This document shows positions 1-64,000 of a DNA stretch of 64,000 nt, in pieces. The stretch's first letter is position 1. Each line of letters starts with the position of its first letter. The notes under the pieces were generated by a model. The model had not been told where the DNA came from and searched no databases. It worked only from the letters and a program-made list of their open reading frames with translations. The stretch lies in the NCBI GenBank assembly GCA_000146465.1, contig CP001947.1; one strand, 5' to 3'. A program made the translations under genes and the position numbers.

Positions 1-10038: not shown

Positions 10039-10710
10039 ATGTTAGTGAAAAATTTGATAAAAGCAGAAGAAAGATTTGATGGTAGAAAGATTAAGGAAAC
10101 AAGGAAGCTCGAAGTAGAGAAGATATCTAATTCCTGTCTGATCTCTATGGGGAAGTCTCGGCTGCTGGCTGTGTCCCAGAAAGGCATATCCAGGCCATAT
10201 GTGGACAAATCACATGAAGGAATAGTGAACTTCAGCATATCCATGGGAGGAAAAAGACATGAAAGATTGGTGAACTTCCTCCACAAGGTGTATATCAAGC
10301 AGAAAAGTATCGATCTTGAGAGCCTCTGTATCAAGTTAAATGAAGAGGTTGTACTGATTCATATAGACCTAAGGATTCTGTCCTGTGACGGAAGTATCTA
10401 TAGTCTTATAGTCCAAGGCGTGAATTCTGTGCTGGAGACCCTTGGAGTGAAAATGAACTACATGCCCCAGTGCTTTTCTTACTGCTCAATTGACAATGTG
10501 GTCATCACAGACCCTTCGGAAAATGAACAAATCGAGGAAGATTGGAATTGTGTTGTGGTGATGAAGTCGCCTAAGGAAATAGTTTTTCTTGAGAAGATAG
10601 GAAGGGAATGCAGCATAGAACAAGTGTTCGAAACCATCGATAGATCTGTCAAAGACTTCGTGGTGCCTCTCCCAGGAACAGAAGGGGAGAAATGGCTTAG
10701 AAGCACTTGA
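10039..10710 (+). CDS. exosome complex RNase PH-like subunit (Rrp41/Rrp46/Mtr3 class)
   Basis: The ~223-aa protein has the RNase PH domain signature ERFDGRKIKETRKLEV...ISMGKSRLLAVS. The ATG follows a TTG at 10036 and is preceded by CCCC. Confidence 0.55.
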   Translation: MLVKNLIKAEERFDGRKIKETRKLEVEKISNSCLISMGKSRLLAVSQKGISRPYVDKSHEGIVNFSISMGGKRHERLVNFLHKVYIKQKSIDLESLCIKLNEEVVLIHIDLRILSCDGSIYSLIVQGVNSVLETLGVKMNYMPQCFSYCSIDNVVITDPSENEQIEEDWNCVVVMKSPKEIVFLEKIGRECSIEQVFETIDRSVKDFVVPLPGTEGEKWLRST

Positions 10711-10742
10711 CGAATAACTTTTTGTCTCTAGAATCCCTTTGA

Positions 10743-11336
10743 ATGGGATTTCTTTTCCAGGGAGCAGAGTCGATCATTTCAGATGACGGAGAGACTATTT
10801 CAAAGAAGCGTGTAAGCAAGTCTTATAGAATAAAGACTCTGGATCAGAAGATAACAAGGAGTAGGACAAGACGGGAGGCTAAAATTCTGAAGAAACTTGA
10901 GGAACTCGGGATGCCAGCACCAAGATTAATAAATGTGTGTGATGACACTATTGTGATGGAAAAGATAGATGGAGTGGTTCTTAAGAAAAGAATCGAGGAT
11001 TCCGATGACCCAAGAGCCCTCTTCTTCGAGCTAGGGACCCTTGTCTCCAAGATCCATCTTGCAAACATAGTTCATGGGGATCTAACAACATCGAACTTTA
11101 TATCGGGAGACAAAATATATGCAATTGACTTTGGACTATCCTATGTTTCCCTTAAGGACGAAGACAAGGCTGTTGATTTGTATGTTTTTGAAAGGGCAGT
11201 CGGATGTTCACACGATTCCAAATTCTTGGAGAACTTTTATGAAGGTTATATGAGGGGGGGAAATGAGGATGTGGTGAGGAGGCTGGAGTCTGTTCGTCTT
11301 CGGGGTAGAAAAAGAGAGTCCATGGCCTTTGGATGA
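10743..11336 (+). CDS. BUD32: KEOPS complex atypical protein kinase Bud32 (TP53RK)
   Basis: The 197-aa minimal kinase has a Lys in REAKILKKL, the catalytic loop HGDLTTSNF, DFG-equivalent IDFGLS, and a basic C-terminal tail RLRGRKRES. Confidence 0.85.
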   Translation: MGFLFQGAESIISDDGETISKKRVSKSYRIKTLDQKITRSRTRREAKILKKLEELGMPAPRLINVCDDTIVMEKIDGVVLKKRIEDSDDPRALFFELGTLVSKIHLANIVHGDLTTSNFISGDKIYAIDFGLSYVSLKDEDKAVDLYVFERAVGCSHDSKFLENFYEGYMRGGNEDVVRRLESVRLRGRKRESMAFG

Positions 11337-11384
11337 GGAAACTATTAAAGATCTTATAGGAATTTGGACCTGGGAATGGCAAAA

Positions 11385-11455
11385 TGCATCATCCGAGAAT
11401 CGAACTCGGGCCAGCCAGATGGCAACCGGCTATTATACCACTAAACTAATGATGC
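11385..11455 (-). tRNA. tRNA-Gly (anticodon GCC)
   Basis: Reverse complement: GCATCAT TA GTTTAGTGGTATAATA GCCGG TTGCCAT CTGGC TGGC CCGAG TTCGATT CTCGG ATGATGC A. The 7-bp acceptor stem is perfect. The anticodon stem GCCGG/CTGGC carries a loop TTGCCAT with GCC at positions 34-36. The T-arm is CCGAG/CTCGG with a GTTCGATTC loop. The D-loop AGTGGTA is conserved. Total 71 nt, no encoded CCA. Confidence 0.9.
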
Positions 11456-11571
11456 TTGATGCCGTGCTCTGCAACAGTCTTTTTCCCAGCCTTCCAAAAA
11501 GATGGTTCAAACAAAAACACCAAAATAACATCATACAACAATAGAACACTCTGTTTAATTCACATACCCAA

Positions 11572-12306
11572 CTATCCAACACTTATTCCATGCTTCTTCA
11601 TTATATCTCCAAACTCCTTCTTAAAGTGTTCAACAGCTTCCATGTCACCGTCTAGAACCCCGTCGATGATCCTGCTGACTAGAAACACAACTCTGTGTCT
11701 TTCGCATTCTTTGACAGAACTCCCTCTCATCGTCTTACCTCTATTCAGAATCTCGCACACATCGGAAACAAGATCTACCATGTCCGACACATGCTTTTTG
11801 CTTTCTTCTGCAAGTTCTTTCAATTCAGAGTAAACTTTCTCATTTCTCTCCGGCTCCACCAGGCCCATTCTCCTTTGAAGGAAAAGAATGGTCTTTTTTA
11901 TTTCCTCGTTCTCCCTTCGAAGCCCAACTATCTCCTCTCTCTCTGTATTTTTAAGTCCCTCTATCGTTTCCTCCAGCCTTCTTATCTTTGATTCGTAGAC
12001 GTGAGCCTGGTGTTCCAAAGTCCTTGGCTCGCCTATGTCTCTGGGCTCGCACACAAGACCCTCTCTGATCTTCTCATATCTTATGAATATTCCATGCCTG
12101 TCCTTGCAGTGAAAATATCTTACTCCATTGACACTTCCATTGTTGGCCCCTACAGGGTCATCCAGCTCCAATCCTATCCACTTCCCGTCCTTCGACTTTA
12201 TTCTCCCAATATACCTCACTGTCCCTTTGAACTTATCTCCAAGCGTCAGTCTGTCGTTGACCGTCAGCAAAGACATACGACTTCTGCACCCCTTAACTTG
12301 GCCCAA
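11572..12306 (-). CDS. CAP-Gly domain protein with C-terminal coiled coil (dynactin p150/Nip100 or CLIP-170/Bik1-like)
   Basis: The CAP-Gly signature is GKWIGLELDDPVGANNGSVNGVRYFHCKDRHGIFIRYEKI, followed by coiled-coil heptads. Confidence 0.75.
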   Translation of the reverse strand: MGQVKGCRSRMSLLTVNDRLTLGDKFKGTVRYIGRIKSKDGKWIGLELDDPVGANNGSVNGVRYFHCKDRHGIFIRYEKIREGLVCEPRDIGEPRTLEHQAHVYESKIRRLEETIEGLKNTEREEIVGLRRENEEIKKTILFLQRRMGLVEPERNEKVYSELKELAEESKKHVSDMVDLVSDVCEILNRGKTMRGSSVKECERHRVVFLVSRIIDGVLDGDMEAVEHFKKEFGDIMKKHGISVG

Positions 12307-12323
12307 AAAAATAGTCCCTACGA

Positions 12324-12587
12324 ATGGATCAGGACCTTATCACTCTTGATATTCCAGAACTAAATGAAATTCCAAGCATAGGTCTTGACGATCTGGATTC
12401 CCAGTACTCTGTAGAAAACGAGTCCATTGATTCCGGAAGCGGGGAGGTTGACAGCACAAACATCGCCAAAATACATGAGTATCTAGACAAAGACTTGAAA
12501 GATCAGGATCTTCTAATAGAAAAGCTAAAGACATTTGAAGAAAAGCTAGACAGCTACATAAATGCACATGGAATTTATAGAACTTGA
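12324..12587 (+). CDS. small acidic hypothetical protein (87 aa) with C-terminal coiled-coil
   Basis: An ATG preceded by CCC exactly fills the 320-bp gap between two minus-strand genes. The protein is acidic with a C-terminal amphipathic helix. No family assignment. Confidence 0.4.
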   Translation: MDQDLITLDIPELNEIPSIGLDDLDSQYSVENESIDSGSGEVDSTNIAKIHEYLDKDLKDQDLLIEKLKTFEEKLDSYINAHGIYRT

Positions 12588-12632
12588 AGTACTGAATTAT
12601 TCTTTGGGTTTTAATAGATAGGACAATAAAAG

Positions 12633-14960
12633 TCATCTTTTTTTCTTGTATCTCTTCTTCATCATGTCTTTATGGTTGTCATGTATGGTTTTTTTGATTC
12701 TCTGTTCTCTTTCTTTTTCTTTCTTCCTCAAGCTCTCTTCTTTCATCCGTCGAGCATTCTCTTCTTTCTCTGCTTCCTCTTTATCCTTTTTCATCCTCTC
12801 CCTCATAATGCTGTTTCTAATTTCATGTTTCTCTTTGTAGTCAGGAGGAATCGGCAGTTCAATCTTTTGGCTTACAACAGGAATGCTCCTTCTATCAAAT
12901 GGAAGCTGGCTTTCGATCTTTTGAGGAAGGCTGTAGTCCTCCTCGGGAACAACACACTCTTCGTCTCCCGAAGAAGACTCTTCAGGGCCGTAGTTGTGTA
13001 TGAGCCCTAAGGACTCTCTTATCTCGTGTAATCTACGAAGTCCTCTCCAGCTGGTCTCCAAGTTGTTGACCGGAATGAAAATTTTGTGCACCTCGGCAGG
13101 AACAAAGCATCTCAATGTTATTATGTCACTCATCAGCATCCTTCCTTCAAATGTAGCTCGGTACTCCCCGTTCTTACCCCGGGGCTCCTTTATTTGCCCT
13201 CTAAGCCCACTCACAGCCTTAAGTGATGCTCCCTGAAACTTCAGCACTTCAAGATCAGAAGTAAACATGTCCTGAACAAACACTGTATTCTGCACAATCT
13301 GTTTAGGATACCCAACTAGCTTCAACTTCTTGACCAGCTTTGCGTCTCCGTTGACATCCGTCACTGTCCCAAGTGCCAGCACCCTGAAGTCTCCCTTCTC
13401 ACTGTATACAGAAAATCCAGTTCCTGCTGGAACAACAGGCCCATAGAAGGAAACATTGCAATGCATCGACTCGGGAGTATACTTTATCACCCTGTTCCTA
13501 GTTGCATCCTTCATACTAAAAACAGGAACACACTGGAATCTTTTCCATCCAACAGAGAAAATTGCCGGTTCGTTTGTCTTCAGAATCTTCTTGTACCACT
13601 TGTATCTTTTTATTTTTCCTTGGATTATGTTCGTTTCCTTTTCTGCAACAAGAAAACTTCCAAGGACAATAACATTGCTAAAATCAATCAATTGCGAAAT
13701 ATGGGTCGACAATCTAATTTTGACATACTTTCCAGGAACAACCACCCCAGGAACCATCATCTCCGAGTTTCTCTTCATTTCTTCTTCAAGCCTTCTTTTT
13801 TCTCGGAGGAGAATGTTTCCTTTTTCTTTCTCCTTCTCTTCGTATCCCTTATTAAATTTTTCGACAAGCTCCTCTTCGGTGACTGCTTCTTTTTCAAATC
13901 TATTTGAAGTCATTTCCTTCAGCTCCGACAAGCTGAAGTTCGACTCATCTTCTTCAATGCACTTTTTTTCCAAGTCCTCTTCTTCGTCCTTACTTGAAAT
14001 GGAGTCCTCCTCATCCACATCCACTTCCTTTCCAACGCTTTTGCCTCCCTTGAAAATCTTAATCTCCATATCCGAATCAATTTCAATCTTTACTTTGTTT
14101 TCCTTCTCGTCGTCTTCTCTCTTGCTTTCCACTACCTCGGACATTGGAGAATACAGAATCTTGGACCTTAAAGAAAGTTTGTTTTCTCCCTGGCTCGGAA
14201 CAGGATCTGCTAGAACTTCCATCTCGGCTACTCGATTGTCCCCAAGGCCGGGAATATGAATATCCATGTCCTTCTTCATAAGGCCTCCTCTTACATATCC
14301 ATAGACAAACATCCCGTCCACCCTGTCGGCAATAACATGGGGATGCATGCACTTCCACTCTATGGGCCTGTACTTCATCACTCCAACAGTTCTACAAAGC
14401 TTTAGCAGATCAGCATCTGTATATCTTCCTCCTTCGACATTCCCCACATAGAAGAACTTGATTCCAGGACATATCTCCTCCCATATTCTTTTTTTGATAG
14501 ACTTCAAGTACTTCGGGTTTCTGCAGTTATCGGTATTCGTCACAACACATAAAATCTTCGAAAGCCCATGAGACATCAGAAGAGTGAGAAACTCAAAAGT
14601 CTCCATTTCCAATCCTGCCATACTGTTGATGGTAAAAATTACCAAGTCCGATATCTTGGATACATCAACAAACTGGTGGATATCCACTCTCGACTCAAAC
14701 AATGTGATTCTCTTTGTTTTGGATGAAGACAGTGTCACAGGACCCCTCGGCCTGTCCAAAAGTTGATGGGTAAAGTATTTCACCATCGACCTCATTAGAG
14801 TGCTCTTCCCACTTCCTGAGGGCCCTACTATTGATACAAATGCAGGAGGCAAGTCTTTGTAGAACATGTTCTCAATTGGGACCTTTGCTATTTTCTCTTC
14901 GTGTCTTAGTTGCCCGTTGGCCACTCTTCTTGTTTTTTTGCCGTCCGTCTTTTCATTCAT
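12633..14960 (-). CDS. BMS1: ribosome biogenesis GTPase Bms1 (reduced, 775 aa)
   Basis: The N-terminal P-loop VGPSGSGKSTL and G-domain are present, followed by an AARP2CN/DUF663-like region and an acidic Ser/Glu-rich stretch. A functional P-loop argues for Bms1 rather than Tsr1. Confidence 0.8.
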   Translation of the reverse strand: MNEKTDGKKTRRVANGQLRHEEKIAKVPIENMFYKDLPPAFVSIVGPSGSGKSTLMRSMVKYFTHQLLDRPRGPVTLSSSKTKRITLFESRVDIHQFVDVSKISDLVIFTINSMAGLEMETFEFLTLLMSHGLSKILCVVTNTDNCRNPKYLKSIKKRIWEEICPGIKFFYVGNVEGGRYTDADLLKLCRTVGVMKYRPIEWKCMHPHVIADRVDGMFVYGYVRGGLMKKDMDIHIPGLGDNRVAEMEVLADPVPSQGENKLSLRSKILYSPMSEVVESKREDDEKENKVKIEIDSDMEIKIFKGGKSVGKEVDVDEEDSISSKDEEEDLEKKCIEEDESNFSLSELKEMTSNRFEKEAVTEEELVEKFNKGYEEKEKEKGNILLREKRRLEEEMKRNSEMMVPGVVVPGKYVKIRLSTHISQLIDFSNVIVLGSFLVAEKETNIIQGKIKRYKWYKKILKTNEPAIFSVGWKRFQCVPVFSMKDATRNRVIKYTPESMHCNVSFYGPVVPAGTGFSVYSEKGDFRVLALGTVTDVNGDAKLVKKLKLVGYPKQIVQNTVFVQDMFTSDLEVLKFQGASLKAVSGLRGQIKEPRGKNGEYRATFEGRMLMSDIITLRCFVPAEVHKIFIPVNNLETSWRGLRRLHEIRESLGLIHNYGPEESSSGDEECVVPEEDYSLPQKIESQLPFDRRSIPVVSQKIELPIPPDYKEKHEIRNSIMRERMKKDKEEAEKEENARRMKEESLRKKEKEREQRIKKTIHDNHKDMMKKRYKKKR

Positions 14961-15002
14961 AAGCTAGGGTAAGATTAATAAGAAATAACATATTTACCCT
15001 TC

Positions 15003-15437
15003 ATGACCATTGGAGAGATAAAAGTCCATAAGATACATCCCAAGGCCAAGATTCCGAAGAGGCACTCGGACGGAGCTGCCGGTTATGACATATACTCTGT
15101 GGAATCAGGAAGTGTTCTACCAAACGAAAGGAAATCTATACGTACTGGGCTAATATGGGATATCCCCCAGTCGATTGTAGGATTGGTCTTTGGAAGATCT
15201 GGATTTGCTCTAAAAAATTGGATCGAGGTGGCAGAATCATGTATATATCCAGGAGAGAGCAAAGAGCTGGTAATAACTCTTATTAACAATGGAAAAGATG
15301 TATTCCAGTATGAGGAGTCCTGCCGTATAGCCCAACTTGTATTTGTTCCTGTGCTGAGTTGCGAAATAGATCTTGTAGACTCCTTGGATTCAACGGAAAG
15401 AGGCAGTCTAGGATTTGGATCAACCGGAATGAAATAA
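15003..15437 (+). CDS. DUT1: dUTP pyrophosphatase (dUTPase)
   Basis: The five dUTPase motifs are present, including AGYDI, GRSG and the C-terminal GFGSTG. The ATG was verified. Confidence 0.9.
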   Translation: MTIGEIKVHKIHPKAKIPKRHSDGAAGYDIYSVESGSVLPNERKSIRTGLIWDIPQSIVGLVFGRSGFALKNWIEVAESCIYPGESKELVITLINNGKDVFQYEESCRIAQLVFVPVLSCEIDLVDSLDSTERGSLGFGSTGMK

Positions 15438-15447
15438 AATTTTGGGT

Positions 15448-15855
15448 TTAATGATCAATTTTGTTGTAGATCAGACTTTGTTTCCAGTGCTTCATGTCTC
15501 TTTTTTTCTCTTTTCTCTTAACCTTTTCTGCAAGTTTTTTCCATTGCAGTTCTGTCTTTACAGGAATCCCAAACATTCTCCGGGTGTAGACCTCAATGGT
15601 GTTTTCCTCCCCTTCCGGCTTATGTTCTCTCATCTTTAAGAGTCTCCATATCAGTCTGTCGAGCTTCATCACAATCCTTTCCAGGTCCATAAACGCCACT
15701 TCAACCGGTAGGTCAAGTTCGCCCCTGGCTGCAAACTCTTGGCTTGCAATTTCGTTAGAACCAATAGATATACACCAAACCCAAAGAGCCGAGAAACTCT
15801 TCAGATTCATTATACACAGATGGAATGTTCCTATTTGTTTAGCAAATAACACCAT
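15448..15855 (-). CDS. hypothetical basic protein (135 aa)
   Basis: The ORF is convergent with dUTPase with only a 10-bp spacer. It has a Lys/Arg-rich C-terminus (KVKRKEKKRDMKHWKQ). True start uncertain. Confidence 0.35.
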   Translation of the reverse strand: MVLFAKQIGTFHLCIMNLKSFSALWVWCISIGSNEIASQEFAARGELDLPVEVAFMDLERIVMKLDRLIWRLLKMREHKPEGEENTIEVYTRRMFGIPVKTELQWKKLAEKVKRKEKKRDMKHWKQSLIYNKIDH

Positions 15856-15929
15856 TTCGAAACATTACAGCACCTTCATCTAGAATAAGACTGGAGCTAA
15901 ATAAAAAGACATCTCCCAGGGCTAGAGGG

Positions 15930-17720
15930 ATGATAGAGTTCAAGTATCTGGGAACAAGGAGCGGTAAGTCGTTGATGCTATCAATAGACAATAAAAGATA
16001 TCTGTTTAATCTTTTTGAAGGGTTTCAGAGGTACTGCATCGAATCAAATGTCAGCATCAGCAAGATCTCTGTAATCTTTGTATCTGAGGAGACATCGGTT
16101 CCTCCGCTTGTGGGAACATATCTTACTCTAAGAGACATAAAAAAAGAAAGCCTTGACATTGTGTGTAGTTTGAGGCTAGAGAAGATGCTGGCCTTGGCAA
16201 GTGCCTTTGCAGATCCTATGGATCTAAGAATTAATTACATGAGGAATTATTCAGACGGGTTTATCAGCGTGGAAACAATCGAAAACACTCTTTCTGGAGA
16301 TTCTCGAGAAAGGAAGGAATCTTCCTTTATTCTGAACATTAGGCCTATTCGGGGAAGATTTCTTGTTGAAAAGGTTCCAAAAGACGTTCCAAAGCATTTA
16401 TACTCTAGACTCACGAGGAGAGAGAAGGTGGAACATAACGGAAGAGTGTATAATGGGGAGGAATACATGGAAGACGATATAGATGTCGGAGTTATTGCTG
16501 TTGTTTTTTCCTCGGGAAATTATGGGGAACTTTTGGAAAGGATGAGAAGAAGGGCCCCGAGGTACTTCTTTTGTTTTCAAAGAGATGTTGCTCAATTTCT
16601 CTCTTCTACCCTTGAAGGCCGTTTCTTCCTCTTGGAAGATAATCACTTTGTTGAGTATGGATCACTTTATGACATCCAGATTGGCTTAGGCTCAATACAT
16701 GGGGACTTTCTGTCGCCGCTTCCCTTTGAAAAGACAGCCTCCCCCTCTCCTTGGGATATGGAGAGTGTTCAGAGCGGAGACTTTCTCACATACGATAAGA
16801 ATTTAAGGTCTTTTTCCCATTTCCCTTCAAAGCAGAAAGAATACATCCCATGCACACGGAAACACGAAGAAAGGTCTATATTGTTTCTTGGAACCGGGTG
16901 TGCTATTCCATCTAAGTACAGAAATGTATCTGGAATACTCTACGAGTCCACCGACAGGGCTATTATGCTCGACTGTGGAGAAGATACTTTATTTCAAATA
17001 CATAGGGCCTATGGAGGATTTGACGTCCTAAAGAAGCTCAAGGCAATCTTCATATCACATTCTCATGCAGACCATATGCTGGGGATTATATCTGTGTTGA
17101 AGAAAGTAGGCCACAGGGTGAAGGTCTTTGCTCCAGTAGTCATAAGGCCGTTTGTTGAATGCTTTGGTGCTGGAGACTATGAATACATAGAAACAAACCA
17201 TGCAAAGATAGCAGAAAGAGAGTTTCGGGGAGACTTGGGATCAATGGGGGAATTTTCTCTAGGAAACATCAATGCAGAAGATTATTTTTTGAAGTTTGAC
17301 GTGGGATTTAGAATATCTATTTGTGGGGTTGACCACTGTTCAGACTCGTGTGGAATTAGAATTCAGGATGACACCACAGTTATAACATACTCTGGAGACT
17401 CAAGGCCCTCTATACTGTTTGGAATAATGTCCTCTGATTCTGATGTTATGATCCATGAAGCCACATTTGTCTTTGACCAGCAAGAAAGAGCCATGCATAC
17501 AGGCCATTCAACAGTAGACGGAGCTGTTGAAGTCTTTAGATCATCCAGATCAAAAGTCCTACTTCTCACACACTTTAGCCAAAGGTATTCAAAGGGCGTT
17601 ATAACTGACGGCCAGTGGATTCCTTGTGTGGATCTATTTAGATATGCGGTTGGATCAAGTGTCTATCCTAAGGACAAAATCAATGGTTATTATAGTAAGC
17701 TTGAATCTTCTAATAAGTAA
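15930..17720 (+). CDS. TRZ1: ribonuclease Z (tRNase Z, long form; tRNA 3-prime processing endonuclease)
   Basis: This is a 596-aa metallo-beta-lactamase-fold protein with the His motif FISHSHADHMLG and downstream conserved H and D residues. The long-form architecture is typical of eukaryotic ELAC2/Trz1. Confidence 0.8.
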   Translation: MIEFKYLGTRSGKSLMLSIDNKRYLFNLFEGFQRYCIESNVSISKISVIFVSEETSVPPLVGTYLTLRDIKKESLDIVCSLRLEKMLALASAFADPMDLRINYMRNYSDGFISVETIENTLSGDSRERKESSFILNIRPIRGRFLVEKVPKDVPKHLYSRLTRREKVEHNGRVYNGEEYMEDDIDVGVIAVVFSSGNYGELLERMRRRAPRYFFCFQRDVAQFLSSTLEGRFFLLEDNHFVEYGSLYDIQIGLGSIHGDFLSPLPFEKTASPSPWDMESVQSGDFLTYDKNLRSFSHFPSKQKEYIPCTRKHEERSILFLGTGCAIPSKYRNVSGILYESTDRAIMLDCGEDTLFQIHRAYGGFDVLKKLKAIFISHSHADHMLGIISVLKKVGHRVKVFAPVVIRPFVECFGAGDYEYIETNHAKIAEREFRGDLGSMGEFSLGNINAEDYFLKFDVGFRISICGVDHCSDSCGIRIQDDTTVITYSGDSRPSILFGIMSSDSDVMIHEATFVFDQQERAMHTGHSTVDGAVEVFRSSRSKVLLLTHFSQRYSKGVITDGQWIPCVDLFRYAVGSSVYPKDKINGYYSKLESSNK

Positions 17721-17730
17721 ATGATATAAT

Positions 17731-19236
17731 TTATTTCAGTGACAGAACCCTTTGCTTCTTGGAGATGAGATAGCTTTTCCATCTCGAGAGGAGCTCGCTT
17801 GTATCTTCAGTGCACTCCTCCTCACTTGTATCGTTTTCAATTGATTCAGAAAACTCCTCCACAGCCTTTGCTTTATCTTCGGATGAAAGATGAGAAAAGG
17901 GCCTCCACATGAATAGAGTAAGTCTGTTGAACACCTTTTTCCAAAGGAGTTTTCCGTTTCTGTTGAACATTTGGACCAGTCCACTGGAGCAGTCTCCAGC
18001 TGAAACTGAGGCTGCATAAAGCCCACTATACGACCACGAGATACCTGTGCATGATGGATGAGAATAGGCACTTCTCAGCTCTCCATTGTCGTAGAACTCT
18101 ATGTTTCCTGTGTCAGCATCGTGGACACAGCATATATCATCGTAAAGTGCAATAAGTAAATCATCTTCTTTTCTAATCTGTTTGGCCATACCGAACCCAA
18201 ATCTGTTTCTGATGTAGAACGAAAGAGTTTGTTTTGTGTCAACAACAACAAACATCTTATCCGACACCTCTATTTGTTCTACACATCCCTCAAGCTGTGT
18301 AAGAGTTATCCCGTCGGTTCCGTAAGACTCGACGAATTGTACCTTTTTCTTCTGTATATTCTTTGTCATCAGCACAAAGCACCTCTTTCCAGAAAAGTAA
18401 AATTTGATGTCTTCGATGTTTGCATGTGTTTTTGAAAGCTTGTATTCTCCCACTTCATATCGGATTTTCTGTACCCTATCATCGCTAAACTCTACTTTCT
18501 GGCCATTGTGATGCCTAATACATTTCAGGAAGGAAAGCTTTGGATCCGGCTCTACTTCTTTGCCTTGGAGAAGTGAAAAGACTTTTCCTAGTCCTAGGAA
18601 GTACACATGATCTTCATCAAGTACTGTGTCTCCTGTAACACCTTGCTGTTTGGTGAGACATTCATTCTTGAATATATCCCATACACTTGTTTCTTTCTTT
18701 GTGGAAACCACAGCAAACCTATTATCAGGGCTAAACGACATGTTTACCACCTCATCCCCAAGCTCGATTCTACTGAACATCTCGAGATATCTTCCTGTTC
18801 GGAACTCAATCATTCTGCCTCCAACAAAACATACAAACACCCCATCATCACTGGACAGACACCTAATGGCCTTTTCAAACGTACCTATCTCCTCAAACTC
18901 CTTATTCTTTTGCTCTAGCAAGGAGAGGACTCCGTTGTTGATGACCACAAATTGTTCACGTTCAGAAAACTGGAAGTCAACAAACTCCCTTGGCTCCAGT
19001 CTTTTCAATGGAGTATATTCTCTCTCCTTCGCGCTCATTATACTGTAAAACTCCTTCAAGGAATAAGCTTGAATATCTGGAAAGCCCTCTAGCTTTCTGA
19101 GAAGAAGGCTGGTTTGCTGAGCAGTTTTCAGTTGCACAATGCATATATTTCCCTTGGAAAAGGAATTATCCGAAGAAACTTCGGGAAGACTGATTTTGGC
19201 TGGGTCAAGCCCAATGATCAAGACTTGGTTGTTCAT
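17731..19236 (-). CDS. WD/beta-propeller protein, eIF2A-like translation initiation factor (alternatively eIF3b-like)
   Basis: The ~500-aa protein has beta-propeller repeats and a conserved C-terminal segment KKVFNRLTLFMWRP followed by an acidic tail, as in eIF2A. Confidence 0.45.
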   Translation of the reverse strand: MNNQVLIIGLDPAKISLPEVSSDNSFSKGNICIVQLKTAQQTSLLLRKLEGFPDIQAYSLKEFYSIMSAKEREYTPLKRLEPREFVDFQFSEREQFVVINNGVLSLLEQKNKEFEEIGTFEKAIRCLSSDDGVFVCFVGGRMIEFRTGRYLEMFSRIELGDEVVNMSFSPDNRFAVVSTKKETSVWDIFKNECLTKQQGVTGDTVLDEDHVYFLGLGKVFSLLQGKEVEPDPKLSFLKCIRHHNGQKVEFSDDRVQKIRYEVGEYKLSKTHANIEDIKFYFSGKRCFVLMTKNIQKKKVQFVESYGTDGITLTQLEGCVEQIEVSDKMFVVVDTKQTLSFYIRNRFGFGMAKQIRKEDDLLIALYDDICCVHDADTGNIEFYDNGELRSAYSHPSCTGISWSYSGLYAASVSAGDCSSGLVQMFNRNGKLLWKKVFNRLTLFMWRPFSHLSSEDKAKAVEEFSESIENDTSEEECTEDTSELLSRWKSYLISKKQRVLSLK

Positions 19237-19280
19237 CAAAGAAGGGCTCGTGGAGAAATTTTACCTCATGCTATAGTCTG

Positions 19281-19811
19281 TTGCGTGTGTCGCCTTGCAG
19301 AAGGGGTATGGACAACGAAAGGAAAACAGCCACTGTTACATTCAGGGGCATGAGATTTAAGGACTTGCTTCAAGTCCAGCAGTTGAACATGAGAAACTCT
19401 ACAGAGAACTTTCTGCTTGGCACGTTTCTGAGTACTTTATCGGCATCTTATGCAACTTCCTTCGTTGCAGAGCTGGACGGGAAGATTATAGGGTACTCGG
19501 AGGCTGCTGTCTTTCGAGAGAGGAAAAAAGGACATATCTACTCTATTTGCGTGGATGGGCCTTTCAGAGGATGTGGAATTGGGAGAAGGCTTATTGGGCT
19601 TTCGATAGATGCTATAAGAACAGAGATGAAGGAAAAGGAGATATGCGAAATAGATCTTTATGTTAGGACATCCAACACAGAGGCTATTGGTCTGTACAAG
19701 TCTGTTGGATTTGTGATAAGAGAGAAAGACCTTTCCTATTACGAGGGAGGGGCTCCTGCACATAGAATGAGCCTGTACTTAGGAACAGGCACAGAATCGA
19801 GGAAACCCTAA
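19281..19811 (+). CDS. GNAT-family N-acetyltransferase (NatA catalytic subunit Ard1/Naa10-like)
   Basis: The acetyl-CoA binding motif is RGCGIGRRLI, in a GNAT fold (IYSICVDGPF...IDLYVRTSNTEAIGLYKSVGF). The true start is probably an internal ATG (MRFKDLL). Confidence 0.7.
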   Translation: MRVSPCRRGMDNERKTATVTFRGMRFKDLLQVQQLNMRNSTENFLLGTFLSTLSASYATSFVAELDGKIIGYSEAAVFRERKKGHIYSICVDGPFRGCGIGRRLIGLSIDAIRTEMKEKEICEIDLYVRTSNTEAIGLYKSVGFVIREKDLSYYEGGAPAHRMSLYLGTGTESRKP

Positions 19812-19867
19812 GAAGGTATAAGGTGGCCTATTCGCCTTGAAACCTCTAAATTTTACCTTGGACTGGA

Positions 19868-22669
19868 ATGCCCTTAAAAATGGAAACGAAGCATGCAAGC
19901 CTCATTGAGGCAAGAAGATACGAAGAACGCAAACTTCCCTCCGTAAAGGATATTTACACCGGGTCCGACCAGACATATGCAGTGCAGAAGATGATGGTGA
20001 AGAGAAGGGAAATAGGAATTCCAAATATCGAATACAGGAGATGCGGGATATTGTCTGTTATGGGAGCGTTGTGGTTCTCCAATGGCAAGAATTTGGTGAT
20101 CTGGAGATATGAAAGCAATGAGGAGGAAGAGATAGGGATGTTTTCGTCGGAGGTTTTGGAGGTGATCATTTTTGTTCCTAGGAGGGGGATCTTCAACGAG
20201 AGAATATCGCACTGCCTATTTGTTGCCACCGAGAAGCAAGTGATGATCTATGGGGTCGAGAAGGATACATTTTGTCTTGTCAACACCGACTTTGTAGCAT
20301 CCTCTCCAAGTTGTGTGAGATGTGCGTCGGTGGAGAATGGAGATGTGTTTATAGGATGTGAGAATGGAAGGGTATACCAGGTTGTTTACAAGAGTGTTGA
20401 CTCCTGGTCATTCAAGATAATGCATGTTTACGACCCAAGCTCGTCGATTCTTTCAAGCCTTGTTCCGTCTGTTCTGAAGCGGAAGAAGTCGGCAGTTAAG
20501 GCTTTAAGCATAGGAAAGAGCTTCATGGTTTGTCTCGGCAGAAATGCCTCGATCTACAACATTGAGGGGGGGATGTACAAAGTAAGAGATGTTGTGTTGT
20601 GCAGAGAATATATCGATGTGCAGATTGTCGATGAGAAAGAGGACTCTGTGTTTTTCTACTTGGTCCAGAGGGATGGATCAAGAGACTTCTACGAAAACGG
20701 GAGACTTGCAATGACTCGGAAGTCTCCGAACATTGGAGATATGACGGAGATCAAGGAAATGAAGGTTTGCACATCGAAAGACAGGCTTTGCATGGTACGG
20801 AACGGACACTACGACGGAAGCATTGTAACGATAATTTCTTTGAACGAAGACCAGATCTGCAATTTTGACAAGTTAAAGAGCTCTGAGAGTTATGAGGTGG
20901 TTGTTATGAAAAACGAAATAGAGTTGATTGGGATTGACGGTAGAACAATTTTCCTTCTGGGAAACAAAAGAATCTTTGTGTATGAAATCCAAACTATTGA
21001 AAAGTTTCTTTTGAGCTGCAGATCGGAAGAGATTTTTAGCATGTACAAGAGCTATGGGGAGAAGGAGATGCTAGTGCTATACTATGAGCTCCTAGCAGCC
21101 AACGAAGATGTGGGAAGACTGGAGTATCTTTGTTTGAAGAACGAGGATGCACAGCTCTCTGCGTTATTTCTGTATCTTTACAGGCTGATAAAGCCTATTC
21201 TGGGAATTCCATTTGAAGACATTCTGAACGGAGAGAAGAACATATATCTCGAGAGGATCCAGAGCAAGATCAAAAACATTCGGGGGAAAGTTCGATCCAA
21301 ACACTTGAGGATGGGATATGATTTTATAGATGAATTTCTGCAGACGTGCTTCTACATGAATGTATTGTACGAGTACTCGGTTAATTTAGAGGGGAAATCA
21401 TTAGAGTATGTTCTTCTTGAAGACAGTGAAGAATTTAAGAAAAGAACACTTAAGTCTATTCTCGAGATGTTCAAGGTCAACCAAAGTGTCGAGCCCCTAA
21501 TAAAGACCCTCAGTGCTCGATGTCCGTTGTTTCTTCCTATGGAAGAGGTTTACTACCAGAGGGGCCTTGAGATGTTGAACAAGAAGCCATCAAAAGAGGT
21601 ATTGTTTGAGTCCCTTAACAACCTTAAGAATGTCCAATACAACGAAAGTCTTATTAGGAAATACAATGAGTTTGGCTTCTACTACGGAAGCACAGCACTT
21701 ATCAGGGAGAACTTTAACTTTGACTTTGAGTATGGGGTTGAGATCTTGAAGAAGAGTGTTAGATGTGTTGGGGCGTTAAACCTTGCATTGGAGGATCCAA
21801 GAGAAGACTTTCTGTATGCATTGTTTGAAGCATTAATCGACATTCTGAAGGAGAATGGGTTTGGAAAGGAGTGCAGCTGCTGTGACAAATGTGGTACCAT
21901 GTCTTTGAATGATTTGATCAAGATATCTGTTCCTTTTCTTGAGAAGTTCCTAAAGGAAAAGGCCATGTCATCGAGCGACCCAAGGATATTTGAGCTCCAT
22001 TGGAAGTACTGTGTCTACAGAAACGACAAGGTGAAGGGGACACAGTCTTTATTGGAGTTGGCAGACAACAAGGCAGTAACGCTGGAGACAAAGATCGATC
22101 TTCTGAAGACAGCCTTGAGTGTATCTGTTAATACGGATCTGTTCAACGAAGTCAAGCTTCGGTTGGAGCTTGCAGACATACAGGTCGAGGTTTTGAAGAG
22201 GGGCAGGGTCGATCCAATGATAAGCAATAATCTCTTGTCTGCGGACGAGTTGTTCAATGACTATGCATATAAATACCCCGAACTTGCTCTTAAGATTATT
22301 GGAATATCGAGCTATACAGATAAGGCTGTCATCAAAGAGTTATGGGAGGAAGGGATGAACGGAGACTTCGACTCGGCAATGAGGTTCCTAGGAACAGTCA
22401 AAACCTCTGGGCCGGCAAAGGACTGTAACATAGTTGGAGACATTCTATGCTCTAAGATGAGTAAGGGAAAAAAACTAGGAAAGGCGTTGGCAAGTGCTGG
22501 GTTCAGCTACCTTGAGATTGTGAGCTTTCTGGAAGAAAAGATCAAGGGAGAAGAATACAACCATCCTGAGATGAAGAAGATGCTCTTAAACGACCTCAAG
22601 GAGTTTTCCAACAACAACGAGTTCTATCTCAGGATTGAAGAATATTGCAGGAAGAAATATGGAATTTAG
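19868..22669 (+). CDS. large scaffold nucleoporin candidate (Nup155/Nup170-like), 933 aa
   Basis: An N-terminal beta-propeller-like region is followed by a long alpha-solenoid. Size and architecture are consistent with a reduced Nup155/170, but no unique motif was recognised. Confidence 0.3.
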   Translation: MPLKMETKHASLIEARRYEERKLPSVKDIYTGSDQTYAVQKMMVKRREIGIPNIEYRRCGILSVMGALWFSNGKNLVIWRYESNEEEEIGMFSSEVLEVIIFVPRRGIFNERISHCLFVATEKQVMIYGVEKDTFCLVNTDFVASSPSCVRCASVENGDVFIGCENGRVYQVVYKSVDSWSFKIMHVYDPSSSILSSLVPSVLKRKKSAVKALSIGKSFMVCLGRNASIYNIEGGMYKVRDVVLCREYIDVQIVDEKEDSVFFYLVQRDGSRDFYENGRLAMTRKSPNIGDMTEIKEMKVCTSKDRLCMVRNGHYDGSIVTIISLNEDQICNFDKLKSSESYEVVVMKNEIELIGIDGRTIFLLGNKRIFVYEIQTIEKFLLSCRSEEIFSMYKSYGEKEMLVLYYELLAANEDVGRLEYLCLKNEDAQLSALFLYLYRLIKPILGIPFEDILNGEKNIYLERIQSKIKNIRGKVRSKHLRMGYDFIDEFLQTCFYMNVLYEYSVNLEGKSLEYVLLEDSEEFKKRTLKSILEMFKVNQSVEPLIKTLSARCPLFLPMEEVYYQRGLEMLNKKPSKEVLFESLNNLKNVQYNESLIRKYNEFGFYYGSTALIRENFNFDFEYGVEILKKSVRCVGALNLALEDPREDFLYALFEALIDILKENGFGKECSCCDKCGTMSLNDLIKISVPFLEKFLKEKAMSSSDPRIFELHWKYCVYRNDKVKGTQSLLELADNKAVTLETKIDLLKTALSVSVNTDLFNEVKLRLELADIQVEVLKRGRVDPMISNNLLSADELFNDYAYKYPELALKIIGISSYTDKAVIKELWEEGMNGDFDSAMRFLGTVKTSGPAKDCNIVGDILCSKMSKGKKLGKALASAGFSYLEIVSFLEEKIKGEEYNHPEMKKMLLNDLKEFSNNNEFYLRIEEYCRKKYGI

Positions 22670-22764
22670 AAATAAACCTTGAGATTTTTATTCTAACGTC
22701 TAGCCCGTAACCGTGAACCAGATAAACCGAAGATTGGATTTAATCTTGAAAATTTTACCATGGG

Positions 22765-23619
22765 ATGCGGTGGATCTCAAACATCCTTCGAGAAGCCAGG
22801 AAATCCTGCTTTGGGAGAGAAATAACATCGACGTTTGACACGTATAATGCAGAGGCAAATGAAATAGTCACACCGCAAACATGCAGTGGTGTGAAAACCG
22901 AGGTATCAAAGACACTTGCGCCGTTTCTCCAGGTGTCGAGGGTAGATATTCTCGATAGAAATGCACACACTAGCCAGATGTTTGGGACTCTGAGCCTGAA
23001 GAACACCCTGGTACAGGTTAGCATGGACCATGAAAACAGCGTTGGGTTCAGGGCTATGAACATGTCTGGAAACCTTATCACTAAAATACACACAATAATT
23101 ACAGGAAGGAAAGAAGTGTTTAGCCAGGTTGAGCTTGAAATGAAGAATCGAATCAATAACTTTGGGCTAAAGCTGATAAGCCCGGCGGTAAAGAGTACTG
23201 GGATGGTGTATGTTGCGAATACTCTTCATCAATTTGGGTCTTTGAGCCTTGGAGGAGAAGTTATAGGTGCAGACTCGGAGCTTGGAGTCTCTGTGTGTGG
23301 AAGATACGAGCACAGAAATGGGGTTTTTTCTGTAGGTTTACAACAGTTTACTGCTTTAAGTCTCAACTACTATCATAAACTAGGGAAGTATCTTGACGTG
23401 GGTACTGAGGTGCAGATTCCAAAGTCTTGCCCTCCCAGTGCTGCTGTGGGATGTAGACTAACAACTTCAAAAACTCAGATGAAAGCAAATGTGAACAGCG
23501 ACATGTCCCTTAGTTTTTGCCTTGGCGAAAAGTTAACAGAAGGACTAAGCTTCAATGTGAATGCCGAAGTCAACAAGTCTGGATGCACGCATGGATTTGG
23601 GTTTTCCTTGGAATTCTAA
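22765..23619 (+). CDS. TOM40: mitochondrial/mitosomal outer-membrane beta-barrel channel Tom40-like (porin-3 superfamily)
   Basis: The 284-aa protein shows alternating hydrophobic beta-strand periodicity throughout. The C-terminal beta-signal THGFGFSLEF follows the Po-x-G-x-x-Hy-x-Hy pattern. The size matches a reduced Tom40. Confidence 0.55.
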   Translation: MRWISNILREARKSCFGREITSTFDTYNAEANEIVTPQTCSGVKTEVSKTLAPFLQVSRVDILDRNAHTSQMFGTLSLKNTLVQVSMDHENSVGFRAMNMSGNLITKIHTIITGRKEVFSQVELEMKNRINNFGLKLISPAVKSTGMVYVANTLHQFGSLSLGGEVIGADSELGVSVCGRYEHRNGVFSVGLQQFTALSLNYYHKLGKYLDVGTEVQIPKSCPPSAAVGCRLTTSKTQMKANVNSDMSLSFCLGEKLTEGLSFNVNAEVNKSGCTHGFGFSLEF

Positions 23620-23643
23620 CGCCGCTCCTGGAAGGAAAAGAAG

Positions 23644-24552
23644 TTAGTAGTTGCATGGAACCAGCTCATAAGCCCTAAAGAAGTCTTTTACTTCCTTAAG
23701 ATATTGCTCTAAAGTTATTATGAATGGGTTTGGGCCTGCATCAAATGTGTAAGCAACTCTTACTTTGTCTCTGTTGAACCTGTGGCACATTTCAATAACT
23801 TGGAAGCCATCGTCTTTTATATATCTGATTGGGGGATATGTCTCCATGAGCATACCATGGAACTCGTTGGATTCCCTCATAGTGAGGTAGGCAAACCCAT
23901 CAAAGTCCTTCTGGGAAATGCACTTGGCCATAGCTTCAACCTTCTCTTTCATCCTAGCAAGTCTTTCTTGATAAAACTCACTTGTTTCTCTTGTCCGGAT
24001 CATTCCTTCTGTACTCCCTATCTTCTTCGGATCTTTCGACAACACAATAGAAAGGATTTTTATTTCCCTCCAGCTAGGAAGTTTCTCCACAAACACCCCG
24101 TCAAACAAATGAATTCCCGGAGATATACTTCTTCCTGCGCTCCCTGATCCGATCCTTGCAATTCTACACAACTCCTCCTCCGATGTTTTAAGGCCGTAAA
24201 AATCATCCAAAGCCAGTGCTAATGCTGCAAATCCAGATGCAGATGATGCAAGTCCACAGGAATGAGGAAAGTTATTGAATGACCTGACACAGATAGATCT
24301 CCTATCTCCCGACCTTGTTCTGAATATCTCCACAACTTGGCTCATTTTCTTTCCAAAGGAGAGCATCTCGCCGTTCAAGTAGAACCTGTCTGAGTTGGAA
24401 TATTCAACAGTCGTTTCAGTCTGAAAGTTTGTCAAGGGAAAGGAGACAGATGAATTTGAAGGGGTGTTGTTTATTGTATCTACCTTCCCCCAGTACTTTA
24501 TAACTGCAATGTTAGGATGGGATCTTCCATAACCCAACGATGAGTCTTTCAT
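23644..24552 (-). CDS. MVD1: diphosphomevalonate decarboxylase
   Basis: A GHMP-kinase fold with NIAVIKYWGK and the ATP-binding loop GLASSASGFAALALAL. Confidence 0.9.
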   Translation of the reverse strand: MKDSSLGYGRSHPNIAVIKYWGKVDTINNTPSNSSVSFPLTNFQTETTVEYSNSDRFYLNGEMLSFGKKMSQVVEIFRTRSGDRRSICVRSFNNFPHSCGLASSASGFAALALALDDFYGLKTSEEELCRIARIGSGSAGRSISPGIHLFDGVFVEKLPSWREIKILSIVLSKDPKKIGSTEGMIRTRETSEFYQERLARMKEKVEAMAKCISQKDFDGFAYLTMRESNEFHGMLMETYPPIRYIKDDGFQVIEMCHRFNRDKVRVAYTFDAGPNPFIITLEQYLKEVKDFFRAYELVPCNY

Positions 24553-24616
24553 TCAAGGGTCATTTATTTTCGATTGATCCGTTTTGTTGAGGCAAGCCAG
24601 AACTCGGTACTCAGAT

Positions 24617-24955
24617 CTAGAATTCATATTTGTCTTCCATTCTGCAAGTTGCTGCATATGCCAAGATACACAACTTTCTGAGGTGTTCGTAATGTACATA
24701 TTCTTTGAATACATCCCTTTTCTCTGGAGCTCTTGTTTGGTTCCTTACTTTCTGCCTTTGGTTCTGGAACCATATTTGAACTGTCCTTGGGCTTGTACCC
24801 AGGGTCTTTGACAGCTCTTCCCGAGTAGATGTAGAAGGGAATGGGTTTTCCTTAAAGGAGTCCACCAGAATTTCTACTTGCCCTGGCGACATCCTTGTTC
24901 TAGAATTCTTACTATTTTTCTTGGTGTATATCCTCATATCACCAAATAAGCTCAT
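24617..24955 (-). CDS. typical (non-TALE) homeobox transcription factor, 112 aa
   Basis: The 60-aa homeodomain is SRTRMSPGQVEILVDSF...PRTVQIWFQNQRQKVRNQ, with the helix-3 signature WFQNQR. Confidence 0.85.
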   Translation of the reverse strand: MSLFGDMRIYTKKNSKNSRTRMSPGQVEILVDSFKENPFPSTSTREELSKTLGTSPRTVQIWFQNQRQKVRNQTRAPEKRDVFKEYVHYEHLRKLCILAYAATCRMEDKYEF

Positions 24956-25169
24956 TATTTTATTTTTCGGATGAAACAGGCAAGCATCCTATTAAAGAAG
25001 AGAAAGCTATGCTTTTTCAGCGAGGCGAGTATAATTAGAGAGGTTGGCCATTCATCGAAGACAAAGACATAAATCTTCTGTGGCTTTCTGGAAAGAAGAC
25101 ATCCACATATCTTGTACTTCTCGAAGAAAACGTTTCTCAGTGTTAATCCATCTGCAAAAATTTACCCCA

Positions 25170-26702
25170 ATGAATTCCACGCATTCAGAGGCTCAGGTCA
25201 CACAGTTTGGACAAGCAATTCGAATCAACAACAATACGGCTGCCACGCTTTCTGCATTGTTTTCGTCAAGTATTGGTCCATTTGGAAGTTACAAGGCACT
25301 AATCTCCCCTGGACAGACTCTTCGTATCACAAAAGATGGAAATACTCTGTGCAGGGAAATTCAATTCACGCATCCTACATCGATCATCATCACAAGAGCA
25401 GCAACATCTATGTACACCACATTTGGAGATGGGTCAACAACGCTGATTGTTCTATGCTGTGGAATATTCAATGATGCATTCCGACACTTCGAAAATGGGG
25501 TTCCGATCCCCAGAATATGTGCTTCGCTCCAGACATGTCTCAACGACATCATGGGATACCTAAAGACGTTGGAGAAGCCGTTTGAGGAAGACACACTCTG
25601 CAAGATGGCTTACAGCATCATTAGAACCAAGGTTGATGAGGACATGGCTAAAAAGCTGTCGAAGATACTGGTTCAAGCAGTTGAGAATGCCATCCAATCC
25701 AAGTTTTTCGACATAAATATGGTGGAAGTGATCAAGATGCAGGAGGGGGATGTGTCTGAAACCACATATGTAGATGGGCTTGTGCTTGACCATGGAGGAA
25801 GACACTATGCAATGCCTGATAAACTCGAGGATGTTTGCATCTTGATAACCAACATGTCTCTTGAGTATGAGAAGCCAGAGATAAATGCAGAATTCTGCTA
25901 TAGCTCTGCAGAGCAGAGGGATGAGCTTGCAGGGCGGGAGCGAGAGTTCATTTTACAAAGATGCAGGGCGATTGCCGAGTTTGGAAAGAAAATCAAAGAA
26001 AGCCATGGAAAAAGACTGATGGTGGTGTCGGAAAAGGGAATTGATCCCTACTCTTTGGAGGTGTTTGCATCCTCGGGGATCCTTGCTCTAAGAAGGGCAA
26101 AAAGAAGAAATCTAGAAAGGCTTGTGAGAATGTGTGGAGGAAGTCTTATTACACAGGTTAGCCAGCTCAGCGAAAAGGTGCTGGGATACTGCCAGAAGGT
26201 AAGTGTCAGGAAGATGGGGGACGAGATGTTTACCTTTATTGAAGGAACACCATTCAAAGGGTCTTGTACAATTCTGATAAGAGGAAACAGCCAGCATGAA
26301 ATGTCCAGGATGGAGTCTGGAATCAGAGGAGCCCTGAAAAGCCTGTATATATCTTTGAAGGGTAAGACGTATATTGAGGGAGGCTATTCTCTTTACAGAT
26401 CCTTGATTTCCTATATAAGAAAACAAATGGACAGTGTTTCCGAAAAGGATGTGATCGGATATAAGGTCATGGAAAACTCTTTTCTTAATGTGACCAAGGC
26501 CTTGTTAAGAAACTCTGGAAAGGACATACAGGAAGAGCTTACAAGGATCCTTAGAGGAGGGGAATGTGGGAATGTTGTTGACAATGCCTCGGTGGTCTCG
26601 GCAGTGATTTCCAATTCTACAGTTGTTGCCACAAACCTGCTGCTGGTTGATGAGATAATCAAGGCAGGAAAGCCAATAAAGGAAAACAAACCTGAAAATT
26701 AA
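25170..26702 (+). CDS. CCT6: T-complex protein 1 (CCT/TRiC) chaperonin subunit, zeta-like
   Basis: A group II chaperonin with the ATP-binding motif GDGSTT. The N-terminus aligns with CCT-zeta (ITKDGNTLCREIQFTHPTS). The start was moved from an upstream TTG to the in-frame ATG. Confidence 0.75.
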   Translation: MNSTHSEAQVTQFGQAIRINNNTAATLSALFSSSIGPFGSYKALISPGQTLRITKDGNTLCREIQFTHPTSIIITRAATSMYTTFGDGSTTLIVLCCGIFNDAFRHFENGVPIPRICASLQTCLNDIMGYLKTLEKPFEEDTLCKMAYSIIRTKVDEDMAKKLSKILVQAVENAIQSKFFDINMVEVIKMQEGDVSETTYVDGLVLDHGGRHYAMPDKLEDVCILITNMSLEYEKPEINAEFCYSSAEQRDELAGREREFILQRCRAIAEFGKKIKESHGKRLMVVSEKGIDPYSLEVFASSGILALRRAKRRNLERLVRMCGGSLITQVSQLSEKVLGYCQKVSVRKMGDEMFTFIEGTPFKGSCTILIRGNSQHEMSRMESGIRGALKSLYISLKGKTYIEGGYSLYRSLISYIRKQMDSVSEKDVIGYKVMENSFLNVTKALLRNSGKDIQEELTRILRGGECGNVVDNASVVSAVISNSTVVATNLLLVDEIIKAGKPIKENKPEN

Positions 26703-26772
26703 AGTCATTTCAATCGACTTGTGGATGGTGTGTTTGGAAAGTGTCCAAGGGCATTGTCTTGTCCTAAATATT

Positions 26773-28737
26773 TTATTTGAACAAACTTCTACTATTTGCA
26801 AATCTCGAAAATGCATTTGGAACCGACTGATCAGATTCTTCTTCCTTTTTCTGCAGTGTTGGGGGAATAGGAGGAGGATTGCTGGTTATGGATTGGAAGA
26901 TATTGGACGGAGAGAAGTTTCCGAATAGACCTCCGAACTGTGGAGAGCCTGTTTGGGAAATAGGCTGTCCAAAGATGCTGGAGTTTTGTATTGTCTGTGT
27001 GGAGGGGGGAAGATGGGTTTCTTTTGGTACCACCTCATTTGTAGCAAGGTCCTTAGGAGGTCTATCTTCTACCTTTTTGGGGAATGTGTCCCTTTGCTGC
27101 TGAGCCGGCTTTTCCTTCTTTTCTTCAATGTTATCCACAGGTCCTTGGTTAAGGCTAAAGTGATCCACAAAACTCCCTCCTAAGTCGTCATTCTCCAACT
27201 TCTTCTCTATGTAGTCAACATTTTCCAATGTCTTCTGAACTCTTGGAGATGTCATATCCAGTCTGTGCCCAACCCCTTCTACCTTCTCGATGCCGTAGAA
27301 CAAAGGCTTGGTGTAATGCACAACCCTCTTTCTTCGCCCCTTCGAAATTCCCTCTATGGAGCTATCAATAAATCTTATTGCATTTTTCACACTTTCCTCA
27401 TCAATCCCTTTGTATACTTCAAGGCTACTAAGCATCAAGGAAAGCTGTTCAGCCATTTCGTTTTCTATCGATTTGTACCTTTCAAGCCTCATGATATTTC
27501 CATATACTTGCTCGACAGACAATGACAGATCGTTTGCATTGTATTTGTACATCCGGAAGGTCTTCTTTTCAACCCGTATGCTTTGGAAGTCTCTGGAGAT
27601 CTCATCTATCTGAGAAGCAATGCTTTCAAGTAGTGCATCCACCCGGGAATCCCCCGTTGATTTTATGCAGGAGGTGGAGGCATCTTCTTGAGGCTTATTT
27701 TCTTCCTTTTCTATCGAAGTATTGTTTTCCTTGGCAGAGTCCAATAGACTATTTAGAGATGAAAACGTTGTCTTCTCCTTTTCTTCCTTCTTATCGAGTA
27801 GGACTGTGTCCTCTTCACCTATAATCTTCAGTCCTCCTTCTTTTGAAATAGTATATCTTTTTTCCGTGAAGTTGATGTCTCCTCCAACTTCTTTTTCGCT
27901 TTCTATTCCACACGTCTCGAACCTGCTCAAAACCCCATCCTCATCAATGAGATACACATACTCTCCAGAGTAGTCCATTCCCGTCAAATATCTGACATTG
28001 AACTCCTCGTCTGTCCTCAGTCCCAAAAGTTTGATTTCCTCTTCTAATTCCAATTCCTGAAGATCACTCCCAAGAAGTAAGAACTTCGAAGAGTTGCTGG
28101 ATCCCAATAGATTTACCCCATGAAGGTCACAGTGATAGTAGCACGGCTCTGAATTTCTATCGTAGTCTACATCTCCTCTATGAAGTATATTCTCAGTCTC
28201 ACTATTTCCAAGAATTAGACTCTTCTCTGTTACAACTATGATTCCATCTCCGCTGCAGCTTCTTAAAAGCTTCTTCACACCTTTGTAATCCTTGAACTTC
28301 TCGTCAACTCCAACTATAAAGTCCGGAAGGAGAAAGTCTTTCACATCCTCCCATCTCTTCACATACCTCCCATCTTTGAAAACATCCACACATCCATCTT
28401 CTGATAAAATCCCCAAGTACTCTCCCCATACTTCTCCCCTTTTTATCTTAGCTTCCATGCTTATCCTTTCAATGGCGGAATTGGAGAAGTTCAGAATGAT
28501 AATTTCGTTTTGCTTTGTCACAACAATCTTCTCCCCATCCTTGCTCAAGTAGATGACATCGTCCTCAAATCTTTTTTCGTTGAGAAACAATGTGCTACCA
28601 GACACAACTACTCTATAGCCTTTAACTACAAGAACTCTTGAATACTCCTTCGGCCCAGACTTCCCCCATCCTTTATCTCTTTCCTTCAATACAAAACTGA
28701 GTTTCCTCTCCATCTCTCTGGTTTCAATCCTTTTCAT
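26773..28737 (-). CDS. FG-repeat nucleoporin candidate (Nup159/Nup82 class)
   Basis: The 654-aa protein has an N-terminal beta-propeller-like region, a central coiled coil, and a C-terminal FG-type region (SSIFGQPISQTGSPQFGGLFGNFSPSNIFQ). Confidence 0.45.
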   Translation of the reverse strand: MKRIETREMERKLSFVLKERDKGWGKSGPKEYSRVLVVKGYRVVVSGSTLFLNEKRFEDDVIYLSKDGEKIVVTKQNEIIILNFSNSAIERISMEAKIKRGEVWGEYLGILSEDGCVDVFKDGRYVKRWEDVKDFLLPDFIVGVDEKFKDYKGVKKLLRSCSGDGIIVVTEKSLILGNSETENILHRGDVDYDRNSEPCYYHCDLHGVNLLGSSNSSKFLLLGSDLQELELEEEIKLLGLRTDEEFNVRYLTGMDYSGEYVYLIDEDGVLSRFETCGIESEKEVGGDINFTEKRYTISKEGGLKIIGEEDTVLLDKKEEKEKTTFSSLNSLLDSAKENNTSIEKEENKPQEDASTSCIKSTGDSRVDALLESIASQIDEISRDFQSIRVEKKTFRMYKYNANDLSLSVEQVYGNIMRLERYKSIENEMAEQLSLMLSSLEVYKGIDEESVKNAIRFIDSSIEGISKGRRKRVVHYTKPLFYGIEKVEGVGHRLDMTSPRVQKTLENVDYIEKKLENDDLGGSFVDHFSLNQGPVDNIEEKKEKPAQQQRDTFPKKVEDRPPKDLATNEVVPKETHLPPSTQTIQNSSIFGQPISQTGSPQFGGLFGNFSPSNIFQSITSNPPPIPPTLQKKEEESDQSVPNAFSRFANSRSLFK

Positions 28738-28843
28738 TTCAACACAATTCAGGCATTTCCACAGAAATATATTTTATCAGCGAAAACAGTATGGTAGGAA
28801 TTATTTATTCTTAGTTACATTGTCTACTTGATGAAGGCCTGCA

Positions 28844-29659
28844 CTAGTCACACCCAACCTTGTAGTCCAGGGCTGCAAGTGCTATTGCAAACGCCTGCAG
28901 TCCAGACCAGGGATATGTGTAGTCAAGTATGTACTTGAATCGTGAGATTTTTCCAAATGTCAGGGTTACATATGTGGGCTCGAGAGGATGTATAAGCTGG
29001 AAATTCTTCACAGAGGGTGTGGTGACCCGTCCATTGAAGTTTAGAGAGTAGCTGTTGGTTTCTGCATTGTAGTAGGGTTCCTTGTTCTTCATCACAACAG
29101 GCTCCTCTAGGGACGATCCCGACACCCCCATAAACATTACAGAAAATGATCTCGGGCCCCGTCTTTTGAATATAGATGTTGCATATTTGATCTCCAGGAC
29201 CGCTTTCTCTCCTTGGTGGAGAATATACTTTGTTCCAAACAGGTTAGACCTCAAGTATCCCACCTTCTCTTCATTCCCCAGGCCGAGAAGGTATATCTCA
29301 AATCCACACATGACTCTATAGGCCTTAAATAGCTTGTTAGGCCCATACTCGTGGCTTTCATAGAGATATTCATTGAAAAACCCATGGCAGACATCCACTC
29401 TTCCCCTAGATGTTCTACCAACAGGATATGGCTCGAGGACACTGGCAATCCTTTCCTCCAGAGCATGTCCATCATCCGCTACAATGTTTAGTTCCTCTGC
29501 TCCGCTGTCAGACATGTTATCCAAGTACTCGATAACTCTGTTTTCGCTTGGGGAGTACGAAAATTCATAGACCACCGGAGACAAGGAACACTGCTCTCCA
29601 TCTCCAGTGTCATGTGCATGGTCGATAGATACAGTCACATGTCTGCTTTCCCTCTCCAT
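28844..29659 (-). CDS. Tubby-like protein (Tub C-terminal domain)
   Basis: The C-terminal Tubby signature is NYSLNFNGRVTTPSVKNFQLIH...YPWSGLQAFAIALAALDYKVGCD. The central beta-barrel motif is GYLRSNLFGTKY. Confidence 0.75.
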   Translation of the reverse strand: MERESRHVTVSIDHAHDTGDGEQCSLSPVVYEFSYSPSENRVIEYLDNMSDSGAEELNIVADDGHALEERIASVLEPYPVGRTSRGRVDVCHGFFNEYLYESHEYGPNKLFKAYRVMCGFEIYLLGLGNEEKVGYLRSNLFGTKYILHQGEKAVLEIKYATSIFKRRGPRSFSVMFMGVSGSSLEEPVVMKNKEPYYNAETNSYSLNFNGRVTTPSVKNFQLIHPLEPTYVTLTFGKISRFKYILDYTYPWSGLQAFAIALAALDYKVGCD

Positions 29660-30103
29660 TCAGAGATTTGCTGCCATCTTTGCTTATATCTCTGGCTTCT
29701 CCTGTAGTTTCAAGTCTATAAACCAATTACCTCCTGGGGAAACAAACCATTACAGAGGCAAGCTTTCCCACGCTGTCCCAAGCCAGAACTGAAACAAACA
29801 ATGTTCTATGCTTCCATTCATTACACAATCGAGAAATGCTTCAGAGTACACTTTCCGTTGTTATTACAGAGACCAGGGATAGAAAAGCATGCATGGCCTG
29901 CTCGCCTGCATTCTTGTGACAAATATCGAGGTGTTGTATGTATAAACCCCGACCACAACTTGACAGAAATAAGCTTAATTTCCGAAAGCAACTTTGGGAT
30001 CTCATTGGGTACTTGGAAGACAAATTAGTAAAAATGGAGGGAGAGATGTTCGATTAGTGCATTCCATATATCTTAAGACACTCTCGATGTGTGTTCCCAC
30101 GGC

Positions 30104-31273
30104 ATGAACTCATTGTTTGGAAGACTGAACAAAGTATTGAAGATGGATCTTAAGAAGGCATTTCAGTCCGGTTCCAGTAGTGAGGTGTTTGGCTTTCTTA
30201 ATAAGTATATGAGATTTGTCGAGGATGACAACGATTCCTACAGACACTTGTTTCTGGTTGGAGAAAATCCTTTGGTGGCACAAGAAGAAAATCAAGAGGA
30301 CATGAAGGAGTTTAACAAGAAATGCCTTGAGTTTCTTTCCAGAACAATAAGTAACAGTAAGAGGTCGCATCCCTATGACTCGACGCTGTCCGAGGCAGAG
30401 ACATACATGGGTCTTGGATACGAGTTCGGTCTGTTTGGGCTGCGAAAGAACGAAAGACTGGCCATAAGCTATTACTCGTCTGCAGCAAGGCAAAACCATC
30501 CTGTAGGGACATTCAGGATGGGGCATTGCCTTGAAAAGGGCATTGGAAAGCCTAGAAATCACAAGCATGCCTTGAACTTTTACAGATGCTCTGCAAAGTT
30601 AGGGTTTATTGTCGGGATGCATGCATACGGGTCTGTTCTAATCAACGGAGATATAGGAAGTAAGAAAGACCTGCAGAGCGGGCTGTTCTATTTAAAGCTT
30701 GCAGCAAGGAAGGCCTGCAAGGAATACCCATATCCATATTACGACTTGGCACAGATATACGAGTCAAGTACCGCTCCTAGTGAGATCCAAGCAGACGACG
30801 AGTATGCATTCAGACTGTATCTGAGAGGAGCAGAACTGGACTGCCCAAACTGCCAATACAGAGTGGCCAGATGCTGTGAGCTTGGGGAGCTAAAACAAGA
30901 AAAAAGCCTCCCCTTAGCGGTGGATTGGTACAGGAGGGCATCTCTCCTTGGCCAAGTCGATGCCCAAATGATATACTCAAGAATCCTATTCACCGGGATC
31001 GAAGGAGTGGTCCAAGCAAACCTAAAAGAATCGTTTTTCTGGGCACTGAAGGCTGCAGTGAGAGGCCACTCCCAAGCTGCATTTTCGGTGGCGGAGTTTG
31101 CAGAGACTGGATGCGGCATGCCCAAGAACACATTCCTGGCATTGTGGTGGTACACAATCTCCTATGAATCTGGAAATACCCAAGCAAAGTCAAGGCTTAT
31201 GATGCTCCAGCATCAAATAGAGATGAAGAACGAGGGGACTACTGAGCCAAGGTGCTGTGGATGCCTCTTCTAA
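30104..31273 (+). CDS. Sel1-repeat (HCP-like TPR) protein, Skt5/Chs4-type chitin synthase regulator candidate
   Basis: About seven Sel1-like repeats with the pattern A..YY..AA..G...A...LG.CY..G.G. The start was set at the first ATG after a GTG at 30089. Confidence 0.6.
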   Translation: MNSLFGRLNKVLKMDLKKAFQSGSSSEVFGFLNKYMRFVEDDNDSYRHLFLVGENPLVAQEENQEDMKEFNKKCLEFLSRTISNSKRSHPYDSTLSEAETYMGLGYEFGLFGLRKNERLAISYYSSAARQNHPVGTFRMGHCLEKGIGKPRNHKHALNFYRCSAKLGFIVGMHAYGSVLINGDIGSKKDLQSGLFYLKLAARKACKEYPYPYYDLAQIYESSTAPSEIQADDEYAFRLYLRGAELDCPNCQYRVARCCELGELKQEKSLPLAVDWYRRASLLGQVDAQMIYSRILFTGIEGVVQANLKESFFWALKAAVRGHSQAAFSVAEFAETGCGMPKNTFLALWWYTISYESGNTQAKSRLMMLQHQIEMKNEGTTEPRCCGCLF

Positions 31274-31383
31274 CTCTTTGTATGTTTTTCTCTGTTCCAG
31301 GAGTCCTAGAAATAGACTCTTGACAACAACAAATTTTATTAATTGAAATATTTTAAACATTGCACTTCTTCTGTGTCCTTCTT

Positions 31384-31851
31384 CTATCCGTAATGCTCTC
31401 CTCGTTTTATTCCCTCTATTTCGTAGAGGAGTACGTATTCGTCATCCCTATAGTTGTTTGGAATAAAACTAAACTTGAAGCTATAGTTACAGGTAAACAT
31501 GTCGTTATGGATTTTTTCCATTTCCTTGTGAAGCTTCAAGAATTCACTGTACTTCACATATATCCTGAGCCTCCTGAACCGATGGTAATCCAGAATTTTT
31601 CGGATGTAGTGCACCAGGTTCTCCAGGTCGTGTGAAATCTCAATCCTTAGAATCTCGTTGTTCTCGGGACACTGGTTTCCAGGCTTTGTGTAGCACAGGC
31701 GGTATTTCATCTTCTCGCCAGGTATCAATGGATGGGACATATACACTATCTTCTTATATTCCTCACGGCTTCCAGAAGGAAGTGTGCTTGTCTGGTTTTG
31801 TGAAAACCTTTTCATCCCCTTTGCACGGGAGTTTTCCAGTTCCTTGCACAT
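31384..31851 (-). CDS. hypothetical protein (~155 aa)
   Basis: The ORF sits between convergent neighbours. The start was set at the first ATG (the ORF track begins at a GTG). No domain recognised. Confidence 0.35.
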   Translation of the reverse strand: MCKELENSRAKGMKRFSQNQTSTLPSGSREEYKKIVYMSHPLIPGEKMKYRLCYTKPGNQCPENNEILRIEISHDLENLVHYIRKILDYHRFRRLRIYVKYSEFLKLHKEMEKIHNDMFTCNYSFKFSFIPNNYRDDEYVLLYEIEGIKRGEHYG

Positions 31852-32163
31852 CGGGGTGGTGTGTCCAACACAAATCACTTAAACAATTCTAAACAATTTA
31901 TTTCCTGCCCACATCCAAAGAGATTTCCAGAGGTTTTGTTATTTACCAGACTTGCCGCTAATTGCCCAGAGGAAGACAAACTGCTGCATCGTAGTTAGAA
32001 TCATTATAACTTAGAAGAAAATGTCCAAGACGTCTGACACATCATTCCAATAAGGAGCAATGCTCTTACCGTCTCTTCTGCTGTCGGGAAAACGACTCGC
32101 ATAAGCCCAGCAAGGCCTTTACTTAAGATTTTCCGGGGCCATACATATGAGCAAATTTTGAGC

Positions 32164-32907
32164 CTATTTTCTCTGCTCTCTTGAAAGCCTGAGAATTGCA
32201 GAGTAATCGAAGCCTATGGTATCTCCCCTCTTCATAGATTGTTTGGGAGATGGGTAGTACTTCTCATCGCCATCAACCCTCTCCGTAGGATTTTCCATGG
32301 AATTCTTTACATCCTTGTCCTTCACTTCTTCTTTGTCTTCAGCATCCTTGCCCGCCTCCTGGCTACTCTTAACAACAACTGCTACGGCACTAGATTTCTT
32401 CTTGGCCACTGAACCTTCTCCTGTGGCAGAACTCTTAGCTTTTTTCTCTTTCTTCTCTTTGTTTCTATAAACAGGATCTTCCCCAGCCCTTCTCCCAAGA
32501 TCCTCGCTTAACATCCCATTCTTGTATAAGTCTCTATAGAGCCTGTCCAAAATACTAAGCTTGGACAGCAGCTTGAACTCATAGTCCTTTAGAAGCATAA
32601 CCAACTCCTTTCCAACCTCCAGATCTCTTCCATTTTTGATAACATGCGATCCTCCAAGCTCTCCCATCAGGACATCGAAGTAGAATCTCCCGTTCATGTA
32701 ATAGATCTCTTTGATTTGAAGCCAATTGATTTCTTCCTGATTTTGCGGGGAGTTCTTCAGGAAATAGGAGTCAAGTATTTCGGGATATTTAGAATACAGC
32801 ATTTCACTGGTCATTCCATCTAATTCATTTGTATCTGCTATTGCATCAAAATCCGACCCATAGAAGCTTAAAAGCTCGATAAATCTCTTTTTCATGCCCG
32901 AGTCCAT
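32164..32907 (-). CDS. hypothetical nuclear-type protein with Lys-rich acidic/basic central region (247 aa)
   Basis: The ATG was verified. The central low-complexity block is KEKKEKKAKSSATGEG...KDAEDKEEVKDKDVK. Possibly a chromatin or transcription factor. Confidence 0.4.
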   Translation of the reverse strand: MDSGMKKRFIELLSFYGSDFDAIADTNELDGMTSEMLYSKYPEILDSYFLKNSPQNQEEINWLQIKEIYYMNGRFYFDVLMGELGGSHVIKNGRDLEVGKELVMLLKDYEFKLLSKLSILDRLYRDLYKNGMLSEDLGRRAGEDPVYRNKEKKEKKAKSSATGEGSVAKKKSSAVAVVVKSSQEAGKDAEDKEEVKDKDVKNSMENPTERVDGDEKYYPSPKQSMKRGDTIGFDYSAILRLSREQRK

Positions 32908-33064
32908 ACCCCCAATCCCAAATAATTTTATTATCCCAAAGAGCAGCCTCCTATCTCTTTAGACTTCAAGCGTCAGGTTTTGTAATGGATTTATTTGAAA
33001 CATTTATCATTATAGGAAGAGGGTGTTCAAGTATCAGCATTTGTTTTCCCATCCTACAGGCACA

Positions 33065-33871
33065 ATGGTACACATTGCCCTTATGTCTTTTATTCCAGGG
33101 GCTTTGTCTTGGTACGAACCTGCAATTGATCCGAGTAAGATCCCAAGAGACGATGCAATCCTGAGGTTTGGGGAAAGCGAGAGTTCAAACACCGGGGAAT
33201 ATTCTCCAGGGCATACTGATGAGAGAGTAACAGAAAACCAGCAAGACAACGATCCAGACATAAGCTTGAGTGACATTGATGAAAGGATTAACGAATATCC
33301 TTCGAAGGAAATACTTCCTCCACAGGTCCGGTCGATCCCAATTGCAGATGATGTCGAAGCAAAAATTGAAAAGGTCCGAGAACTAACAAAAGCATTCAAT
33401 AAGAAGATAGGAACAGAAAATGTGTCTGGGATCCATGACCGGGAGGCATGGAACAAGTTCTATGAATATTTGAAACTAAACTTCAAGGACTTCCTAATAG
33501 ACGGCCATCTCTCCATCGAACTCCACATTAGATATGTTCTGTGTTGCTATGTCGTTGCATTTATCCCAGCTGAGTTTGCATTTCTTTTTCCTGCCTCCTA
33601 CAAAATATTCATCCCAAAAAGAGCAATGAAGGTTCCTATCCTTGGCGATGCCATAAAGGGGATAGACAGGTTCTTGACATTTGTCAGTGACCGCAGCTCG
33701 AAGACATTCATCATAACATTTTATGTGGGACGTCAAAATTCCCTTGTGGAGGACATAGAGTTCATAAAGAGAGTTCCGGATCTTATATTCACAAATCCCA
33801 TAGAAATACTTAGAGAGATCCTGAAGTTCGAGATAAGGTCTGAAGGATATGACAACAAGAAAGAGCTATAG
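33065..33871 (+). CDS. hypothetical protein (~268 aa)
   Basis: The start is the first ATG after a GTG at 33023. An acidic N-terminal half is followed by a hydrophobic segment. No domain recognised. Confidence 0.35.
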   Translation: MVHIALMSFIPGALSWYEPAIDPSKIPRDDAILRFGESESSNTGEYSPGHTDERVTENQQDNDPDISLSDIDERINEYPSKEILPPQVRSIPIADDVEAKIEKVRELTKAFNKKIGTENVSGIHDREAWNKFYEYLKLNFKDFLIDGHLSIELHIRYVLCCYVVAFIPAEFAFLFPASYKIFIPKRAMKVPILGDAIKGIDRFLTFVSDRSSKTFIITFYVGRQNSLVEDIEFIKRVPDLIFTNPIEILREILKFEIRSEGYDNKKEL

Positions 33872-34069
33872 GGACCCACTCAAAGGGCTCTCCATCTTCT
33901 TGAGGCTTGTATTAACTAACCACAGAGCCAAGCAGGTTGGCATCCTTGAGGCACAAGGACTCAATTATCTTCGCCAATAAGAAACTGTAGGATCCGAGAG
34001 CTTTCAATTGGAAAGCATTGAAACAGGTGTTTTGCATAAAATATTTAATGGAAAAAGTATCAGGTCACA

Positions 34070-34318
34070 ATGAAGTTTATAGTTGGAATAATCTCAATCT
34101 TTGCAGTGTCAGTTTTCTCAACATCATCGCTGGGTACTTCTTCATCCAGAACTTTCACCAGTAGCAGGTACTACTCGGGCTCTTCAAGTAGTGGAAGCGG
34201 AGTAACCCCCTATTCTTCATACTATCATGGATATGGGGTTGGGACAGGGACAACAGTAGATCCTTTTGCAGATATTAGATCTGGAGCACTGGGAAGATCA
34301 TCTTCCATTCACTACTAA
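34070..34318 (+). CDS. small secreted Ser/Gly/Tyr-rich protein (82 aa), spore-wall/secreted protein candidate
   Basis: A signal peptide MKFIVGIISIFAVSVFS is followed by a low-complexity mature part (SSLGTSSSRTFTSSRYYSGSSSSGSGVTPYSSYYHGYGVGTG). Confidence 0.5.
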   Translation: MKFIVGIISIFAVSVFSTSSLGTSSSRTFTSSRYYSGSSSSGSGVTPYSSYYHGYGVGTGTTVDPFADIRSGALGRSSSIHY

Positions 34319-34513
34319 GGTAACTCAACCTGAGGTACGTTAAATAAAGCAATAATGCACAAACTATCTTCTTTCTTCTTTCCAATAGGAATCCTCCATT
34401 GCAATTTGTTTCATATGCGGTGTGCAATTTGTTAGAGAAGTTGTCTTGGAGCCAATCATTTTGCTCAACAAGAAACAGAAAAATATAAAATAAAAAATCC
34501 GAAGGTTTGAAAA

Positions 34514-35266
34514 ATGAATCTAGGTACTCTCATTCCTTTTCTTGCATTAGCCCTTTGCGCAACTCCTGAGGCTTCAGGGGATTCAGGCACATCAGCTGAT
34601 TCATCGGGGCAGTTGGCATTTGCAGTTCCTGTATATGCAACTTCGGGAGGAAATAGAATTGTCAATGCCGTTTATGCAATCGTCCTTCTGGTGGCCATAG
34701 CTGTGATCAACCTCCCACGTAAGTCTCTCGAGCAGACACAGTATGCTGCTACATCGGCCTTGGGTGCATACTTCTTGATCTCCCACATCTTGCAGTCCAC
34801 AGGAATAGCACTAGAAATGGACATGATTGCTGCAGGTATTGTTGCTGTCCTTGCTGCCGTTATTTCTTACAACAAGATGCTCAGGAGTCTTCTCTTTGCC
34901 TTAATATCTGCTTATGGAACAACATATTTTGCTGTCCTGATAGTAAGACTCGAGTCGATTCTCTTTGCAGGAATCCTGGGTGTGGTTCTCTTCTTTGTAT
35001 ATATATTCCTCGGAAAGATGAAAGAAGATGGCAGACTCTTGGTTGCAATGGCCAAAGCAGATGTTTCCAGTCTTGGGTTTGCATCCTTCATAAACGTCTG
35101 GGGCGCCTTTGACATGTTTGGAGGAATGCATGGCATAAATGCAAGCGAAGGCCTGTTCCAAGGATTCCTTTTCGGGGGTATCATCATTGCTTTGGTTTTC
35201 GCTGTTGTGTTTACGATGAATTACTTCAGCGAGTGGACTCAAGAAAAGATGAACAGTGCCAGCTAA
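34514..35266 (+). CDS. multi-pass membrane protein with N-terminal signal peptide (250 aa), unknown function
   Basis: A signal peptide MNLGTLIPFLALALCA is followed by about six hydrophobic helices. The ATG was verified. Confidence 0.5.
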   Translation: MNLGTLIPFLALALCATPEASGDSGTSADSSGQLAFAVPVYATSGGNRIVNAVYAIVLLVAIAVINLPRKSLEQTQYAATSALGAYFLISHILQSTGIALEMDMIAAGIVAVLAAVISYNKMLRSLLFALISAYGTTYFAVLIVRLESILFAGILGVVLFFVYIFLGKMKEDGRLLVAMAKADVSSLGFASFINVWGAFDMFGGMHGINASEGLFQGFLFGGIIIALVFAVVFTMNYFSEWTQEKMNSAS

Positions 35267-35610
35267 ACCTTGATAGGTTCCTGTATGGATGAAAATAAAC
35301 ACTTTTCTGTCCAATTACATATTAGAATTGTATTCTTCCAAGCCCTAATGACCGAGCCGAGGGTTGAAGATGTGTATCGCCCGTCTTTCCGCAAATGCAT
35401 TCTGAGGACCATGGGAGCATGCTTTATATCCGGCTATCTTGTGGGCTCTTCTTTTCGATTGGCTGCCGGAAGTAGATGCGACTACGGCCAATACCTTGCA
35501 AACAAGCTTTGTGCTGCTGGGGTGTGTTTCCAACTTGGAAGAAGACTGACTGCCGAGGTGGTAGGAGGGGTAAAAAAGAATTTTATTTCGTGGCGGCTTT
35601 CTCCCTGGAA

Positions 35611-37368
35611 ATGAAGCTATTTGGGCAGGAGTTGTCGACATATATGTATGGAAGGATACTGGACCGAAAGTTTATAACTCCTTCGGGATCATATGAGATA
35701 GAGCCGTTGGAGATTGCTTCTGGGATGCATCCAGTGAGATACAACGGGAAGATAGAAATCTTTTATGTGTCCCCGATATTCAACAGCTATCTTGTGTCCC
35801 GCGAAGAGAATGTTAATGTACTGTTTTCAGCAGACGGAAAGGTTACAATCACCAACGAGGATATAGACAAAGATACTCTGTACACTTTTCGGATTGTCCG
35901 GGAGACGAGCGATCTTAGAGTTGCCGAGATCTACAAGTTTGATACATTTTATCCTGGATTCAAGACGACTGGAGAAGTCAAGTGGAAGATAGGGAAGGAT
36001 GGGCGGAGGATTTACACAGTACAGACCAAATATGGGGATGGAACTCTGATTATGCAGAACAACAAAGAAAAGAATATTGTAAGTGTTCTTCTGTATAAAA
36101 AGGACAAGGAACTTCATTTCGTACAGGTCGACGACCCAATAAGCGGTATTGTAAAGATGACTGTGACGGCAGAGATGGGCAACAAATATGGGGTGAGGGA
36201 TCGTAATGTACGAGGATTTCTTATCACAAACAACACTTATAAGACTGGGGATTCTGTGGCATGCACAATTAAGGAAGTCTGGCTGGGAAACTACTTGTTT
36301 ACAGAGTATTTTGAGCTAGGGATAGGATCTATTATTGAAGCTCGTGTTAAGAGCTATGGAAAGAACAAGATATATCTTGAATATAAAGGCCACGAAGGAT
36401 ACATTTTGATTTCTGAATCCGAAGGAAGAAGATACGGAAACAATGTGAGGGGAACTGTGTATGACATAAAAGATGGTTTGTTCCTGCTGAGCACCAAGAG
36501 GATACCTGAATTGGAAAGAAAAGAGAAGGGGATTGATCTATCTGTTCCCTTCGATATCTCTGATCAGACAGAGGAATCAAGTGACTCTTTAGAAGAGGAT
36601 GTGGATGGAGTGAGCAGGTCTTTAGGGGCCGAAAGAAAAAGAAGCAAGACAGTAACAGAGGACGATATCTTAATGGACATCCACGCACATCCTGGAGAAG
36701 CGATTCCTGTGATCAAATACATACAATACAAAATCGAAATTGGAGAGGAAGGAGGACCCGAAGAGATTTTCCATAAGTTCCTTCCTATGATTGAGGGGGA
36801 AGAAAAGGATAAGCTTTGTATTTCGTTTGTGAACTACCTAATGTTTGTCAAGGATCCAGATTGCCTGAAGGTGATAAAGAAGTTGTCGAAGATATGCTCG
36901 GAACGATTCCTGGATGCTGTTGCATCCAACACCGACGACATCCAGGTCCTTAGGCTCTATTTTGAAAGGACGGAGACAAGGAAGTCCTTTGGAATGTACT
37001 TGGATGGGCTATTCAAAGCAGACCGAGAGGAAGCCATGAGACTTGTTGAAAAGCATAGAGAGCTCCTTGGCGTATCGATTGGTATAATATACAAGCATTG
37101 CGAGAACCCAAGAGCATGGGTGGAGAAGCTATTGGTTGACAAGAAGGATGTTTGGATGTCTTACATCCGAAACGAAAAAGGAACGTATCTTCGGAGCCTT
37201 TACAGAAGAGTTGTTGACAAGAAGTGGAAGGTGAGTGACATGAAGGAGTTCTACAAGATGTGGATGGATTATGAGAAGGAGAACAACGGAAATATAGAAG
37301 AAGTAAAGCTAAGAGCCAGAGAATATGTTGGGAGCATCAAGAACAATTCCGTGCATAGACAAGCATAA
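35611..37368 (+). CDS. HAT/TPR-repeat RNA-processing protein candidate (Rrp5/Utp6-like)
   Basis: The start is set at an ATG preceded by CCC (the ORF track extends to an upstream TTG). The C-terminal helical repeats resemble HAT repeats (WMSYIRNEKG..., MWMDYEKENNG...AREYV). The N-terminal beta-rich part may be S1-like. Weak call. Confidence 0.3.
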   Translation: MKLFGQELSTYMYGRILDRKFITPSGSYEIEPLEIASGMHPVRYNGKIEIFYVSPIFNSYLVSREENVNVLFSADGKVTITNEDIDKDTLYTFRIVRETSDLRVAEIYKFDTFYPGFKTTGEVKWKIGKDGRRIYTVQTKYGDGTLIMQNNKEKNIVSVLLYKKDKELHFVQVDDPISGIVKMTVTAEMGNKYGVRDRNVRGFLITNNTYKTGDSVACTIKEVWLGNYLFTEYFELGIGSIIEARVKSYGKNKIYLEYKGHEGYILISESEGRRYGNNVRGTVYDIKDGLFLLSTKRIPELERKEKGIDLSVPFDISDQTEESSDSLEEDVDGVSRSLGAERKRSKTVTEDDILMDIHAHPGEAIPVIKYIQYKIEIGEEGGPEEIFHKFLPMIEGEEKDKLCISFVNYLMFVKDPDCLKVIKKLSKICSERFLDAVASNTDDIQVLRLYFERTETRKSFGMYLDGLFKADREEAMRLVEKHRELLGVSIGIIYKHCENPRAWVEKLLVDKKDVWMSYIRNEKGTYLRSLYRRVVDKKWKVSDMKEFYKMWMDYEKENNGNIEEVKLRAREYVGSIKNNSVHRQA

Positions 37369-37388
37369 TAAAGATATCTACCGGTATT

Positions 37389-38111
37389 TTAATCCATTGT
37401 TTCCATTGCAGACGACAATCCTGCTATTTTTTCCTTGAGTATCTTCAATCCCTCCAGAACAATGGCAAGAGGCCCAGCTCCGCCTTCGACAACCTCCACG
37501 CACATATAAATTTTGTCGACCCTCTGCATTGGATTGGCCTCTGCTTGTTTGACTCCAGGCCATTCTTCTTCTATGGACTCCTCGAACCAATAGTTTGTCT
37601 CTCTTCTGGCATTATCTTTGTCATATTCAAAGCTTATGGCCGATACCGGAGACCATTTTGCATGGGTCCTCCCAATCCCCTTTCGCCCAATGCATCGGGC
37701 TTTCAAGCCTTGGTCTCTTGCTAGCTTTGTAATGATGGGTCCGCTCTTGACTACCACATCTTCCTCATCACAAATAATGTCTCTTGTGCTCACAACCCTC
37801 AAGGCGTCTTCAGTGTGGACCACATCTATCTCAAACACGACCGAGCATTCCGAGCAGAATCCTGAGCAGCTGCATTCGTCCTTGTACTTGAGCTCCCTTT
37901 TCGAGTACACGGGAATCAGTCCAAGCCTGTGTGCAAGAACCTCATCTGGAAGTACTGTGTTGTTTCTTTCTATCTCCACCATGTCGATTGCAATGGTCGG
38001 TACTTCCGAAATCAGTATTCTCCTCAGTGCATTTGCATATCCTACCGTTGTATTGGAGAGTGTGAATCTTATGCGTTCCGGTGTCAACTCCTCTATAGAT
38101 AAGGCGATCAT
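37389..38111 (-). CDS. RPB3: DNA-directed RNA polymerase II subunit RPB3 (alternatively the RPAC1 paralogue)
   Basis: An alpha-motif dimerisation domain (VGYANALRRILISEVPT) and a zinc loop CSCSGFCSEC that is present in Rpb3 but absent from AC40. Confidence 0.75.
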   Translation of the reverse strand: MIALSIEELTPERIRFTLSNTTVGYANALRRILISEVPTIAIDMVEIERNNTVLPDEVLAHRLGLIPVYSKRELKYKDECSCSGFCSECSVVFEIDVVHTEDALRVVSTRDIICDEEDVVVKSGPIITKLARDQGLKARCIGRKGIGRTHAKWSPVSAISFEYDKDNARRETNYWFEESIEEEWPGVKQAEANPMQRVDKIYMCVEVVEGGAGPLAIVLEGLKILKEKIAGLSSAMETMD

Positions 38112-38212
38112 CCTCCAGGGCTTCCAGAATTTTTAAGAAGTGATATTGCAACTAAGTGGCCTGCCCCTAAATGCACAGTTCCTTTCTGAATCACTATTCA
38201 AAGGTTGTAAGC

Positions 38213-38455
38213 ATGCTGTCTTTTGCCTTTGTGACTGTGCTTACTTTGATCTCGATCTTCAGAACTCATGCCGAGATGCCGAAGGCATTCAAAGTTGCTG
38301 CAATTTTGCTGCTGCTTCTGTCACTATGCCTCATAAGGTACATAGCAACAGTGCTCCATTTCAAGGGCTATGCATGGATGGGATATATACTTGCCCTCCA
38401 CGGGTCGCTGCTCTTCGTGCTTGTCCTTGGAGCAAGAGAAGGTTCTTACAAGTAA
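38213..38455 (+). CDS. small hydrophobic ORF (~80 aa, 3 predicted TM helices), possible small membrane protein
   Basis: It fills the unusually long 385-bp gap between the RPB3 start and the Mtq2 start. The sequence MLSFAFVTVLTLISIF...AAILLLLLSLCLIRYIATVL...GYILALHGSLLFVLVLG has strong TM character. An overlapping alternative-frame ORF also exists. Confidence 0.25.
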   Translation: MLSFAFVTVLTLISIFRTHAEMPKAFKVAAILLLLLSLCLIRYIATVLHFKGYAWMGYILALHGSLLFVLVLGAREGSYK

Positions 38456-38495
38456 GGGTTTTGGATTCTTGAGGATTTGCCTCGCCAAGCCCTCG

Positions 38496-38999
38496 ATGGA
38501 CTGGTACGAGCCGGGAGAGGACACATACACACTAATGGATGTTTTGGAAGAAGAGGACCTGGAAATGAAGGTTATTCTGGACCTGGGAACATCGACTGGA
38601 ATAATAGCAGAGCATCTGGAAAAGAAAAACACTGTCCTATCGTCAGACATCAACATCAAAGCACTTCAAAACCATAGGGGAGGAAATTTAGTGAGGGCAG
38701 ACTTACTTCATGCAATAAATCAGCAACATGTGGATATTGTTGTGTTCAATCCTCCATATGTACTTGACTCCGACGACCCTGTCATAGGAGGGGGCCATCT
38801 TGGAAGAGAAGTGATCGATAGATTCATCAGTCTTCTCGAGATCGGGATTGTATATCTTCTTGTTATACAGGCCAACAAGCCAAGTGAGGTAATGAAGCTG
38901 CTTGAAGAAAAGGGATATAAAACCAAAATTCTTAGGGTGAGAAAGATCCTGGGAGAAACAATCTATATCATCAAGGGGGAAAGACACATAAAGAAATAG
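38496..38999 (+). CDS. MTQ2: eRF1 glutamine-N5 methyltransferase Mtq2/HemK2 (N6AMT1)
   Basis: A class I methyltransferase with SAM motif I ILDLGTSTG and the substrate-binding NPPY tetrapeptide (VVFNPPYV). The start is at an ATG preceded by CCC. Confidence 0.75.
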   Translation: MDWYEPGEDTYTLMDVLEEEDLEMKVILDLGTSTGIIAEHLEKKNTVLSSDINIKALQNHRGGNLVRADLLHAINQQHVDIVVFNPPYVLDSDDPVIGGGHLGREVIDRFISLLEIGIVYLLVIQANKPSEVMKLLEEKGYKTKILRVRKILGETIYIIKGERHIKK

Positions 39000-39085
39000 C
39001 CATTGTTTATTCTTTCGATCTCTAGCTTTCCTGGAGAGCATCTACATAAATGGCCTAGATATAGAAGAAGCATAGGAAAGTTGTT

Positions 39086-40423
39086 TCATCTTTCTTGAGA
39101 GGCATCTGGGCTTCTTGCATCTTTAAGAAGCCTAAATAGATAACTTATCATCTCTTCTCTCTTGACAATCTCTTTCTTCTTTGTTGCTGTTTCAAACACT
39201 TGCACAGAGTTGGCCAGCATTTCGGATTCTCCTATCACAACAATAAACGGGATCTTCTTTCCCATAGCATACTTCTGCTGGCTTTCAAATGACGATCTTC
39301 TAGTGTAGAAAGTTTCGGAGGGGATTCCTGCATCCAGAAGAACCTTAAGAGTTGCAAGTCTTTCATCAAGAAACAAGCCCCCAGAAGCCCCGACATAAAC
39401 CATTGTAGACGATTCCTTGGTGTATTCTTCATTCAGTAAAGAGAATATTCTGGAAACTCCTACAGAAAATCCAACACATGGAATAGTTGCACATCTCTCT
39501 CCTAGATTTTCTGTGAGGTTGTCGTATCTTCCTCCCCCAATCACAGATCCCACTGCTTTCCCCAGATACTCTGCTTCGAGGATCATCCCGGTATAGTAGT
39601 CCAGTCCTCTTGCTAAGGAGACATCCATTACCAGGCTCCTGCTGCATCCAAGAATCCTACAGAGTCTAAACAGCTCCTCCATGTCATGAATGGCTGCTTT
39701 ACATCTTTCTATCTTGTACACTGCATCCTCCTTCAGAAGCCCCAATATATCTTCTTTCCCTACCAATTCTATGTATTTCTTGATAGTTTTTACTTGGTCT
39801 TCATTCAATCCTTTTTGAATAAACTCTCTTTCGATGTCTTCCCATTTCATCTTCTCAATCTTGTCAATGGTCGAGCAGATCGTCCCGTAGCTCTCGTAAC
39901 CAACTCCAGCCACCTCTAGAATAGAGGTGAGGATCCTCCTGTCGTTTATCTTTATTCGGAACTCCCCAATTCCAAATTCCCTTAATATCCTATCCACACA
40001 ACTAACCACCTCTGCATCAGCCATCATTTGGACACATTCCCCAGCAATGTCGAAGTCCGCCTGCACAAACTCCCGGAGCCTTCCTCGGACTATCGAGGGC
40101 TGATCTCTTCTGTACACCCTTCCTATCTGATACCTCTTCATCCTCCTTATCCTGTTGGACGCCAAGTATCTTGCAAAAGGAACAGTAAGATCATATCTTA
40201 ATGCACAGATCTCTCCCCCTTGATCCTTCAAGTCATATATAAGCTTGGTGTCCTCTCCATACTTGTTGGTCAGAATGCTCTTCATCTCAAACGTTGGCGT
40301 TGAGATCGGAACAGCCCCATAGAGCACAAAAACCGTCCTGATCTTCTCTATAATTTCCTCGTACAAAAAACATTGTCTTGGAGGTTCATCAGCTGTACCC
40401 TTCGGAGTCTTCAGACTTATCAT
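39086..40423 (-). CDS. HTS1: histidyl-tRNA synthetase
   Basis: Class II aaRS motifs are present: motif 2 FARYLASN...R and motif 3 GGGRYDNL, plus a C-terminal anticodon-binding domain. The ATG was verified. Confidence 0.9.
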   Translation of the reverse strand: MISLKTPKGTADEPPRQCFLYEEIIEKIRTVFVLYGAVPISTPTFEMKSILTNKYGEDTKLIYDLKDQGGEICALRYDLTVPFARYLASNRIRRMKRYQIGRVYRRDQPSIVRGRLREFVQADFDIAGECVQMMADAEVVSCVDRILREFGIGEFRIKINDRRILTSILEVAGVGYESYGTICSTIDKIEKMKWEDIEREFIQKGLNEDQVKTIKKYIELVGKEDILGLLKEDAVYKIERCKAAIHDMEELFRLCRILGCSRSLVMDVSLARGLDYYTGMILEAEYLGKAVGSVIGGGRYDNLTENLGERCATIPCVGFSVGVSRIFSLLNEEYTKESSTMVYVGASGGLFLDERLATLKVLLDAGIPSETFYTRRSSFESQQKYAMGKKIPFIVVIGESEMLANSVQVFETATKKKEIVKREEMISYLFRLLKDARSPDASQER

Positions 40424-40510
40424 TCCAGGGGCTTTTGATTTGTTTTACAGGTCTTCCCTGTTTCCCTTGTTTCATGATCTGGTTAAATCTGCTGCGCAAA
40501 CAACATTCAA

Positions 40511-43072
40511 ATGCTTGATAGAGAGCACATTGTTCCTACTCCGATTGTAGAAAATCATCAACCTCTGGATGCTTTGATAGAGGAGTTGGCTCTGCTGAGG
40601 GGAGACAGGCTGTGTAAAAGCCTAGAAAGCATTCTGTGTGTAACTAGGCCTTTTACCCCAGAGCAGATGTGCAGGGTAGACAGGATTGTTTCAAGTCTCC
40701 ACAATGACCATAAAGAAGCCTGGTTTTACCAGAGGATATTTGAACTGGCTTTAAAGATGTATGGCTTTGGAAACGACTGGAGAAACCGGCTTCGAATTTG
40801 CAAACTCCATGAAAAACACAAGTTTAGAATTCACAGCAACGTCCACGAGTTTTCGTATACGGGGAGTATAACCGAGATACCTAGGATATGTAAAGGGTTC
40901 ATGGAAAACAGGAAGACCATCTACGACAGAGTAAATGTTCTTGGGTACTGTGTACTCGAGATCTCTGGGATGAATGATGGGGAGGAGTATGAGGGGGAGG
41001 ATGACATCTTCTATCTTATAGAGTATGTCTATAGAAGGGACTTGAAGACACTTCTGAGGTGGGCAAAGAATGTCCGAGTGATGAATGACTGGTCACTGCT
41101 GTACCTGGCAAACTATCCAGATTTCTTATACACAGAACTGAAGTATCTGAGCAACCCGATGATAATTAAGGAAATCATATTACAGCAGAAATCACACAGG
41201 CTTTTTGACTTTCTTTTCATTAAGATTTCGATGTTGTTTCCAAGGGAAGAGATGGCCAACCTGTTGGCCAATAGCTACGACAAGTCCGGAGTGGAATACA
41301 CAACCCGTATATTCTGGAAACTGTTTGAAGATAATGAAGAGAATGGGGAAAAGATTCTCAAGAAGTTCATCAGAAACAGAAAAGCAAAGGAGTTTGGAGG
41401 CATGTTTTATGAAATGTGTACAAGGATCGATGGAGATTATGCCGAGGCTATTGGTGTGTGCATTGAAAAGGTGCACCTGATCAAGGATAAGTGTCTTGAA
41501 GACCTTATGAATTCTCACTACTGGGCGCACGTCACCCACAGGTACGAGGACTTTTCTGTGCTCACAAGGCTTTTGATAGAGAGAGGCCTTCTGCCCAAGA
41601 AGGAATTCGACTTTCTTCAGGGCCACATGGATGCTACCCTTGAGAATCTTCGGAAAATCTTGTTTTTAGTCCAAGAGGCGCCTTCCAGACGAGAGGACGT
41701 GAGAAATGCCGTGATTGAGATTATTAAGAGAATGTTCAGGAAAAGGATGAAATGCGAGAAATGCAGGGAAAAGAAAATAGAAAAGACCTTAAAGCTGTGT
41801 CCTGTTGGGTCTCTTATTCAAAAGGGATCTGAAAGAGGGGAAGAGGACGGGTTACTGGTTATGTACGAGATACTGGAGGCTCTTCGAGATCTAGACATCC
41901 CAAAAAGGACACTCCAGATGCTTTCTCTAATGAATCCCGATCTTTTCTGCAAGATTGTTACCAACGATACTAAATACGACTGCTTTTTCATCAAGTGCCT
42001 GAATATCATCCTGAAAGATCTTGAAGGGAGGTTCCGATGGGTTGTAAGCGACATTGTAAAAATGAAAATATTTGATTCCGATGGTTACTGGGAGCAGAGT
42101 GTCAGAAAATCCTTGAAGCTTGGGAGCTTGTGGAAGGCAATGGCTTCGCATGGAGTGTTGTGGGAGAAAGACCAACCCGGGATTTTGGCCCTGAAGAAGA
42201 ACGGACTCTATTCTCTCAAGAACATTGTAATCCACTCGGACTCGAGCTTCTTTGCCGAAAATGAATGTTCTTCGGAGGTGATTGAAAAGAAGGGATGGTC
42301 CTTTTTGGAGGACAAGAGGAATCTTGGATATATGAAAATGCTTGACGATAAGACAAAGCTGAGATATCTTATTAAAGAACTAGAAGGGAGAAGAGATCCC
42401 GAAAGCTTAAAAGTGGTGAAGGAGTTACTTGTATCCTCCTCCCGAGTTACGGATGGAATGGTGTTCAAGAATTCGTCTATTGTGTTCAAGGTGGCTAAAG
42501 TCTTTACATTGTATCTCTCTTTTGGGCAATATGAAGAGATAGGTGAGCAGGCGTTTGTTGAACTGGAGGGAGAGAGAGACAACCTGAAGATTGGACGAAC
42601 AAATGGAAAGCTGTTTATGAAGAAACTGAGGGAGGGAAAGGAAGAACATGTTCTTTTGGGGGAAGATGACAAGCCAAAAATGAAGGAGACTTTCAGCTTC
42701 TGGTACAAATCCTCGAAGCTCTCGTTTTGCCTGAATGGGAAGATGTACACCTCCGAAATTAGGAATGTGGATGTAATAAGAATAGGAGGAGGGCTTCGAG
42801 GAATAATAGAAAAGATATTTCTGTGCGAGTCGCATCTTCCTAAAAAGTACACTCTTGGAAGTTCTCGCCAGTCGTCTTTGTATATTAGGGAGCTGTCCAA
42901 GATAGAGAAGTTTCTGGCATATAAGAACATAAGTGGAGTATACATGGACAGCACTACGCCGTACTTCATGAACAGGAGACTCGACGTCAAGGTAAACAAT
43001 GTGATAGACAACAAAAATGTTTATTGGATGTGCCATAGAAAAGTCTTGAGTCTATTGAAAGAAAGGCTGTAA
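40511..43072 (+). CDS. large hypothetical protein (853 aa), no recognisable domain
   Basis: The ATG was verified. The protein is predominantly alpha-helical with a Cys pair CEKCREKK. Lineage-specific or highly diverged. Confidence 0.5.
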   Translation: MLDREHIVPTPIVENHQPLDALIEELALLRGDRLCKSLESILCVTRPFTPEQMCRVDRIVSSLHNDHKEAWFYQRIFELALKMYGFGNDWRNRLRICKLHEKHKFRIHSNVHEFSYTGSITEIPRICKGFMENRKTIYDRVNVLGYCVLEISGMNDGEEYEGEDDIFYLIEYVYRRDLKTLLRWAKNVRVMNDWSLLYLANYPDFLYTELKYLSNPMIIKEIILQQKSHRLFDFLFIKISMLFPREEMANLLANSYDKSGVEYTTRIFWKLFEDNEENGEKILKKFIRNRKAKEFGGMFYEMCTRIDGDYAEAIGVCIEKVHLIKDKCLEDLMNSHYWAHVTHRYEDFSVLTRLLIERGLLPKKEFDFLQGHMDATLENLRKILFLVQEAPSRREDVRNAVIEIIKRMFRKRMKCEKCREKKIEKTLKLCPVGSLIQKGSERGEEDGLLVMYEILEALRDLDIPKRTLQMLSLMNPDLFCKIVTNDTKYDCFFIKCLNIILKDLEGRFRWVVSDIVKMKIFDSDGYWEQSVRKSLKLGSLWKAMASHGVLWEKDQPGILALKKNGLYSLKNIVIHSDSSFFAENECSSEVIEKKGWSFLEDKRNLGYMKMLDDKTKLRYLIKELEGRRDPESLKVVKELLVSSSRVTDGMVFKNSSIVFKVAKVFTLYLSFGQYEEIGEQAFVELEGERDNLKIGRTNGKLFMKKLREGKEEHVLLGEDDKPKMKETFSFWYKSSKLSFCLNGKMYTSEIRNVDVIRIGGGLRGIIEKIFLCESHLPKKYTLGSSRQSSLYIRELSKIEKFLAYKNISGVYMDSTTPYFMNRRLDVKVNNVIDNKNVYWMCHRKVLSLLKERL

Positions 43073-43230
43073 ATGGATGGGGCCAGAGGATAGGCTTGAA
43101 TACCCCTTTTCTGAAGGGACCTGAGATTTGAAGAGAGCTGACCAGTGAGGTTTTAGAGGGATTCTAGGATAGGCAGAAAAAAAACAGCCAATTACTCCAA
43201 GAAAAGATTAAGGAGATCTGCAATATACTT

Positions 43231-43288
43231 GGGCATAGAAAAGAAGATGGAGTCAATAACGAGGTGTGTTTCTATTGGCATAGAAAAT
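43231..43288. repeat. two copies of GGCATAGAAAA in the promoter region of the secreted Gly-rich gene
   Basis: The first copy is GGGCATAGAAAAGAAG at about 43231. The second is TGGCATAGAAAATTAT at about 43277. The secreted-protein gene ATG is at 43302. Confidence 0.3.
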
Positions 43289-43301
43289 TATAAATAATCA
43301 G

Positions 43302-43601
43302 ATGAATTCAAGATCAATGAAGCTTTCTAGTGTGATGTTTCTAGCTCTGTCTTCTCTTGTCTCTGCTGGCTGGTGGGGATCGTCTTCTACAACCGAAGGA
43401 GGTGACAGCAATAGCTCACAGTTATTTGGAATGGGAAGTCAAGGGGAGGGGGGAAATCCCAGTACAGATGGAAAGAGTAACCTGGTTGAGGAGTCGGAAG
43501 GACATAACGACGAAGGTAACGAAGGAGGAGAAGGATCCAAGAACAACCCTGGAAAGAACGAAAACTCATCAGGCTTCTGGGAGAGCAAAACACAAGACTA
43601 A
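43302..43601 (+). CDS. small secreted Gly/Glu/Asn/Ser-rich protein (99 aa)
   Basis: A signal peptide MKLSSVMFLALSSLVSAGW is followed by a low-complexity acidic region (GGDSNSSQLFGMGSQGEGGNPSTDG...EGNEGGEGSKNNPGKNENSS). Confidence 0.45.
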   Translation: MNSRSMKLSSVMFLALSSLVSAGWWGSSSTTEGGDSNSSQLFGMGSQGEGGNPSTDGKSNLVEESEGHNDEGNEGGEGSKNNPGKNENSSGFWESKTQD

Positions 43602-43721
43602 GTCCCTGTGGCAGACATTTCTTGCTCTTGAACATCCTCAAGTGAAGAAACAATAAAGCTGTTGTATTTTTGTCATATTATTTATCTGGGATATTTTTAG
43701 GTAAAACATATAAGGTACCCC

Positions 43722-43854
43722 ATGAAGTTTTCTCGGATAGTTATGATGGGGCCGCCAGGATGTGGAAAGGGAACCCAGTCTAAGCTTATATCTGAAAGAT
43801 ATGGAATTCCCCACGTGAGCTCTGGAGACATTATACGGGAAGAGATGATGAAGA
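43722..43854 (+). CDS. ADK: adenylate kinase, exon 1
   Basis: The P-loop is [10 protein letters not shown] in [44 protein letters not shown]. The exon ends at a GTAAGT donor. Confidence 0.8.
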
Positions 43855-43877
43855 GTAAGTTAGGGTAGTAATTTTAG
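43855..43877 (+). other. 23-nt spliceosomal intron (gtaagttagggtagtaattttag) in adenylate kinase, phase 1
   Basis: The donor is GTAAGT and the acceptor is TTTTAG, with a TAAT element 6-9 nt upstream of the AG. Length is 23, which is 2 mod 3 and exactly reconciles the exon-1 and exon-2 frames. An unspliced read-through hits a stop 4 codons later. Confidence 0.7.
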
Positions 43878-44278
43878 ACACCAAGGAAGCAGAAATAGTT
43901 AGAGAGATTGTTAACTCAGGAGGATTGGCTCCTAACGAAGTTGTGAATAAACTGGTGCTGAAGAAGATTCGAAGCATGGATAGGTATATTCTCGATGGAT
44001 ACCCCAGAAGAACCGACCAGGCAGAAATGCTGGGAGACAGTGTTGACCTAGTGATATTTATTGATGTGGACAAGGATACATGCATTCATAGGATCTGCAA
44101 GCGAAATCATGGAAGGGATGATGATGAGGAGGAGGTTGGAAGAAAGAGATATGACGTCTACACGAAGGAAACAATGCCTATACTTGAGCTGTATAAGAGC
44201 TATGGAAAGATAGTAAGGGTGGATGGGAATGGTTCTCCCGAGACCATATTTTCTAAGATCTGCGGAATTATTGAATGA
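43878..44278 (+). CDS. ADK: adenylate kinase, exon 2
   Basis: The sequence continues NTKEAEIVREIVNSGGLAPNEVVNKLVLKKI...GYPRRTDQAEML...RYDVYTKETMPILELY, covering the NMP-binding and LID/core regions typical of adenylate kinase. The frame is open back to 43859. Confidence 0.8.
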
Positions 44279-44400
44279 TATATGCGATTAAATGGCATTT
44301 GGTGTGTCTTTGAATAGTTGTTGTGTCTTGAAGGTTGAGTGAAGAACTCCTTAAAAAAAGGAGCAAATAAAAGCAAAAACAAGCCCTGAAGAGAGAGGGG

Positions 44401-46638
44401 ATGAAGAAGAGGGGATGTTCGGAAGTCTCTTCCTTTGAAAGACACATGGACACAGTTCTTTCTGTCCCGGATATCCTAGGAAGAAAGGAAGTCTTGAGGC
44501 CTGTAGTGTTCTCGCACAGGGACGACTCTGAAGATGGGTTGGAAGCAATGAATGACAGAGAAGTGTTTATGGCAGCTCTGAGACGAAGGATGAACCTTCT
44601 ACTTGGTCCCAGAGTGGTTGAAAAAGCAGATTTGGATATTTACAGAGATGATAATGTCTGGATGAATGAGATTAGAATGAGCTCGGAAGAAAGGAAGGAA
44701 GAACTCTGTGGGGAAAAGAGAGTAGCTTTTGTTTCTGTGGACCCGGACCTTTATGGGATTGTTGCAAACGAAATTCCTGGGTCAGGAACGAAGGACGATA
44801 GCTTTTTGTATGTTAGAAGAAGAATAGTGGGTCTTGAGAGCCGGGTGGAGTTTTTGTTTAGAAGAAGCTGGGGGATAATGGAGAGTAAAAAGGTATTATC
44901 GCTTGCTTCGCTCGATAGCTTAGTGAGGAAGGATGGATTTCAAGGTATTGTGATGGTGGATGGAAAGTCAGTGGTTTTGAGCAAGGCTGTAGAAGAGGTG
45001 AACATTGGACTTCGAAACAGGAATGCAGGGATTATGGAAAACAATATCCGGGGCACTTTTACTATCCGAGTAGACGGACTGGATGGGTCGGGAGAGAAGC
45101 TCCAGAGTGTGAAGCTGGTATGTGGATATAGAGAAAGTGACTTCCAAGTTCGATTTGGATACCATAAGATGTATAAGGTAATGCCTATGGAGAGACTGAT
45201 GAACTACTATCTGGACAACAAATGCATTCCTCTTGGAAAACTTCTCGAAGAGCTTGTCTGCATCTCGCAACCTGGGAGTCTAAGAGACAATTGTTTAAGA
45301 TTCATAGAGTTGAAGGCCAGCTTGTTTTTTGGAGAAGCCGAGATATCTCCTTATGATGTTGGGAGCTCACTCTTGTTTTTTCTTTGGATGTTTGGAGGAA
45401 GTCGATTGTCGTTGATAACAAACAAGATCATAGAGTACATCGAGTATGTACTTAGTGAGCTAGACATCTGCCGAAGCTCTACCAAGGACTTTTTGTTCCT
45501 TCATGAGACATGTATCTTCATAAATAAGATCATTCTACTGGAAAGACAGGCAGGAGAGATTGGAAGCCATAGAAAGCCAAGTATTGGGGATATGAAGAAA
45601 GATATGCAGGTTGGAGTTGGGCCATCGGATTGGTACGAATGGGACGATTTTTGCCCAAAAGAGTCATGCACTGCCCTTGCCTATTACAAGGCAGCAGATT
45701 TCTCAGAAAACCTTGTACTCAGGCTAAGAAGAATAGGCCACCAAGAGAAGATGCATGAAGAAGATGCCAAGCCCATTGTCAAAAGCACAATTGAGGATCT
45801 TCTTCTTGAAAGCCTTAGGATCTCAAAAGCCGAGTGTATTAGAAGCCGATCTCCGGGACTAAGAAAGCTTTTTGGGGTGTATCGAAGAATGAATAAGATT
45901 TCTCAGAAAGGCCTTGCTAGATTTGTGGATAGGGACAAGACAAGTAATCTCATTATCTCTATTCTTGAAGAGAATACTGTGTTTGACTGTGAGACTCTCC
46001 TCCTGTGTACCATTTTGAAGGATATTTCACAGATTGTTCCAGTAAGAGTGTCTGTTCTCGATAAGGCACTAGTTAAATGCATAAGTGAGGTTGTGGAAAT
46101 GTTTGGAAAAAGGTTGAGGCGGCTTCTTCGAAAGGGCGAAGAAGATGTTGAAAATGCATTTGAACCAATAAGACTGTTCTTTAAAAGACTTCGGTATCTG
46201 AACTCGACTATACACGAGGAGATATTCAAGAGCGACCTGCATCATGCCATAGAAGAGGAGTGCTTCTACCGACTCCGAAAGATATCTCGAGATGTCAGGG
46301 GAGGGCTTAGACAGCTGGAACTCTGCAGGAAATTGCATGAGGAGCATCTTCGGATGTTTAACTCAATGAATCGAGAGATCGAGCTTGGATACTGTCTGGA
46401 AGAAAAGAAAGCCTTCATGAGGCTTTATGATGTTAGAAAGATAAAAAGGATGCTGAGAAATCCAGAGATTCTAGAGAAAGAGATATTAAAGATGATTGGG
46501 GAAGGGACATTTGCAGACGATAATGTACGCAACAGATACAAGCTGTATCTGTACGAGTGCATTAAGGAGAACGCCCGGGTGCTTTCCAAGGATAGATATG
46601 ATGAGACAATGATGTCTGTAAATAAATGCTTCATATGA
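44401..46638 (+). CDS. large hypothetical protein (745 aa), helical, no recognisable domain
   Basis: A long ORF with coherent codon usage. Could be a diverged tethering or exocyst-like helical-bundle protein, but nothing diagnostic. Confidence 0.5.
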   Translation: MKKRGCSEVSSFERHMDTVLSVPDILGRKEVLRPVVFSHRDDSEDGLEAMNDREVFMAALRRRMNLLLGPRVVEKADLDIYRDDNVWMNEIRMSSEERKEELCGEKRVAFVSVDPDLYGIVANEIPGSGTKDDSFLYVRRRIVGLESRVEFLFRRSWGIMESKKVLSLASLDSLVRKDGFQGIVMVDGKSVVLSKAVEEVNIGLRNRNAGIMENNIRGTFTIRVDGLDGSGEKLQSVKLVCGYRESDFQVRFGYHKMYKVMPMERLMNYYLDNKCIPLGKLLEELVCISQPGSLRDNCLRFIELKASLFFGEAEISPYDVGSSLLFFLWMFGGSRLSLITNKIIEYIEYVLSELDICRSSTKDFLFLHETCIFINKIILLERQAGEIGSHRKPSIGDMKKDMQVGVGPSDWYEWDDFCPKESCTALAYYKAADFSENLVLRLRRIGHQEKMHEEDAKPIVKSTIEDLLLESLRISKAECIRSRSPGLRKLFGVYRRMNKISQKGLARFVDRDKTSNLIISILEENTVFDCETLLLCTILKDISQIVPVRVSVLDKALVKCISEVVEMFGKRLRRLLRKGEEDVENAFEPIRLFFKRLRYLNSTIHEEIFKSDLHHAIEEECFYRLRKISRDVRGGLRQLELCRKLHEEHLRMFNSMNREIELGYCLEEKKAFMRLYDVRKIKRMLRNPEILEKEILKMIGEGTFADDNVRNRYKLYLYECIKENARVLSKDRYDETMMSVNKCFI

Positions 46639-46814
46639 TTTGATTTCCATATTGTGTATATCTAGAATTGGTGCAAAGACTTGGTTGGCTCGGAAGAGGA
46701 AACCAATAAAGGGCTAAGGAAAAGAAAAAAGGGAAGATTTCGGGATTTTATTTGTTACATGGAATGAAAAGGAGAAGCAGATGTTTATATAGAGATAGGA
46801 TAGGATGGAAACCG

Positions 46815-47624
46815 ATGGAGGATAAGGATACAAAGAGAAAAAAGAAGAACATCATAATAATCAATGATAAGGGAGAAATGTTGAGTGTGGCAAAGAAAGA
46901 TGATGGAAACATAACAGATGTGGAGAGGCCTGAGGAGATGAATACGAAGGCAGAGAGTGTTCGAGAAGAAGAGAAATCCCAAGAAAAGGAACAAAAAGAA
47001 CTCTCGGAAGTAAAGGACACTAAAGACACTTCCGATATGTCCAAGGACCGTCTGGAGCACTCTGAAGAGAAGACACCGGAAGAAGAAAGTAAGAAGGAAA
47101 CGAAGGAGGAAGAATCCAAAGAGAAGGAAGAAAGCCAGAAGGAAGAGGTATCAACACCCTCGAATTCCAAGGAGCCCAAAGACAACGAGAAGGCGGAAGA
47201 TGCACCCACACCCTCTGAGAAGGGCGATACTTTTGTTCCTCCTATACTCAAGACACTTTCCGAGAACTCCAACAAGGAGATATTTGAGGAGAGAGACAAA
47301 GGTAGCATAGTGGCCGAGGGATGGATTTGGAAGAAGAGGAGGATCTTCAGCTGTTTCTGGCATCAGAAGTATTTTGTTCTCACAAAGGACGGGGTTCTGA
47401 AGTACTACAAGGCCGATGGAAGAAGGAAGGCAAAGGGGAACTGGAACATTAAGGAAGCAGACGATCTCAGAGAATACAATCTTCCCAGCGAAGAGAACAA
47501 GCATCCTTGCAGAGTAATGGTGGTCTTCCCCGACAGCTCCCTTCTTCTGGCATTCGACGAAAGAAACACTAAGGACTACTGGGTGGAAAGGCTTAATGAG
47601 ATCATTAAGAAGTCGAAGAAGTAA
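46815..47624 (+). CDS. PH-domain protein with N-terminal Lys/Glu/Ser-rich low-complexity region
   Basis: The C-terminal PH domain is GWIWKKRRIFSCFWHQKYFVLTKDGVLKYYKADG...WVERLNEI. The N-terminal ~150 aa is a KE-rich repeat-like block (EEKSQEKEQKE...ETKEEESKEKEESQKEE). The ORF track starts 21 codons upstream. Confidence 0.6.
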   Translation: MEDKDTKRKKKNIIIINDKGEMLSVAKKDDGNITDVERPEEMNTKAESVREEEKSQEKEQKELSEVKDTKDTSDMSKDRLEHSEEKTPEEESKKETKEEESKEKEESQKEEVSTPSNSKEPKDNEKAEDAPTPSEKGDTFVPPILKTLSENSNKEIFEERDKGSIVAEGWIWKKRRIFSCFWHQKYFVLTKDGVLKYYKADGRRKAKGNWNIKEADDLREYNLPSEENKHPCRVMVVFPDSSLLLAFDERNTKDYWVERLNEIIKKSKK

Positions 47625-47678
47625 AAAACCAATCTTCTGGGAATAAACATTGATTTTTATTAACAAAATCTATGAGGC

Positions 47679-48194
47679 TCAGTTCTTCTTTGTGATGACT
47701 GCCTCCATTACTTTGAAAAAAAAGGTCTTTACCTGGCACTCGTCGAATGTTATCTCTTCGCTGAGGAAGTCTGGAAGATCCACGTTTCTAGACTCAATAA
47801 GCTTGTAGACATAAGAATTCTCCTCGGGTGTCAACACAAATCTAATGAATTTTGTAACATTGTTCGACACAATCTCGTGGGTTACCTCATAGCTTCCATC
47901 ATTCTCGACTATGTCAAACCCAACAAACTTCTTGTACAACAGTGCATCCGTCTTCAAAGACCTTAGATACTCATTCTCCTTCTTATAGCTCTCTATCAAA
48001 TCCTCTTCCTTCATCTTCATTTCAATGAGGATCTGTTTGTATCTAGATGCAGAATCAAGATCTCTCCTCTCCTCTGCACATACTGCCTTCTGGGGCCTGT
48101 TCTCTTTGGAATCAGAGGCTTCGACATCCTTTGTGGGTGTCTTTGTCCCCTTTCTTGGCGTCTTAAACGTTATTCTCTTCCTAGGTGTCTTCAT
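47679..48194 (-). CDS. hypothetical protein (171 aa) with N-terminal TPxK CDK-type sites, a coiled coil, and a C-terminal alpha/beta domain (RWD-like; possible kinetochore component)
   Basis: The N-terminus is MKTPRKRITFKTPRKGTKTPTKD. A coiled coil follows. The C-terminal segment is YEVTHEIVSNNVTKFIRFVLTPEENSYVYKLIE. Assignment is speculative. Confidence 0.35.
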   Translation of the reverse strand: MKTPRKRITFKTPRKGTKTPTKDVEASDSKENRPQKAVCAEERRDLDSASRYKQILIEMKMKEEDLIESYKKENEYLRSLKTDALLYKKFVGFDIVENDGSYEVTHEIVSNNVTKFIRFVLTPEENSYVYKLIESRNVDLPDFLSEEITFDECQVKTFFFKVMEAVITKKN

Positions 48195-48274
48195 TTGTAT
48201 TTCCTATTCGGGGATCCCCTTGATAATTTTTTACAGATCCTGAAGACATCCCAATAGACATATTCTAAGGTATT

Positions 48275-49579
48275 TTATTTACTACTCTTCTTTCTCCTGC
48301 TTATTCTTCTCCCCTTCGAATGCTTTCCTCCGCAGTATTTCTCTTTCTTGTCTCTCCCTCCCTTCATCGATTCCACTCTCTCCTCCTTGCTTGCCTTCCG
48401 CCGGATAAACTCAAGATTCCTCCCGCAATACTTCCTGTGTCTCATCACATTGACAACAGACATGTATCCATAAGATATGCTCTTGCTCTTCGATCCCTTG
48501 AAACATTCTATATACTTTGAAATCCTTTCTTTCATCCTATCAACCACTCCGTCTTCTTTTTTTTCGTTCCGCTCTCCGTCCTCGCTGATGGAAAGGGACT
48601 GTGTCTCCGAGTCTTCTTTTCCGCCCCCTTCGTCTCTCAGTCTTGCTGCTTCTGGATCAAACTTGCAATATATCTCCCTCAGCATGTTCAATCCATACAC
48701 TACAAAGTCGTCGTCCTTGAACTCAGAGCACAGCGAGTTTCCTACAACATCGATCACTCGAAGAACATCTTGCACAGTCACCTCCTCCACAATGATCTCC
48801 ATCAAGTCCTTGATATCGCTTTTTTCGGGGTTTAGCATTCCCATTGCTACACGTGCAACTGAGGCTTTCAGCCCATATCTGCTCCGGAACAAAACATAGA
48901 TCTTCATTTTCATGATCTTCTCTTCTCTCTCCATCATATTTTCCTGAAGATTTGCAAATAGCATCTTTCCAAATCTTGACGCCTCCGCACTAAGTAACTC
49001 CATGGCCTTCTTTCCCTCCTCTTCAAAGTCTATCTGGTCCAGAAAGTACATTCTGCAGATCTTTCCCACTTTTCCATCTGCAAAGAGCCCTTCACACACT
49101 TCCTTCTCGAGAACACCACACCCCTTTCTAAACAGATATACAACCAGATAGTAGCAGAAGCTCCTTTGCTTGTCTGTTCCCTTTTTGTAGTACTCTAAAA
49201 TACATGGAACCTCCTCTTCCGAGACAAGACTCCTTATCCTCTTCAGAACCGACTTGGGGTCTGGATGGTGCTCCATGAGGTTCTTGAGGAGCTGCTCCCC
49301 GCTTACTAGTCCTCTTCTCCGAAGCCTAAAGAGACTCTCAACAACAGTTCGCTTTATTTTGTGGCACTTGATGGTCTCCACACTTGAAACAAGAGTCTCC
49401 GAAAGCCTTTTGTCGATTGTAGGGAAAGCAAGAAGAAATGAAAGAGTCTGCCGGATAGTCTTCCCCGGTTGCTTTGGGAGCCTCACAAGAGAGCTAAACA
49501 GCTCGAGCTGTCTTCCATACTCCTCCACATAGTTCTCTGGGCATTTTTCCAGCCCAACCATCACTTGGTAGATATCCAT
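48275..49579 (-). CDS. hypothetical protein (434 aa) with a highly basic C-terminal tail, possibly a nucleolar/ribosome-biogenesis factor
   Basis: A helical body with a C-terminal KR-rich tail (RRKASKEERVESMKGGRDKKEKYCGGKHSKGRRISRRKKSSK). Confidence 0.4.
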   Translation of the reverse strand: MDIYQVMVGLEKCPENYVEEYGRQLELFSSLVRLPKQPGKTIRQTLSFLLAFPTIDKRLSETLVSSVETIKCHKIKRTVVESLFRLRRRGLVSGEQLLKNLMEHHPDPKSVLKRIRSLVSEEEVPCILEYYKKGTDKQRSFCYYLVVYLFRKGCGVLEKEVCEGLFADGKVGKICRMYFLDQIDFEEEGKKAMELLSAEASRFGKMLFANLQENMMEREEKIMKMKIYVLFRSRYGLKASVARVAMGMLNPEKSDIKDLMEIIVEEVTVQDVLRVIDVVGNSLCSEFKDDDFVVYGLNMLREIYCKFDPEAARLRDEGGGKEDSETQSLSISEDGERNEKKEDGVVDRMKERISKYIECFKGSKSKSISYGYMSVVNVMRHRKYCGRNLEFIRRKASKEERVESMKGGRDKKEKYCGGKHSKGRRISRRKKSSK

Positions 49580-49720
49580 ATTATCGGGTCAAAAATTTTA
49601 GTCTTAAGTTGGCATACCTCGGACTTCGATCTTTGGCCTAACGTCGCCTCCTCGGCCTCTTACTTCCTTCCTTCCTGAAACATCAATAAAACCTTGTCTA
49701 AACATTGGAGGCAACAGCAG

Positions 49721-50995
49721 ATGCCTCTGGTCGATTTCATTGCAACCTTCTATAAAAAGAACAACATCCTTTACGATACCTTTGTAGGTGCATGGCTTGA
49801 GCTCAAGGAATGCAAAAACATAGAGAGAAACCTTGCACGTCTTCTCAAATGCCTCAGACATGAACAGACGAGCCAGGCAAGCTACAGATGTCTTGAATAT
49901 TTTGTGGAAAATGAAATGGCCGATTTCATATACAGATTGAGAGACATCGAAGAAAACCAGGCTGCCATGGATTTTCTTACTGACCTTATTTCCATTCTTC
50001 CTGCCAAATATTTCCCAAGATTCAACAACTTCCTTGATATGGTGTTCGCATCTGAACACACCGACGGTCTGGCACTGGCTCTAGCATATTCAGAAAGAAC
50101 CATTGTTCTTGGCTGCAGGATAAGAACATCTCTCGTAAACTACTCCTTGAGGTTCTTTTTTGATCCAGGTCTACATGGGGACTATTCCAGAGCATGCATT
50201 GTATATCTCATATGCTCTAAAAGAGCTCTTGACCATCTCAGGTCCATGGAATTCATCCAAGCCGTCATAAGAAGGACAAATAGAATATACCTCGACTTGG
50301 AAAAAACCATGCCACTTTATCTGTCTCTTCTGAACTTCATTTCATATTATGCAAGAAAGGAAATCGATCTGTATAAAGAAGAAATTGACGCCGCTCTCGG
50401 TAGCCAAGAAGGAACTTTAGATCCAAAGAAGATAAGGACTCATCCAACAACAAGTCCTCTACTCCCCCCAAGAAGCAACCAATCCTCCGCAGAGCTATGT
50501 TCTGCCCTTCATCTCCTCGAGTTCCCCCACATGCATCCCGTCTCCATATACATAGAAATCCTGGAGAGTACTGGGTCGTCCAATATAAGGGCATCGCTCA
50601 TCGAATCTATCCTAGCAGACATAGATTCTGTAGATGACCCAGGGAAATTCATAAGATTCTGTGCGGAGAACCACCCAGGTCTCTTGGCCCCTTATCTCAT
50701 TAGAAACGGCGGAGAAGACTGGTCTCCCATTGTTGTGCTCAGGAGAGTTATGGAAATGAAAAGAGAGAGGTCCTGCATCACAATCCCCTACGTATGCCAT
50801 GTCAATCGCCACAAATCCTCCATAATCGATTTCCTTGTTGAAAAAAACATTTGCGACGACCTGGTGTTCTTGTTCATCTGGGTTGTATCTAAGGAAACAT
50901 TCCTTTCTCATTTCGGAAGGATCCAAGAGATGTTCAAAGCCCACAAGACATTCTGGGCCAATCTATGGAACCTGATCCTCTCCCTCCCTGCCTAA
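49721..50995 (+). CDS. hypothetical helical protein (~424 aa)
   Basis: The start is the first ATG after a TTG at 49694. All-alpha. No domain recognised. Confidence 0.4.
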   Translation: MPLVDFIATFYKKNNILYDTFVGAWLELKECKNIERNLARLLKCLRHEQTSQASYRCLEYFVENEMADFIYRLRDIEENQAAMDFLTDLISILPAKYFPRFNNFLDMVFASEHTDGLALALAYSERTIVLGCRIRTSLVNYSLRFFFDPGLHGDYSRACIVYLICSKRALDHLRSMEFIQAVIRRTNRIYLDLEKTMPLYLSLLNFISYYARKEIDLYKEEIDAALGSQEGTLDPKKIRTHPTTSPLLPPRSNQSSAELCSALHLLEFPHMHPVSIYIEILESTGSSNIRASLIESILADIDSVDDPGKFIRFCAENHPGLLAPYLIRNGGEDWSPIVVLRRVMEMKRERSCITIPYVCHVNRHKSSIIDFLVEKNICDDLVFLFIWVVSKETFLSHFGRIQEMFKAHKTFWANLWNLILSLPA

Positions 50996-51024
50996 CTTAT
51001 TCTTATGTAAGCCGATGACCCCAT

Positions 51025-51768
51025 ATGAAGGACAGCACTGATTTTACTGAGACGGAAGCATATTCAAAGATATACAACTTCATTCTGATGGTCGACGACT
51101 CAATCAAAAACTCGGAACAGAGACGAAGCGAGCATCATATGTCCATTCTTGCAAACATCTTCGAGATTGTAGACAGCACAGAGAAGGATCCGTCTCCACA
51201 GAGGTATGCAAACATGGCTGCCAAAACCGTATTCCAAAGAATATGCGGTGCATATGACGACGAACATCTCAAAAACTCATTTGGAAACCAGATAAGATTG
51301 GACTATGGCACCGGCCATGAGCTGAACTTCCTGTGCTACCTCTACACTCACCATTGTAGAGGAGACATCAGCCTCGACTGTGTATTTACCACCCTTGTAA
51401 GATACTTCGAGGTTGTCAGGCTCTTTGTATCAAAATTCAATCTGGAGCCGGCCGGAAGTCATGGAATATGGGGTCTGGACGACTATCAATTTCTGCCCTT
51501 CCTCTTTGGGTCTTCTGAGCTCTGCAACACAAGGCTCAGATTCGACGAGCTCAACGACTCCATGTGCTACTTTGTTGCAGTCAAGAAGAAGTTGGGAGGC
51601 ACCTCTCAAATCCTCAACAGCATCATGGATAAGGACTGGCCAAAAGTCAACAGGGGAATGATTAGGATGTACGATGACCATGTGCTCAGAAGAAGCGTTG
51701 TGACACAGCACTTCATCTATGGAGAATACCTCAAGAAGGACAGAAGTCTAGCCACTAAAGAACTCTGA
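51025..51768 (+). CDS. RRD1: serine/threonine-protein phosphatase 2A activator (PTPA/Rrd)
   Basis: PTPA signatures: RLDYGTGHELNFLCYLY and GSHGIWGLDDYQFLPFLFGSSEL. The ATG is preceded by CCCC. Confidence 0.85.
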   Translation: MKDSTDFTETEAYSKIYNFILMVDDSIKNSEQRRSEHHMSILANIFEIVDSTEKDPSPQRYANMAAKTVFQRICGAYDDEHLKNSFGNQIRLDYGTGHELNFLCYLYTHHCRGDISLDCVFTTLVRYFEVVRLFVSKFNLEPAGSHGIWGLDDYQFLPFLFGSSELCNTRLRFDELNDSMCYFVAVKKKLGGTSQILNSIMDKDWPKVNRGMIRMYDDHVLRRSVVTQHFIYGEYLKKDRSLATKEL

Positions 51769-51805
51769 AACTCACATAGTAACCAAACCACTTTAATTAA
51801 AGTCA

Positions 51806-52786
51806 TCAGAAGTCGACATCTATCCTGAACGAATCATTTCCATTATCTATCCCCACAAATGCCTTCTGGTACTGTGACTCTCTCTTGTCGAAGAAGTTTG
51901 TCTTTCCAACCAAAGAGATGTTCTCCATAAAATCAAACGGGTTGGGAGTATGGTATATCTTCTCCTCCTCAAGATTCTCTAGGAGAGTATCGGCTACAAA
52001 CTCTATATATTTGCACATCAACTGGCAGTTCATCCCTATAAGATCCACTGGAAGACTTTCACTCAGAAACCTCTTTTCAACTTCGACTGCATCCATCACC
52101 ACCTCCTTTACTCGCTTGCACTTCTGTTTCAGGTAACGTCTATGCAAAAGGCATGCAAACTCACAGTGCAGACCCTCGTCCCTGCTTATCAGCTCGTTCG
52201 AAAACGTTAGTCCAGGCATCAGCCCTCTCTTCTTCAGCCAGAATATAGATGCAAATGACCCAGAAAAGAATATACCCTCCACACAGGCAAACGCCACAAG
52301 CCTTGTTGCAAAGTCAGAATTCTTATCCTCAATCCATTTTATTGCCCAATCGGCCTTGTCTTTCACAGAGGGGATAGTTTTGACTGCATTAAAAAGGAAC
52401 TTCTTCTGTTCTCCGTCCCTTACATACGTGTCAATCAGCAGGCTGTACATCTCACTGTGGATGTTCTCAATTGCAATCTGGAACCCATAGAATAGCTTTG
52501 CTTCAAGCATCTTGACCTCGCTGGAGAACCGCTCCACCAGATTCAGATTGACAATTCCATCAGACGCCGCAAAGAATGCAAGAACATTGGAGATAAAGTG
52601 CTTCTCCTTTGGATTTAACTTCTTCCAATCTTCAATGTCTTTGTCGAGGAGAACCTCTTCCACAGTCCAGAACGAGCTTTCAGCCTTCTTGTACATCCTC
52701 CATACATCTTCGTGTTGTATGGGAAAGAGTACAAACCTCTCTTCTTTAGGATCCAATAGTGGCTCAATTTTTTCTTCGCAACTCAT
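51806..52786 (-). CDS. RNR2: ribonucleoside-diphosphate reductase small subunit (R2)
   Basis: Di-iron ligand helices ([10 protein letters not shown]...[23 protein letters not shown]) and a tyrosyl radical site region. The C-terminal tail is present. Confidence 0.9.
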
Positions 52787-52924
52787 AAGCTATTTGACAG
52801 AATCTGCTTATATACTTTTTTTTGGAGGGAATATCTCCCTCAAAATAATAATCATCTAAATTCAATTTTACAATCCTTGCTCGATCTAATTTCGTCGATC
52901 CCCTCTTGGCATTTGGCTTCACCC

Positions 52925-52963
52925 ACCTAAGCCATGGCGGGAGAGCGGCCCCAGAACCTAAGC
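52925..52963. repeat. 8-bp direct repeat ACCTAAGC flanking a 23-bp GC-rich spacer (CATGGCGGGAGAGCGGCCCCAGA) inside an otherwise AT-rich intergenic region
   Basis: Copies are read at 52925-52932 and 52956-52963. The GC-rich spacer contrasts sharply with the ~25-30 percent GC surroundings. Confidence 0.3.
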
Positions 52964-53064
52964 TAGGAATGACTATTTATTGTAAATAATGTTCCCTATA
53001 AAAGGAACACTGGTATTATTTATATTTACTGCACCCTATATATTATAACTATTATTGAATGTTT

Positions 53065-53717
53065 TTACTCAAGATCAATAAATTCCTTTCTCATGAATGG
53101 TAATATACGTTTTCTCGCATTTGCAAACCAATTATCTATTTGAGACAATTTTAGTCCTGTTTCTTTAGAAAGTATTTTTTTTCTATTTTAGTTGGATAAG
53201 GATTAGAAAGATGCTCCTTTAGCCATCTTCTTAGCATTTTGGACACTTCTCTTGGAAAATTAGCTCTCCTAGAATGAGGACTACTTCCGAGCCAACCATT
53301 AGTTGATGAATTATTTCTTATATAACTCTCATACCTGTATAAATCCCTCTCGTTCATTACATTCATCATATCTATGATGTTGTCCATTTTTCTTTGGAGT
53401 TTGGTGCATTCTGAATCAAATATAGAAACAAGATTTTTTTCAAATAGTAATGCATACTTAAATTTCTCAGCAATTAGAAACAAAGCTAGCTTGTGTGATA
53501 AGTTATTCGGAAAAAAATGTGTATTGGAGCATGTTTCGTAATTTTTCCGAATTTTTAATAGGACTTCCTTCAAATGATGTTCATTTATCATTCCTTGAAA
53601 ATATTGTTCTTTTGCGATTAATATTTGGCCAATATGCTCCACCATATCTAGAAAACTATCGGCATTTAAAACAAAAATTGATAAACTCGTAATTAACGTT
53701 ATAAAAATAATATCCAT
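53065..53717 (-). CDS. TALE-class homeobox gene whose ORF is interrupted by a -1 frameshift in an A8 tract (the ORF-track part is 53151..53717; the homeodomain C-terminal part continues in another frame to the stop at 53065)
   Basis: Frame 1 ends ...RRANFPREVSKMLRRWLKEHLSNPYPTKIEKKYFLKKQD-stop. A second frame reads (R)KKILSKETGLKLSQIDNWFANARKRILPFMRKEFIDLE-stop. Adding one A to the A8 run (minus strand; T8 on plus at 53175-53182) gives a continuous canonical TALE homeodomain: NF...WL..H..NPYP...EK..L...TGL...Q..NWF.N.R.R. Confidence 0.7.
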
Positions 53718-53797
53718 ATCACTTCAGAAGACTATTATAACTTGTCAAACTCATCAAGACAAGATAAAGTATAAAATAAAAAGATATTTTACAAAAT

Positions 53798-55276
53798 ATG
53801 AATTTAGGATGGCTACTGAAGATTCCAATGCGAAAACATTCAAACAGGAAAATAATTGTATATGAAAATAGCATGGCTTCGTTTTACTCTAGGACGTTTG
53901 AAATAATTGAAGAGCATATTTCTACCATATCCAATAATGAACATCATAGAGATGGATTAGTAGAGTATATAGAAATGTTATCATATTTTCAAATCTCTAA
54001 TGAAGATCATGAGAAAAAAGAAGAAATTAATAGACAAAGGCAAAGCTTACTTAAGAAATTTAGATCCCTAACCTTAATTAGTATTTCAAAAGTAGAAAAA
54101 GACAATAGGAAAATATTGAAATCTTATCATGGAGTATTACATCTTTTAGATTTGATTGGTTTTGGTGTAAATCCTTATGAAATGGTTTTAAAAAAATGGT
54201 TAAACACCAATTGTATGATAATTAGTGATGTAGAAAGACATGCCATAAGAGGAAATTTCGAAAAAGTGATCGAAGCATATCCCTATTTAAACGAGGCTAT
54301 TAATAATTATTTAAACTTAAGGAAGACGTCAGGAAATGAATACAGGAAATTATTTGCGTCTTGGAAGATCAAATATTTTAAAATTATTCCCAATAATTTA
54401 AAGGAAATTCTTTTTCATAATATTAACGGGGATGGTATTGACTGGATTGATCATATTTGCTATAAATCGTTTTGTATGAACACACAAAGGAATGGGATCG
54501 ATCTTATAAATAGGGAAGATGAAATCGGAATGATATTAACACATAATTATGATGCACTAATAGAACGTTCTAAAGGATGGATTAGACTAGTATTATTGTT
54601 CGTTTGCCCTCATACAAAATTTGATTTATTTCCAAGAGCATTTGAATCTATCGGGAAATTCCTATATTTATCAGATTATCGCTTATCTTTGAGATTTTTT
54701 TCGTACACAGAGAAACTAATCTTATACTTTAATCACTTTTCCTGTAAGTTTTCTAAAAGTCTTTCGGATTTAGAATTCTTGGTTGAGTATTCCAAAAAAA
54801 ATAATATTAATGGAAATTCTTTGTTAAAAGAGTACTGCCAAAATCTTCTTTCTAATCAAGAGTATTATAATCTTTTTTATGTTATATCTAAATATGAGCT
54901 CTGCGATATAAACATAAATTCCGAGTTTATAGAATTCTGTATTAGAAATACAACAATACTAACTGAAAACTTCACTAAAACATCGTATGGAATTTTTATT
55001 GGAAACTTTAGGAGATTTCTTAGTGGAATAAAAGTTGGTGAAGGTGAAATTATAGCATTGATAAATTCAGATTATTTTTCAGCTCTAGATAGTAGAACAT
55101 TTGAAATAATACTAGAGAACAGATGCATTACTGTGAACATGCTTTATAAGCTTTTAGAAGGAATGTTAAATGTGGAAAGAAAAGGGAAGTCTAATCCCAT
55201 ATTGAAAAGCAAAAAAGCTTTAGTTCTCAATAAGTTAGCGGAATCTACAGGTCTCGGGAAGGACATATCAATTTAA
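53798..55276 (+). CDS. hypothetical protein (492 aa), AT-rich orphan ORF divergent from the TALE homeobox gene
   Basis: The ATG was verified. The composition is Asn/Ile/Lys/Phe/Tyr-rich, reflecting local GC of roughly 28 percent. No recognisable domain; a search for a homeodomain helix-3 was negative. Confidence 0.45.
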   Translation: MNLGWLLKIPMRKHSNRKIIVYENSMASFYSRTFEIIEEHISTISNNEHHRDGLVEYIEMLSYFQISNEDHEKKEEINRQRQSLLKKFRSLTLISISKVEKDNRKILKSYHGVLHLLDLIGFGVNPYEMVLKKWLNTNCMIISDVERHAIRGNFEKVIEAYPYLNEAINNYLNLRKTSGNEYRKLFASWKIKYFKIIPNNLKEILFHNINGDGIDWIDHICYKSFCMNTQRNGIDLINREDEIGMILTHNYDALIERSKGWIRLVLLFVCPHTKFDLFPRAFESIGKFLYLSDYRLSLRFFSYTEKLILYFNHFSCKFSKSLSDLEFLVEYSKKNNINGNSLLKEYCQNLLSNQEYYNLFYVISKYELCDININSEFIEFCIRNTTILTENFTKTSYGIFIGNFRRFLSGIKVGEGEIIALINSDYFSALDSRTFEIILENRCITVNMLYKLLEGMLNVERKGKSNPILKSKKALVLNKLAESTGLGKDISI

Positions 55277-55614
55277 ACTATTAAACTGGTAGTATCAATT
55301 TAAATTACAAATACTTTGGAAATATCTCCTTCTGTTTATTAACTTTTCAAGGGATTGCCGTTTTTTAAAACAAACATATAAGAGTGATGATACATAACTT
55401 CTTTTTGTATTCTTAAGTAAATTCATGTAAAATTTTAGAATAAAATGTCCGAAGATATTTGAGTTCCTATAGCAATAGCAGAAACACACCCTATCTCAAT
55501 TCATTATACTTCCTGGGAATCCATACTTTAAAGATTTAAAGTAAAACTAAAAAGGAAGGGGGTGTTTATTTCAATAGATTAAAATCGAAATATTGTATTT
55601 TTAAACTAAGAGAT

Positions 55615-58461
55615 TTAATGAGCAAACACTCTGGAGACATATACCGGCCCGAGTATCTCATCAATAGAGAGGTCTTCTTTTGCTATCTCGTTGACAGCCT
55701 CAACAACTTTCTCTTCATAGCTCAGGTCGATTATACCCCTTAGATACTTGTTCCATATGTCGGTGCTGTAGATTTCAAAGTTTTTCTTCCTTTCCCTGAA
55801 GAACGAGATGACTCCGTTTCGGAACTCTTCAAACTGATCTTCGCTCATCTCTCTGAAGTATTCGTCCAGGTCTTTTACAAACTTCCTTATCCTCTTTTCA
55901 AGGAAGTCTACATCCTTCTCGCTTTGCACTATGAATTTGATGTACTGCTCGTCATCTAGATTCAGAACCCCAGACCCAACTACATACCCAAGCTCTTCCT
56001 TTGTCCGCAGATCATCGAAGAACATCGCTTTGCATGACTGTTGTACAAAGTGGGCTATGGCTGCATCCTTGTGGTTCCTGCATTTTCCGCAATAGTAGTT
56101 CAAGGAACATGCATTGTTCACCTTGTCGCTTGTTTTCACATCACATCTGTATTTTCCATCAAGAAGATCTTTCTTTACATAATCGTATACTTCCTCCTGT
56201 TTCGAAAGAATATTTTCAAATATCTTCTCGGCATCTTGATACTCGATGTTCCCAATCACAAACATTTCCAAGAAGAACTTTCGGCTCATCTTGAATTCCG
56301 TGTCTACAGAGCTCAGCTTCTCCATCAGCTCCTCTGCCATCAAATGTCCGGGAATCCTCATGCACTTCAGCCCTTCATTGCATCGCTTGTGAGGGCTTTC
56401 GTTTCTCTTTGTCTCAAACTCATTCCAAATCCGCTCCTTCACAAGGTTCCGCCGTGACTGGTTGGGCTCTTCAAACAGAATGTCGAAAAACTGCCGGGAG
56501 ATCTCAACACTCATGTGGTTAAAGCATTCTATCCGAATCTCCACCCCATAGTGCTCGACACGAACATCGATGTTCATTCCTGTTCCGTGAAGATATCCAT
56601 CGTGCCTTCTAAAGAATTGGCTCTTGGCATTTCTGAGCAGAAATATCAAGTTAATCATGTTCTCATTGATTTGGTCCATTCGAAGAAGACATCCTATAAA
56701 GACCTTTGGAACCTTGTAGGTATCGTTAAACAGGTAGTTGATTTTTCCTCCAGAAACCTCCTTTGAAATAATTTCTGAAGGGGCCTCGATTTTTATCATC
56801 TCTCCTTCCTTCCACTCAACTGCCTTCTCCAGTGAGTCTTCAGAGACCACTTTGTCTTTTTCATTGTACTTCGGAGAATACACCTCTTCTGTTTTAAACT
56901 CCCCCTTTAAATCCTTTTGCCCTTGAAGTTCGAGCCATTTGGAGAAATCCGTCATCTTCTGGACAATCTTCTTGACTTCTTCTTTCTTTCCTTTAGAGGA
57001 CTTCTGGGGAAGGACATTTGGGAACACCTTTTCTTCTTTCTTTGGTAAGTCCAACTCAAATATCTGGTCTCCCACATTGTATCTCACCCCATATATCTCC
57101 TCGCGCATGTCAAACATCCCTGTTCCCTTTGCAACATGGAACACAAGCCACTTTGGGAAGTTCATCATCTTTTCCACAATCCCCTTGATCTCGTTCTTGT
57201 CAAATTTCTCAAAACAGTGTTCGTTATCAAGAACATTCTCAACCGGGAAAAACTGCATGTTTCTAGAGATCTTCTGTGCCTGGTACATAGGCTCGTCACT
57301 CTCCTCGTACTTGAACACATATCTCGATCTCTTTTGGATCTCTTCATACTCATCAGAAGAGATGGGGATGTCTTTGAGATACCTTACAAGTTCTAAAAGA
57401 ACTCTTTCAGGTCTTTTGTTTCCCTCGGAAGACAGATGCATTGTTATTATTATCAGAGAATAGTCTGTGTAGTGGCACATCTCATACTCAACCTGCAGAA
57501 CGAGCCCTTTGTCCTTAACCCTACATGCAAACCCCTTTGTATCGTCCCGAAGAAACATATTCATTACATACTCGTAAGGATTGTTCTTGAAAATCTTGTA
57601 CCCCGACTCAACAGTCATTGTAACAACAATCGATCTTGTATCTGCAATAGGCTCCACCCTGATCCATCGGTTGGTGTATTCAGAGTCAAACACAGTCCAT
57701 TCCTTGTCTGCTTCAAGTTCTATGTTTCCACTGCTCTTCTTCTCCTCGGTCCCCTTTGGAACCCCCTCAAACATCTTCAACATCTCCTTTAGCTCCTCCA
57801 GACCTTTGTTTCCACAAATCACTGTACACATTTTATCGCAGGAATACTTCTGTTTCCAGAACTCTGCCATCTCTTCCCATATCCCTTCTTTTCGAAGTGT
57901 GTCGTAGTTTCCTGTGCTGAACATAGATATCGGCAGTTCCTTCTTGCAGCATCTTGAAATCATCCTCCAGATCCTCCAGTCATCAACATTCAGTCCGTTA
58001 CAGAACTCGGAGTTCACAGCCGACACCTCTCTCTCCACCGAGTTTTTCTTCAGCAGTGGTGTCTTGAAGAAGTCTGCAAGTCGGTCCACCCCTTCTTCAA
58101 AAGCCTCAGGAGCAATATCGAAGTAATACACAGTAACCTCTCCATAGGTGGAGGCATTGTATTCCCCGTTGTTCTTTGAAAGGAATTTGCCAAAATCCTC
58201 TTCATCAGGGTATTTCTCAGTCCCCATAAACAGCATATGCTCAAGGAAATGTGCAAGACCTTGAGTAGATACCGGGTTATCAAACGATCCAACCTTGACA
58301 GAGACTGCACAGCTGCACTTGTCCAGTGAAGGATCCGACATAATCAGCCCTCGCATCCCGTTGGGCATCTCGACATACTCATATTCCATCGAGTCGGTGA
58401 GACTCTTGTGAATCTTTTTGGCAACTTTAAGACAATTCATTAAAGCGGAAAGCCTAACCAT
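55615..58461 (-). CDS. M16A zinc metalloprotease, insulin-degrading-enzyme/Ste23-like
   Basis: The inverted zinc motif HFLEHMLFMGTEKYP (HxxEH) with downstream E, within an M16 four-domain architecture of ~950 aa. The start is set at ATG 58461 (MVRL...). The ORF track extends to 58599, which would overlap the divergent neighbour. Confidence 0.85.
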   Translation of the reverse strand: MVRLSALMNCLKVAKKIHKSLTDSMEYEYVEMPNGMRGLIMSDPSLDKCSCAVSVKVGSFDNPVSTQGLAHFLEHMLFMGTEKYPDEEDFGKFLSKNNGEYNASTYGEVTVYYFDIAPEAFEEGVDRLADFFKTPLLKKNSVEREVSAVNSEFCNGLNVDDWRIWRMISRCCKKELPISMFSTGNYDTLRKEGIWEEMAEFWKQKYSCDKMCTVICGNKGLEELKEMLKMFEGVPKGTEEKKSSGNIELEADKEWTVFDSEYTNRWIRVEPIADTRSIVVTMTVESGYKIFKNNPYEYVMNMFLRDDTKGFACRVKDKGLVLQVEYEMCHYTDYSLIIITMHLSSEGNKRPERVLLELVRYLKDIPISSDEYEEIQKRSRYVFKYEESDEPMYQAQKISRNMQFFPVENVLDNEHCFEKFDKNEIKGIVEKMMNFPKWLVFHVAKGTGMFDMREEIYGVRYNVGDQIFELDLPKKEEKVFPNVLPQKSSKGKKEEVKKIVQKMTDFSKWLELQGQKDLKGEFKTEEVYSPKYNEKDKVVSEDSLEKAVEWKEGEMIKIEAPSEIISKEVSGGKINYLFNDTYKVPKVFIGCLLRMDQINENMINLIFLLRNAKSQFFRRHDGYLHGTGMNIDVRVEHYGVEIRIECFNHMSVEISRQFFDILFEEPNQSRRNLVKERIWNEFETKRNESPHKRCNEGLKCMRIPGHLMAEELMEKLSSVDTEFKMSRKFFLEMFVIGNIEYQDAEKIFENILSKQEEVYDYVKKDLLDGKYRCDVKTSDKVNNACSLNYYCGKCRNHKDAAIAHFVQQSCKAMFFDDLRTKEELGYVVGSGVLNLDDEQYIKFIVQSEKDVDFLEKRIRKFVKDLDEYFREMSEDQFEEFRNGVISFFRERKKNFEIYSTDIWNKYLRGIIDLSYEEKVVEAVNEIAKEDLSIDEILGPVYVSRVFAH

Positions 58462-58550
58462 AAGGGCTTCCAAGGTTCTGTTTATAGGAAAATTTTGTCT
58501 GGCACTACTGGAAAATACGAGAAACCGCCCCGGAATGACCCTGAAATAAC

Positions 58551-59873
58551 ATGGAGACTGCAAGGAAGATAAGGAGACACAAAATACTTGCATATGCACT
58601 GACTGCGGTGGAGGCCATGGGGCTGTCTGTGGTGGTTAAACAGGCCGTCAGGAATCCGCTTAGAGTTCTTTTGAATCCACCGAAGGGCCTTGTGCGAGGT
58701 CTGTGTTCCATCCCTACTATTATGCTATGGATTGCCATATACATATACCTTTCGGGGAAAGTTGCACAAGAAGCAGGAAGGCCTCGGACGGTCATCTTCT
58801 TCTATCATCTTACCTCACAGATAATGTTTTTGGGGTACCTTTCCAAGCCGGGTTCAGATGTTGGAATGAATAGTAGATGGGTCACGCTTATACCAACAAA
58901 CGGATGTTCTGTATACAGCGTGGCTCTTTCCATATCCTCGGCAACACTCCAAACATATATTGAGGAGATTCTATGGATGAAGCCAAGATACACACGAGTT
59001 AGAGGATTGTTCAACTACATGGGAAGAAGTATAGGAGTGATGGTGCGAGACATGTTTTATCTTTGTATTGGCAGCGAGTTCATGGCAATAGGTGCTCTTA
59101 CGATGTGCTTGGTAGTCTCGAAGACTCTGTTTCCATGGTCACGCCTTGGACCTTTCTGGTTATTCCAGGGAACAGCTTGGAGGATGTCTGGGGGGTTTTT
59201 GGCTGCCAACATCTCTACTGCTGCTTATTTTCTTCTGATGAGTGCCATTGATAGGCTTCTAACTTACAACATGTCACTGATGAATCTTGGCTTGGGCGAC
59301 TACTGCTGTAACGAGGAGGAGAGCATCAACACCTCAAGACTGAGGTTTTTCCAGATATCCGAGCTTTCAATGAAATATCCCGAGGTTTTCAAAAAGGTGG
59401 CAAGATCAAACAAAGCTGTTTCGTCCCTTGGGCTGTATGTCCGTAGAGAAGAAAGAGAGATTTTAAAGATCATGGAAACGATGAGGAGAGAGAGGGAAAC
59501 ACTTGAGTCCCGAATGTGGTTTTCTGTTCCCCAGATCACCCAACCTCTAGACAAACCAAAGGCGTTGGTTGTTCAAAGAAAAGTTCAGTTTGTAAAGAGA
59601 ATAAGATCGTATAATTTCATTGAGATTCTTGCATCCAGGATCGTATACTTCTTTAAGATACGTATTTTGATTAATAGATACAAGGGCACCAGAAGACCGT
59701 TCCTTCTGGTAAAGAGCTTTATGAAGTTTCTAGAGAAATATAGAAGGGACTACCTACTTCTCAAGGATCTTGACGAGACGTTTGAGGCCTCGATGAAGAA
59801 TCTGCACAACGAAATCTCCAACACCGAGGAGGTGATTGGGATTGGTCTGGAGTCGGAGCTGTTCTGTAAGTAA
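58551..59873 (+). CDS. hypothetical membrane protein (440 aa) with a C-terminal charged/coiled region
   Basis: The ATG was verified. Several hydrophobic helices lie in the first 230 aa. No family recognised. Confidence 0.4.
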   Translation: METARKIRRHKILAYALTAVEAMGLSVVVKQAVRNPLRVLLNPPKGLVRGLCSIPTIMLWIAIYIYLSGKVAQEAGRPRTVIFFYHLTSQIMFLGYLSKPGSDVGMNSRWVTLIPTNGCSVYSVALSISSATLQTYIEEILWMKPRYTRVRGLFNYMGRSIGVMVRDMFYLCIGSEFMAIGALTMCLVVSKTLFPWSRLGPFWLFQGTAWRMSGGFLAANISTAAYFLLMSAIDRLLTYNMSLMNLGLGDYCCNEEESINTSRLRFFQISELSMKYPEVFKKVARSNKAVSSLGLYVRREEREILKIMETMRRERETLESRMWFSVPQITQPLDKPKALVVQRKVQFVKRIRSYNFIEILASRIVYFFKIRILINRYKGTRRPFLLVKSFMKFLEKYRRDYLLLKDLDETFEASMKNLHNEISNTEEVIGIGLESELFCK

Positions 59874-59962
59874 CCTCGGGGCTGTTAATAAAGTTTTGGA
59901 TCTTCTAGACTACTGTAAAGGTTTCATAGGAATGATAATTGAGACACAAGGATAAACAAACA

Positions 59963-62299
59963 ATGGGGATCAAGGATACGTTTGGAATGGAAGGGATAAG
60001 AAGACTCTTTGAAAGAGGTTCGTTTGTGGAAAATCCCCTGGGCAAGTCATTGATTGTGAAGCATCTTTCGTCTCTGAATTCCAAGAGGCAGATCAAAGGG
60101 GCAAGGAGTCTGGTGAGCAGGATGCAGCGTGGAGAAGATCTCTTTGAGCTCTGTAATGATGTCATCAAGGCGATGGACACAAGAGATCCCGAGCTCAAGA
60201 GAATGCTCAACCTGTATCTGGTGAAGTATGTGCAAGGATGGCCTGCAAAGCAACTGATATGTATCAACACCGTACTGAAGGATCTTGGAGACGTAAATAG
60301 CGAAATGCGACATTGTGCAATTCAAGATAGTGGGCTGCTAGGAGACGGAGCAGTGATCAAAAACTATGTTAATCCTCTCAAGGAGCATGGGGTTAGTGCG
60401 CTGCCTGAGACAAGAAGGAAGGTAGCAGACTCATTGAGGAACTATTTCAGGAAAGATCCCCGTTTGTTCCATGACGAAGACCTTTGCGATCTACTGAGAG
60501 ACTTGGTGTTTGACGAGGATGCAGGTGTGTGTGCATCTGCACTAAATAGCGTTCAAGCCATAGAGAAGGAGACAAGAGTCCTTTCTACCAAAGACATCTA
60601 TATCCTCTTTGGAAAGGCCATTAAGACAGGAAACAGGGAAATCCTTGGAAGTCTTCTGGAAGTGATGAATAACAGAGCAGAGGACTTCCTTGATGCTGCT
60701 CCATTGGTTCCATTGTTGAGATCGTGTAGCCTTCGGATATTCCGTCAGGCATCTGATCTGGCCATTTCTATCGATCCCTCTTACAGGCAAATTGTGTTTG
60801 ATCACCTCAAAGGGTTTCTTAATTCAAAGGACGAGGAGTTGTATCTTGTACTTGACTATGCCGAGTCTCTTCTTGATCATGTGAAGTACGACAATTCATG
60901 CTTTGCCATCTACCACAGCGACAGGAAATACAATAAGATAAAGAAGCTTAAGATTCTATTCAAAAGGCTGGATAGCATCTCTGTGTCGGAAATAAAGAAC
61001 CAATGCAGAGATGAAGAACTTCTTGGAGTGATTTTGAAGGAGTCTCTTATTGCAGACTATCTTATAGAGGAGCCGTTCAAATACATACGCAAGGCAGATG
61101 AAATAATAAGAGTTCTGTACAGTGAAGATGCTATTTCAGAAAAATGGTCGGGACTGATTGAAAAATTCTTGATGAGTGCGAGGGAAGTGCAGGAAAGGCA
61201 GAAGTATATCTATCTCTGTGGGAGATATGTCCACGAGATTCCTTCAGAAGTTATAAGAATCCAAAGTCTGTACATTCCTTCTCTAGTCAACGAGACGGCC
61301 AGGTTTTATCTTAGCCTCCATAGAAGAGGAGTGGTAAATCTGGAAGAGACCCTAGGGCACCTCCGTCTGGTACAGAAGAGCCCAAAGGACAGAATCCGAG
61401 CAGTGATCAATGAACTGAAGACCCGGGGAATAGGAGTGTTTTCAGCATTTTGTGACATCAAAAAGCGGGATCTGAACAGCACTAAAGCCTGTAGATCTGT
61501 TGGGATAAAGTATGAGGAAAAGACCACTTCGATACTCGATGGCAAGCCATACTATGGACTAAGTGAAGATGGATTTCTAAGGGAAAATTCTGGAGAAGCA
61601 TTGGAGAAGTTCCGCGAAGAGGAGAAATCTCTACGTGAAGAATGCTCTTCTCTTGAAAGAGGAGAGACACAAACAACCGAGCTCTCTTCTGCAGGAGAGA
61701 GTAGTCCATTTCCAGGAAATGGCTCACAATGTCCAGCTCTGTTCTTGGGCAAGGAAGACGAGGAAAATGTTTGGCTGAGGTTTGCTGAATCTCATCGTCC
61801 TGTTGAAGGTAAGAGGGCCAAAGAGAAGGAATCCACCAGGCTGATAGACACCCTTGGGCTAAAAGGGATTCTTGCCATTGCTGGTGAAGAGGTTATACTT
61901 CAAGTGGATGTGCTAGAAAGTCCATTGGTTATTTATTACAGGTGTAAGGGGCGACTCAACAGTATCAAAATAGACGGCGAAGGGACTTTTTCTCTTTTCA
62001 CAATAGGTCTTCCAGTAATCAACTCGGAGTTCAGCCTAACAATAGGAAAGTCCAACTACGAAATCTACCTGGGAATCAGAAGCTTGATGAATCCATTTGA
62101 GTGCTCGAAGGATGAGTTTGAAAGGAAATTCCATGAGCTCAGAGACCACATACTCCTAGGGGAAATCGACACTGGGAAGGCATATGCCGTCGACAACCAT
62201 CGGTTCTCATTTTCTGTCCTTGGCTCAAAATTCTACGGAAAGCATCTCAATGGACAGGCAATCCTCAAAGGCCCGAGGAAGCTGTTGGGACTCTTTTAA
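59963..62299 (+). CDS. adaptin N-terminal domain protein (AP-complex beta-type large subunit or coatomer beta-like)
   Basis: The N-terminal HEAT/ARM trunk aligns with beta-adaptins (PELKRMLNLYLVKYVQGWP...LKDLGDVNSEMRHCAIQ...RKDPRLFHDEDLCDLLRDLVFDEDAGVCASALNSV). A C-terminal beta-sandwich-like appendage is present. The start is the first ATG after a TTG at 59939. Confidence 0.55.
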   Translation: MGIKDTFGMEGIRRLFERGSFVENPLGKSLIVKHLSSLNSKRQIKGARSLVSRMQRGEDLFELCNDVIKAMDTRDPELKRMLNLYLVKYVQGWPAKQLICINTVLKDLGDVNSEMRHCAIQDSGLLGDGAVIKNYVNPLKEHGVSALPETRRKVADSLRNYFRKDPRLFHDEDLCDLLRDLVFDEDAGVCASALNSVQAIEKETRVLSTKDIYILFGKAIKTGNREILGSLLEVMNNRAEDFLDAAPLVPLLRSCSLRIFRQASDLAISIDPSYRQIVFDHLKGFLNSKDEELYLVLDYAESLLDHVKYDNSCFAIYHSDRKYNKIKKLKILFKRLDSISVSEIKNQCRDEELLGVILKESLIADYLIEEPFKYIRKADEIIRVLYSEDAISEKWSGLIEKFLMSAREVQERQKYIYLCGRYVHEIPSEVIRIQSLYIPSLVNETARFYLSLHRRGVVNLEETLGHLRLVQKSPKDRIRAVINELKTRGIGVFSAFCDIKKRDLNSTKACRSVGIKYEEKTTSILDGKPYYGLSEDGFLRENSGEALEKFREEEKSLREECSSLERGETQTTELSSAGESSPFPGNGSQCPALFLGKEDEENVWLRFAESHRPVEGKRAKEKESTRLIDTLGLKGILAIAGEEVILQVDVLESPLVIYYRCKGRLNSIKIDGEGTFSLFTIGLPVINSEFSLTIGKSNYEIYLGIRSLMNPFECSKDEFERKFHELRDHILLGEIDTGKAYAVDNHRFSFSVLGSKFYGKHLNGQAILKGPRKLLGLF

Positions 62300-62518
62300 A
62301 TATATCGAATAAACAGGTAAGAGATAAAGAATTTATTCCCAGTAAATCCAGGTTCTGTCTTAGTGGCATTGGAAATGCCCTTCCACCCGATACCACGTGG
62401 AGGTGCAGAGATACATCAGGCACGAAGTCAGATTTTGCTACATCGTCAGTTTTCAGTCTGGGGCGGCAAATATCATCACTCTCCGGGGGTAACAAATACA
62501 AATGTTTTATATAGACAA

Positions 62519-64000
62519 CTATTTATTACCAAGCTTACCCATCACTGATCTTAACGTTTTGCCATGGCGTTTATTTGTTCCTCCCTTTCTCAAGTACTCG
62601 TGGCAGAGGTCTCGAAGCTCCTTGCTTCTTCCCAGAACCTTGGCCATCGAGTCGGAATCAAGATATGCAATCATCTCGGTTGCCGGTGCCCCAATCATCT
62701 CAAAGCACTTTATCACACCCTCCACCATCTCCTCCTGCTTCCATATGTTTCTTCTAACTACCCTGGATAGAAACGAAACAACAAAGTTCTTCAGATTGGG
62801 AAATTTCACCAAGGTTTGGAGTAGAGTCCTCACTATCAGCACAGGCAGCTCCTTCTCCAGGGTTGTTAGTGTAAACAGAAAGTCGCTCTCTCCAAACTTC
62901 GAGGATTTGAAGCAGAGATCGAGAATCCGGATGGCTTTTGAGACTTCTGGAATTCTGTGTACAAAGATCAGAAGTTCCGAACACTCCATAATTCTCAGAA
63001 ATACATTTAGAGACTCACTGTCAACAACATAGTCGGGAATATACTTGTACACGTCAGACTTCTCCAAATACGGTAGGAGGGCATACATAAAACGGCTGTC
63101 CTCGAGGTAATTATCTAACAGATATATTCGGAGCTGGCCCTTGACCGCTCTCCTTCGAAGGATCGTTTGTATCAGACTTTCCTTCTTCGGCCCATCCTCC
63201 AAAGACTTGACAAGATCAACCACTACCGTATCTTCCTTCTCTTTCAGAAGGTCAACAAAGCTATTCATCCCCTCCTGGGACTCGACCGACTCCAGAGTAA
63301 GAGCCAAGGCCTGGTCGTTGGACTTGGAGATCTCAATCAGCTCCTGATCGCTTAGCCGGAAGTAGGAGGCATAGTCCTTAAGAGCCCCATAATTCTCCTT
63401 GAAAACCTCCAAGAGGCCTTCTCTTCCTATCGCTACCTTTTCCTCGGAAATCATTTCCACAATCTCCTTAACATGTGTCTCCCTTTCTCTAATCACATAG
63501 CTCAGCACATCCACTGACTCGTCCGTTATCTTCGGTATAATCCTCTTCACATCGAGCTCGACAAGGCATTTTATAACATCCAGCTTAAAGTACTGCTTGT
63601 TCTCGAGAATTATATCAACCATCGACTTGTAGACCTCTTTGTTCAGGAGATATGCATACAGGAAAAACGAAAGGCTGTATCTCTCGTTTTTTCTTATAAA
63701 CATCAAGGTCTCTAGTGAGTCTTCAACACTCAGCGTCCTTACAATTCTTGAAATCCCCTTGTCTACCGCTCCCGGGTCTCTTATCTTCCCAATAAGGCTA
63801 AAGGCCTCAGAAACAGGGCTTGGGAACTCCTCTTCCTTCTTCTCGTGGAAATATGTCTGGACCGTATTCTCAATCTCAATGTTGCTGCTCTTCACAAGCG
63901 TCTCAAAAACCAAATCAATAAGAAATCTAAAGGGATCAAACTCCTTCCTTGCCTCCTCTCCTCCCCTTCTTTCCCGTGTCTCTGTAAAGTCAAACAGCTT
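62519..64000 (-). CDS. helical-repeat (HEAT/ARM-like) protein, 5-prime end outside the window (partial, >490 aa)
   Basis: The frame remains open from 63913 through position 64000 (..KLFDFTETRERRGGEEARKEFDPFRFLIDLVFETLV..). No family assigned. Confidence 0.45.
   Translation of the reverse strand, partial: KLFDFTETRERRGGEEARKEFDPFRFLIDLVFETLVKSSNIEIENTVQTYFHEKKEEEFPSPVSEAFSLIGKIRDPGAVDKGISRIVRTLSVEDSLETLMFIRKNERYSLSFFLYAYLLNKEVYKSMVDIILENKQYFKLDVIKCLVELDVKRIIPKITDESVDVLSYVIRERETHVKEIVEMISEEKVAIGREGLLEVFKENYGALKDYASYFRLSDQELIEISKSNDQALALTLESVESQEGMNSFVDLLKEKEDTVVVDLVKSLEDGPKKESLIQTILRRRAVKGQLRIYLLDNYLEDSRFMYALLPYLEKSDVYKYIPDYVVDSESLNVFLRIMECSELLIFVHRIPEVSKAIRILDLCFKSSKFGESDFLFTLTTLEKELPVLIVRTLLQTLVKFPNLKNFVVSFLSRVVRRNIWKQEEMVEGVIKCFEMIGAPATEMIAYLDSDSMAKVLGRSKELRDLCHEYLRKGGTNKRHGKTLRSVMGKLGNK

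Follow-up and report, generated by a model that had tools for sequence, protein, structure and literature searches.

A putative and already annotated 23-nt spliceosomal intron in the adenylate kinase gene of Encephalitozoon intestinalis

On the plus strand of chromosome VI of Encephalitozoon intestinalis ATCC 50506, between Eint_060550 and Eint_060580, the P-loop-bearing N-terminal part of an adenylate kinase and the remainder of the protein lie in two different reading frames (positions 43722-44278 of the 64-kb stretch of DNA that was analysed, hereafter the window); the question raised by this locus is whether the 23 nt that separate them, GTAAGTTAGGGTAGTAATTTTAG (43855-43877), are spliced out of the transcript, bypassed by the ribosome, the mark of a gene in decay, or an error of sequencing or assembly. 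The reading favoured here, to which we assign a probability of roughly 0.93, is that the region would hold the E. intestinalis adenylate kinase gene, split by a true spliceosomal intron of the U2 type with GT-AG ends. The same proposal had been put forward in a first-pass annotation, which described a 23-nt GTAAGT...AG element of phase 1 splitting an AAC codon between two frames; all of its statements about the sequence were confirmed, and the frames are restored when the element is removed. By exact-sequence look-ups, nearby open reading frames of the window correspond to Eint_060550, Eint_060580, Eint_060660, and Eint_060680, and the GC content of the window is 42.1%, the published value for the E. 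intestinalis genome being 41.4%.

The gene begins with the ATG at 43722 and closes with a TGA stop codon ending at 44278, as read directly in the window. Exon 1 (43722-43854) consists of 133 nt, that is 44 codons and the first base of codon 45, and encodes the P-loop GPPGCGKGT; the putative intron opens with a GTAAGT 5' splice site (43855-43860), continues with a core (TAGGGTAG) and ends with TAATTTTAG (43869-43877), in which a presumed branch-point region (TAAT) runs directly into the AG of the 3' splice site (43876-43877) and which is found in a single copy in the window; exon 2 (43878-44278; 401 nt including the stop codon) resumes at the second base of codon 45 and encodes the NMP-binding and core domains, without the long LID insert. 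The spliced coding sequence amounts to 534 nt and specifies 177 residues, with the junction codon A-AC (Asn45) lying in the junction-spanning peptide EEMMKNTKEAEIVR. Read without splicing, the frame of exon 1 runs through SKLG and stops at a TAG (43867-43869), the frame of exon 2 is blocked upstream by a TAA contained within the GTAAGT itself (43856-43858), and a third stop codon is present inside the element (43870-43872). An unspliced mRNA would give only a 48-residue peptide, and splicing would therefore be obligatory for the production of an active enzyme.

Upstream of the start codon, two short elements resemble transcription signals: a CCCC (43718-43721), directly 5' of the ATG and kept in all four Encephalitozoon orthologues, which may act as a CCC-like transcription-initiation signal, and an AT-rich, TATA-like ATATTTT (43691-43697), about 25-30 nt 5' of the ATG, whose columns are identical in the four-species DNA alignment and which is a putative promoter element. 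CCC/GGG-like and TATA-like transcription signals have been described at Encephalitozoon genes, the former at the 5' ends of transcripts (PMC5499648).

Scans of both strands of the window are consistent, on the basis of motifs, with the claim of the first-pass annotation that no other intron is present. The composite motif GTAAGT-N8-12-TAATTTTAG has a single occurrence in the 64 kb, compared with an expectation of 0.00 from 100 dinucleotide shuffles; among 32 GT[AG]AGT sites on the two strands, a TAAT...AG at intron distance is found only after 43855 and at one further site, which was rejected. This second candidate (59866-59893; GTAAGT...TTAATAAAG, 28 nt) overlaps the stop codon of Eint_060680, the unspliced 440-aa product of which is identical to the deposited protein, and its removal adds just 17 residues before another stop without joining the next gene. 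An internal AG of the adenylate kinase element was also discarded as an acceptor: it would define a 14-nt "intron" that also restores the frame, the AG is missing in the other four species and no branch site would be left. A search of the window for tRNAs and Rfam families gave one tRNA-Gly, and no snRNA was found with Rfam.

The spliced 177-aa product is, as predicted from its domain content and alignments, a short-type (AK1-like, LID-less) adenylate kinase. It matches the Pfam ADK family (PF00406) over model positions 1-150 of 151 without gaps (132.5 bits, E = 1.8e-38; gathering cut-off 26.8 bits), and the two exons, taken separately, cover model positions 1-37 (exon 1; E = 1.5e-12) and 39-150 (exon 2; E = 6.6e-20). 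The P-loop (residues 10-18) conforms to the consensus GxPGxGKGT, which is shared by short adenylate kinases and UMP-CMP kinases together with the NMP-binding region and the lack of a long LID insertion, and it is identical across all the microsporidian orthologues aligned. A Pfam search of the spliced protein for the long LID insertion (PF05191) gave no match, and in the alignment to long bacterial adenylate kinases a gap is found where their LID of about 30 residues is located. The best relatives of known structure are the short adenylate kinases 3cm0, 1z83, and 3adk (the latter two being AK1 structures), with E values from 3.5e-31 to 3e-30 and alignments that are gapless across the junction; these solved homologues are of 186-199 aa, the E. 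intestinalis product being slightly shorter. The alignment expected by the first-pass annotation was recovered with the Pfam model, the orthologues, and the solved structures alike, and neither bacterial nor solved enzymes show an insertion or deletion at the exon junction. The UMP-CMP kinase 1tev (98.3 bits) follows close behind 3cm0 (111.6 bits), and the preferred substrate may be AMP or UMP/CMP. One E. hellem record names the orthologue "uridylate kinase".

Both the intron and the spliced gene model are already known from GenBank, RefSeq, and UniProt. The record ADM11665.2 ("putative adenylate kinase [E. intestinalis ATCC 50506]") is identical, residue for residue, to the predicted 177-aa spliced product, and the same 177 residues have been deposited from three further E. 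intestinalis assemblies (KAL7345559.1, KAL7347507.1, and KAL7349467.1) and are present in UniRef; PMC12697097 announced three additional isolates, which are the probable source of the KAL records. A look-up of contigs encoding the exact 177-aa product matched no gene record, although the protein collection does contain the sequence. The E. cuniculi GB-M1 protein (CAD25425.2/NP_585821.2/UniProt Q8SVC2, KAD_ENCCU) is likewise the full 177-aa spliced form, and the E. hellem RefSeq entry, of 136 aa in its first version (XP_003887414.1), is of 177 aa in its second (XP_003887414.2). For E. cuniculi EcunIII-L and E. romaleae the deposited models are of 136 aa over 434 nt and take as their start an internal Met located three codons upstream of the intron; these models are wrong, being N-terminally truncated and devoid of the P-loop exon. 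In the protein collection, searched for transcriptome-derived copies, the 177-aa spliced form of E. romaleae and a 179-aa spliced form of Ordospora pajunii (see below) were absent.

The best homologues of the spliced protein are the adenylate kinases of other Encephalitozoon species, and the element is found in each of them. In E. cuniculi EcunIII-L, E. romaleae, and E. hellem it comes exactly 133 nt into the coding sequence and measures 23 nt, codon and phase being those of the window, and the product is of 177 aa throughout; synteny is also as in the window, with a gene of 850-870 aa and a small open reading frame upstream and a gene of 725-745 aa downstream. Each element starts with GTAAGT and ends with TAATTTTAG, the core being TTGATTTA in E. 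hellem, TTGACTTA in E. romaleae, and CTGGTTTG in E. cuniculi; bases 1-6 and the last nine are identical in five species (the four Encephalitozoon and O. pajunii), and the 8-nt core varies, with 1-5 of its 8 positions differing between pairs of Encephalitozoon species. Compared with the window, the three orthologues differ at 4-5 of the 8 core positions and share 71-76% protein identity; the junction codon specifies Asn in three species, as AAC in E. intestinalis and E. hellem and as AAT in E. romaleae, and Ser (AGC) in E. cuniculi. The 15 bases of the splice signals are unchanged although synonymous sites are near saturation, in line with the stronger conservation of Encephalitozoon introns, relative to such sites, that has been reported (PMC4355639).

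The pattern of substitution bears directly on the possibility that the gene is fragmented and decaying, a frameshifting insertion having severed the P-loop part so that, at most, a truncated C-terminal protein would be made. N-terminally truncated calls do exist, not only the two of 136 aa mentioned above but also products of 123 aa (AGE95769.1) and 117 aa (Logan), and the GB-M1 record is titled "similarity to adenylate kinase (fragment)". The 136-codon models, however, cover 434 nt, and the 23-nt intron is therefore already within them. Estimates by the Nei-Gojobori method give for exon 1 a dN/dS of 0.03-0.09 in five of the six pairs of Encephalitozoon species, with a dS of about 0.8-2.2, and of 0.29 in the sixth, the close pair E. 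romaleae/E. hellem, in which changes are very few; exon 2 shows values of 0.08-0.20. Such strong purifying selection, with synonymous divergence nearly saturated, argues that exon 1 is translated and speaks against decay, as do the fixation of the 23-nt length and of both splice signals in four species and the conservation of CCCC and ATATTTT in front of the upstream ATG. An adenylate kinase lacking the P-loop is, moreover, expected to be inactive. Taken as an account of the locus, decay is very improbable.

The locus of Ordospora pajunii provides the comparison that best separates excision of the element from its recoding during translation. The adenylate kinase of this species (KAH9411266.1, 187 aa) is annotated as an unbroken open reading frame and carries, exactly at the Encephalitozoon intron site, eight additional residues, GKWQQIIL. 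The DNA encoding them, GTAAGTGGCAGCAAATAATTTTAG, is an element of 24 nt located after 133 nt of coding sequence, again with GTAAGT at one end and TAATTTTAG at the other, enclosing the core GGCAGCAAA; its length is a multiple of three and no in-frame stop codon is present, so that it can be read through. Upon removal of these 24 nt a protein of 179 aa is obtained, whose sequence is colinear with that of the enzymes from bacteria and Encephalitozoon, and the ADK score rises from 122.3 to 134.5 bits. The deposited O. pajunii model, judged from these alignments, probably translates through an unrecognised 24-nt intron, and the adenylate kinase intron appears to be older than the split between Ordospora and Encephalitozoon. 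Further afield, such an element was not present in the AT-rich adenylate kinase of a more distant microsporidian (Logan SRR489792), and a metagenome scan for Ordospora-like loci with the alignment of microsporidian adenylate kinases recovered only bacterial adenylate kinases, of at most 39% identity.

Programmed ribosomal frameshifting or bypassing on an unspliced mRNA would place the shift between 43859 and 43866 and would yield an insertion of 7-8 residues instead of Asn45. The 8-nt gap between the TAA at 43856-43858 and the TAG at 43867-43869 could in principle join the frames in this way, the resulting product still matches ADK (121.1 bits), and poor splicing of short Encephalitozoon introns has been reported (PMC3629993). 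The frameshift product nevertheless scores 11 bits below the spliced one (121.1 versus 132.5), and adenylate kinases from bacteria or of solved structure carry no insertion at the junction point. Across species the conservation falls on the splice signals, the core varying freely, and not on any slippery or codon-structured sequence; in O. pajunii, where the 24-nt element leaves the exons in one frame, no shift would be needed, yet GTAAGT...TAATTTTAG is retained. The exons being in one frame with an element of 24 nt and in different frames with one of 23 nt therefore fits excision, not translational recoding, and recoding seems to us even less credible than decay. As for a sequencing or assembly artefact, a 1-2 nt indel in a continuous open reading frame, which the first-pass annotation had named as the alternative, it is effectively refuted: the independent read set of the Logan assembly ERR13302946 is identical to the window over 2131 nt (43148-45278), element included and with no frame-fusing indel, five E. 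intestinalis contigs carry the gene with the same product, the 23-nt element is found in three other species, and a correction of 1-2 nt would remove none of the stop codons (43856-43858, 43867-43869, and 43870-43872).

The reading of the element as a spliceosomal intron, proposed in the first pass, is thus supported by identity of the product with ADM11665.2, by conservation in four species, by the 24-nt version of O. pajunii, and by selection on exon 1; that splicing actually takes place in E. intestinalis, which nucleotide serves as the branch and how efficient the process is are points that we infer. In the proposed mechanism, the pre-mRNA would start close to the CCCC motif, just 5' of the start codon at 43722, and the 5' end of U1 snRNA, ACUUAC, would pair with GUAAGU (43855-43860); a U1 snRNA 5' end of sequence ACUUAC(C), complementary to GTAAGT, has been described in Encephalitozoon (PMC5499648). 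U2 would then recognise the UAAU of the invariant UAAUUUUAG (43869-43877), with presumably no more than about 6-7 nt separating the branch adenosine from the 3' AG. A strict branch-point motif has been reported (PMC3629993), to which the TAATTTTAG of the window, conserved in five species, would correspond. Two transesterifications would join A43854 to A43878, giving the codon AAC (Asn45); the process would be ordinary U2-type splicing carried out by the reduced spliceosome of Encephalitozoon, and translation of the spliced mRNA would yield the 177-aa adenylate kinase with its P-loop encoded by exon 1.

RNA-seq confirmed all annotated introns of E. cuniculi, 30 of the 37 having less than 50% spliced transcripts (PMC3629993), and the short introns of this species are spliced, on average, at less than 20% (PMC6349667). 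The adenylate kinase intron, present in the reference annotation, would be expected to be among these 37 RNA-seq-validated introns; by analogy with the other short introns, a large share of the adenylate kinase transcripts is probably unproductive. Two observations were counted against splicing, namely that an intron of 23 nt, with only 8 nt from the 5' splice site to the branch motif, is at the physical lower limit of spliceosomal introns, and that inefficient removal has been reported for introns so short.

The first-pass annotation considered an intron in a metabolic gene worthy of note, on the ground that Encephalitozoon introns would be mostly confined to ribosomal-protein genes. The 2001 annotation (Katinka 2001) is said to have placed introns mostly in such genes, Lee et al. 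2010 reportedly added Encephalitozoon introns outside them, and about 20 of the roughly 36 introns are said to have been reported since 2010, not primarily in ribosomal-protein genes. The argument thus reflects the 2001 annotation only and does not hold, the intron being already in the reference annotations. The same annotation was right about size: each of four Encephalitozoon genomes contains 36 spliceosomal introns of 23-76 bp (PMC4313915), and a range of 22-76 nt has been given elsewhere (PMC3629993), so that 23 nt is at the minimum of the class. With the ultra-short introns known from Encephalitozoon (Katinka 2001; Lee et al. 2010; Grisdale et al. 2013, PMC3629993; PMC4313915) the element shares the GT-AG ends, the strict GTAAGT and, putatively, a branch motif beside the 3' AG; being at the 23-nt floor and placed at some distance from the start codon of a non-ribosomal gene, it resembles the 2010 additions, and no difference of substance separates it from the class. 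The introns of about 76 nt in the genes for poly-A-binding protein and S23 (Whelan et al. 2019, PMC6349667) have in common with it the spliceosome and the type of 5' splice site; they differ in being about three times longer, in a hyper-extended pairing between branch point and U2, in internal conserved stem-loops, and in being spliced at about 80%, compared with less than 20% for the short class. A full-text literature search for an Encephalitozoon or microsporidian intron in adenylate kinase returned nothing relevant.

It may be asked whether retention of the intron is itself put to use, the element having been kept in Ordospora and Encephalitozoon for this reason: retention would throttle the output of the gene in Encephalitozoon, and in O. 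pajunii the element would behave as an "exitron". We regard this idea as unlikely, though less so than either decay or recoding; what is observed in O. pajunii is an element annotated as coding. Were it true, O. pajunii would make its full-length adenylate kinase in two forms, only one of which would contain GKWQQIIL in the NMP-binding region, and the output of adenylate kinase in Encephalitozoon would be limited, the unspliced mRNA being a 48-aa dead end.

On the preferred reading of a spliced 23-nt intron, what the locus adds is only mildly new, namely the corrections to annotation in related genomes and an intron that would predate the split between Ordospora and Encephalitozoon, and it matters little beyond showing that an intron of 23 nt can be located from raw sequence. 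The intron would count among the roughly 36 ultra-short ones catalogued in Encephalitozoon genomes, a model for minimal spliceosomes.

The truncated adenylate kinase models deposited for two Encephalitozoon species contain the 23-nt intron and differ from the full-length gene at their start. The 136-aa model KMV65961.1 at the E. cuniculi EcunIII-L locus (L001) and the 136-aa model of E. romaleae SJ-2008 (L002), both at positions 3001-3434, include the 23-nt intron and begin at an internal Met located three codons 5' of it, and therefore lack the P-loop exon; in both loci an upstream ATG at position 2879, accompanied by a conserved CCCC signal, yields a product of 177 aa. For E. romaleae, the protein collection lacks the full-length product, and this annotation therefore appears to be still uncorrected. 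In E. hellem, both the deposited models and the names of a single adenylate kinase gene (orthologues in the cluster of P0001) disagree: among the 177-aa records one is named "adenylate kinase" and another "uridylate kinase" (UTX43357.1), while WEL38820.1, of 188 aa, starts at an upstream ATG lying within the conserved ATATTTT promoter-like element.

As for the surroundings of the gene in E. intestinalis, ATTAAATGG (44287-44295), found 9-17 nt past the adenylate kinase stop codon, is kept in all four Encephalitozoon species, whereas the neighbouring intergenic bases are variable; it may represent a polyadenylation-like (ATTAAA) signal or a piece of the promoter of the next gene. On the other side, a small plus-strand ORF (43302-43601), flanked by Eint_060550 and the adenylate kinase gene, encodes a product with a hydrophobic, signal-peptide-like N-terminus and a body rich in Gly, Ser, Asn and Glu; exact look-up of its 99-aa version, or of the 94-aa version starting at the second Met, returned no match, and at the syntenic site the remaining three Encephalitozoon species have gene calls of 126-141 aa. 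The tRNA-Gly (GCC) on the minus strand (11385-11455) is the sole Rfam or ARAGORN match in the 64-kb window, where no snRNA or snoRNA family scored above threshold.

Two other intron-like strings are present on the plus strand of the window. GTAAGTAACCTCGGGGCTGTTAATAAAG (59866-59893), which overlaps the stop codon of Eint_060680, was rejected as an intron: its excision only adds 17 residues to the ORF, leaving the next gene separate, and the deposited protein is the 440-aa unspliced product. The 30-nt GT...AG stretch GTAAGTTTTCTAAAAGTCTTTCGGATTTAG (54744-54773) carries a perfect GTAAGT and lies in frame inside the Nup85-like gene Eint_060660, being counted as coding in the deposited 492-aa protein; it is probably a chance match, since the TAAT(T)TTTAG end typical of genuine introns is missing.

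Outside Encephalitozoon, the AT-rich microsporidian of Logan SRR489792 (L004, 35-586) has an intron-less adenylate kinase of 183 aa (46% identical), with a genuine 8-residue insertion near the Encephalitozoon intron site; at this insertion, where the alignment is uncertain, neither GTAAGT nor TAATTTTAG is present. In Ordospora pajunii, the adenylate kinase (KAH9411266.1/XP_060276723.1) is annotated as a single ORF of 187 aa, and the 24-nt element GTAAGTGGCAGCAAATAATTTTAG (JACCJH010000010.1, locus L007, 1134-1157; same coordinates in L005 and L006) is in frame and stop-free, translating as GKWQQIIL. This element matches the Encephalitozoon intron exactly in position and phase; once it is taken out, the protein, now of 179 aa, is colinear with every other adenylate kinase and scores 12 bits higher on Pfam ADK. 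GTAAGTGGCAGCAAATAATTTTAG is probably an unannotated intron, and it shows the intron to be older than the split between Ordospora and Encephalitozoon.

Follow-up and report, generated by a model that had tools for sequence, protein, structure and literature searches.

The AT-rich island and its genes

The window, i.e., the whole 64-kb stretch of DNA analysed here, derives from chromosome VI of Encephalitozoon intestinalis and contains an AT-rich island (52787..55614) that spans from the start codon of RNR2 to the stop codon of an M16 peptidase gene. The drop in GC content that an initial annotation had claimed for this region was borne out by a GC scan of the 64 kb, which gave 0.292 in the island versus 0.427 in the rest of the window and placed all 1-kb intervals with GC below 0.36 inside the island, the sole trough in the stretch. 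This drop is regional, affecting both third codon positions and spacers: the two island ORFs show GC3 values of 0.26 and 0.28 (z ~ -4.7) versus 0.48 +/- 0.05 (minimum 0.38) for the other 44 ORFs of the window, and spacer GC inside the island amounts to 0.23-0.34 versus 0.405 in 6.3 kb of pooled ordinary intergenic DNA, GC2 in the island genes being the same as elsewhere. Neither CpG depletion, judged from the observed/expected ratio, nor a RIP signature was found in the island. The flanking spacers, described initially as unusually long, indeed exceed the 86-bp median of the window 3- to 4-fold (~280 and 338 bp, at about the 80th-90th percentile), but they are not unique, since other gaps of 334-1328 bp occur in the window. 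Both conserved flanking genes lie on the minus strand and have a normal composition (GC3 0.54 in each), namely RNR2, encoding the ribonucleotide reductase small chain (51806..52786; Pfam PF00268, E = 3.7e-108), and the insulinase-type M16 peptidase gene (55615..58461; Pfam M16 domains), whose product is annotated with 948 aa in E. intestinalis GCA_051312795.1 and ERR13302946. About 73% of the E. intestinalis island is coding, and its resident genes are under purifying selection.

The minus-strand gene of the island, Eint_060650 (53065..53645), is the orthologue of E. cuniculi HD-12 (ECU06_0740) and was correctly recognized as a TALE homeobox gene, the frame-repaired protein scoring 69.6 bits against Pfam Homeobox_KN (cut-off 24). 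The protein is TGIF/MEIS-like, with TGIF, PKNOX, and MEIS as best PDB sequence matches (E ~5e-16), and its sequence carries the three-residue loop extension (P-Y-P) between helices 1 and 2 that marks the TALE class (...WLKEHLSNPYPTKIEKK...). The longest TALE ORF would begin at 53717, and the start conserved across species is M25 at position 53645 (193 aa). Thus, the divergent orientation of the two island genes stands, but the spacing of 80 bp reported for them does not, the distance from the conserved TALE start being ~152 bp. HD-12 orthologues occupy the same position in E. cuniculi and in one form of E. hellem (type A, see below), with dN/dS of 0.1-0.2, a fast-evolving N-terminal half (dN 0.38-0.45), and between-species identities that rank in the same way as the distances of RNR2 and the other flanking genes.

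The frameshift noticed in this gene was likewise confirmed and maps to an A8 homopolymer with 1 bp missing (53175..53182, minus strand; a T-run on the plus strand), where insertion of one A recovers an ORF of 217 aa that includes the entire homeodomain. The A9 allele reads ...KIEKKILSKETGLKLSQIDNWFANARKR..., whereas the A8 allele stops at 53151, ahead of recognition helix 3 (WF.N.R), which is therefore not in frame in the window allele. Helix 3 is intact in the E. cuniculi and E. hellem orthologues and in the A9 alleles of E. intestinalis GCA_051312795.1 and ERR13302946, in which A9 is linked to two SNPs. In turn, the A8 product (164 aa) is on record in four accessions, one of them a 230,490-bp chromosome, the same size as an E. 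intestinalis telomere-to-telomere chromosome. The homopolymer is a conserved coding feature, with E. cuniculi having A9 at this point and E. hellem having A8 and then G. The frame break is thus a 1-bp loss in an A9 run, a strain polymorphism at a mutational hotspot, and the A8 and A9 alleles could be heterozygous in one diploid strain, of which each assembly picked one. HD-12 is dispensable for growth in culture, being broken in ATCC 50506-type isolates and missing from type B strains.

The plus-strand gene, Eint_060660 (53798..55276), encodes a 492-aa protein that had been described as lacking any recognizable domain. This description holds at the level of sequence, with no Pfam match, Nucleopor_Nup85 (PF07575) included, for the ORF or for any of 30 family members, and no PDB sequence match at E <= 1, but not at the level of fold, since the best structural match of its model is Nup85 (ACE1 alpha-helical fold), followed by other ACE1 nucleoporins. 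On the basis of this model, the protein is most probably a diverged Nup85-like scaffold nucleoporin, and UniRef already names it Nup85. It differs from known Nup85 proteins in its length (492 versus ~650-750 aa), in an identity of ~10% to the matched structures, and in its N-terminus, where residues 1-22 are disordered and the model contains no beta-strand for Seh1. Therefore, the proposal that the partner is a homeodomain protein diverged beyond recognition has to be abandoned.

Homologues of this gene in other microsporidia adjoin a tRNA-synthetase gene (tRNA-synt_1c), which makes its presence here a lineage-specific relocation, confined to the E. intestinalis lineage. No gene lies between the TALE gene and the peptidase gene in E. 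cuniculi, E. hellem, or E. romaleae, and no Nup85-like copy was visible in searches of Encephalitozoon congeners. Even the closest relative, from a GC-rich organism, shares only 34-37% identity with the protein, whose grouping with Nosematida sequences is as vertical descent predicts, and an identical 492-aa protein is found in five independent E. intestinalis assemblies. Homologues match the composition of their own genomes, whereas the resident gene has a GC3 of 0.26. The head-to-head pair, taken in the initial annotation as the hallmark of a mating-type region, is consequently an E. intestinalis-specific arrangement without conserved pairing. Moreover, housekeeping orthologues of normal composition at the syntenic position had been named there as evidence that would count against a special locus; homologues of this type, with the composition of their own genomes, do exist, but not in that position.

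A further feature, element X (55421..55567, minus strand), is a structured candidate H/ACA-like small RNA of ~147 nt, present in both island forms with its orientation inverted between them. Its alignment contains 55 invariant columns, and a covariance model recovers it from every Encephalitozoon locus as well as from the syntenic position in Ordospora pajunii (E = 3e-12). Pairing is retained in 90% of cells versus 80% in shuffles, with double changes in 13 pairs, and 0 of 500 shuffles reach this level. The hinge conforms to ANANNA in six of seven copies, that of E. intestinalis being off by one base, and an ACA directly after the 3' hairpin, followed by a T-run, is invariant in 7/7 copies. 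In common with box H/ACA snoRNAs, element X measures ~130-147 nt, folds into two hairpins backed by compensatory changes, is free-standing, and is conserved beyond the genus; unlike them, it has no Rfam match, neither Rfam nor tRNA scans giving a hit, and no rRNA target pocket was identified. Judged from its sequence, it is a candidate small RNA of the H/ACA type.

Two forms of the island across Encephalitozoon

The island is present in every Encephalitozoon species examined, located at 42-47% of the chromosome length in each, and it exists as two non-homologous forms. Type A, which carries the TALE gene, is found in E. cuniculi, E. intestinalis, and E. hellem assembly GCA_029215505.1 and is collinear among all three. 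Type B (~640-820 bp) carries a conserved 89-aa gene and is found in two E. hellem assemblies, E. romaleae, and lineage L010, being collinear among E. hellem 50504, E. romaleae, and L010. Of the three E. hellem assemblies typed, two are thus type B and one is type A, type A being the only form in E. intestinalis (five assemblies) and E. cuniculi (one assembly). The allelic and presence-absence differences between strains and species that the initial annotation suggested looking for were accordingly seen on comparing assemblies. Low GC is shared by the homologous interval of E. cuniculi (0.306 versus 0.483), by both E. hellem forms, and by E. romaleae, whereas the syntenic spot of O. pajunii, despite containing element X, shows no trough (0.38 versus 0.43). 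The Ordospora copy of element X has the type A orientation and, therefore, type B is the derived form.

Within E. hellem, the flanks of type A and type B are 99.5-99.7% identical over 20 kb up to sharp borders, with no SNP cluster beside them, and the middle segments (1189 bp in type A and 642 bp in type B) share by blastn only the inverted element X. The low-GC zone coincides with the non-homologous zone: the E. hellem borders match the GC drop, and the change in GC sits precisely at the right border and at the stop codon of the peptidase gene. Non-homologous alternatives between conserved flanks thus coexist within one species, and each alternative is common to several species. The two E. 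hellem forms could also be heterozygous in one diploid strain, with one of them picked per assembly.

The 89-aa gene lies on the opposite strand to the TALE gene, evolves with a dN/dS of 0.21, and has the same length in three lineages. Its product, with a pI of 5.5-6.8, is not a basic protein; no Pfam family matches it significantly, and its model is helical at low confidence. Flank dS between E. hellem and E. romaleae reaches 1.0-1.16, versus 0-0.004 within E. hellem, and the type B island is 72% identical between these two species versus 82-84% for the flanks. No recent donor is visible, because the between-species divergence of each form is at least as deep as that of the flanks. With no donor SNP tract either, the dimorphism is not due to recent introgression, and neutral retention of both forms across the E. 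hellem-E. romaleae span is not credible.

Competing explanations of the island

The explanation favoured here, to which about an even chance is assigned, is that the island is an ancient, balanced, recombination-cold idiomorph-like locus with two unrelated haplotypes between the M16 peptidase gene and RNR2. The strongest alternative, rather unlikely in our estimation, is a gene-turnover spot under low constraint, in which HD-12 is dispensable, lowly expressed, and repeatedly lost, type B is a rearranged remnant with a chance small ORF, the AT-richness is an AT-biased mutational equilibrium under weak selection, and the E. hellem dimorphism stems from exchange with an unsampled lineage, with no balancing selection. 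A frame-broken HD-12 in this strain, its absence from type B strains, the fast N-terminal half of the TALE protein, and the harmless insertion of a housekeeping gene into the island all fit such a spot, but purifying selection acts on the TALE gene and the 89-aa gene alike. Similarly, the shift in composition looks like plain GC-to-AT drift, free of CpG or RIP signatures, yet the GC step matches the borders of non-homology rather than those of genes. Exchange would agree with the finding of type A in one of three E. hellem assemblies; against it stand the depth of divergence of each form, which leaves no recent donor in view, and flanks identical up to sharp borders with no donor-SNP tract.

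Less probable still is that the centromere of chromosome VI coincides with the island or lies next to it, as a short AT-rich, recombination-cold region of fixed position and sequence turnover, in which low GC would be a by-product for the resident genes. Short AT-rich regional centromeres ("GC troughs") are known from Malassezia, Candida lusitaniae, diatoms, Cyanidioschyzon, and Plasmodium, and these are essentially ORF-free and bind CENP-A. The island resembles them as the sole AT trough of the 64 kb, of one to few kb and unique sequence, near the middle of the chromosome in every species, with a conserved position at which the sequence is replaced between strains. However, a regional centromere is expected to be gene-poor and transcriptionally inert, and the E. 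intestinalis island is mostly coding, with selected genes that include a presumably expressed scaffold nucleoporin. Moreover, type B extends over merely ~640-820 bp, the trough has no counterpart at the syntenic Ordospora site, and a centromere alone would leave two discrete, gene-bearing, trans-specific haplotypes unexplained. Encephalitozoon centromeres have yet to be located: the 2023 telomere-to-telomere study could not place them and held that composition does not deviate in the cores of chromosomes. Its failure to find a motif common to the chromosomes also speaks against a centromere here.

That the block was taken up horizontally from an AT-rich source, or reflects an error of assembly or sequencing, is very improbable and largely refuted: the foreign-looking composition (0.29 versus 0.43), the apparent absence of the Nup85-like gene at this position in congeners, the list by Corradi et al. 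of unnamed E. intestinalis genes without an E. cuniculi orthologue, and the homopolymer context of the frame break might suggest it, but the island and its TALE gene occupy the same site across the genus with a TALE divergence that ranks like that of the flanking genes, which makes the horizontal acquisition raised initially unlikely, the nearest Nup85-like relative is distant, GC-rich, and grouped as in vertical descent, and the 492-aa protein, the A8 product, and the SNP-linked A9 allele each recur in independent records (five assemblies, four accessions, and two assemblies, respectively).

A proposed idiomorph-like locus and its significance

If the island is an idiomorph-like locus, its composition could follow from its structure. 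The two forms, unable to pair and partly inverted, would prevent recombination across the segment, which would therefore escape the process that maintains the high GC of chromosome cores, the simplest candidate being GC-biased gene conversion, itself putative in these genomes. Third codon positions and spacers would then drift to ~27% GC in any resident gene, although GC3 could also be low because genes with little expression are weakly constrained. Long persistence of both forms would require balancing selection, whose most natural source would be a role in cell identity or compatibility of HD-12 versus the type B gene. In E. intestinalis, the Nup85-like gene left its ancestral place beside the tRNA-synt_1c synthetase gene for the type A island, whose composition it acquired, and in the ATCC 50506-type lineage HD-12 later lost 1 bp in its A9 run, removing DNA-recognition helix 3.

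The mating-type-like character suggested initially is thus supported by two forms at one site in E. hellem, each shared with other species, but not by its claimed basis, a conserved head-to-head gene pair. As in fungal idiomorphs (ascomycete MAT1-1/MAT1-2, Mucorales sexP/sexM, and Cryptococcus Sxi1alpha/Sxi2a), a single site bounded by near-identical flanks with sharp borders holds two non-homologous sequences, of which one codes for a TALE homeodomain factor. An element common to both forms has opposite orientations in them, the polymorphism predates speciation, and the distinct composition is consistent with suppressed recombination. In contrast, mating or meiosis has never been observed in Encephalitozoon, for which no sexual cycle is known (PMC3814335), the dimorphic part is only 0.64-1.2 kb long, both forms have so far been seen in one species only, and HD-12 resembles TGIF and MEIS proteins, its similarity to MATalpha2 being only distant. 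Moreover, a cell-identity transcription factor is recognizable in type A (TALE) but not in type B, which encodes no recognizable HD, HMG, or alpha-box protein and, thus, the classical HD1/HD2 pairing is absent. The lack of a recognizable factor in type B, the dispensability of HD-12 in culture, and a sample of three E. hellem assemblies with a single type A count against the idiomorph-like reading. We infer a mating-type function for the island, yet it is improbable, though worth considering, that HD-12 and its island form a functional mating-type (cell-identity) locus, the first idiomorphic locus in Microsporidia; equally tentative are its corollaries that type A cells express the TALE factor and type B cells the 89-aa protein, and that balancing selection has kept both forms since before the E. 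hellem/E. romaleae split.

The island is not the MAT-like locus already proposed for Encephalitozoon, since it lies on another chromosome and involves another gene (ECU06_0740, HD-12). The MAT-like clusters of Bürglin comprise ECU03_0600/0610, ECU04_0970/1030, and ECU10_1470/1480 on chromosomes 3, 4, and 10, and Lee et al. (2010), who explicitly looked for HD genes "idiomorphic between isolates", reported none at these three clusters (PMC2866331). The genus, the gene superfamily, and the idea of homeobox genes marking a mating-type locus are the same. However, those clusters pair two homeobox genes, by definition a TALE and a typical one side by side in divergent orientation, and showed no allelic forms between isolates (PMC2866331), whereas the island has one homeobox gene with a Nup85-like neighbour and exists in alternative forms. 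No later report of an idiomorphic HD locus was found in the literature after Lee et al. (2010), and the two-form mating-type-like pattern at this site is not previously reported in these parasites.

The island is therefore a two-form homeobox polymorphism of the kind that Lee et al. looked for and, contrary to the argument of the 2023 telomere-to-telomere study, a compositional deviation in a chromosome core. In addition, the "uncharacterized" E. intestinalis gene Eint_060660 gains a fold-level identity, and with element X a candidate small RNA comes to light that Encephalitozoon and Ordospora have both conserved. These observations touch on long-open questions, namely mating types and sex in microsporidia and the positions of their centromeres, and a defined site of 1-3 kb now allows both ideas to be tested. 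If the mating-type reading is true, these human pathogens would be expected to have a sexual or parasexual cycle that has stayed cryptic.

Composition and borders of the island

The interval between the genes for RNR2 (51806-52786, minus strand) and an M16 peptidase (55615-58461, minus strand) on chromosome VI of Encephalitozoon intestinalis forms an AT-rich island (52787-55614) that contains the TALE homeobox gene HD-12 (Eint_060650, minus strand) and, head to head with it, a 492-aa ORF (Eint_060660, 53798-55276, plus strand). The compositional drop described in the initial annotation is borne out by computation: the GC content of 52790-55615 is 0.292 compared with 0.427 in the rest of the window, and all 1-kb windows below 0.36 GC in a scan of the 64 kb lie inside the island. 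GC3 is 0.26 and 0.28 in the two island ORFs versus 0.48 ± 0.05 (minimum 0.38) in the other 44 ORFs of the window, and spacer GC is 0.23–0.34 versus 0.405 in ordinary intergenic DNA, whereas GC2 is equal in the island and outside it. Therefore, the drop belongs to the region and not to the encoded proteins. Methylation-driven or RIP-type decay was ruled out as the cause of this AT enrichment, since CpG is not specifically depleted (observed/expected ratios of 0.46–0.89 in islands versus 0.49–0.64 in flanks) and RIP indices are normal.

Moreover, all Encephalitozoon genomes examined are AT-rich in the peptidase–RNR2 interval (0.306 versus 0.483 GC in E. cuniculi). At the right border, GC rises exactly there from 0.21–0.40 to 0.44–0.45, and the GC step coincides with the borders of two alternative haplotypes. 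The spacers flanking the island genes, which had been considered unusually long, are indeed long (approximately 280 and 338 bp versus a window median of 86 bp) but not unique in the window. Three ORF-free gaps that are unusually long for this otherwise compact window, located at 43073-44400 (1328 bp), 33872-34513 (642 bp), and 29660-30103 (444 bp), have a normal GC content of 0.40–0.42 and may contain genes that a crude ORF map overlooked, such as small genes, RNA genes, or genes with introns.

Two forms at one site and a conserved structured element

Two forms of the interval were found among the few strains surveyed, in which E. hellem is represented by three records (one type A and two type B). 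Type A carries the TALE gene, accompanied in E. intestinalis by the 492-aa ORF, spans about 1.4 kb (2.8 kb in E. intestinalis), and is present in E. cuniculi GB-M1, E. hellem GCA_029215505.1, and five of five E. intestinalis assemblies. Type B spans about 0.8 kb, lacks the TALE gene, and contains an 89-aa gene (EHEL_060685) on the other strand; it is carried by E. hellem ATCC 50504, a second E. hellem record of 245 kb, E. romaleae, and a 174-kb contig of the Logan assembly SRR23946965 (L010). The flanks of this contig show a dS of about 0.33–0.39 relative to E. romaleae and of about 1.0 relative to E. hellem, and it appears to represent a separate, undescribed Encephalitozoon lineage. The 89-aa gene has an identical length in three lineages and a dN/dS of 0.21; its product has no significant Pfam match, and the quality of the AF2 model (pLDDT 57) is insufficient for a fold search.

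Within E. hellem, the flanks of types A and B are 99.5–99.7% identical over 20 kb, and homology between the two ends 19 bp past the peptidase stop codon and restarts 156 bp ahead of the start codon of RNR2. The middle segments (642 versus 1189 bp) have only one inverted element as common sequence, and protein searches across the forms, with the 89-aa protein against type A islands and the TALE protein against type B islands, returned nothing below E = 0.04. The expectation of a special, strain-variable homeobox locus is thus upheld in the form of two unrelated sequences at one site, including within a single species. The RNR2 neighbors in the distant relatives L011, L012, and L014 differ, and these loci are uninformative on the island.

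An element of approximately 147 nt, hereafter X, is conserved in both forms, with opposite orientation between them. It lies at 55421-55567 (minus strand) in the window, at 8670-8815 (plus) in the E. cuniculi locus L003, and at 8686-8831 (plus) in the E. hellem type A locus L005, while it occupies 9221-9366 (minus) in the E. hellem type B locus L004 and 9228-9373 (minus) in both the E. romaleae locus L006 and L010. With only seven sequences and an alignment fitted to the model, the predicted structure is supported by 90% of cells paired versus 80% in shuffles, 13 pairs showing double changes, none of 500 shuffles as good, and at most 54% of cells paired in slid controls. G–U pairs favor one strand, and the layout is H/ACA-like, with two hairpins, an invariant ACA that precedes a T-run, and a hinge conforming to ANANNA in most copies. 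By these features X resembles an H/ACA snoRNA and is a candidate RNA-like element; scanning the island against Rfam and for tRNAs gave no match, and X itself has none in Rfam.

A covariance model also recovered X in Ordospora pajunii (E = 3e-12), at a syntenic spot upstream of RNR2 (plus strand, 9612-9753 of locus L007). In this genome, X lies beside RNR2 with neither the M16 peptidase nor HD-12 there (L007 8198-10999), so that the peptidase–TALE pair either entered this site in the ancestor of Encephalitozoon or was lost or relocated in Ordospora. The Ordospora element has the type A orientation, which argues for type A as the ancestral and type B as the derived form.

HD-12 and its nucleoporin-like neighbor in E. 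intestinalis

The minus-strand island gene encodes a TALE homeodomain (Pfam Homeobox_KN, 69.6 bits), and comparison with solved structures places HD-12 with the TGIF/MEIS type (E ~5e-16), yeast MATalpha2 being a weak match (E ~4e-4). Its positional orthologs are ECU06_0740 of E. cuniculi, named "Homeobox protein HD-12", and an E. hellem homeodomain protein. Among E. intestinalis, E. cuniculi, and E. hellem, dN/dS is 0.1–0.2 overall and approximately 0.1–0.18 in the homeodomain, values that indicate purifying selection on the gene across the three species. The start codon that yields a 193-aa protein is kept across species and is the one used in the NCBI call. The longest ORF adds 24 N-terminal residues (MDIIFITLITSLSIFVLNADSFLD; window 53646-53717) with no conservation in E. 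cuniculi or E. hellem, and the resulting 217-aa version is used in a Logan gene call.

As the initial annotation proposed, this gene is broken by a frameshift, which consists of one A missing from an A9 run (window 53175-53182) and truncates the protein ahead of recognition helix 3. The intact A9 allele is present in GCA_051312795.1 and in the Logan assembly of ERR13302946, while the A8 allele, with a 164-aa product, is found in four protein accessions, one of them on a contig of 230,490 bp, the size given for the E. intestinalis T2T assembly. The accession series suggests that two of these A8 accessions derive from the recent isolate assemblies, for which Illumina reads at approximately 300x were used (PMC12697097). 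The E. intestinalis assemblies are almost clonal, with only three to four differences in 10–17 kb, the TALE indel among them (window 53175, 60698, and 62353, and also 61314 in the Logan assembly), and A9 is linked to 60698 G>T and 62353 T>C in both A9 assemblies, which are independent of each other, and this linkage defines a haplotype. The four A8 accessions, the rarity of differences, and the SNP linkage lead us to treat the indel as a probably genuine polymorphism at a mutational hotspot, which may reflect heterozygosity inside one diploid strain. In E. cuniculi, too, the A-run is conserved as coding sequence (E-K-K). In metagenomes, pattern matches to HD-12 relatives were found, none of which was confirmed.

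The 492-aa ORF, identical to Eint_060660 of E. intestinalis ATCC 50506, had been regarded as an orphan partner of the TALE gene, a view that does not hold. A word-indexed protein search, repeated with a family profile, returned only the query, so an exhaustive HMMER search was needed, which recovered 38 full-length relatives (best E = 7e-78), including named ones from Vairimorpha necatrix, Gurleya vavrai, Astathelohania contejeani, and Pancytospora philotis. The family had no match in Pfam or among PDB sequences. An AlphaFold model on the family is confident and all-alpha (pLDDT 86, pTM 0.79), Foldseek independently retrieved nuclear-pore chains of Nup85 length together with Nup85–Seh1 crystal entries, and the UniRef name of the protein is Nup85. 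The ORF is thus predicted from its modeled fold to be a Nup85-like nucleoporin.

In three genomes, those of V. necatrix, of another microsporidian that is GC-rich, and of a close Encephalitozoon relative, the homolog occupies a conserved block composed of zf-C2H2, Yju2, the Nup85-like gene, a tRNA-synt_1c synthetase, a proteasome subunit, PAP2, and GCN5, with no homeobox gene near it in any of the three. These blocks span L008 2045-9500, L009 6594-12439, and L013 6789-15929, with the GCN5-type acetyltransferase in L008 and L013; such microsynteny from Vairimorpha to Encephalitozoon relatives is unusual for microsporidia. The stretch from the TALE gene to the peptidase is empty of genes in E. 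cuniculi, E. hellem, and E. romaleae, and tblastn found no remnant of the 492-aa ORF in it. The head-to-head pair, previously read as a hallmark of mating-type regions, is thus absent from these congeners, and the empty gap and the block elsewhere argue that it is a derived relocation specific to E. intestinalis. Corradi et al. (2010) mention ten E. intestinalis hypothetical genes without a recognizable E. cuniculi ortholog. A target-site duplication around the insertion was sought, and only a weak 14-nt direct repeat (TTTAAAACAAA[A/C]AT) was found, probably by chance; its copies at 53665-53678 and 55364-55377 bracket a 1.7-kb segment with the Nup85-like gene, and one of them is a conserved motif upstream of the TALE gene. 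The repeat may represent insertion microhomology or chance in AT-rich DNA.

GC3 of the Nup85-like homologs follows their own genomes (0.72 where genomic GC is 54% and 0.20 where it is 27%), whereas that of Eint_060660 is 0.26 in a genome of 42% GC, which argues that the island imposes its composition on the resident gene. The closest known relative of Eint_060660 lies in L009 (JGI 3300073837, 54% GC), which, like L014 (SRR21633403, 59% GC, with an RNR2 80% identical to that of E. intestinalis), is a compact GC-rich contig related to the Encephalitozoon/Ordospora group.

Age, maintenance, and possible function of the locus

Flank dS is 1.0–1.16 between E. hellem and E. romaleae versus 0–0.004 between two E. 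hellem strains, a ratio of a few hundred-fold. The type B islands of E. hellem and E. romaleae are 72% identical (flanks, 82–84%), TALE identities between species rank in the same order as RNR2 distances, and no donor-like SNP cluster lies beside the E. hellem borders. Together, these comparisons exclude recent introgression from any sampled lineage. Since neutral retention of both forms from before the species split is not credible either, the data point to balancing selection over a long time, or else to exchange with a lineage outside the sample.

A spot of low constraint and gene turnover would also account for a region that tolerates insertion and loss, and HD-12 is clearly dispensable in culture; nevertheless, both forms contain constrained genes, and the time depth and borders favor maintenance over decay, which renders this explanation possible but rather unlikely. 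It is quite improbable that the island is the centromere of chromosome VI, given that it is mostly coding and under selection, that type B is tiny, that the Ordospora site has X without a trough, and that two discrete gene-bearing haplotypes would be left unexplained, despite an AT trough that is unique within 64 kb, lies at 42–47% of chromosome length in all species, and shows conservation of its position though not of its sequence. Centromeres are unmapped in these genomes, and the published case against core centromeres is the supposed absence of compositional deviation (PMC10158259; PMC12449221). Horizontal transfer or artefact is unlikely because synteny is genus-wide and several independent assemblies agree.

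No prior description of the island, its two forms, or X was found within the searchable literature. The suggested tie to a known Encephalitozoon MAT-like locus falls away, as Bürglin's proposed MAT-like homeobox clusters are on chromosomes 3, 4, and 10 (PMC2866331) and HD-12, on chromosome VI, is not among them. No sexual cycle is known in Encephalitozoon (PMC3814335).

With two forms that are non-homologous and partly inverted, the segment would be unable to recombine between them. It would then miss the process that keeps chromosome cores GC-rich, of which GC-biased gene conversion is the simplest candidate, and synonymous sites and spacers would relax to approximately 27% GC in any resident gene, the immigrant nucleoporin included. 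In fungi, algae, and plants, TALE factors have cell-identity or compatibility roles and, by analogy, such a role of the TALE factor would be a natural candidate for the selective agent. At the level of sequence, the island is best described as a putative idiomorph-like, compositionally deviant HD-12 locus common to the genus, with a nucleoporin-like gene probably captured in E. intestinalis alone and a frameshift in certain strains of that species.

Follow-up and report, generated by a model that had tools for sequence, protein, structure and literature searches.

A probable one-nucleotide deletion in a poly(A) tract disrupts the homeobox gene HD-12 in most of the sequenced isolates of Encephalitozoon intestinalis

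An A8 tract interrupts a TALE homeobox gene

Encephalitozoon intestinalis is a microsporidian parasite of humans whose nuclear genome is among the smallest known. In a 64-kb stretch of chromosome VI from the 2010 assembly of strain ATCC 50506 (henceforth the window), a TALE homeobox gene is split between two reading frames at a run of eight adenines, and in near-identical genotypes of the same species the run has nine adenines and the gene is intact. We consider it likely that the A8 state is a genuine and very recent one-nucleotide deletion (A9 to A8) that created a null or crippled allele of this gene, and that this allele segregates among E. intestinalis isolates.

The gene in question, Eint_060650, is annotated as an "uncharacterized protein" of 164 aa. 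Its truncated coding sequence lies on the minus strand (53151..53645; 164 aa plus stop) and gives a product identical to the annotated one. This product consists of an N-terminal helical region and, from the homeodomain, helix 1, the TALE loop (NPYP) and the first half of helix 2; seven out-of-frame codons (YFLKKQD) and a stop then follow. At the tract the minus strand reads CCT TAT CCA ACT AAA ATA GAA AAA AAA TAC TTT CTA AAG AAA CAG GAC TAA. The first frame thus runs from ...RRANFPREVSKMLRRWLKEHLSNPYPTKIEKK into YFLKKQD and the stop codon, its last in-frame residues before the shift being ...SNPYPTKIEKK. The A8 homopolymer, which is the proposed site of the deletion (53175..53182, minus strand; T8 on the plus strand), forms the heptamer A_AAA_AAA in the zero frame. 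The remainder of the gene (53065..53174, minus strand) is out of frame; translation of the minus strand in this second frame gives ILSKETGLKLSQIDNWFANARKRILPFMRKEFIDLE*, which comprises the second half of helix 2, recognition helix 3 (WFANARKR) and a conserved C-terminal tail (RILPFMRKEFIDLE), and which ends at the original stop codon of the intact gene (TAA, 53067-53065). With A9 in the tract, the gene would extend over 53065..53645 on the minus strand and specify 193 aa. Because the orthologues begin at a Met that aligns with 53645, we preferred this start to the upstream in-frame ATG at 53717, which would add 24 residues.

These findings bear out the original prediction, made from the DNA letters, of a TALE homeobox ORF broken at this A8 tract with a stop seven codons further on. 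The prediction had assigned helices 1 and 2 to the first frame; this frame encodes helix 1 and the first half of helix 2, and the second frame encodes the other half. The further proposal that one extra A would join the two frames seamlessly also held. In the frame of the window, the match to the Pfam profile Homeobox_KN (PF05920) covers 22 of 40 profile positions (E 7.9e-6), and in the A9 reading it covers 40 of 40 (E 2e-19). The A9-repaired protein is residue-for-residue identical to KAL7347515.1, which is annotated in another E. intestinalis isolate, and to one protein assembled in Logan. Since the repaired protein is identical to one annotated in another isolate, the joining of the frames is not a matter of chance.

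Once repaired, the homeodomain can be aligned to the solved structures of TGIF2LX and TGIF1 (2dmn, 6fqp) with no gap, through ...HLSNPYPTKIEKK..., and it strongly matches PKNOX1 and MEIS structures as well, with E values across structures of 3.5e-16 to about 3e-14. The three-residue loop extension and the helix-3 motif WFxNAR are common to the repaired protein and the TGIF/MEIS/PKNOX group of TALE homeodomains (2dmn, 6fqp, 1x2n, 4xrm), and in the A9 reading the loop extension is accompanied by a match to the whole profile. In the window, by contrast, WFxNxR is not in the same frame as helices 1 and 2: WFANARKR lies in another frame, after the stop, and the window therefore holds a disrupted TALE allele rather than a functional member of the class. 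Eint_060650 also differs from the TGIF/MEIS/PKNOX class outside the homeodomain, as a Pfam scan detected no MEIS, PBC or KNOX domain upstream and the N-terminal region has no detectable relative beyond close microsporidian orthologues. This region, of some 125 residues, is conserved among those orthologues. A HMMER scan of 1.84 billion representatives returned the close orthologues, one dubious repeat protein and nothing else. AlphaFold2, applied to the intact protein, places the three helices of the homeodomain at residues 132-144, 153-163 and 167-188, with pLDDT of about 80-87; the model as a whole is of low confidence (mean pLDDT 59), with values of 35-68 in the N-terminal region. K157 is the last residue before the frame breaks, which puts the break midway along helix 2 of this model.

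Orthologues and ancestral state

The best non-self match of the protein is E. cuniculi HD-12 (ECU06_0740, UniProt Q8SRR1), where 56% of residues are identical across 89% of the query; the other relatives are an E. hellem homeodomain protein (52% identity) and two proteins from Logan assemblies. Every orthologue found is intact, at 191-193 aa. The gene neighbourhood is also kept, with an M16 peptidase, HD-12, the small subunit of ribonucleotide reductase (RNR) and PTPA following one another in E. intestinalis, E. cuniculi and E. hellem; in the window the homeobox gene is flanked by the RNR small-subunit gene (51806-52786, minus strand) and the PTPA gene (51025-51768, plus strand). By both best match and neighbourhood, Eint_060650 is the syntenic orthologue of E. 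cuniculi HD-12. The E. cuniculi gene resembles the E. intestinalis gene in its sequence (56% identity across all 193 aa), its length, its neighbours, the codon position of the A9 tract and its extreme AT-richness. It differs in being intact, the window copy being one A short, so that its homeodomain stops halfway along helix 2, and in lacking a 492-aa orphan gene that lies between the HD-12 gene and the peptidase in E. intestinalis.

The original prediction had suggested that orthologous tracts in sister species be compared, and the outcome supports the ancestry of the intact form. The E. cuniculi tract reads GAA AAA AAA ATG, an in-frame A9; that of E. hellem reads GAA AAA AAA GTA, is in frame and belongs to an intact gene; and that of a further relative reads GAA AAG AAG ATG, so that the run is broken by synonymous G's and the gene is again intact. 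The homeodomain continues beyond the tract in each of them. Because E. cuniculi, E. hellem and the further relative are all in frame, the ancestral state was in frame and A8 represents a deletion. Helix 3 and the C-terminal tail, through the stop codon, are conserved in five intact orthologues, and the tail (RILPFM+KEFIDxx) is conserved up to the stop codon in four species.

Distribution of A8 and A9 among isolates

The truncated product of 164 aa is present in four assemblies that represent three isolates (ADM11673.2, UTX45410.1, KAL7345567.1 and KAL7349475.1), the A8 state being taken, in the assemblies other than the window, from the annotated proteins rather than from their DNA. ADM11673.2 belongs to the 2010 assembly of ATCC 50506, and UTX45410.1 is assigned to the telomere-to-telomere (T2T) assembly of the same strain, which was built from Nanopore (ONT) reads and corrected iteratively with Illumina reads using Pilon. 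The KAL proteins come from isolates ATCC 50507, 50603 and 50651, each assembled de novo with SPAdes from 300-360x Illumina coverage. KAL7345567.1 and KAL7349475.1 belong to two of these three isolates; the third, GCA_051312795.1, encodes the intact 193-aa protein (KAL7347515.1), and its A9 was read directly in the DNA. A Logan contig from ERR13302946 likewise has A9 and an intact protein, and because it carries its own allele of AP-3 beta (I451) we regard it as an independent genotype. Three ATCC isolates, ATCC 50506 among them, thus have A8, and A9 occurs in one ATCC isolate and one independent sample.

The two states occur on nearly identical backgrounds. A comparison of the window with GCA_051312795.1 shows nothing but the indel in 10,981 bp, and when extended to 20,582 bp it adds two SNPs, at least one of which is private to the 2010 assembly. 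Between the window and ERR13302946 the indel is the sole difference in 5,528 bp. Overall, the isolates differ at about one site in 10,000, and ten large window proteins that we compared across assemblies showed too few differences for a tree of the isolates.

One of the three explanations put forward in the original prediction was an error of sequencing or assembly at the homopolymer, in which case the true genome of the window isolate would carry A9 and an intact gene. Homopolymers are classic sites of error, and the 2010 and T2T assemblies of this strain disagree at one or more sites where the 2010 sequence stands alone (AP-3 beta has A246 in the former and S246 in the latter). However, the same truncated protein is encoded in the Pilon-polished T2T assembly and in two isolates assembled de novo from Illumina reads at ~300x, and the same Illumina/SPAdes pipeline called A9 in the sister isolate, which indicates that it can tell A8 from A9. 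With the A8 product in four assemblies of three isolates, produced on different platforms, and with A9 returned elsewhere by the same pipeline, the same error in all four is very unlikely, and we hold an artefact to be extremely improbable.

A related concern is that the isolates scored as A8 keep an intact A9 copy, either because their diploid nuclei are heterozygous or because the culture contains a minor A9 genotype, and that their assemblies display the majority allele. A diploid state has been estimated for E. intestinalis ATCC 50506 (PMC12978467), so that an A9 copy, heterozygous or in the minority, could lie behind a consensus of A8, and the presence of both states among nearly identical genomes means that they may coexist in populations. 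Against a hidden copy, four consensus assemblies have A8 and two have A9, with no ambiguity recorded, and we judge it unlikely, if conceivable.

The distribution thus favours a second explanation in the original prediction, that of a recent inactivating mutation: A8 is present in four assemblies from three isolates, A9 is present in two near-identical genotypes, and the orthologues are in frame. The prediction had also argued that the conservation of the homeodomain downstream of the break speaks against long-standing pseudogenisation. This argument was right, and the reason for the conservation is the recency of the event; since the isolates differ at only about one site in 10,000, no decay has set in yet.

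Composition of the tract and its mutability

The homeobox gene stands apart from its surroundings in composition. Its GC content is 30% (GC3 28%) versus 39.6-46.7% GC in 45 other ORFs of the window, and it uses the Lys codons AAA and AAG in a ratio of 12:5, versus 534:941 in the other ORFs. The tract exists because this AT-rich gene spells Glu-Lys-Lys-Ile as GAA AAA AAA ATA. Nowhere in the 64-kb window is there a homopolymer longer than 8 nt, and further coding A8 tracts lie at 47716-47723, 48557-48564 and 54794-54801; A9 would therefore be the longest run of the region and the likeliest site of replication slippage. The deletion may accordingly have arisen by slippage during replication of the coding A9, with the loss of one A. 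More generally, the fragile poly(A) tracts in the AT-rich genes of these genomes are hot spots of mutation.

The AT-richness is shared by the HD-12 genes of the comparison loci (L004 4001-4582; L005 4001-4579; L006 4001-4576). The GC content of the gene against that of its locus is 30% versus 47% in E. cuniculi, 28% versus 44% in E. hellem and 29% versus 55% in the further relative. In the window, the HD-12 gene and the neighbouring orphan ORF are the only 2 of 47 ORFs with less than 39.6% GC, and the two are spanned by a sharply bounded AT-rich island of 2.8 kb (52800-55600) that has 26-33% GC, versus 41-48% in its flanks.

A tract of this kind might also act as a contingency locus, that is, as a reversible ON/OFF switch at which frequent toggling between A9 and A8 varies a developmental regulator in clonal populations. 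The length of the tract does vary among near-identical isolates (A8 in three isolates, A9 in two genotypes) and is among the very few differences between them. A further point in its favour is that Msh3, which recognises small insertion/deletion loops as a subunit of MutS-beta, is missing from E. cuniculi (PMC1851970). The authors of that study nevertheless consider mismatch repair to be functional without Msh3. Moreover, the homopolymer is not conserved across species, and the data are explained just as well if one deletion was passed on to related isolates. Frequent toggling is in our view highly improbable, and we return to the single recent deletion as the preferred account.

Recoding at the tract

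The third explanation in the original prediction was expression through transcriptional slippage or programmed frameshifting on the A run. Under this reading, a -1 ribosomal frameshift on A_AAA_AAA, or an extra A added by RNA polymerase II, would yield the full-length protein at a meaningful level. The local sequence lends itself to the idea: the zero-frame heptamer fits the X_XXY_YYZ pattern of a slippery site, with GA[A AAA AAA] TAC in register, a -1 shift gives exactly the wild-type ...IEKKILSK..., and low-level compensatory frameshifting or slippage on A/T runs has been documented elsewhere (in the available text of PMC5009743). Beyond the heptamer, two other features of a programmed -1 frameshift site were not found. 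The 100 nt downstream have a minimum free energy of -14.8 kcal/mol (z = -1.12), and 23 of 200 shuffled sequences fold as well, in a calculation without pseudoknots, so that there is no sign of a stimulatory structure. The two-frame arrangement is absent from all orthologues and from two E. intestinalis genotypes, all of which keep to one frame throughout; the tract is also not maintained as a homopolymer, being interrupted in one relative (AAG AAG). Finally, the bacterial transcription slippage described in the available text of PMC5009743 takes place on runs of 9 A or T, and the run here has 8. Programmed slippage or frameshifting thus finds no positive support, and rescue of the protein at a meaningful level appears very unlikely, although slippage of a low-level, unprogrammed kind probably occurs at the tract.

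Known cases of rescue offer a useful comparison. According to PMC5009743, poly(A) frameshifts are rescued by polymerase slippage in Buchnera and Blochmannia, and a "savior indel" and compensatory frameshifting operate at a G-run in the thymidine kinase gene of HSV. These cases likewise involve a single-base indel in a coding homopolymer, at which slippage by one base would restore the product, and Buchnera and Blochmannia share with E. intestinalis the AT-rich, reduced genome of an intracellular organism. The present case differs in that the run is 8 nt long and that the frameshift is neither fixed in the species nor conserved across species.

Taken broadly, a functional switch at the tract, whether through reversible ON/OFF slippage or through partial activity of the A8 allele by -1 ribosomal or transcriptional slippage on A_AAA_AAA, strikes us as decidedly unlikely. 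Were it to exist, it would provide a tunable low dose of a transcription factor, possibly together with a homeodomain-less N-terminal fragment that acts as a dominant negative, and bacterial contingency loci would have a counterpart in a eukaryote.

Consequences of the truncated allele

On the preferred reading of a recent deletion, the frame would be shifted in the middle of helix 2 of the homeodomain, and the 164-aa product would keep the N-terminal helical region and helix 1 and lose the DNA-recognition helix and the C-terminal tail. Because the recognition helix and the conserved tail are lost, the truncated product would not be expected to bind DNA, as judged from general knowledge of homeodomains, and the allele would be null or crippled. 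It would follow that the gene is dispensable in cultured or human-infecting isolates. As the truncated protein keeps the conserved N-terminal domain, it might have a function that is independent of DNA binding. Some residual function of the allele is also possible because a spontaneous -1 slippage or an added A would give the wild-type protein. A search of the literature turned up no expression or protein data for this gene, and the text of a single-cell RNA-seq paper makes no mention of it. The paper describing the T2T assembly contains no published remark on frameshifts or homopolymers.

The type of event is ordinary and reveals no new mechanism, but it has practical consequences. The reference entry of 164 aa for Eint_060650 should be re-annotated as a frameshifted allele, as the present annotation hides the frameshift. 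In addition, the A8 and A9 isolates would constitute a natural pair of knockout and wild type for a conserved microsporidian transcription factor, in near-identical genomes. To our knowledge there are essentially no genetic tools for microsporidia, and such a near-isogenic pair is of practical use for that reason; comparison of an A9 isolate with ATCC 50506 could reveal the targets of HD-12.

Relation to mating-type loci

In its second explanation, the original prediction had described the gene as a "mating-type-like regulator". This description is not supported, as the gene has no adjacent homeobox partner, is not a listed MAT candidate and encodes a TGIF/MEIS-like homeodomain. The homeodomain gives E values of about 1e-16 against TGIF/MEIS and only a weak value of about 3e-4 against MATalpha2. 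What the gene has in common with the fungal HD mating-type loci (HD1/HD2; MATalpha2/a1) is a TALE homeodomain protein in a fungus-related lineage; those loci differ in that they contain a divergent homeodomain pair, and there is none at HD-12. At such a locus a TALE gene and a typical homeobox gene stand side by side in divergent orientation; the neighbours here are the RNR small subunit and the orphan ORF. Nor are the alleles of the isolates idiomorphs, because they are identical except for a single base. In E. cuniculi, three homeodomain clusters were proposed as MAT candidates (Burglin 2003): ECU03_0600/0610, ECU04_0970/1030 and ECU10_1470/1480. These were later found to be non-idiomorphic, and HD-12 (ECU06_0740) is not among the candidate clusters named in PMC2866331, from which this account is taken.

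The window contains one further homeobox gene, of the typical, non-TALE kind (...RTVQIWFQNQRQKVRNQ...; 24617-24955, minus strand; 112 aa), with a normal GC content of 41%. It is the only other ORF in the 64 kb that encodes WFxNxR. As it lies about 28 kb from the HD-12 gene, the two do not form a pair. A homeobox-like ORF, ECU06_0735, has been reported from transcriptomics of E. cuniculi; we looked for it next to HD-12 and did not find it there.

Neighbouring elements

The orphan ORF, Eint_060660 (53798-55276, plus strand; 492 aa, 29% GC), carries the UniRef label Nup85. Pfam yields no match, and among 5.8 billion proteins a search recovered the ORF itself and no homologue. In E. cuniculi, E. 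hellem and the further relative, the syntenic spacer between the M16 peptidase and HD-12 genes lacks the insertion of ~1.45 kb that houses this ORF. The five E. intestinalis assemblies do not differ in the ORF.

A candidate non-coding element of ~150 nt lies just downstream of the stop codon of the M16 peptidase (55425-55572, minus strand), with counterparts in the comparison loci (L004 3505-3654; L005 3498-3644; L006 3658-3806). It is about 80% identical across four species, versus 47-56% for the neighbouring protein. Its predicted fold has a CCC motif at the start, two hairpins with internal loops, an ACA and then a T-rich stretch, with compensatory changes in 4 of 27 predicted pairs. This predicted layout resembles that of an H/ACA snoRNA. 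The element has no match in Rfam, and no RNA genes were detected near the homeobox gene in 52.0-56.0 kb by ARAGORN or in 52.5-56.0 kb by Rfam. Five H/ACA snoRNAs have been reported for Encephalitozoon (Belkorchia et al. 2017; PMC5499648), and the element may be one of these.

Elsewhere in the window, a second candidate frameshift at 1799-2444 was rejected, as the ORF at 2028-2444 reads as a complete gene and the ORF overlapping it looks spurious. In the AP-3 beta gene (59963-62299, plus strand), residue 246 (window position 60698) is Ala in the 2010 assembly only (ADM11677.1), and Ser in the T2T assembly of the same strain, in the three other isolates and in ERR13302946; in all likelihood A246 reflects a base error or a culture variant that is peculiar to the 2010 assembly. 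The second of the differences between the window and GCA_051312795.1 is in an intergenic spacer, at about 62354. Upstream of the start of the RNR small-subunit gene at 52786 there is a promoter-proximal motif, GAGGGAGAT-ATTCCCTCC-AAAAAAAA-GTATATAAG (52800-52850, minus strand), which consists of an inverted repeat, an A8 run and a TATA-like box and is conserved in E. intestinalis, E. cuniculi and E. hellem. The A8 run of this motif (52816-52823) is invariant between the compared assemblies.
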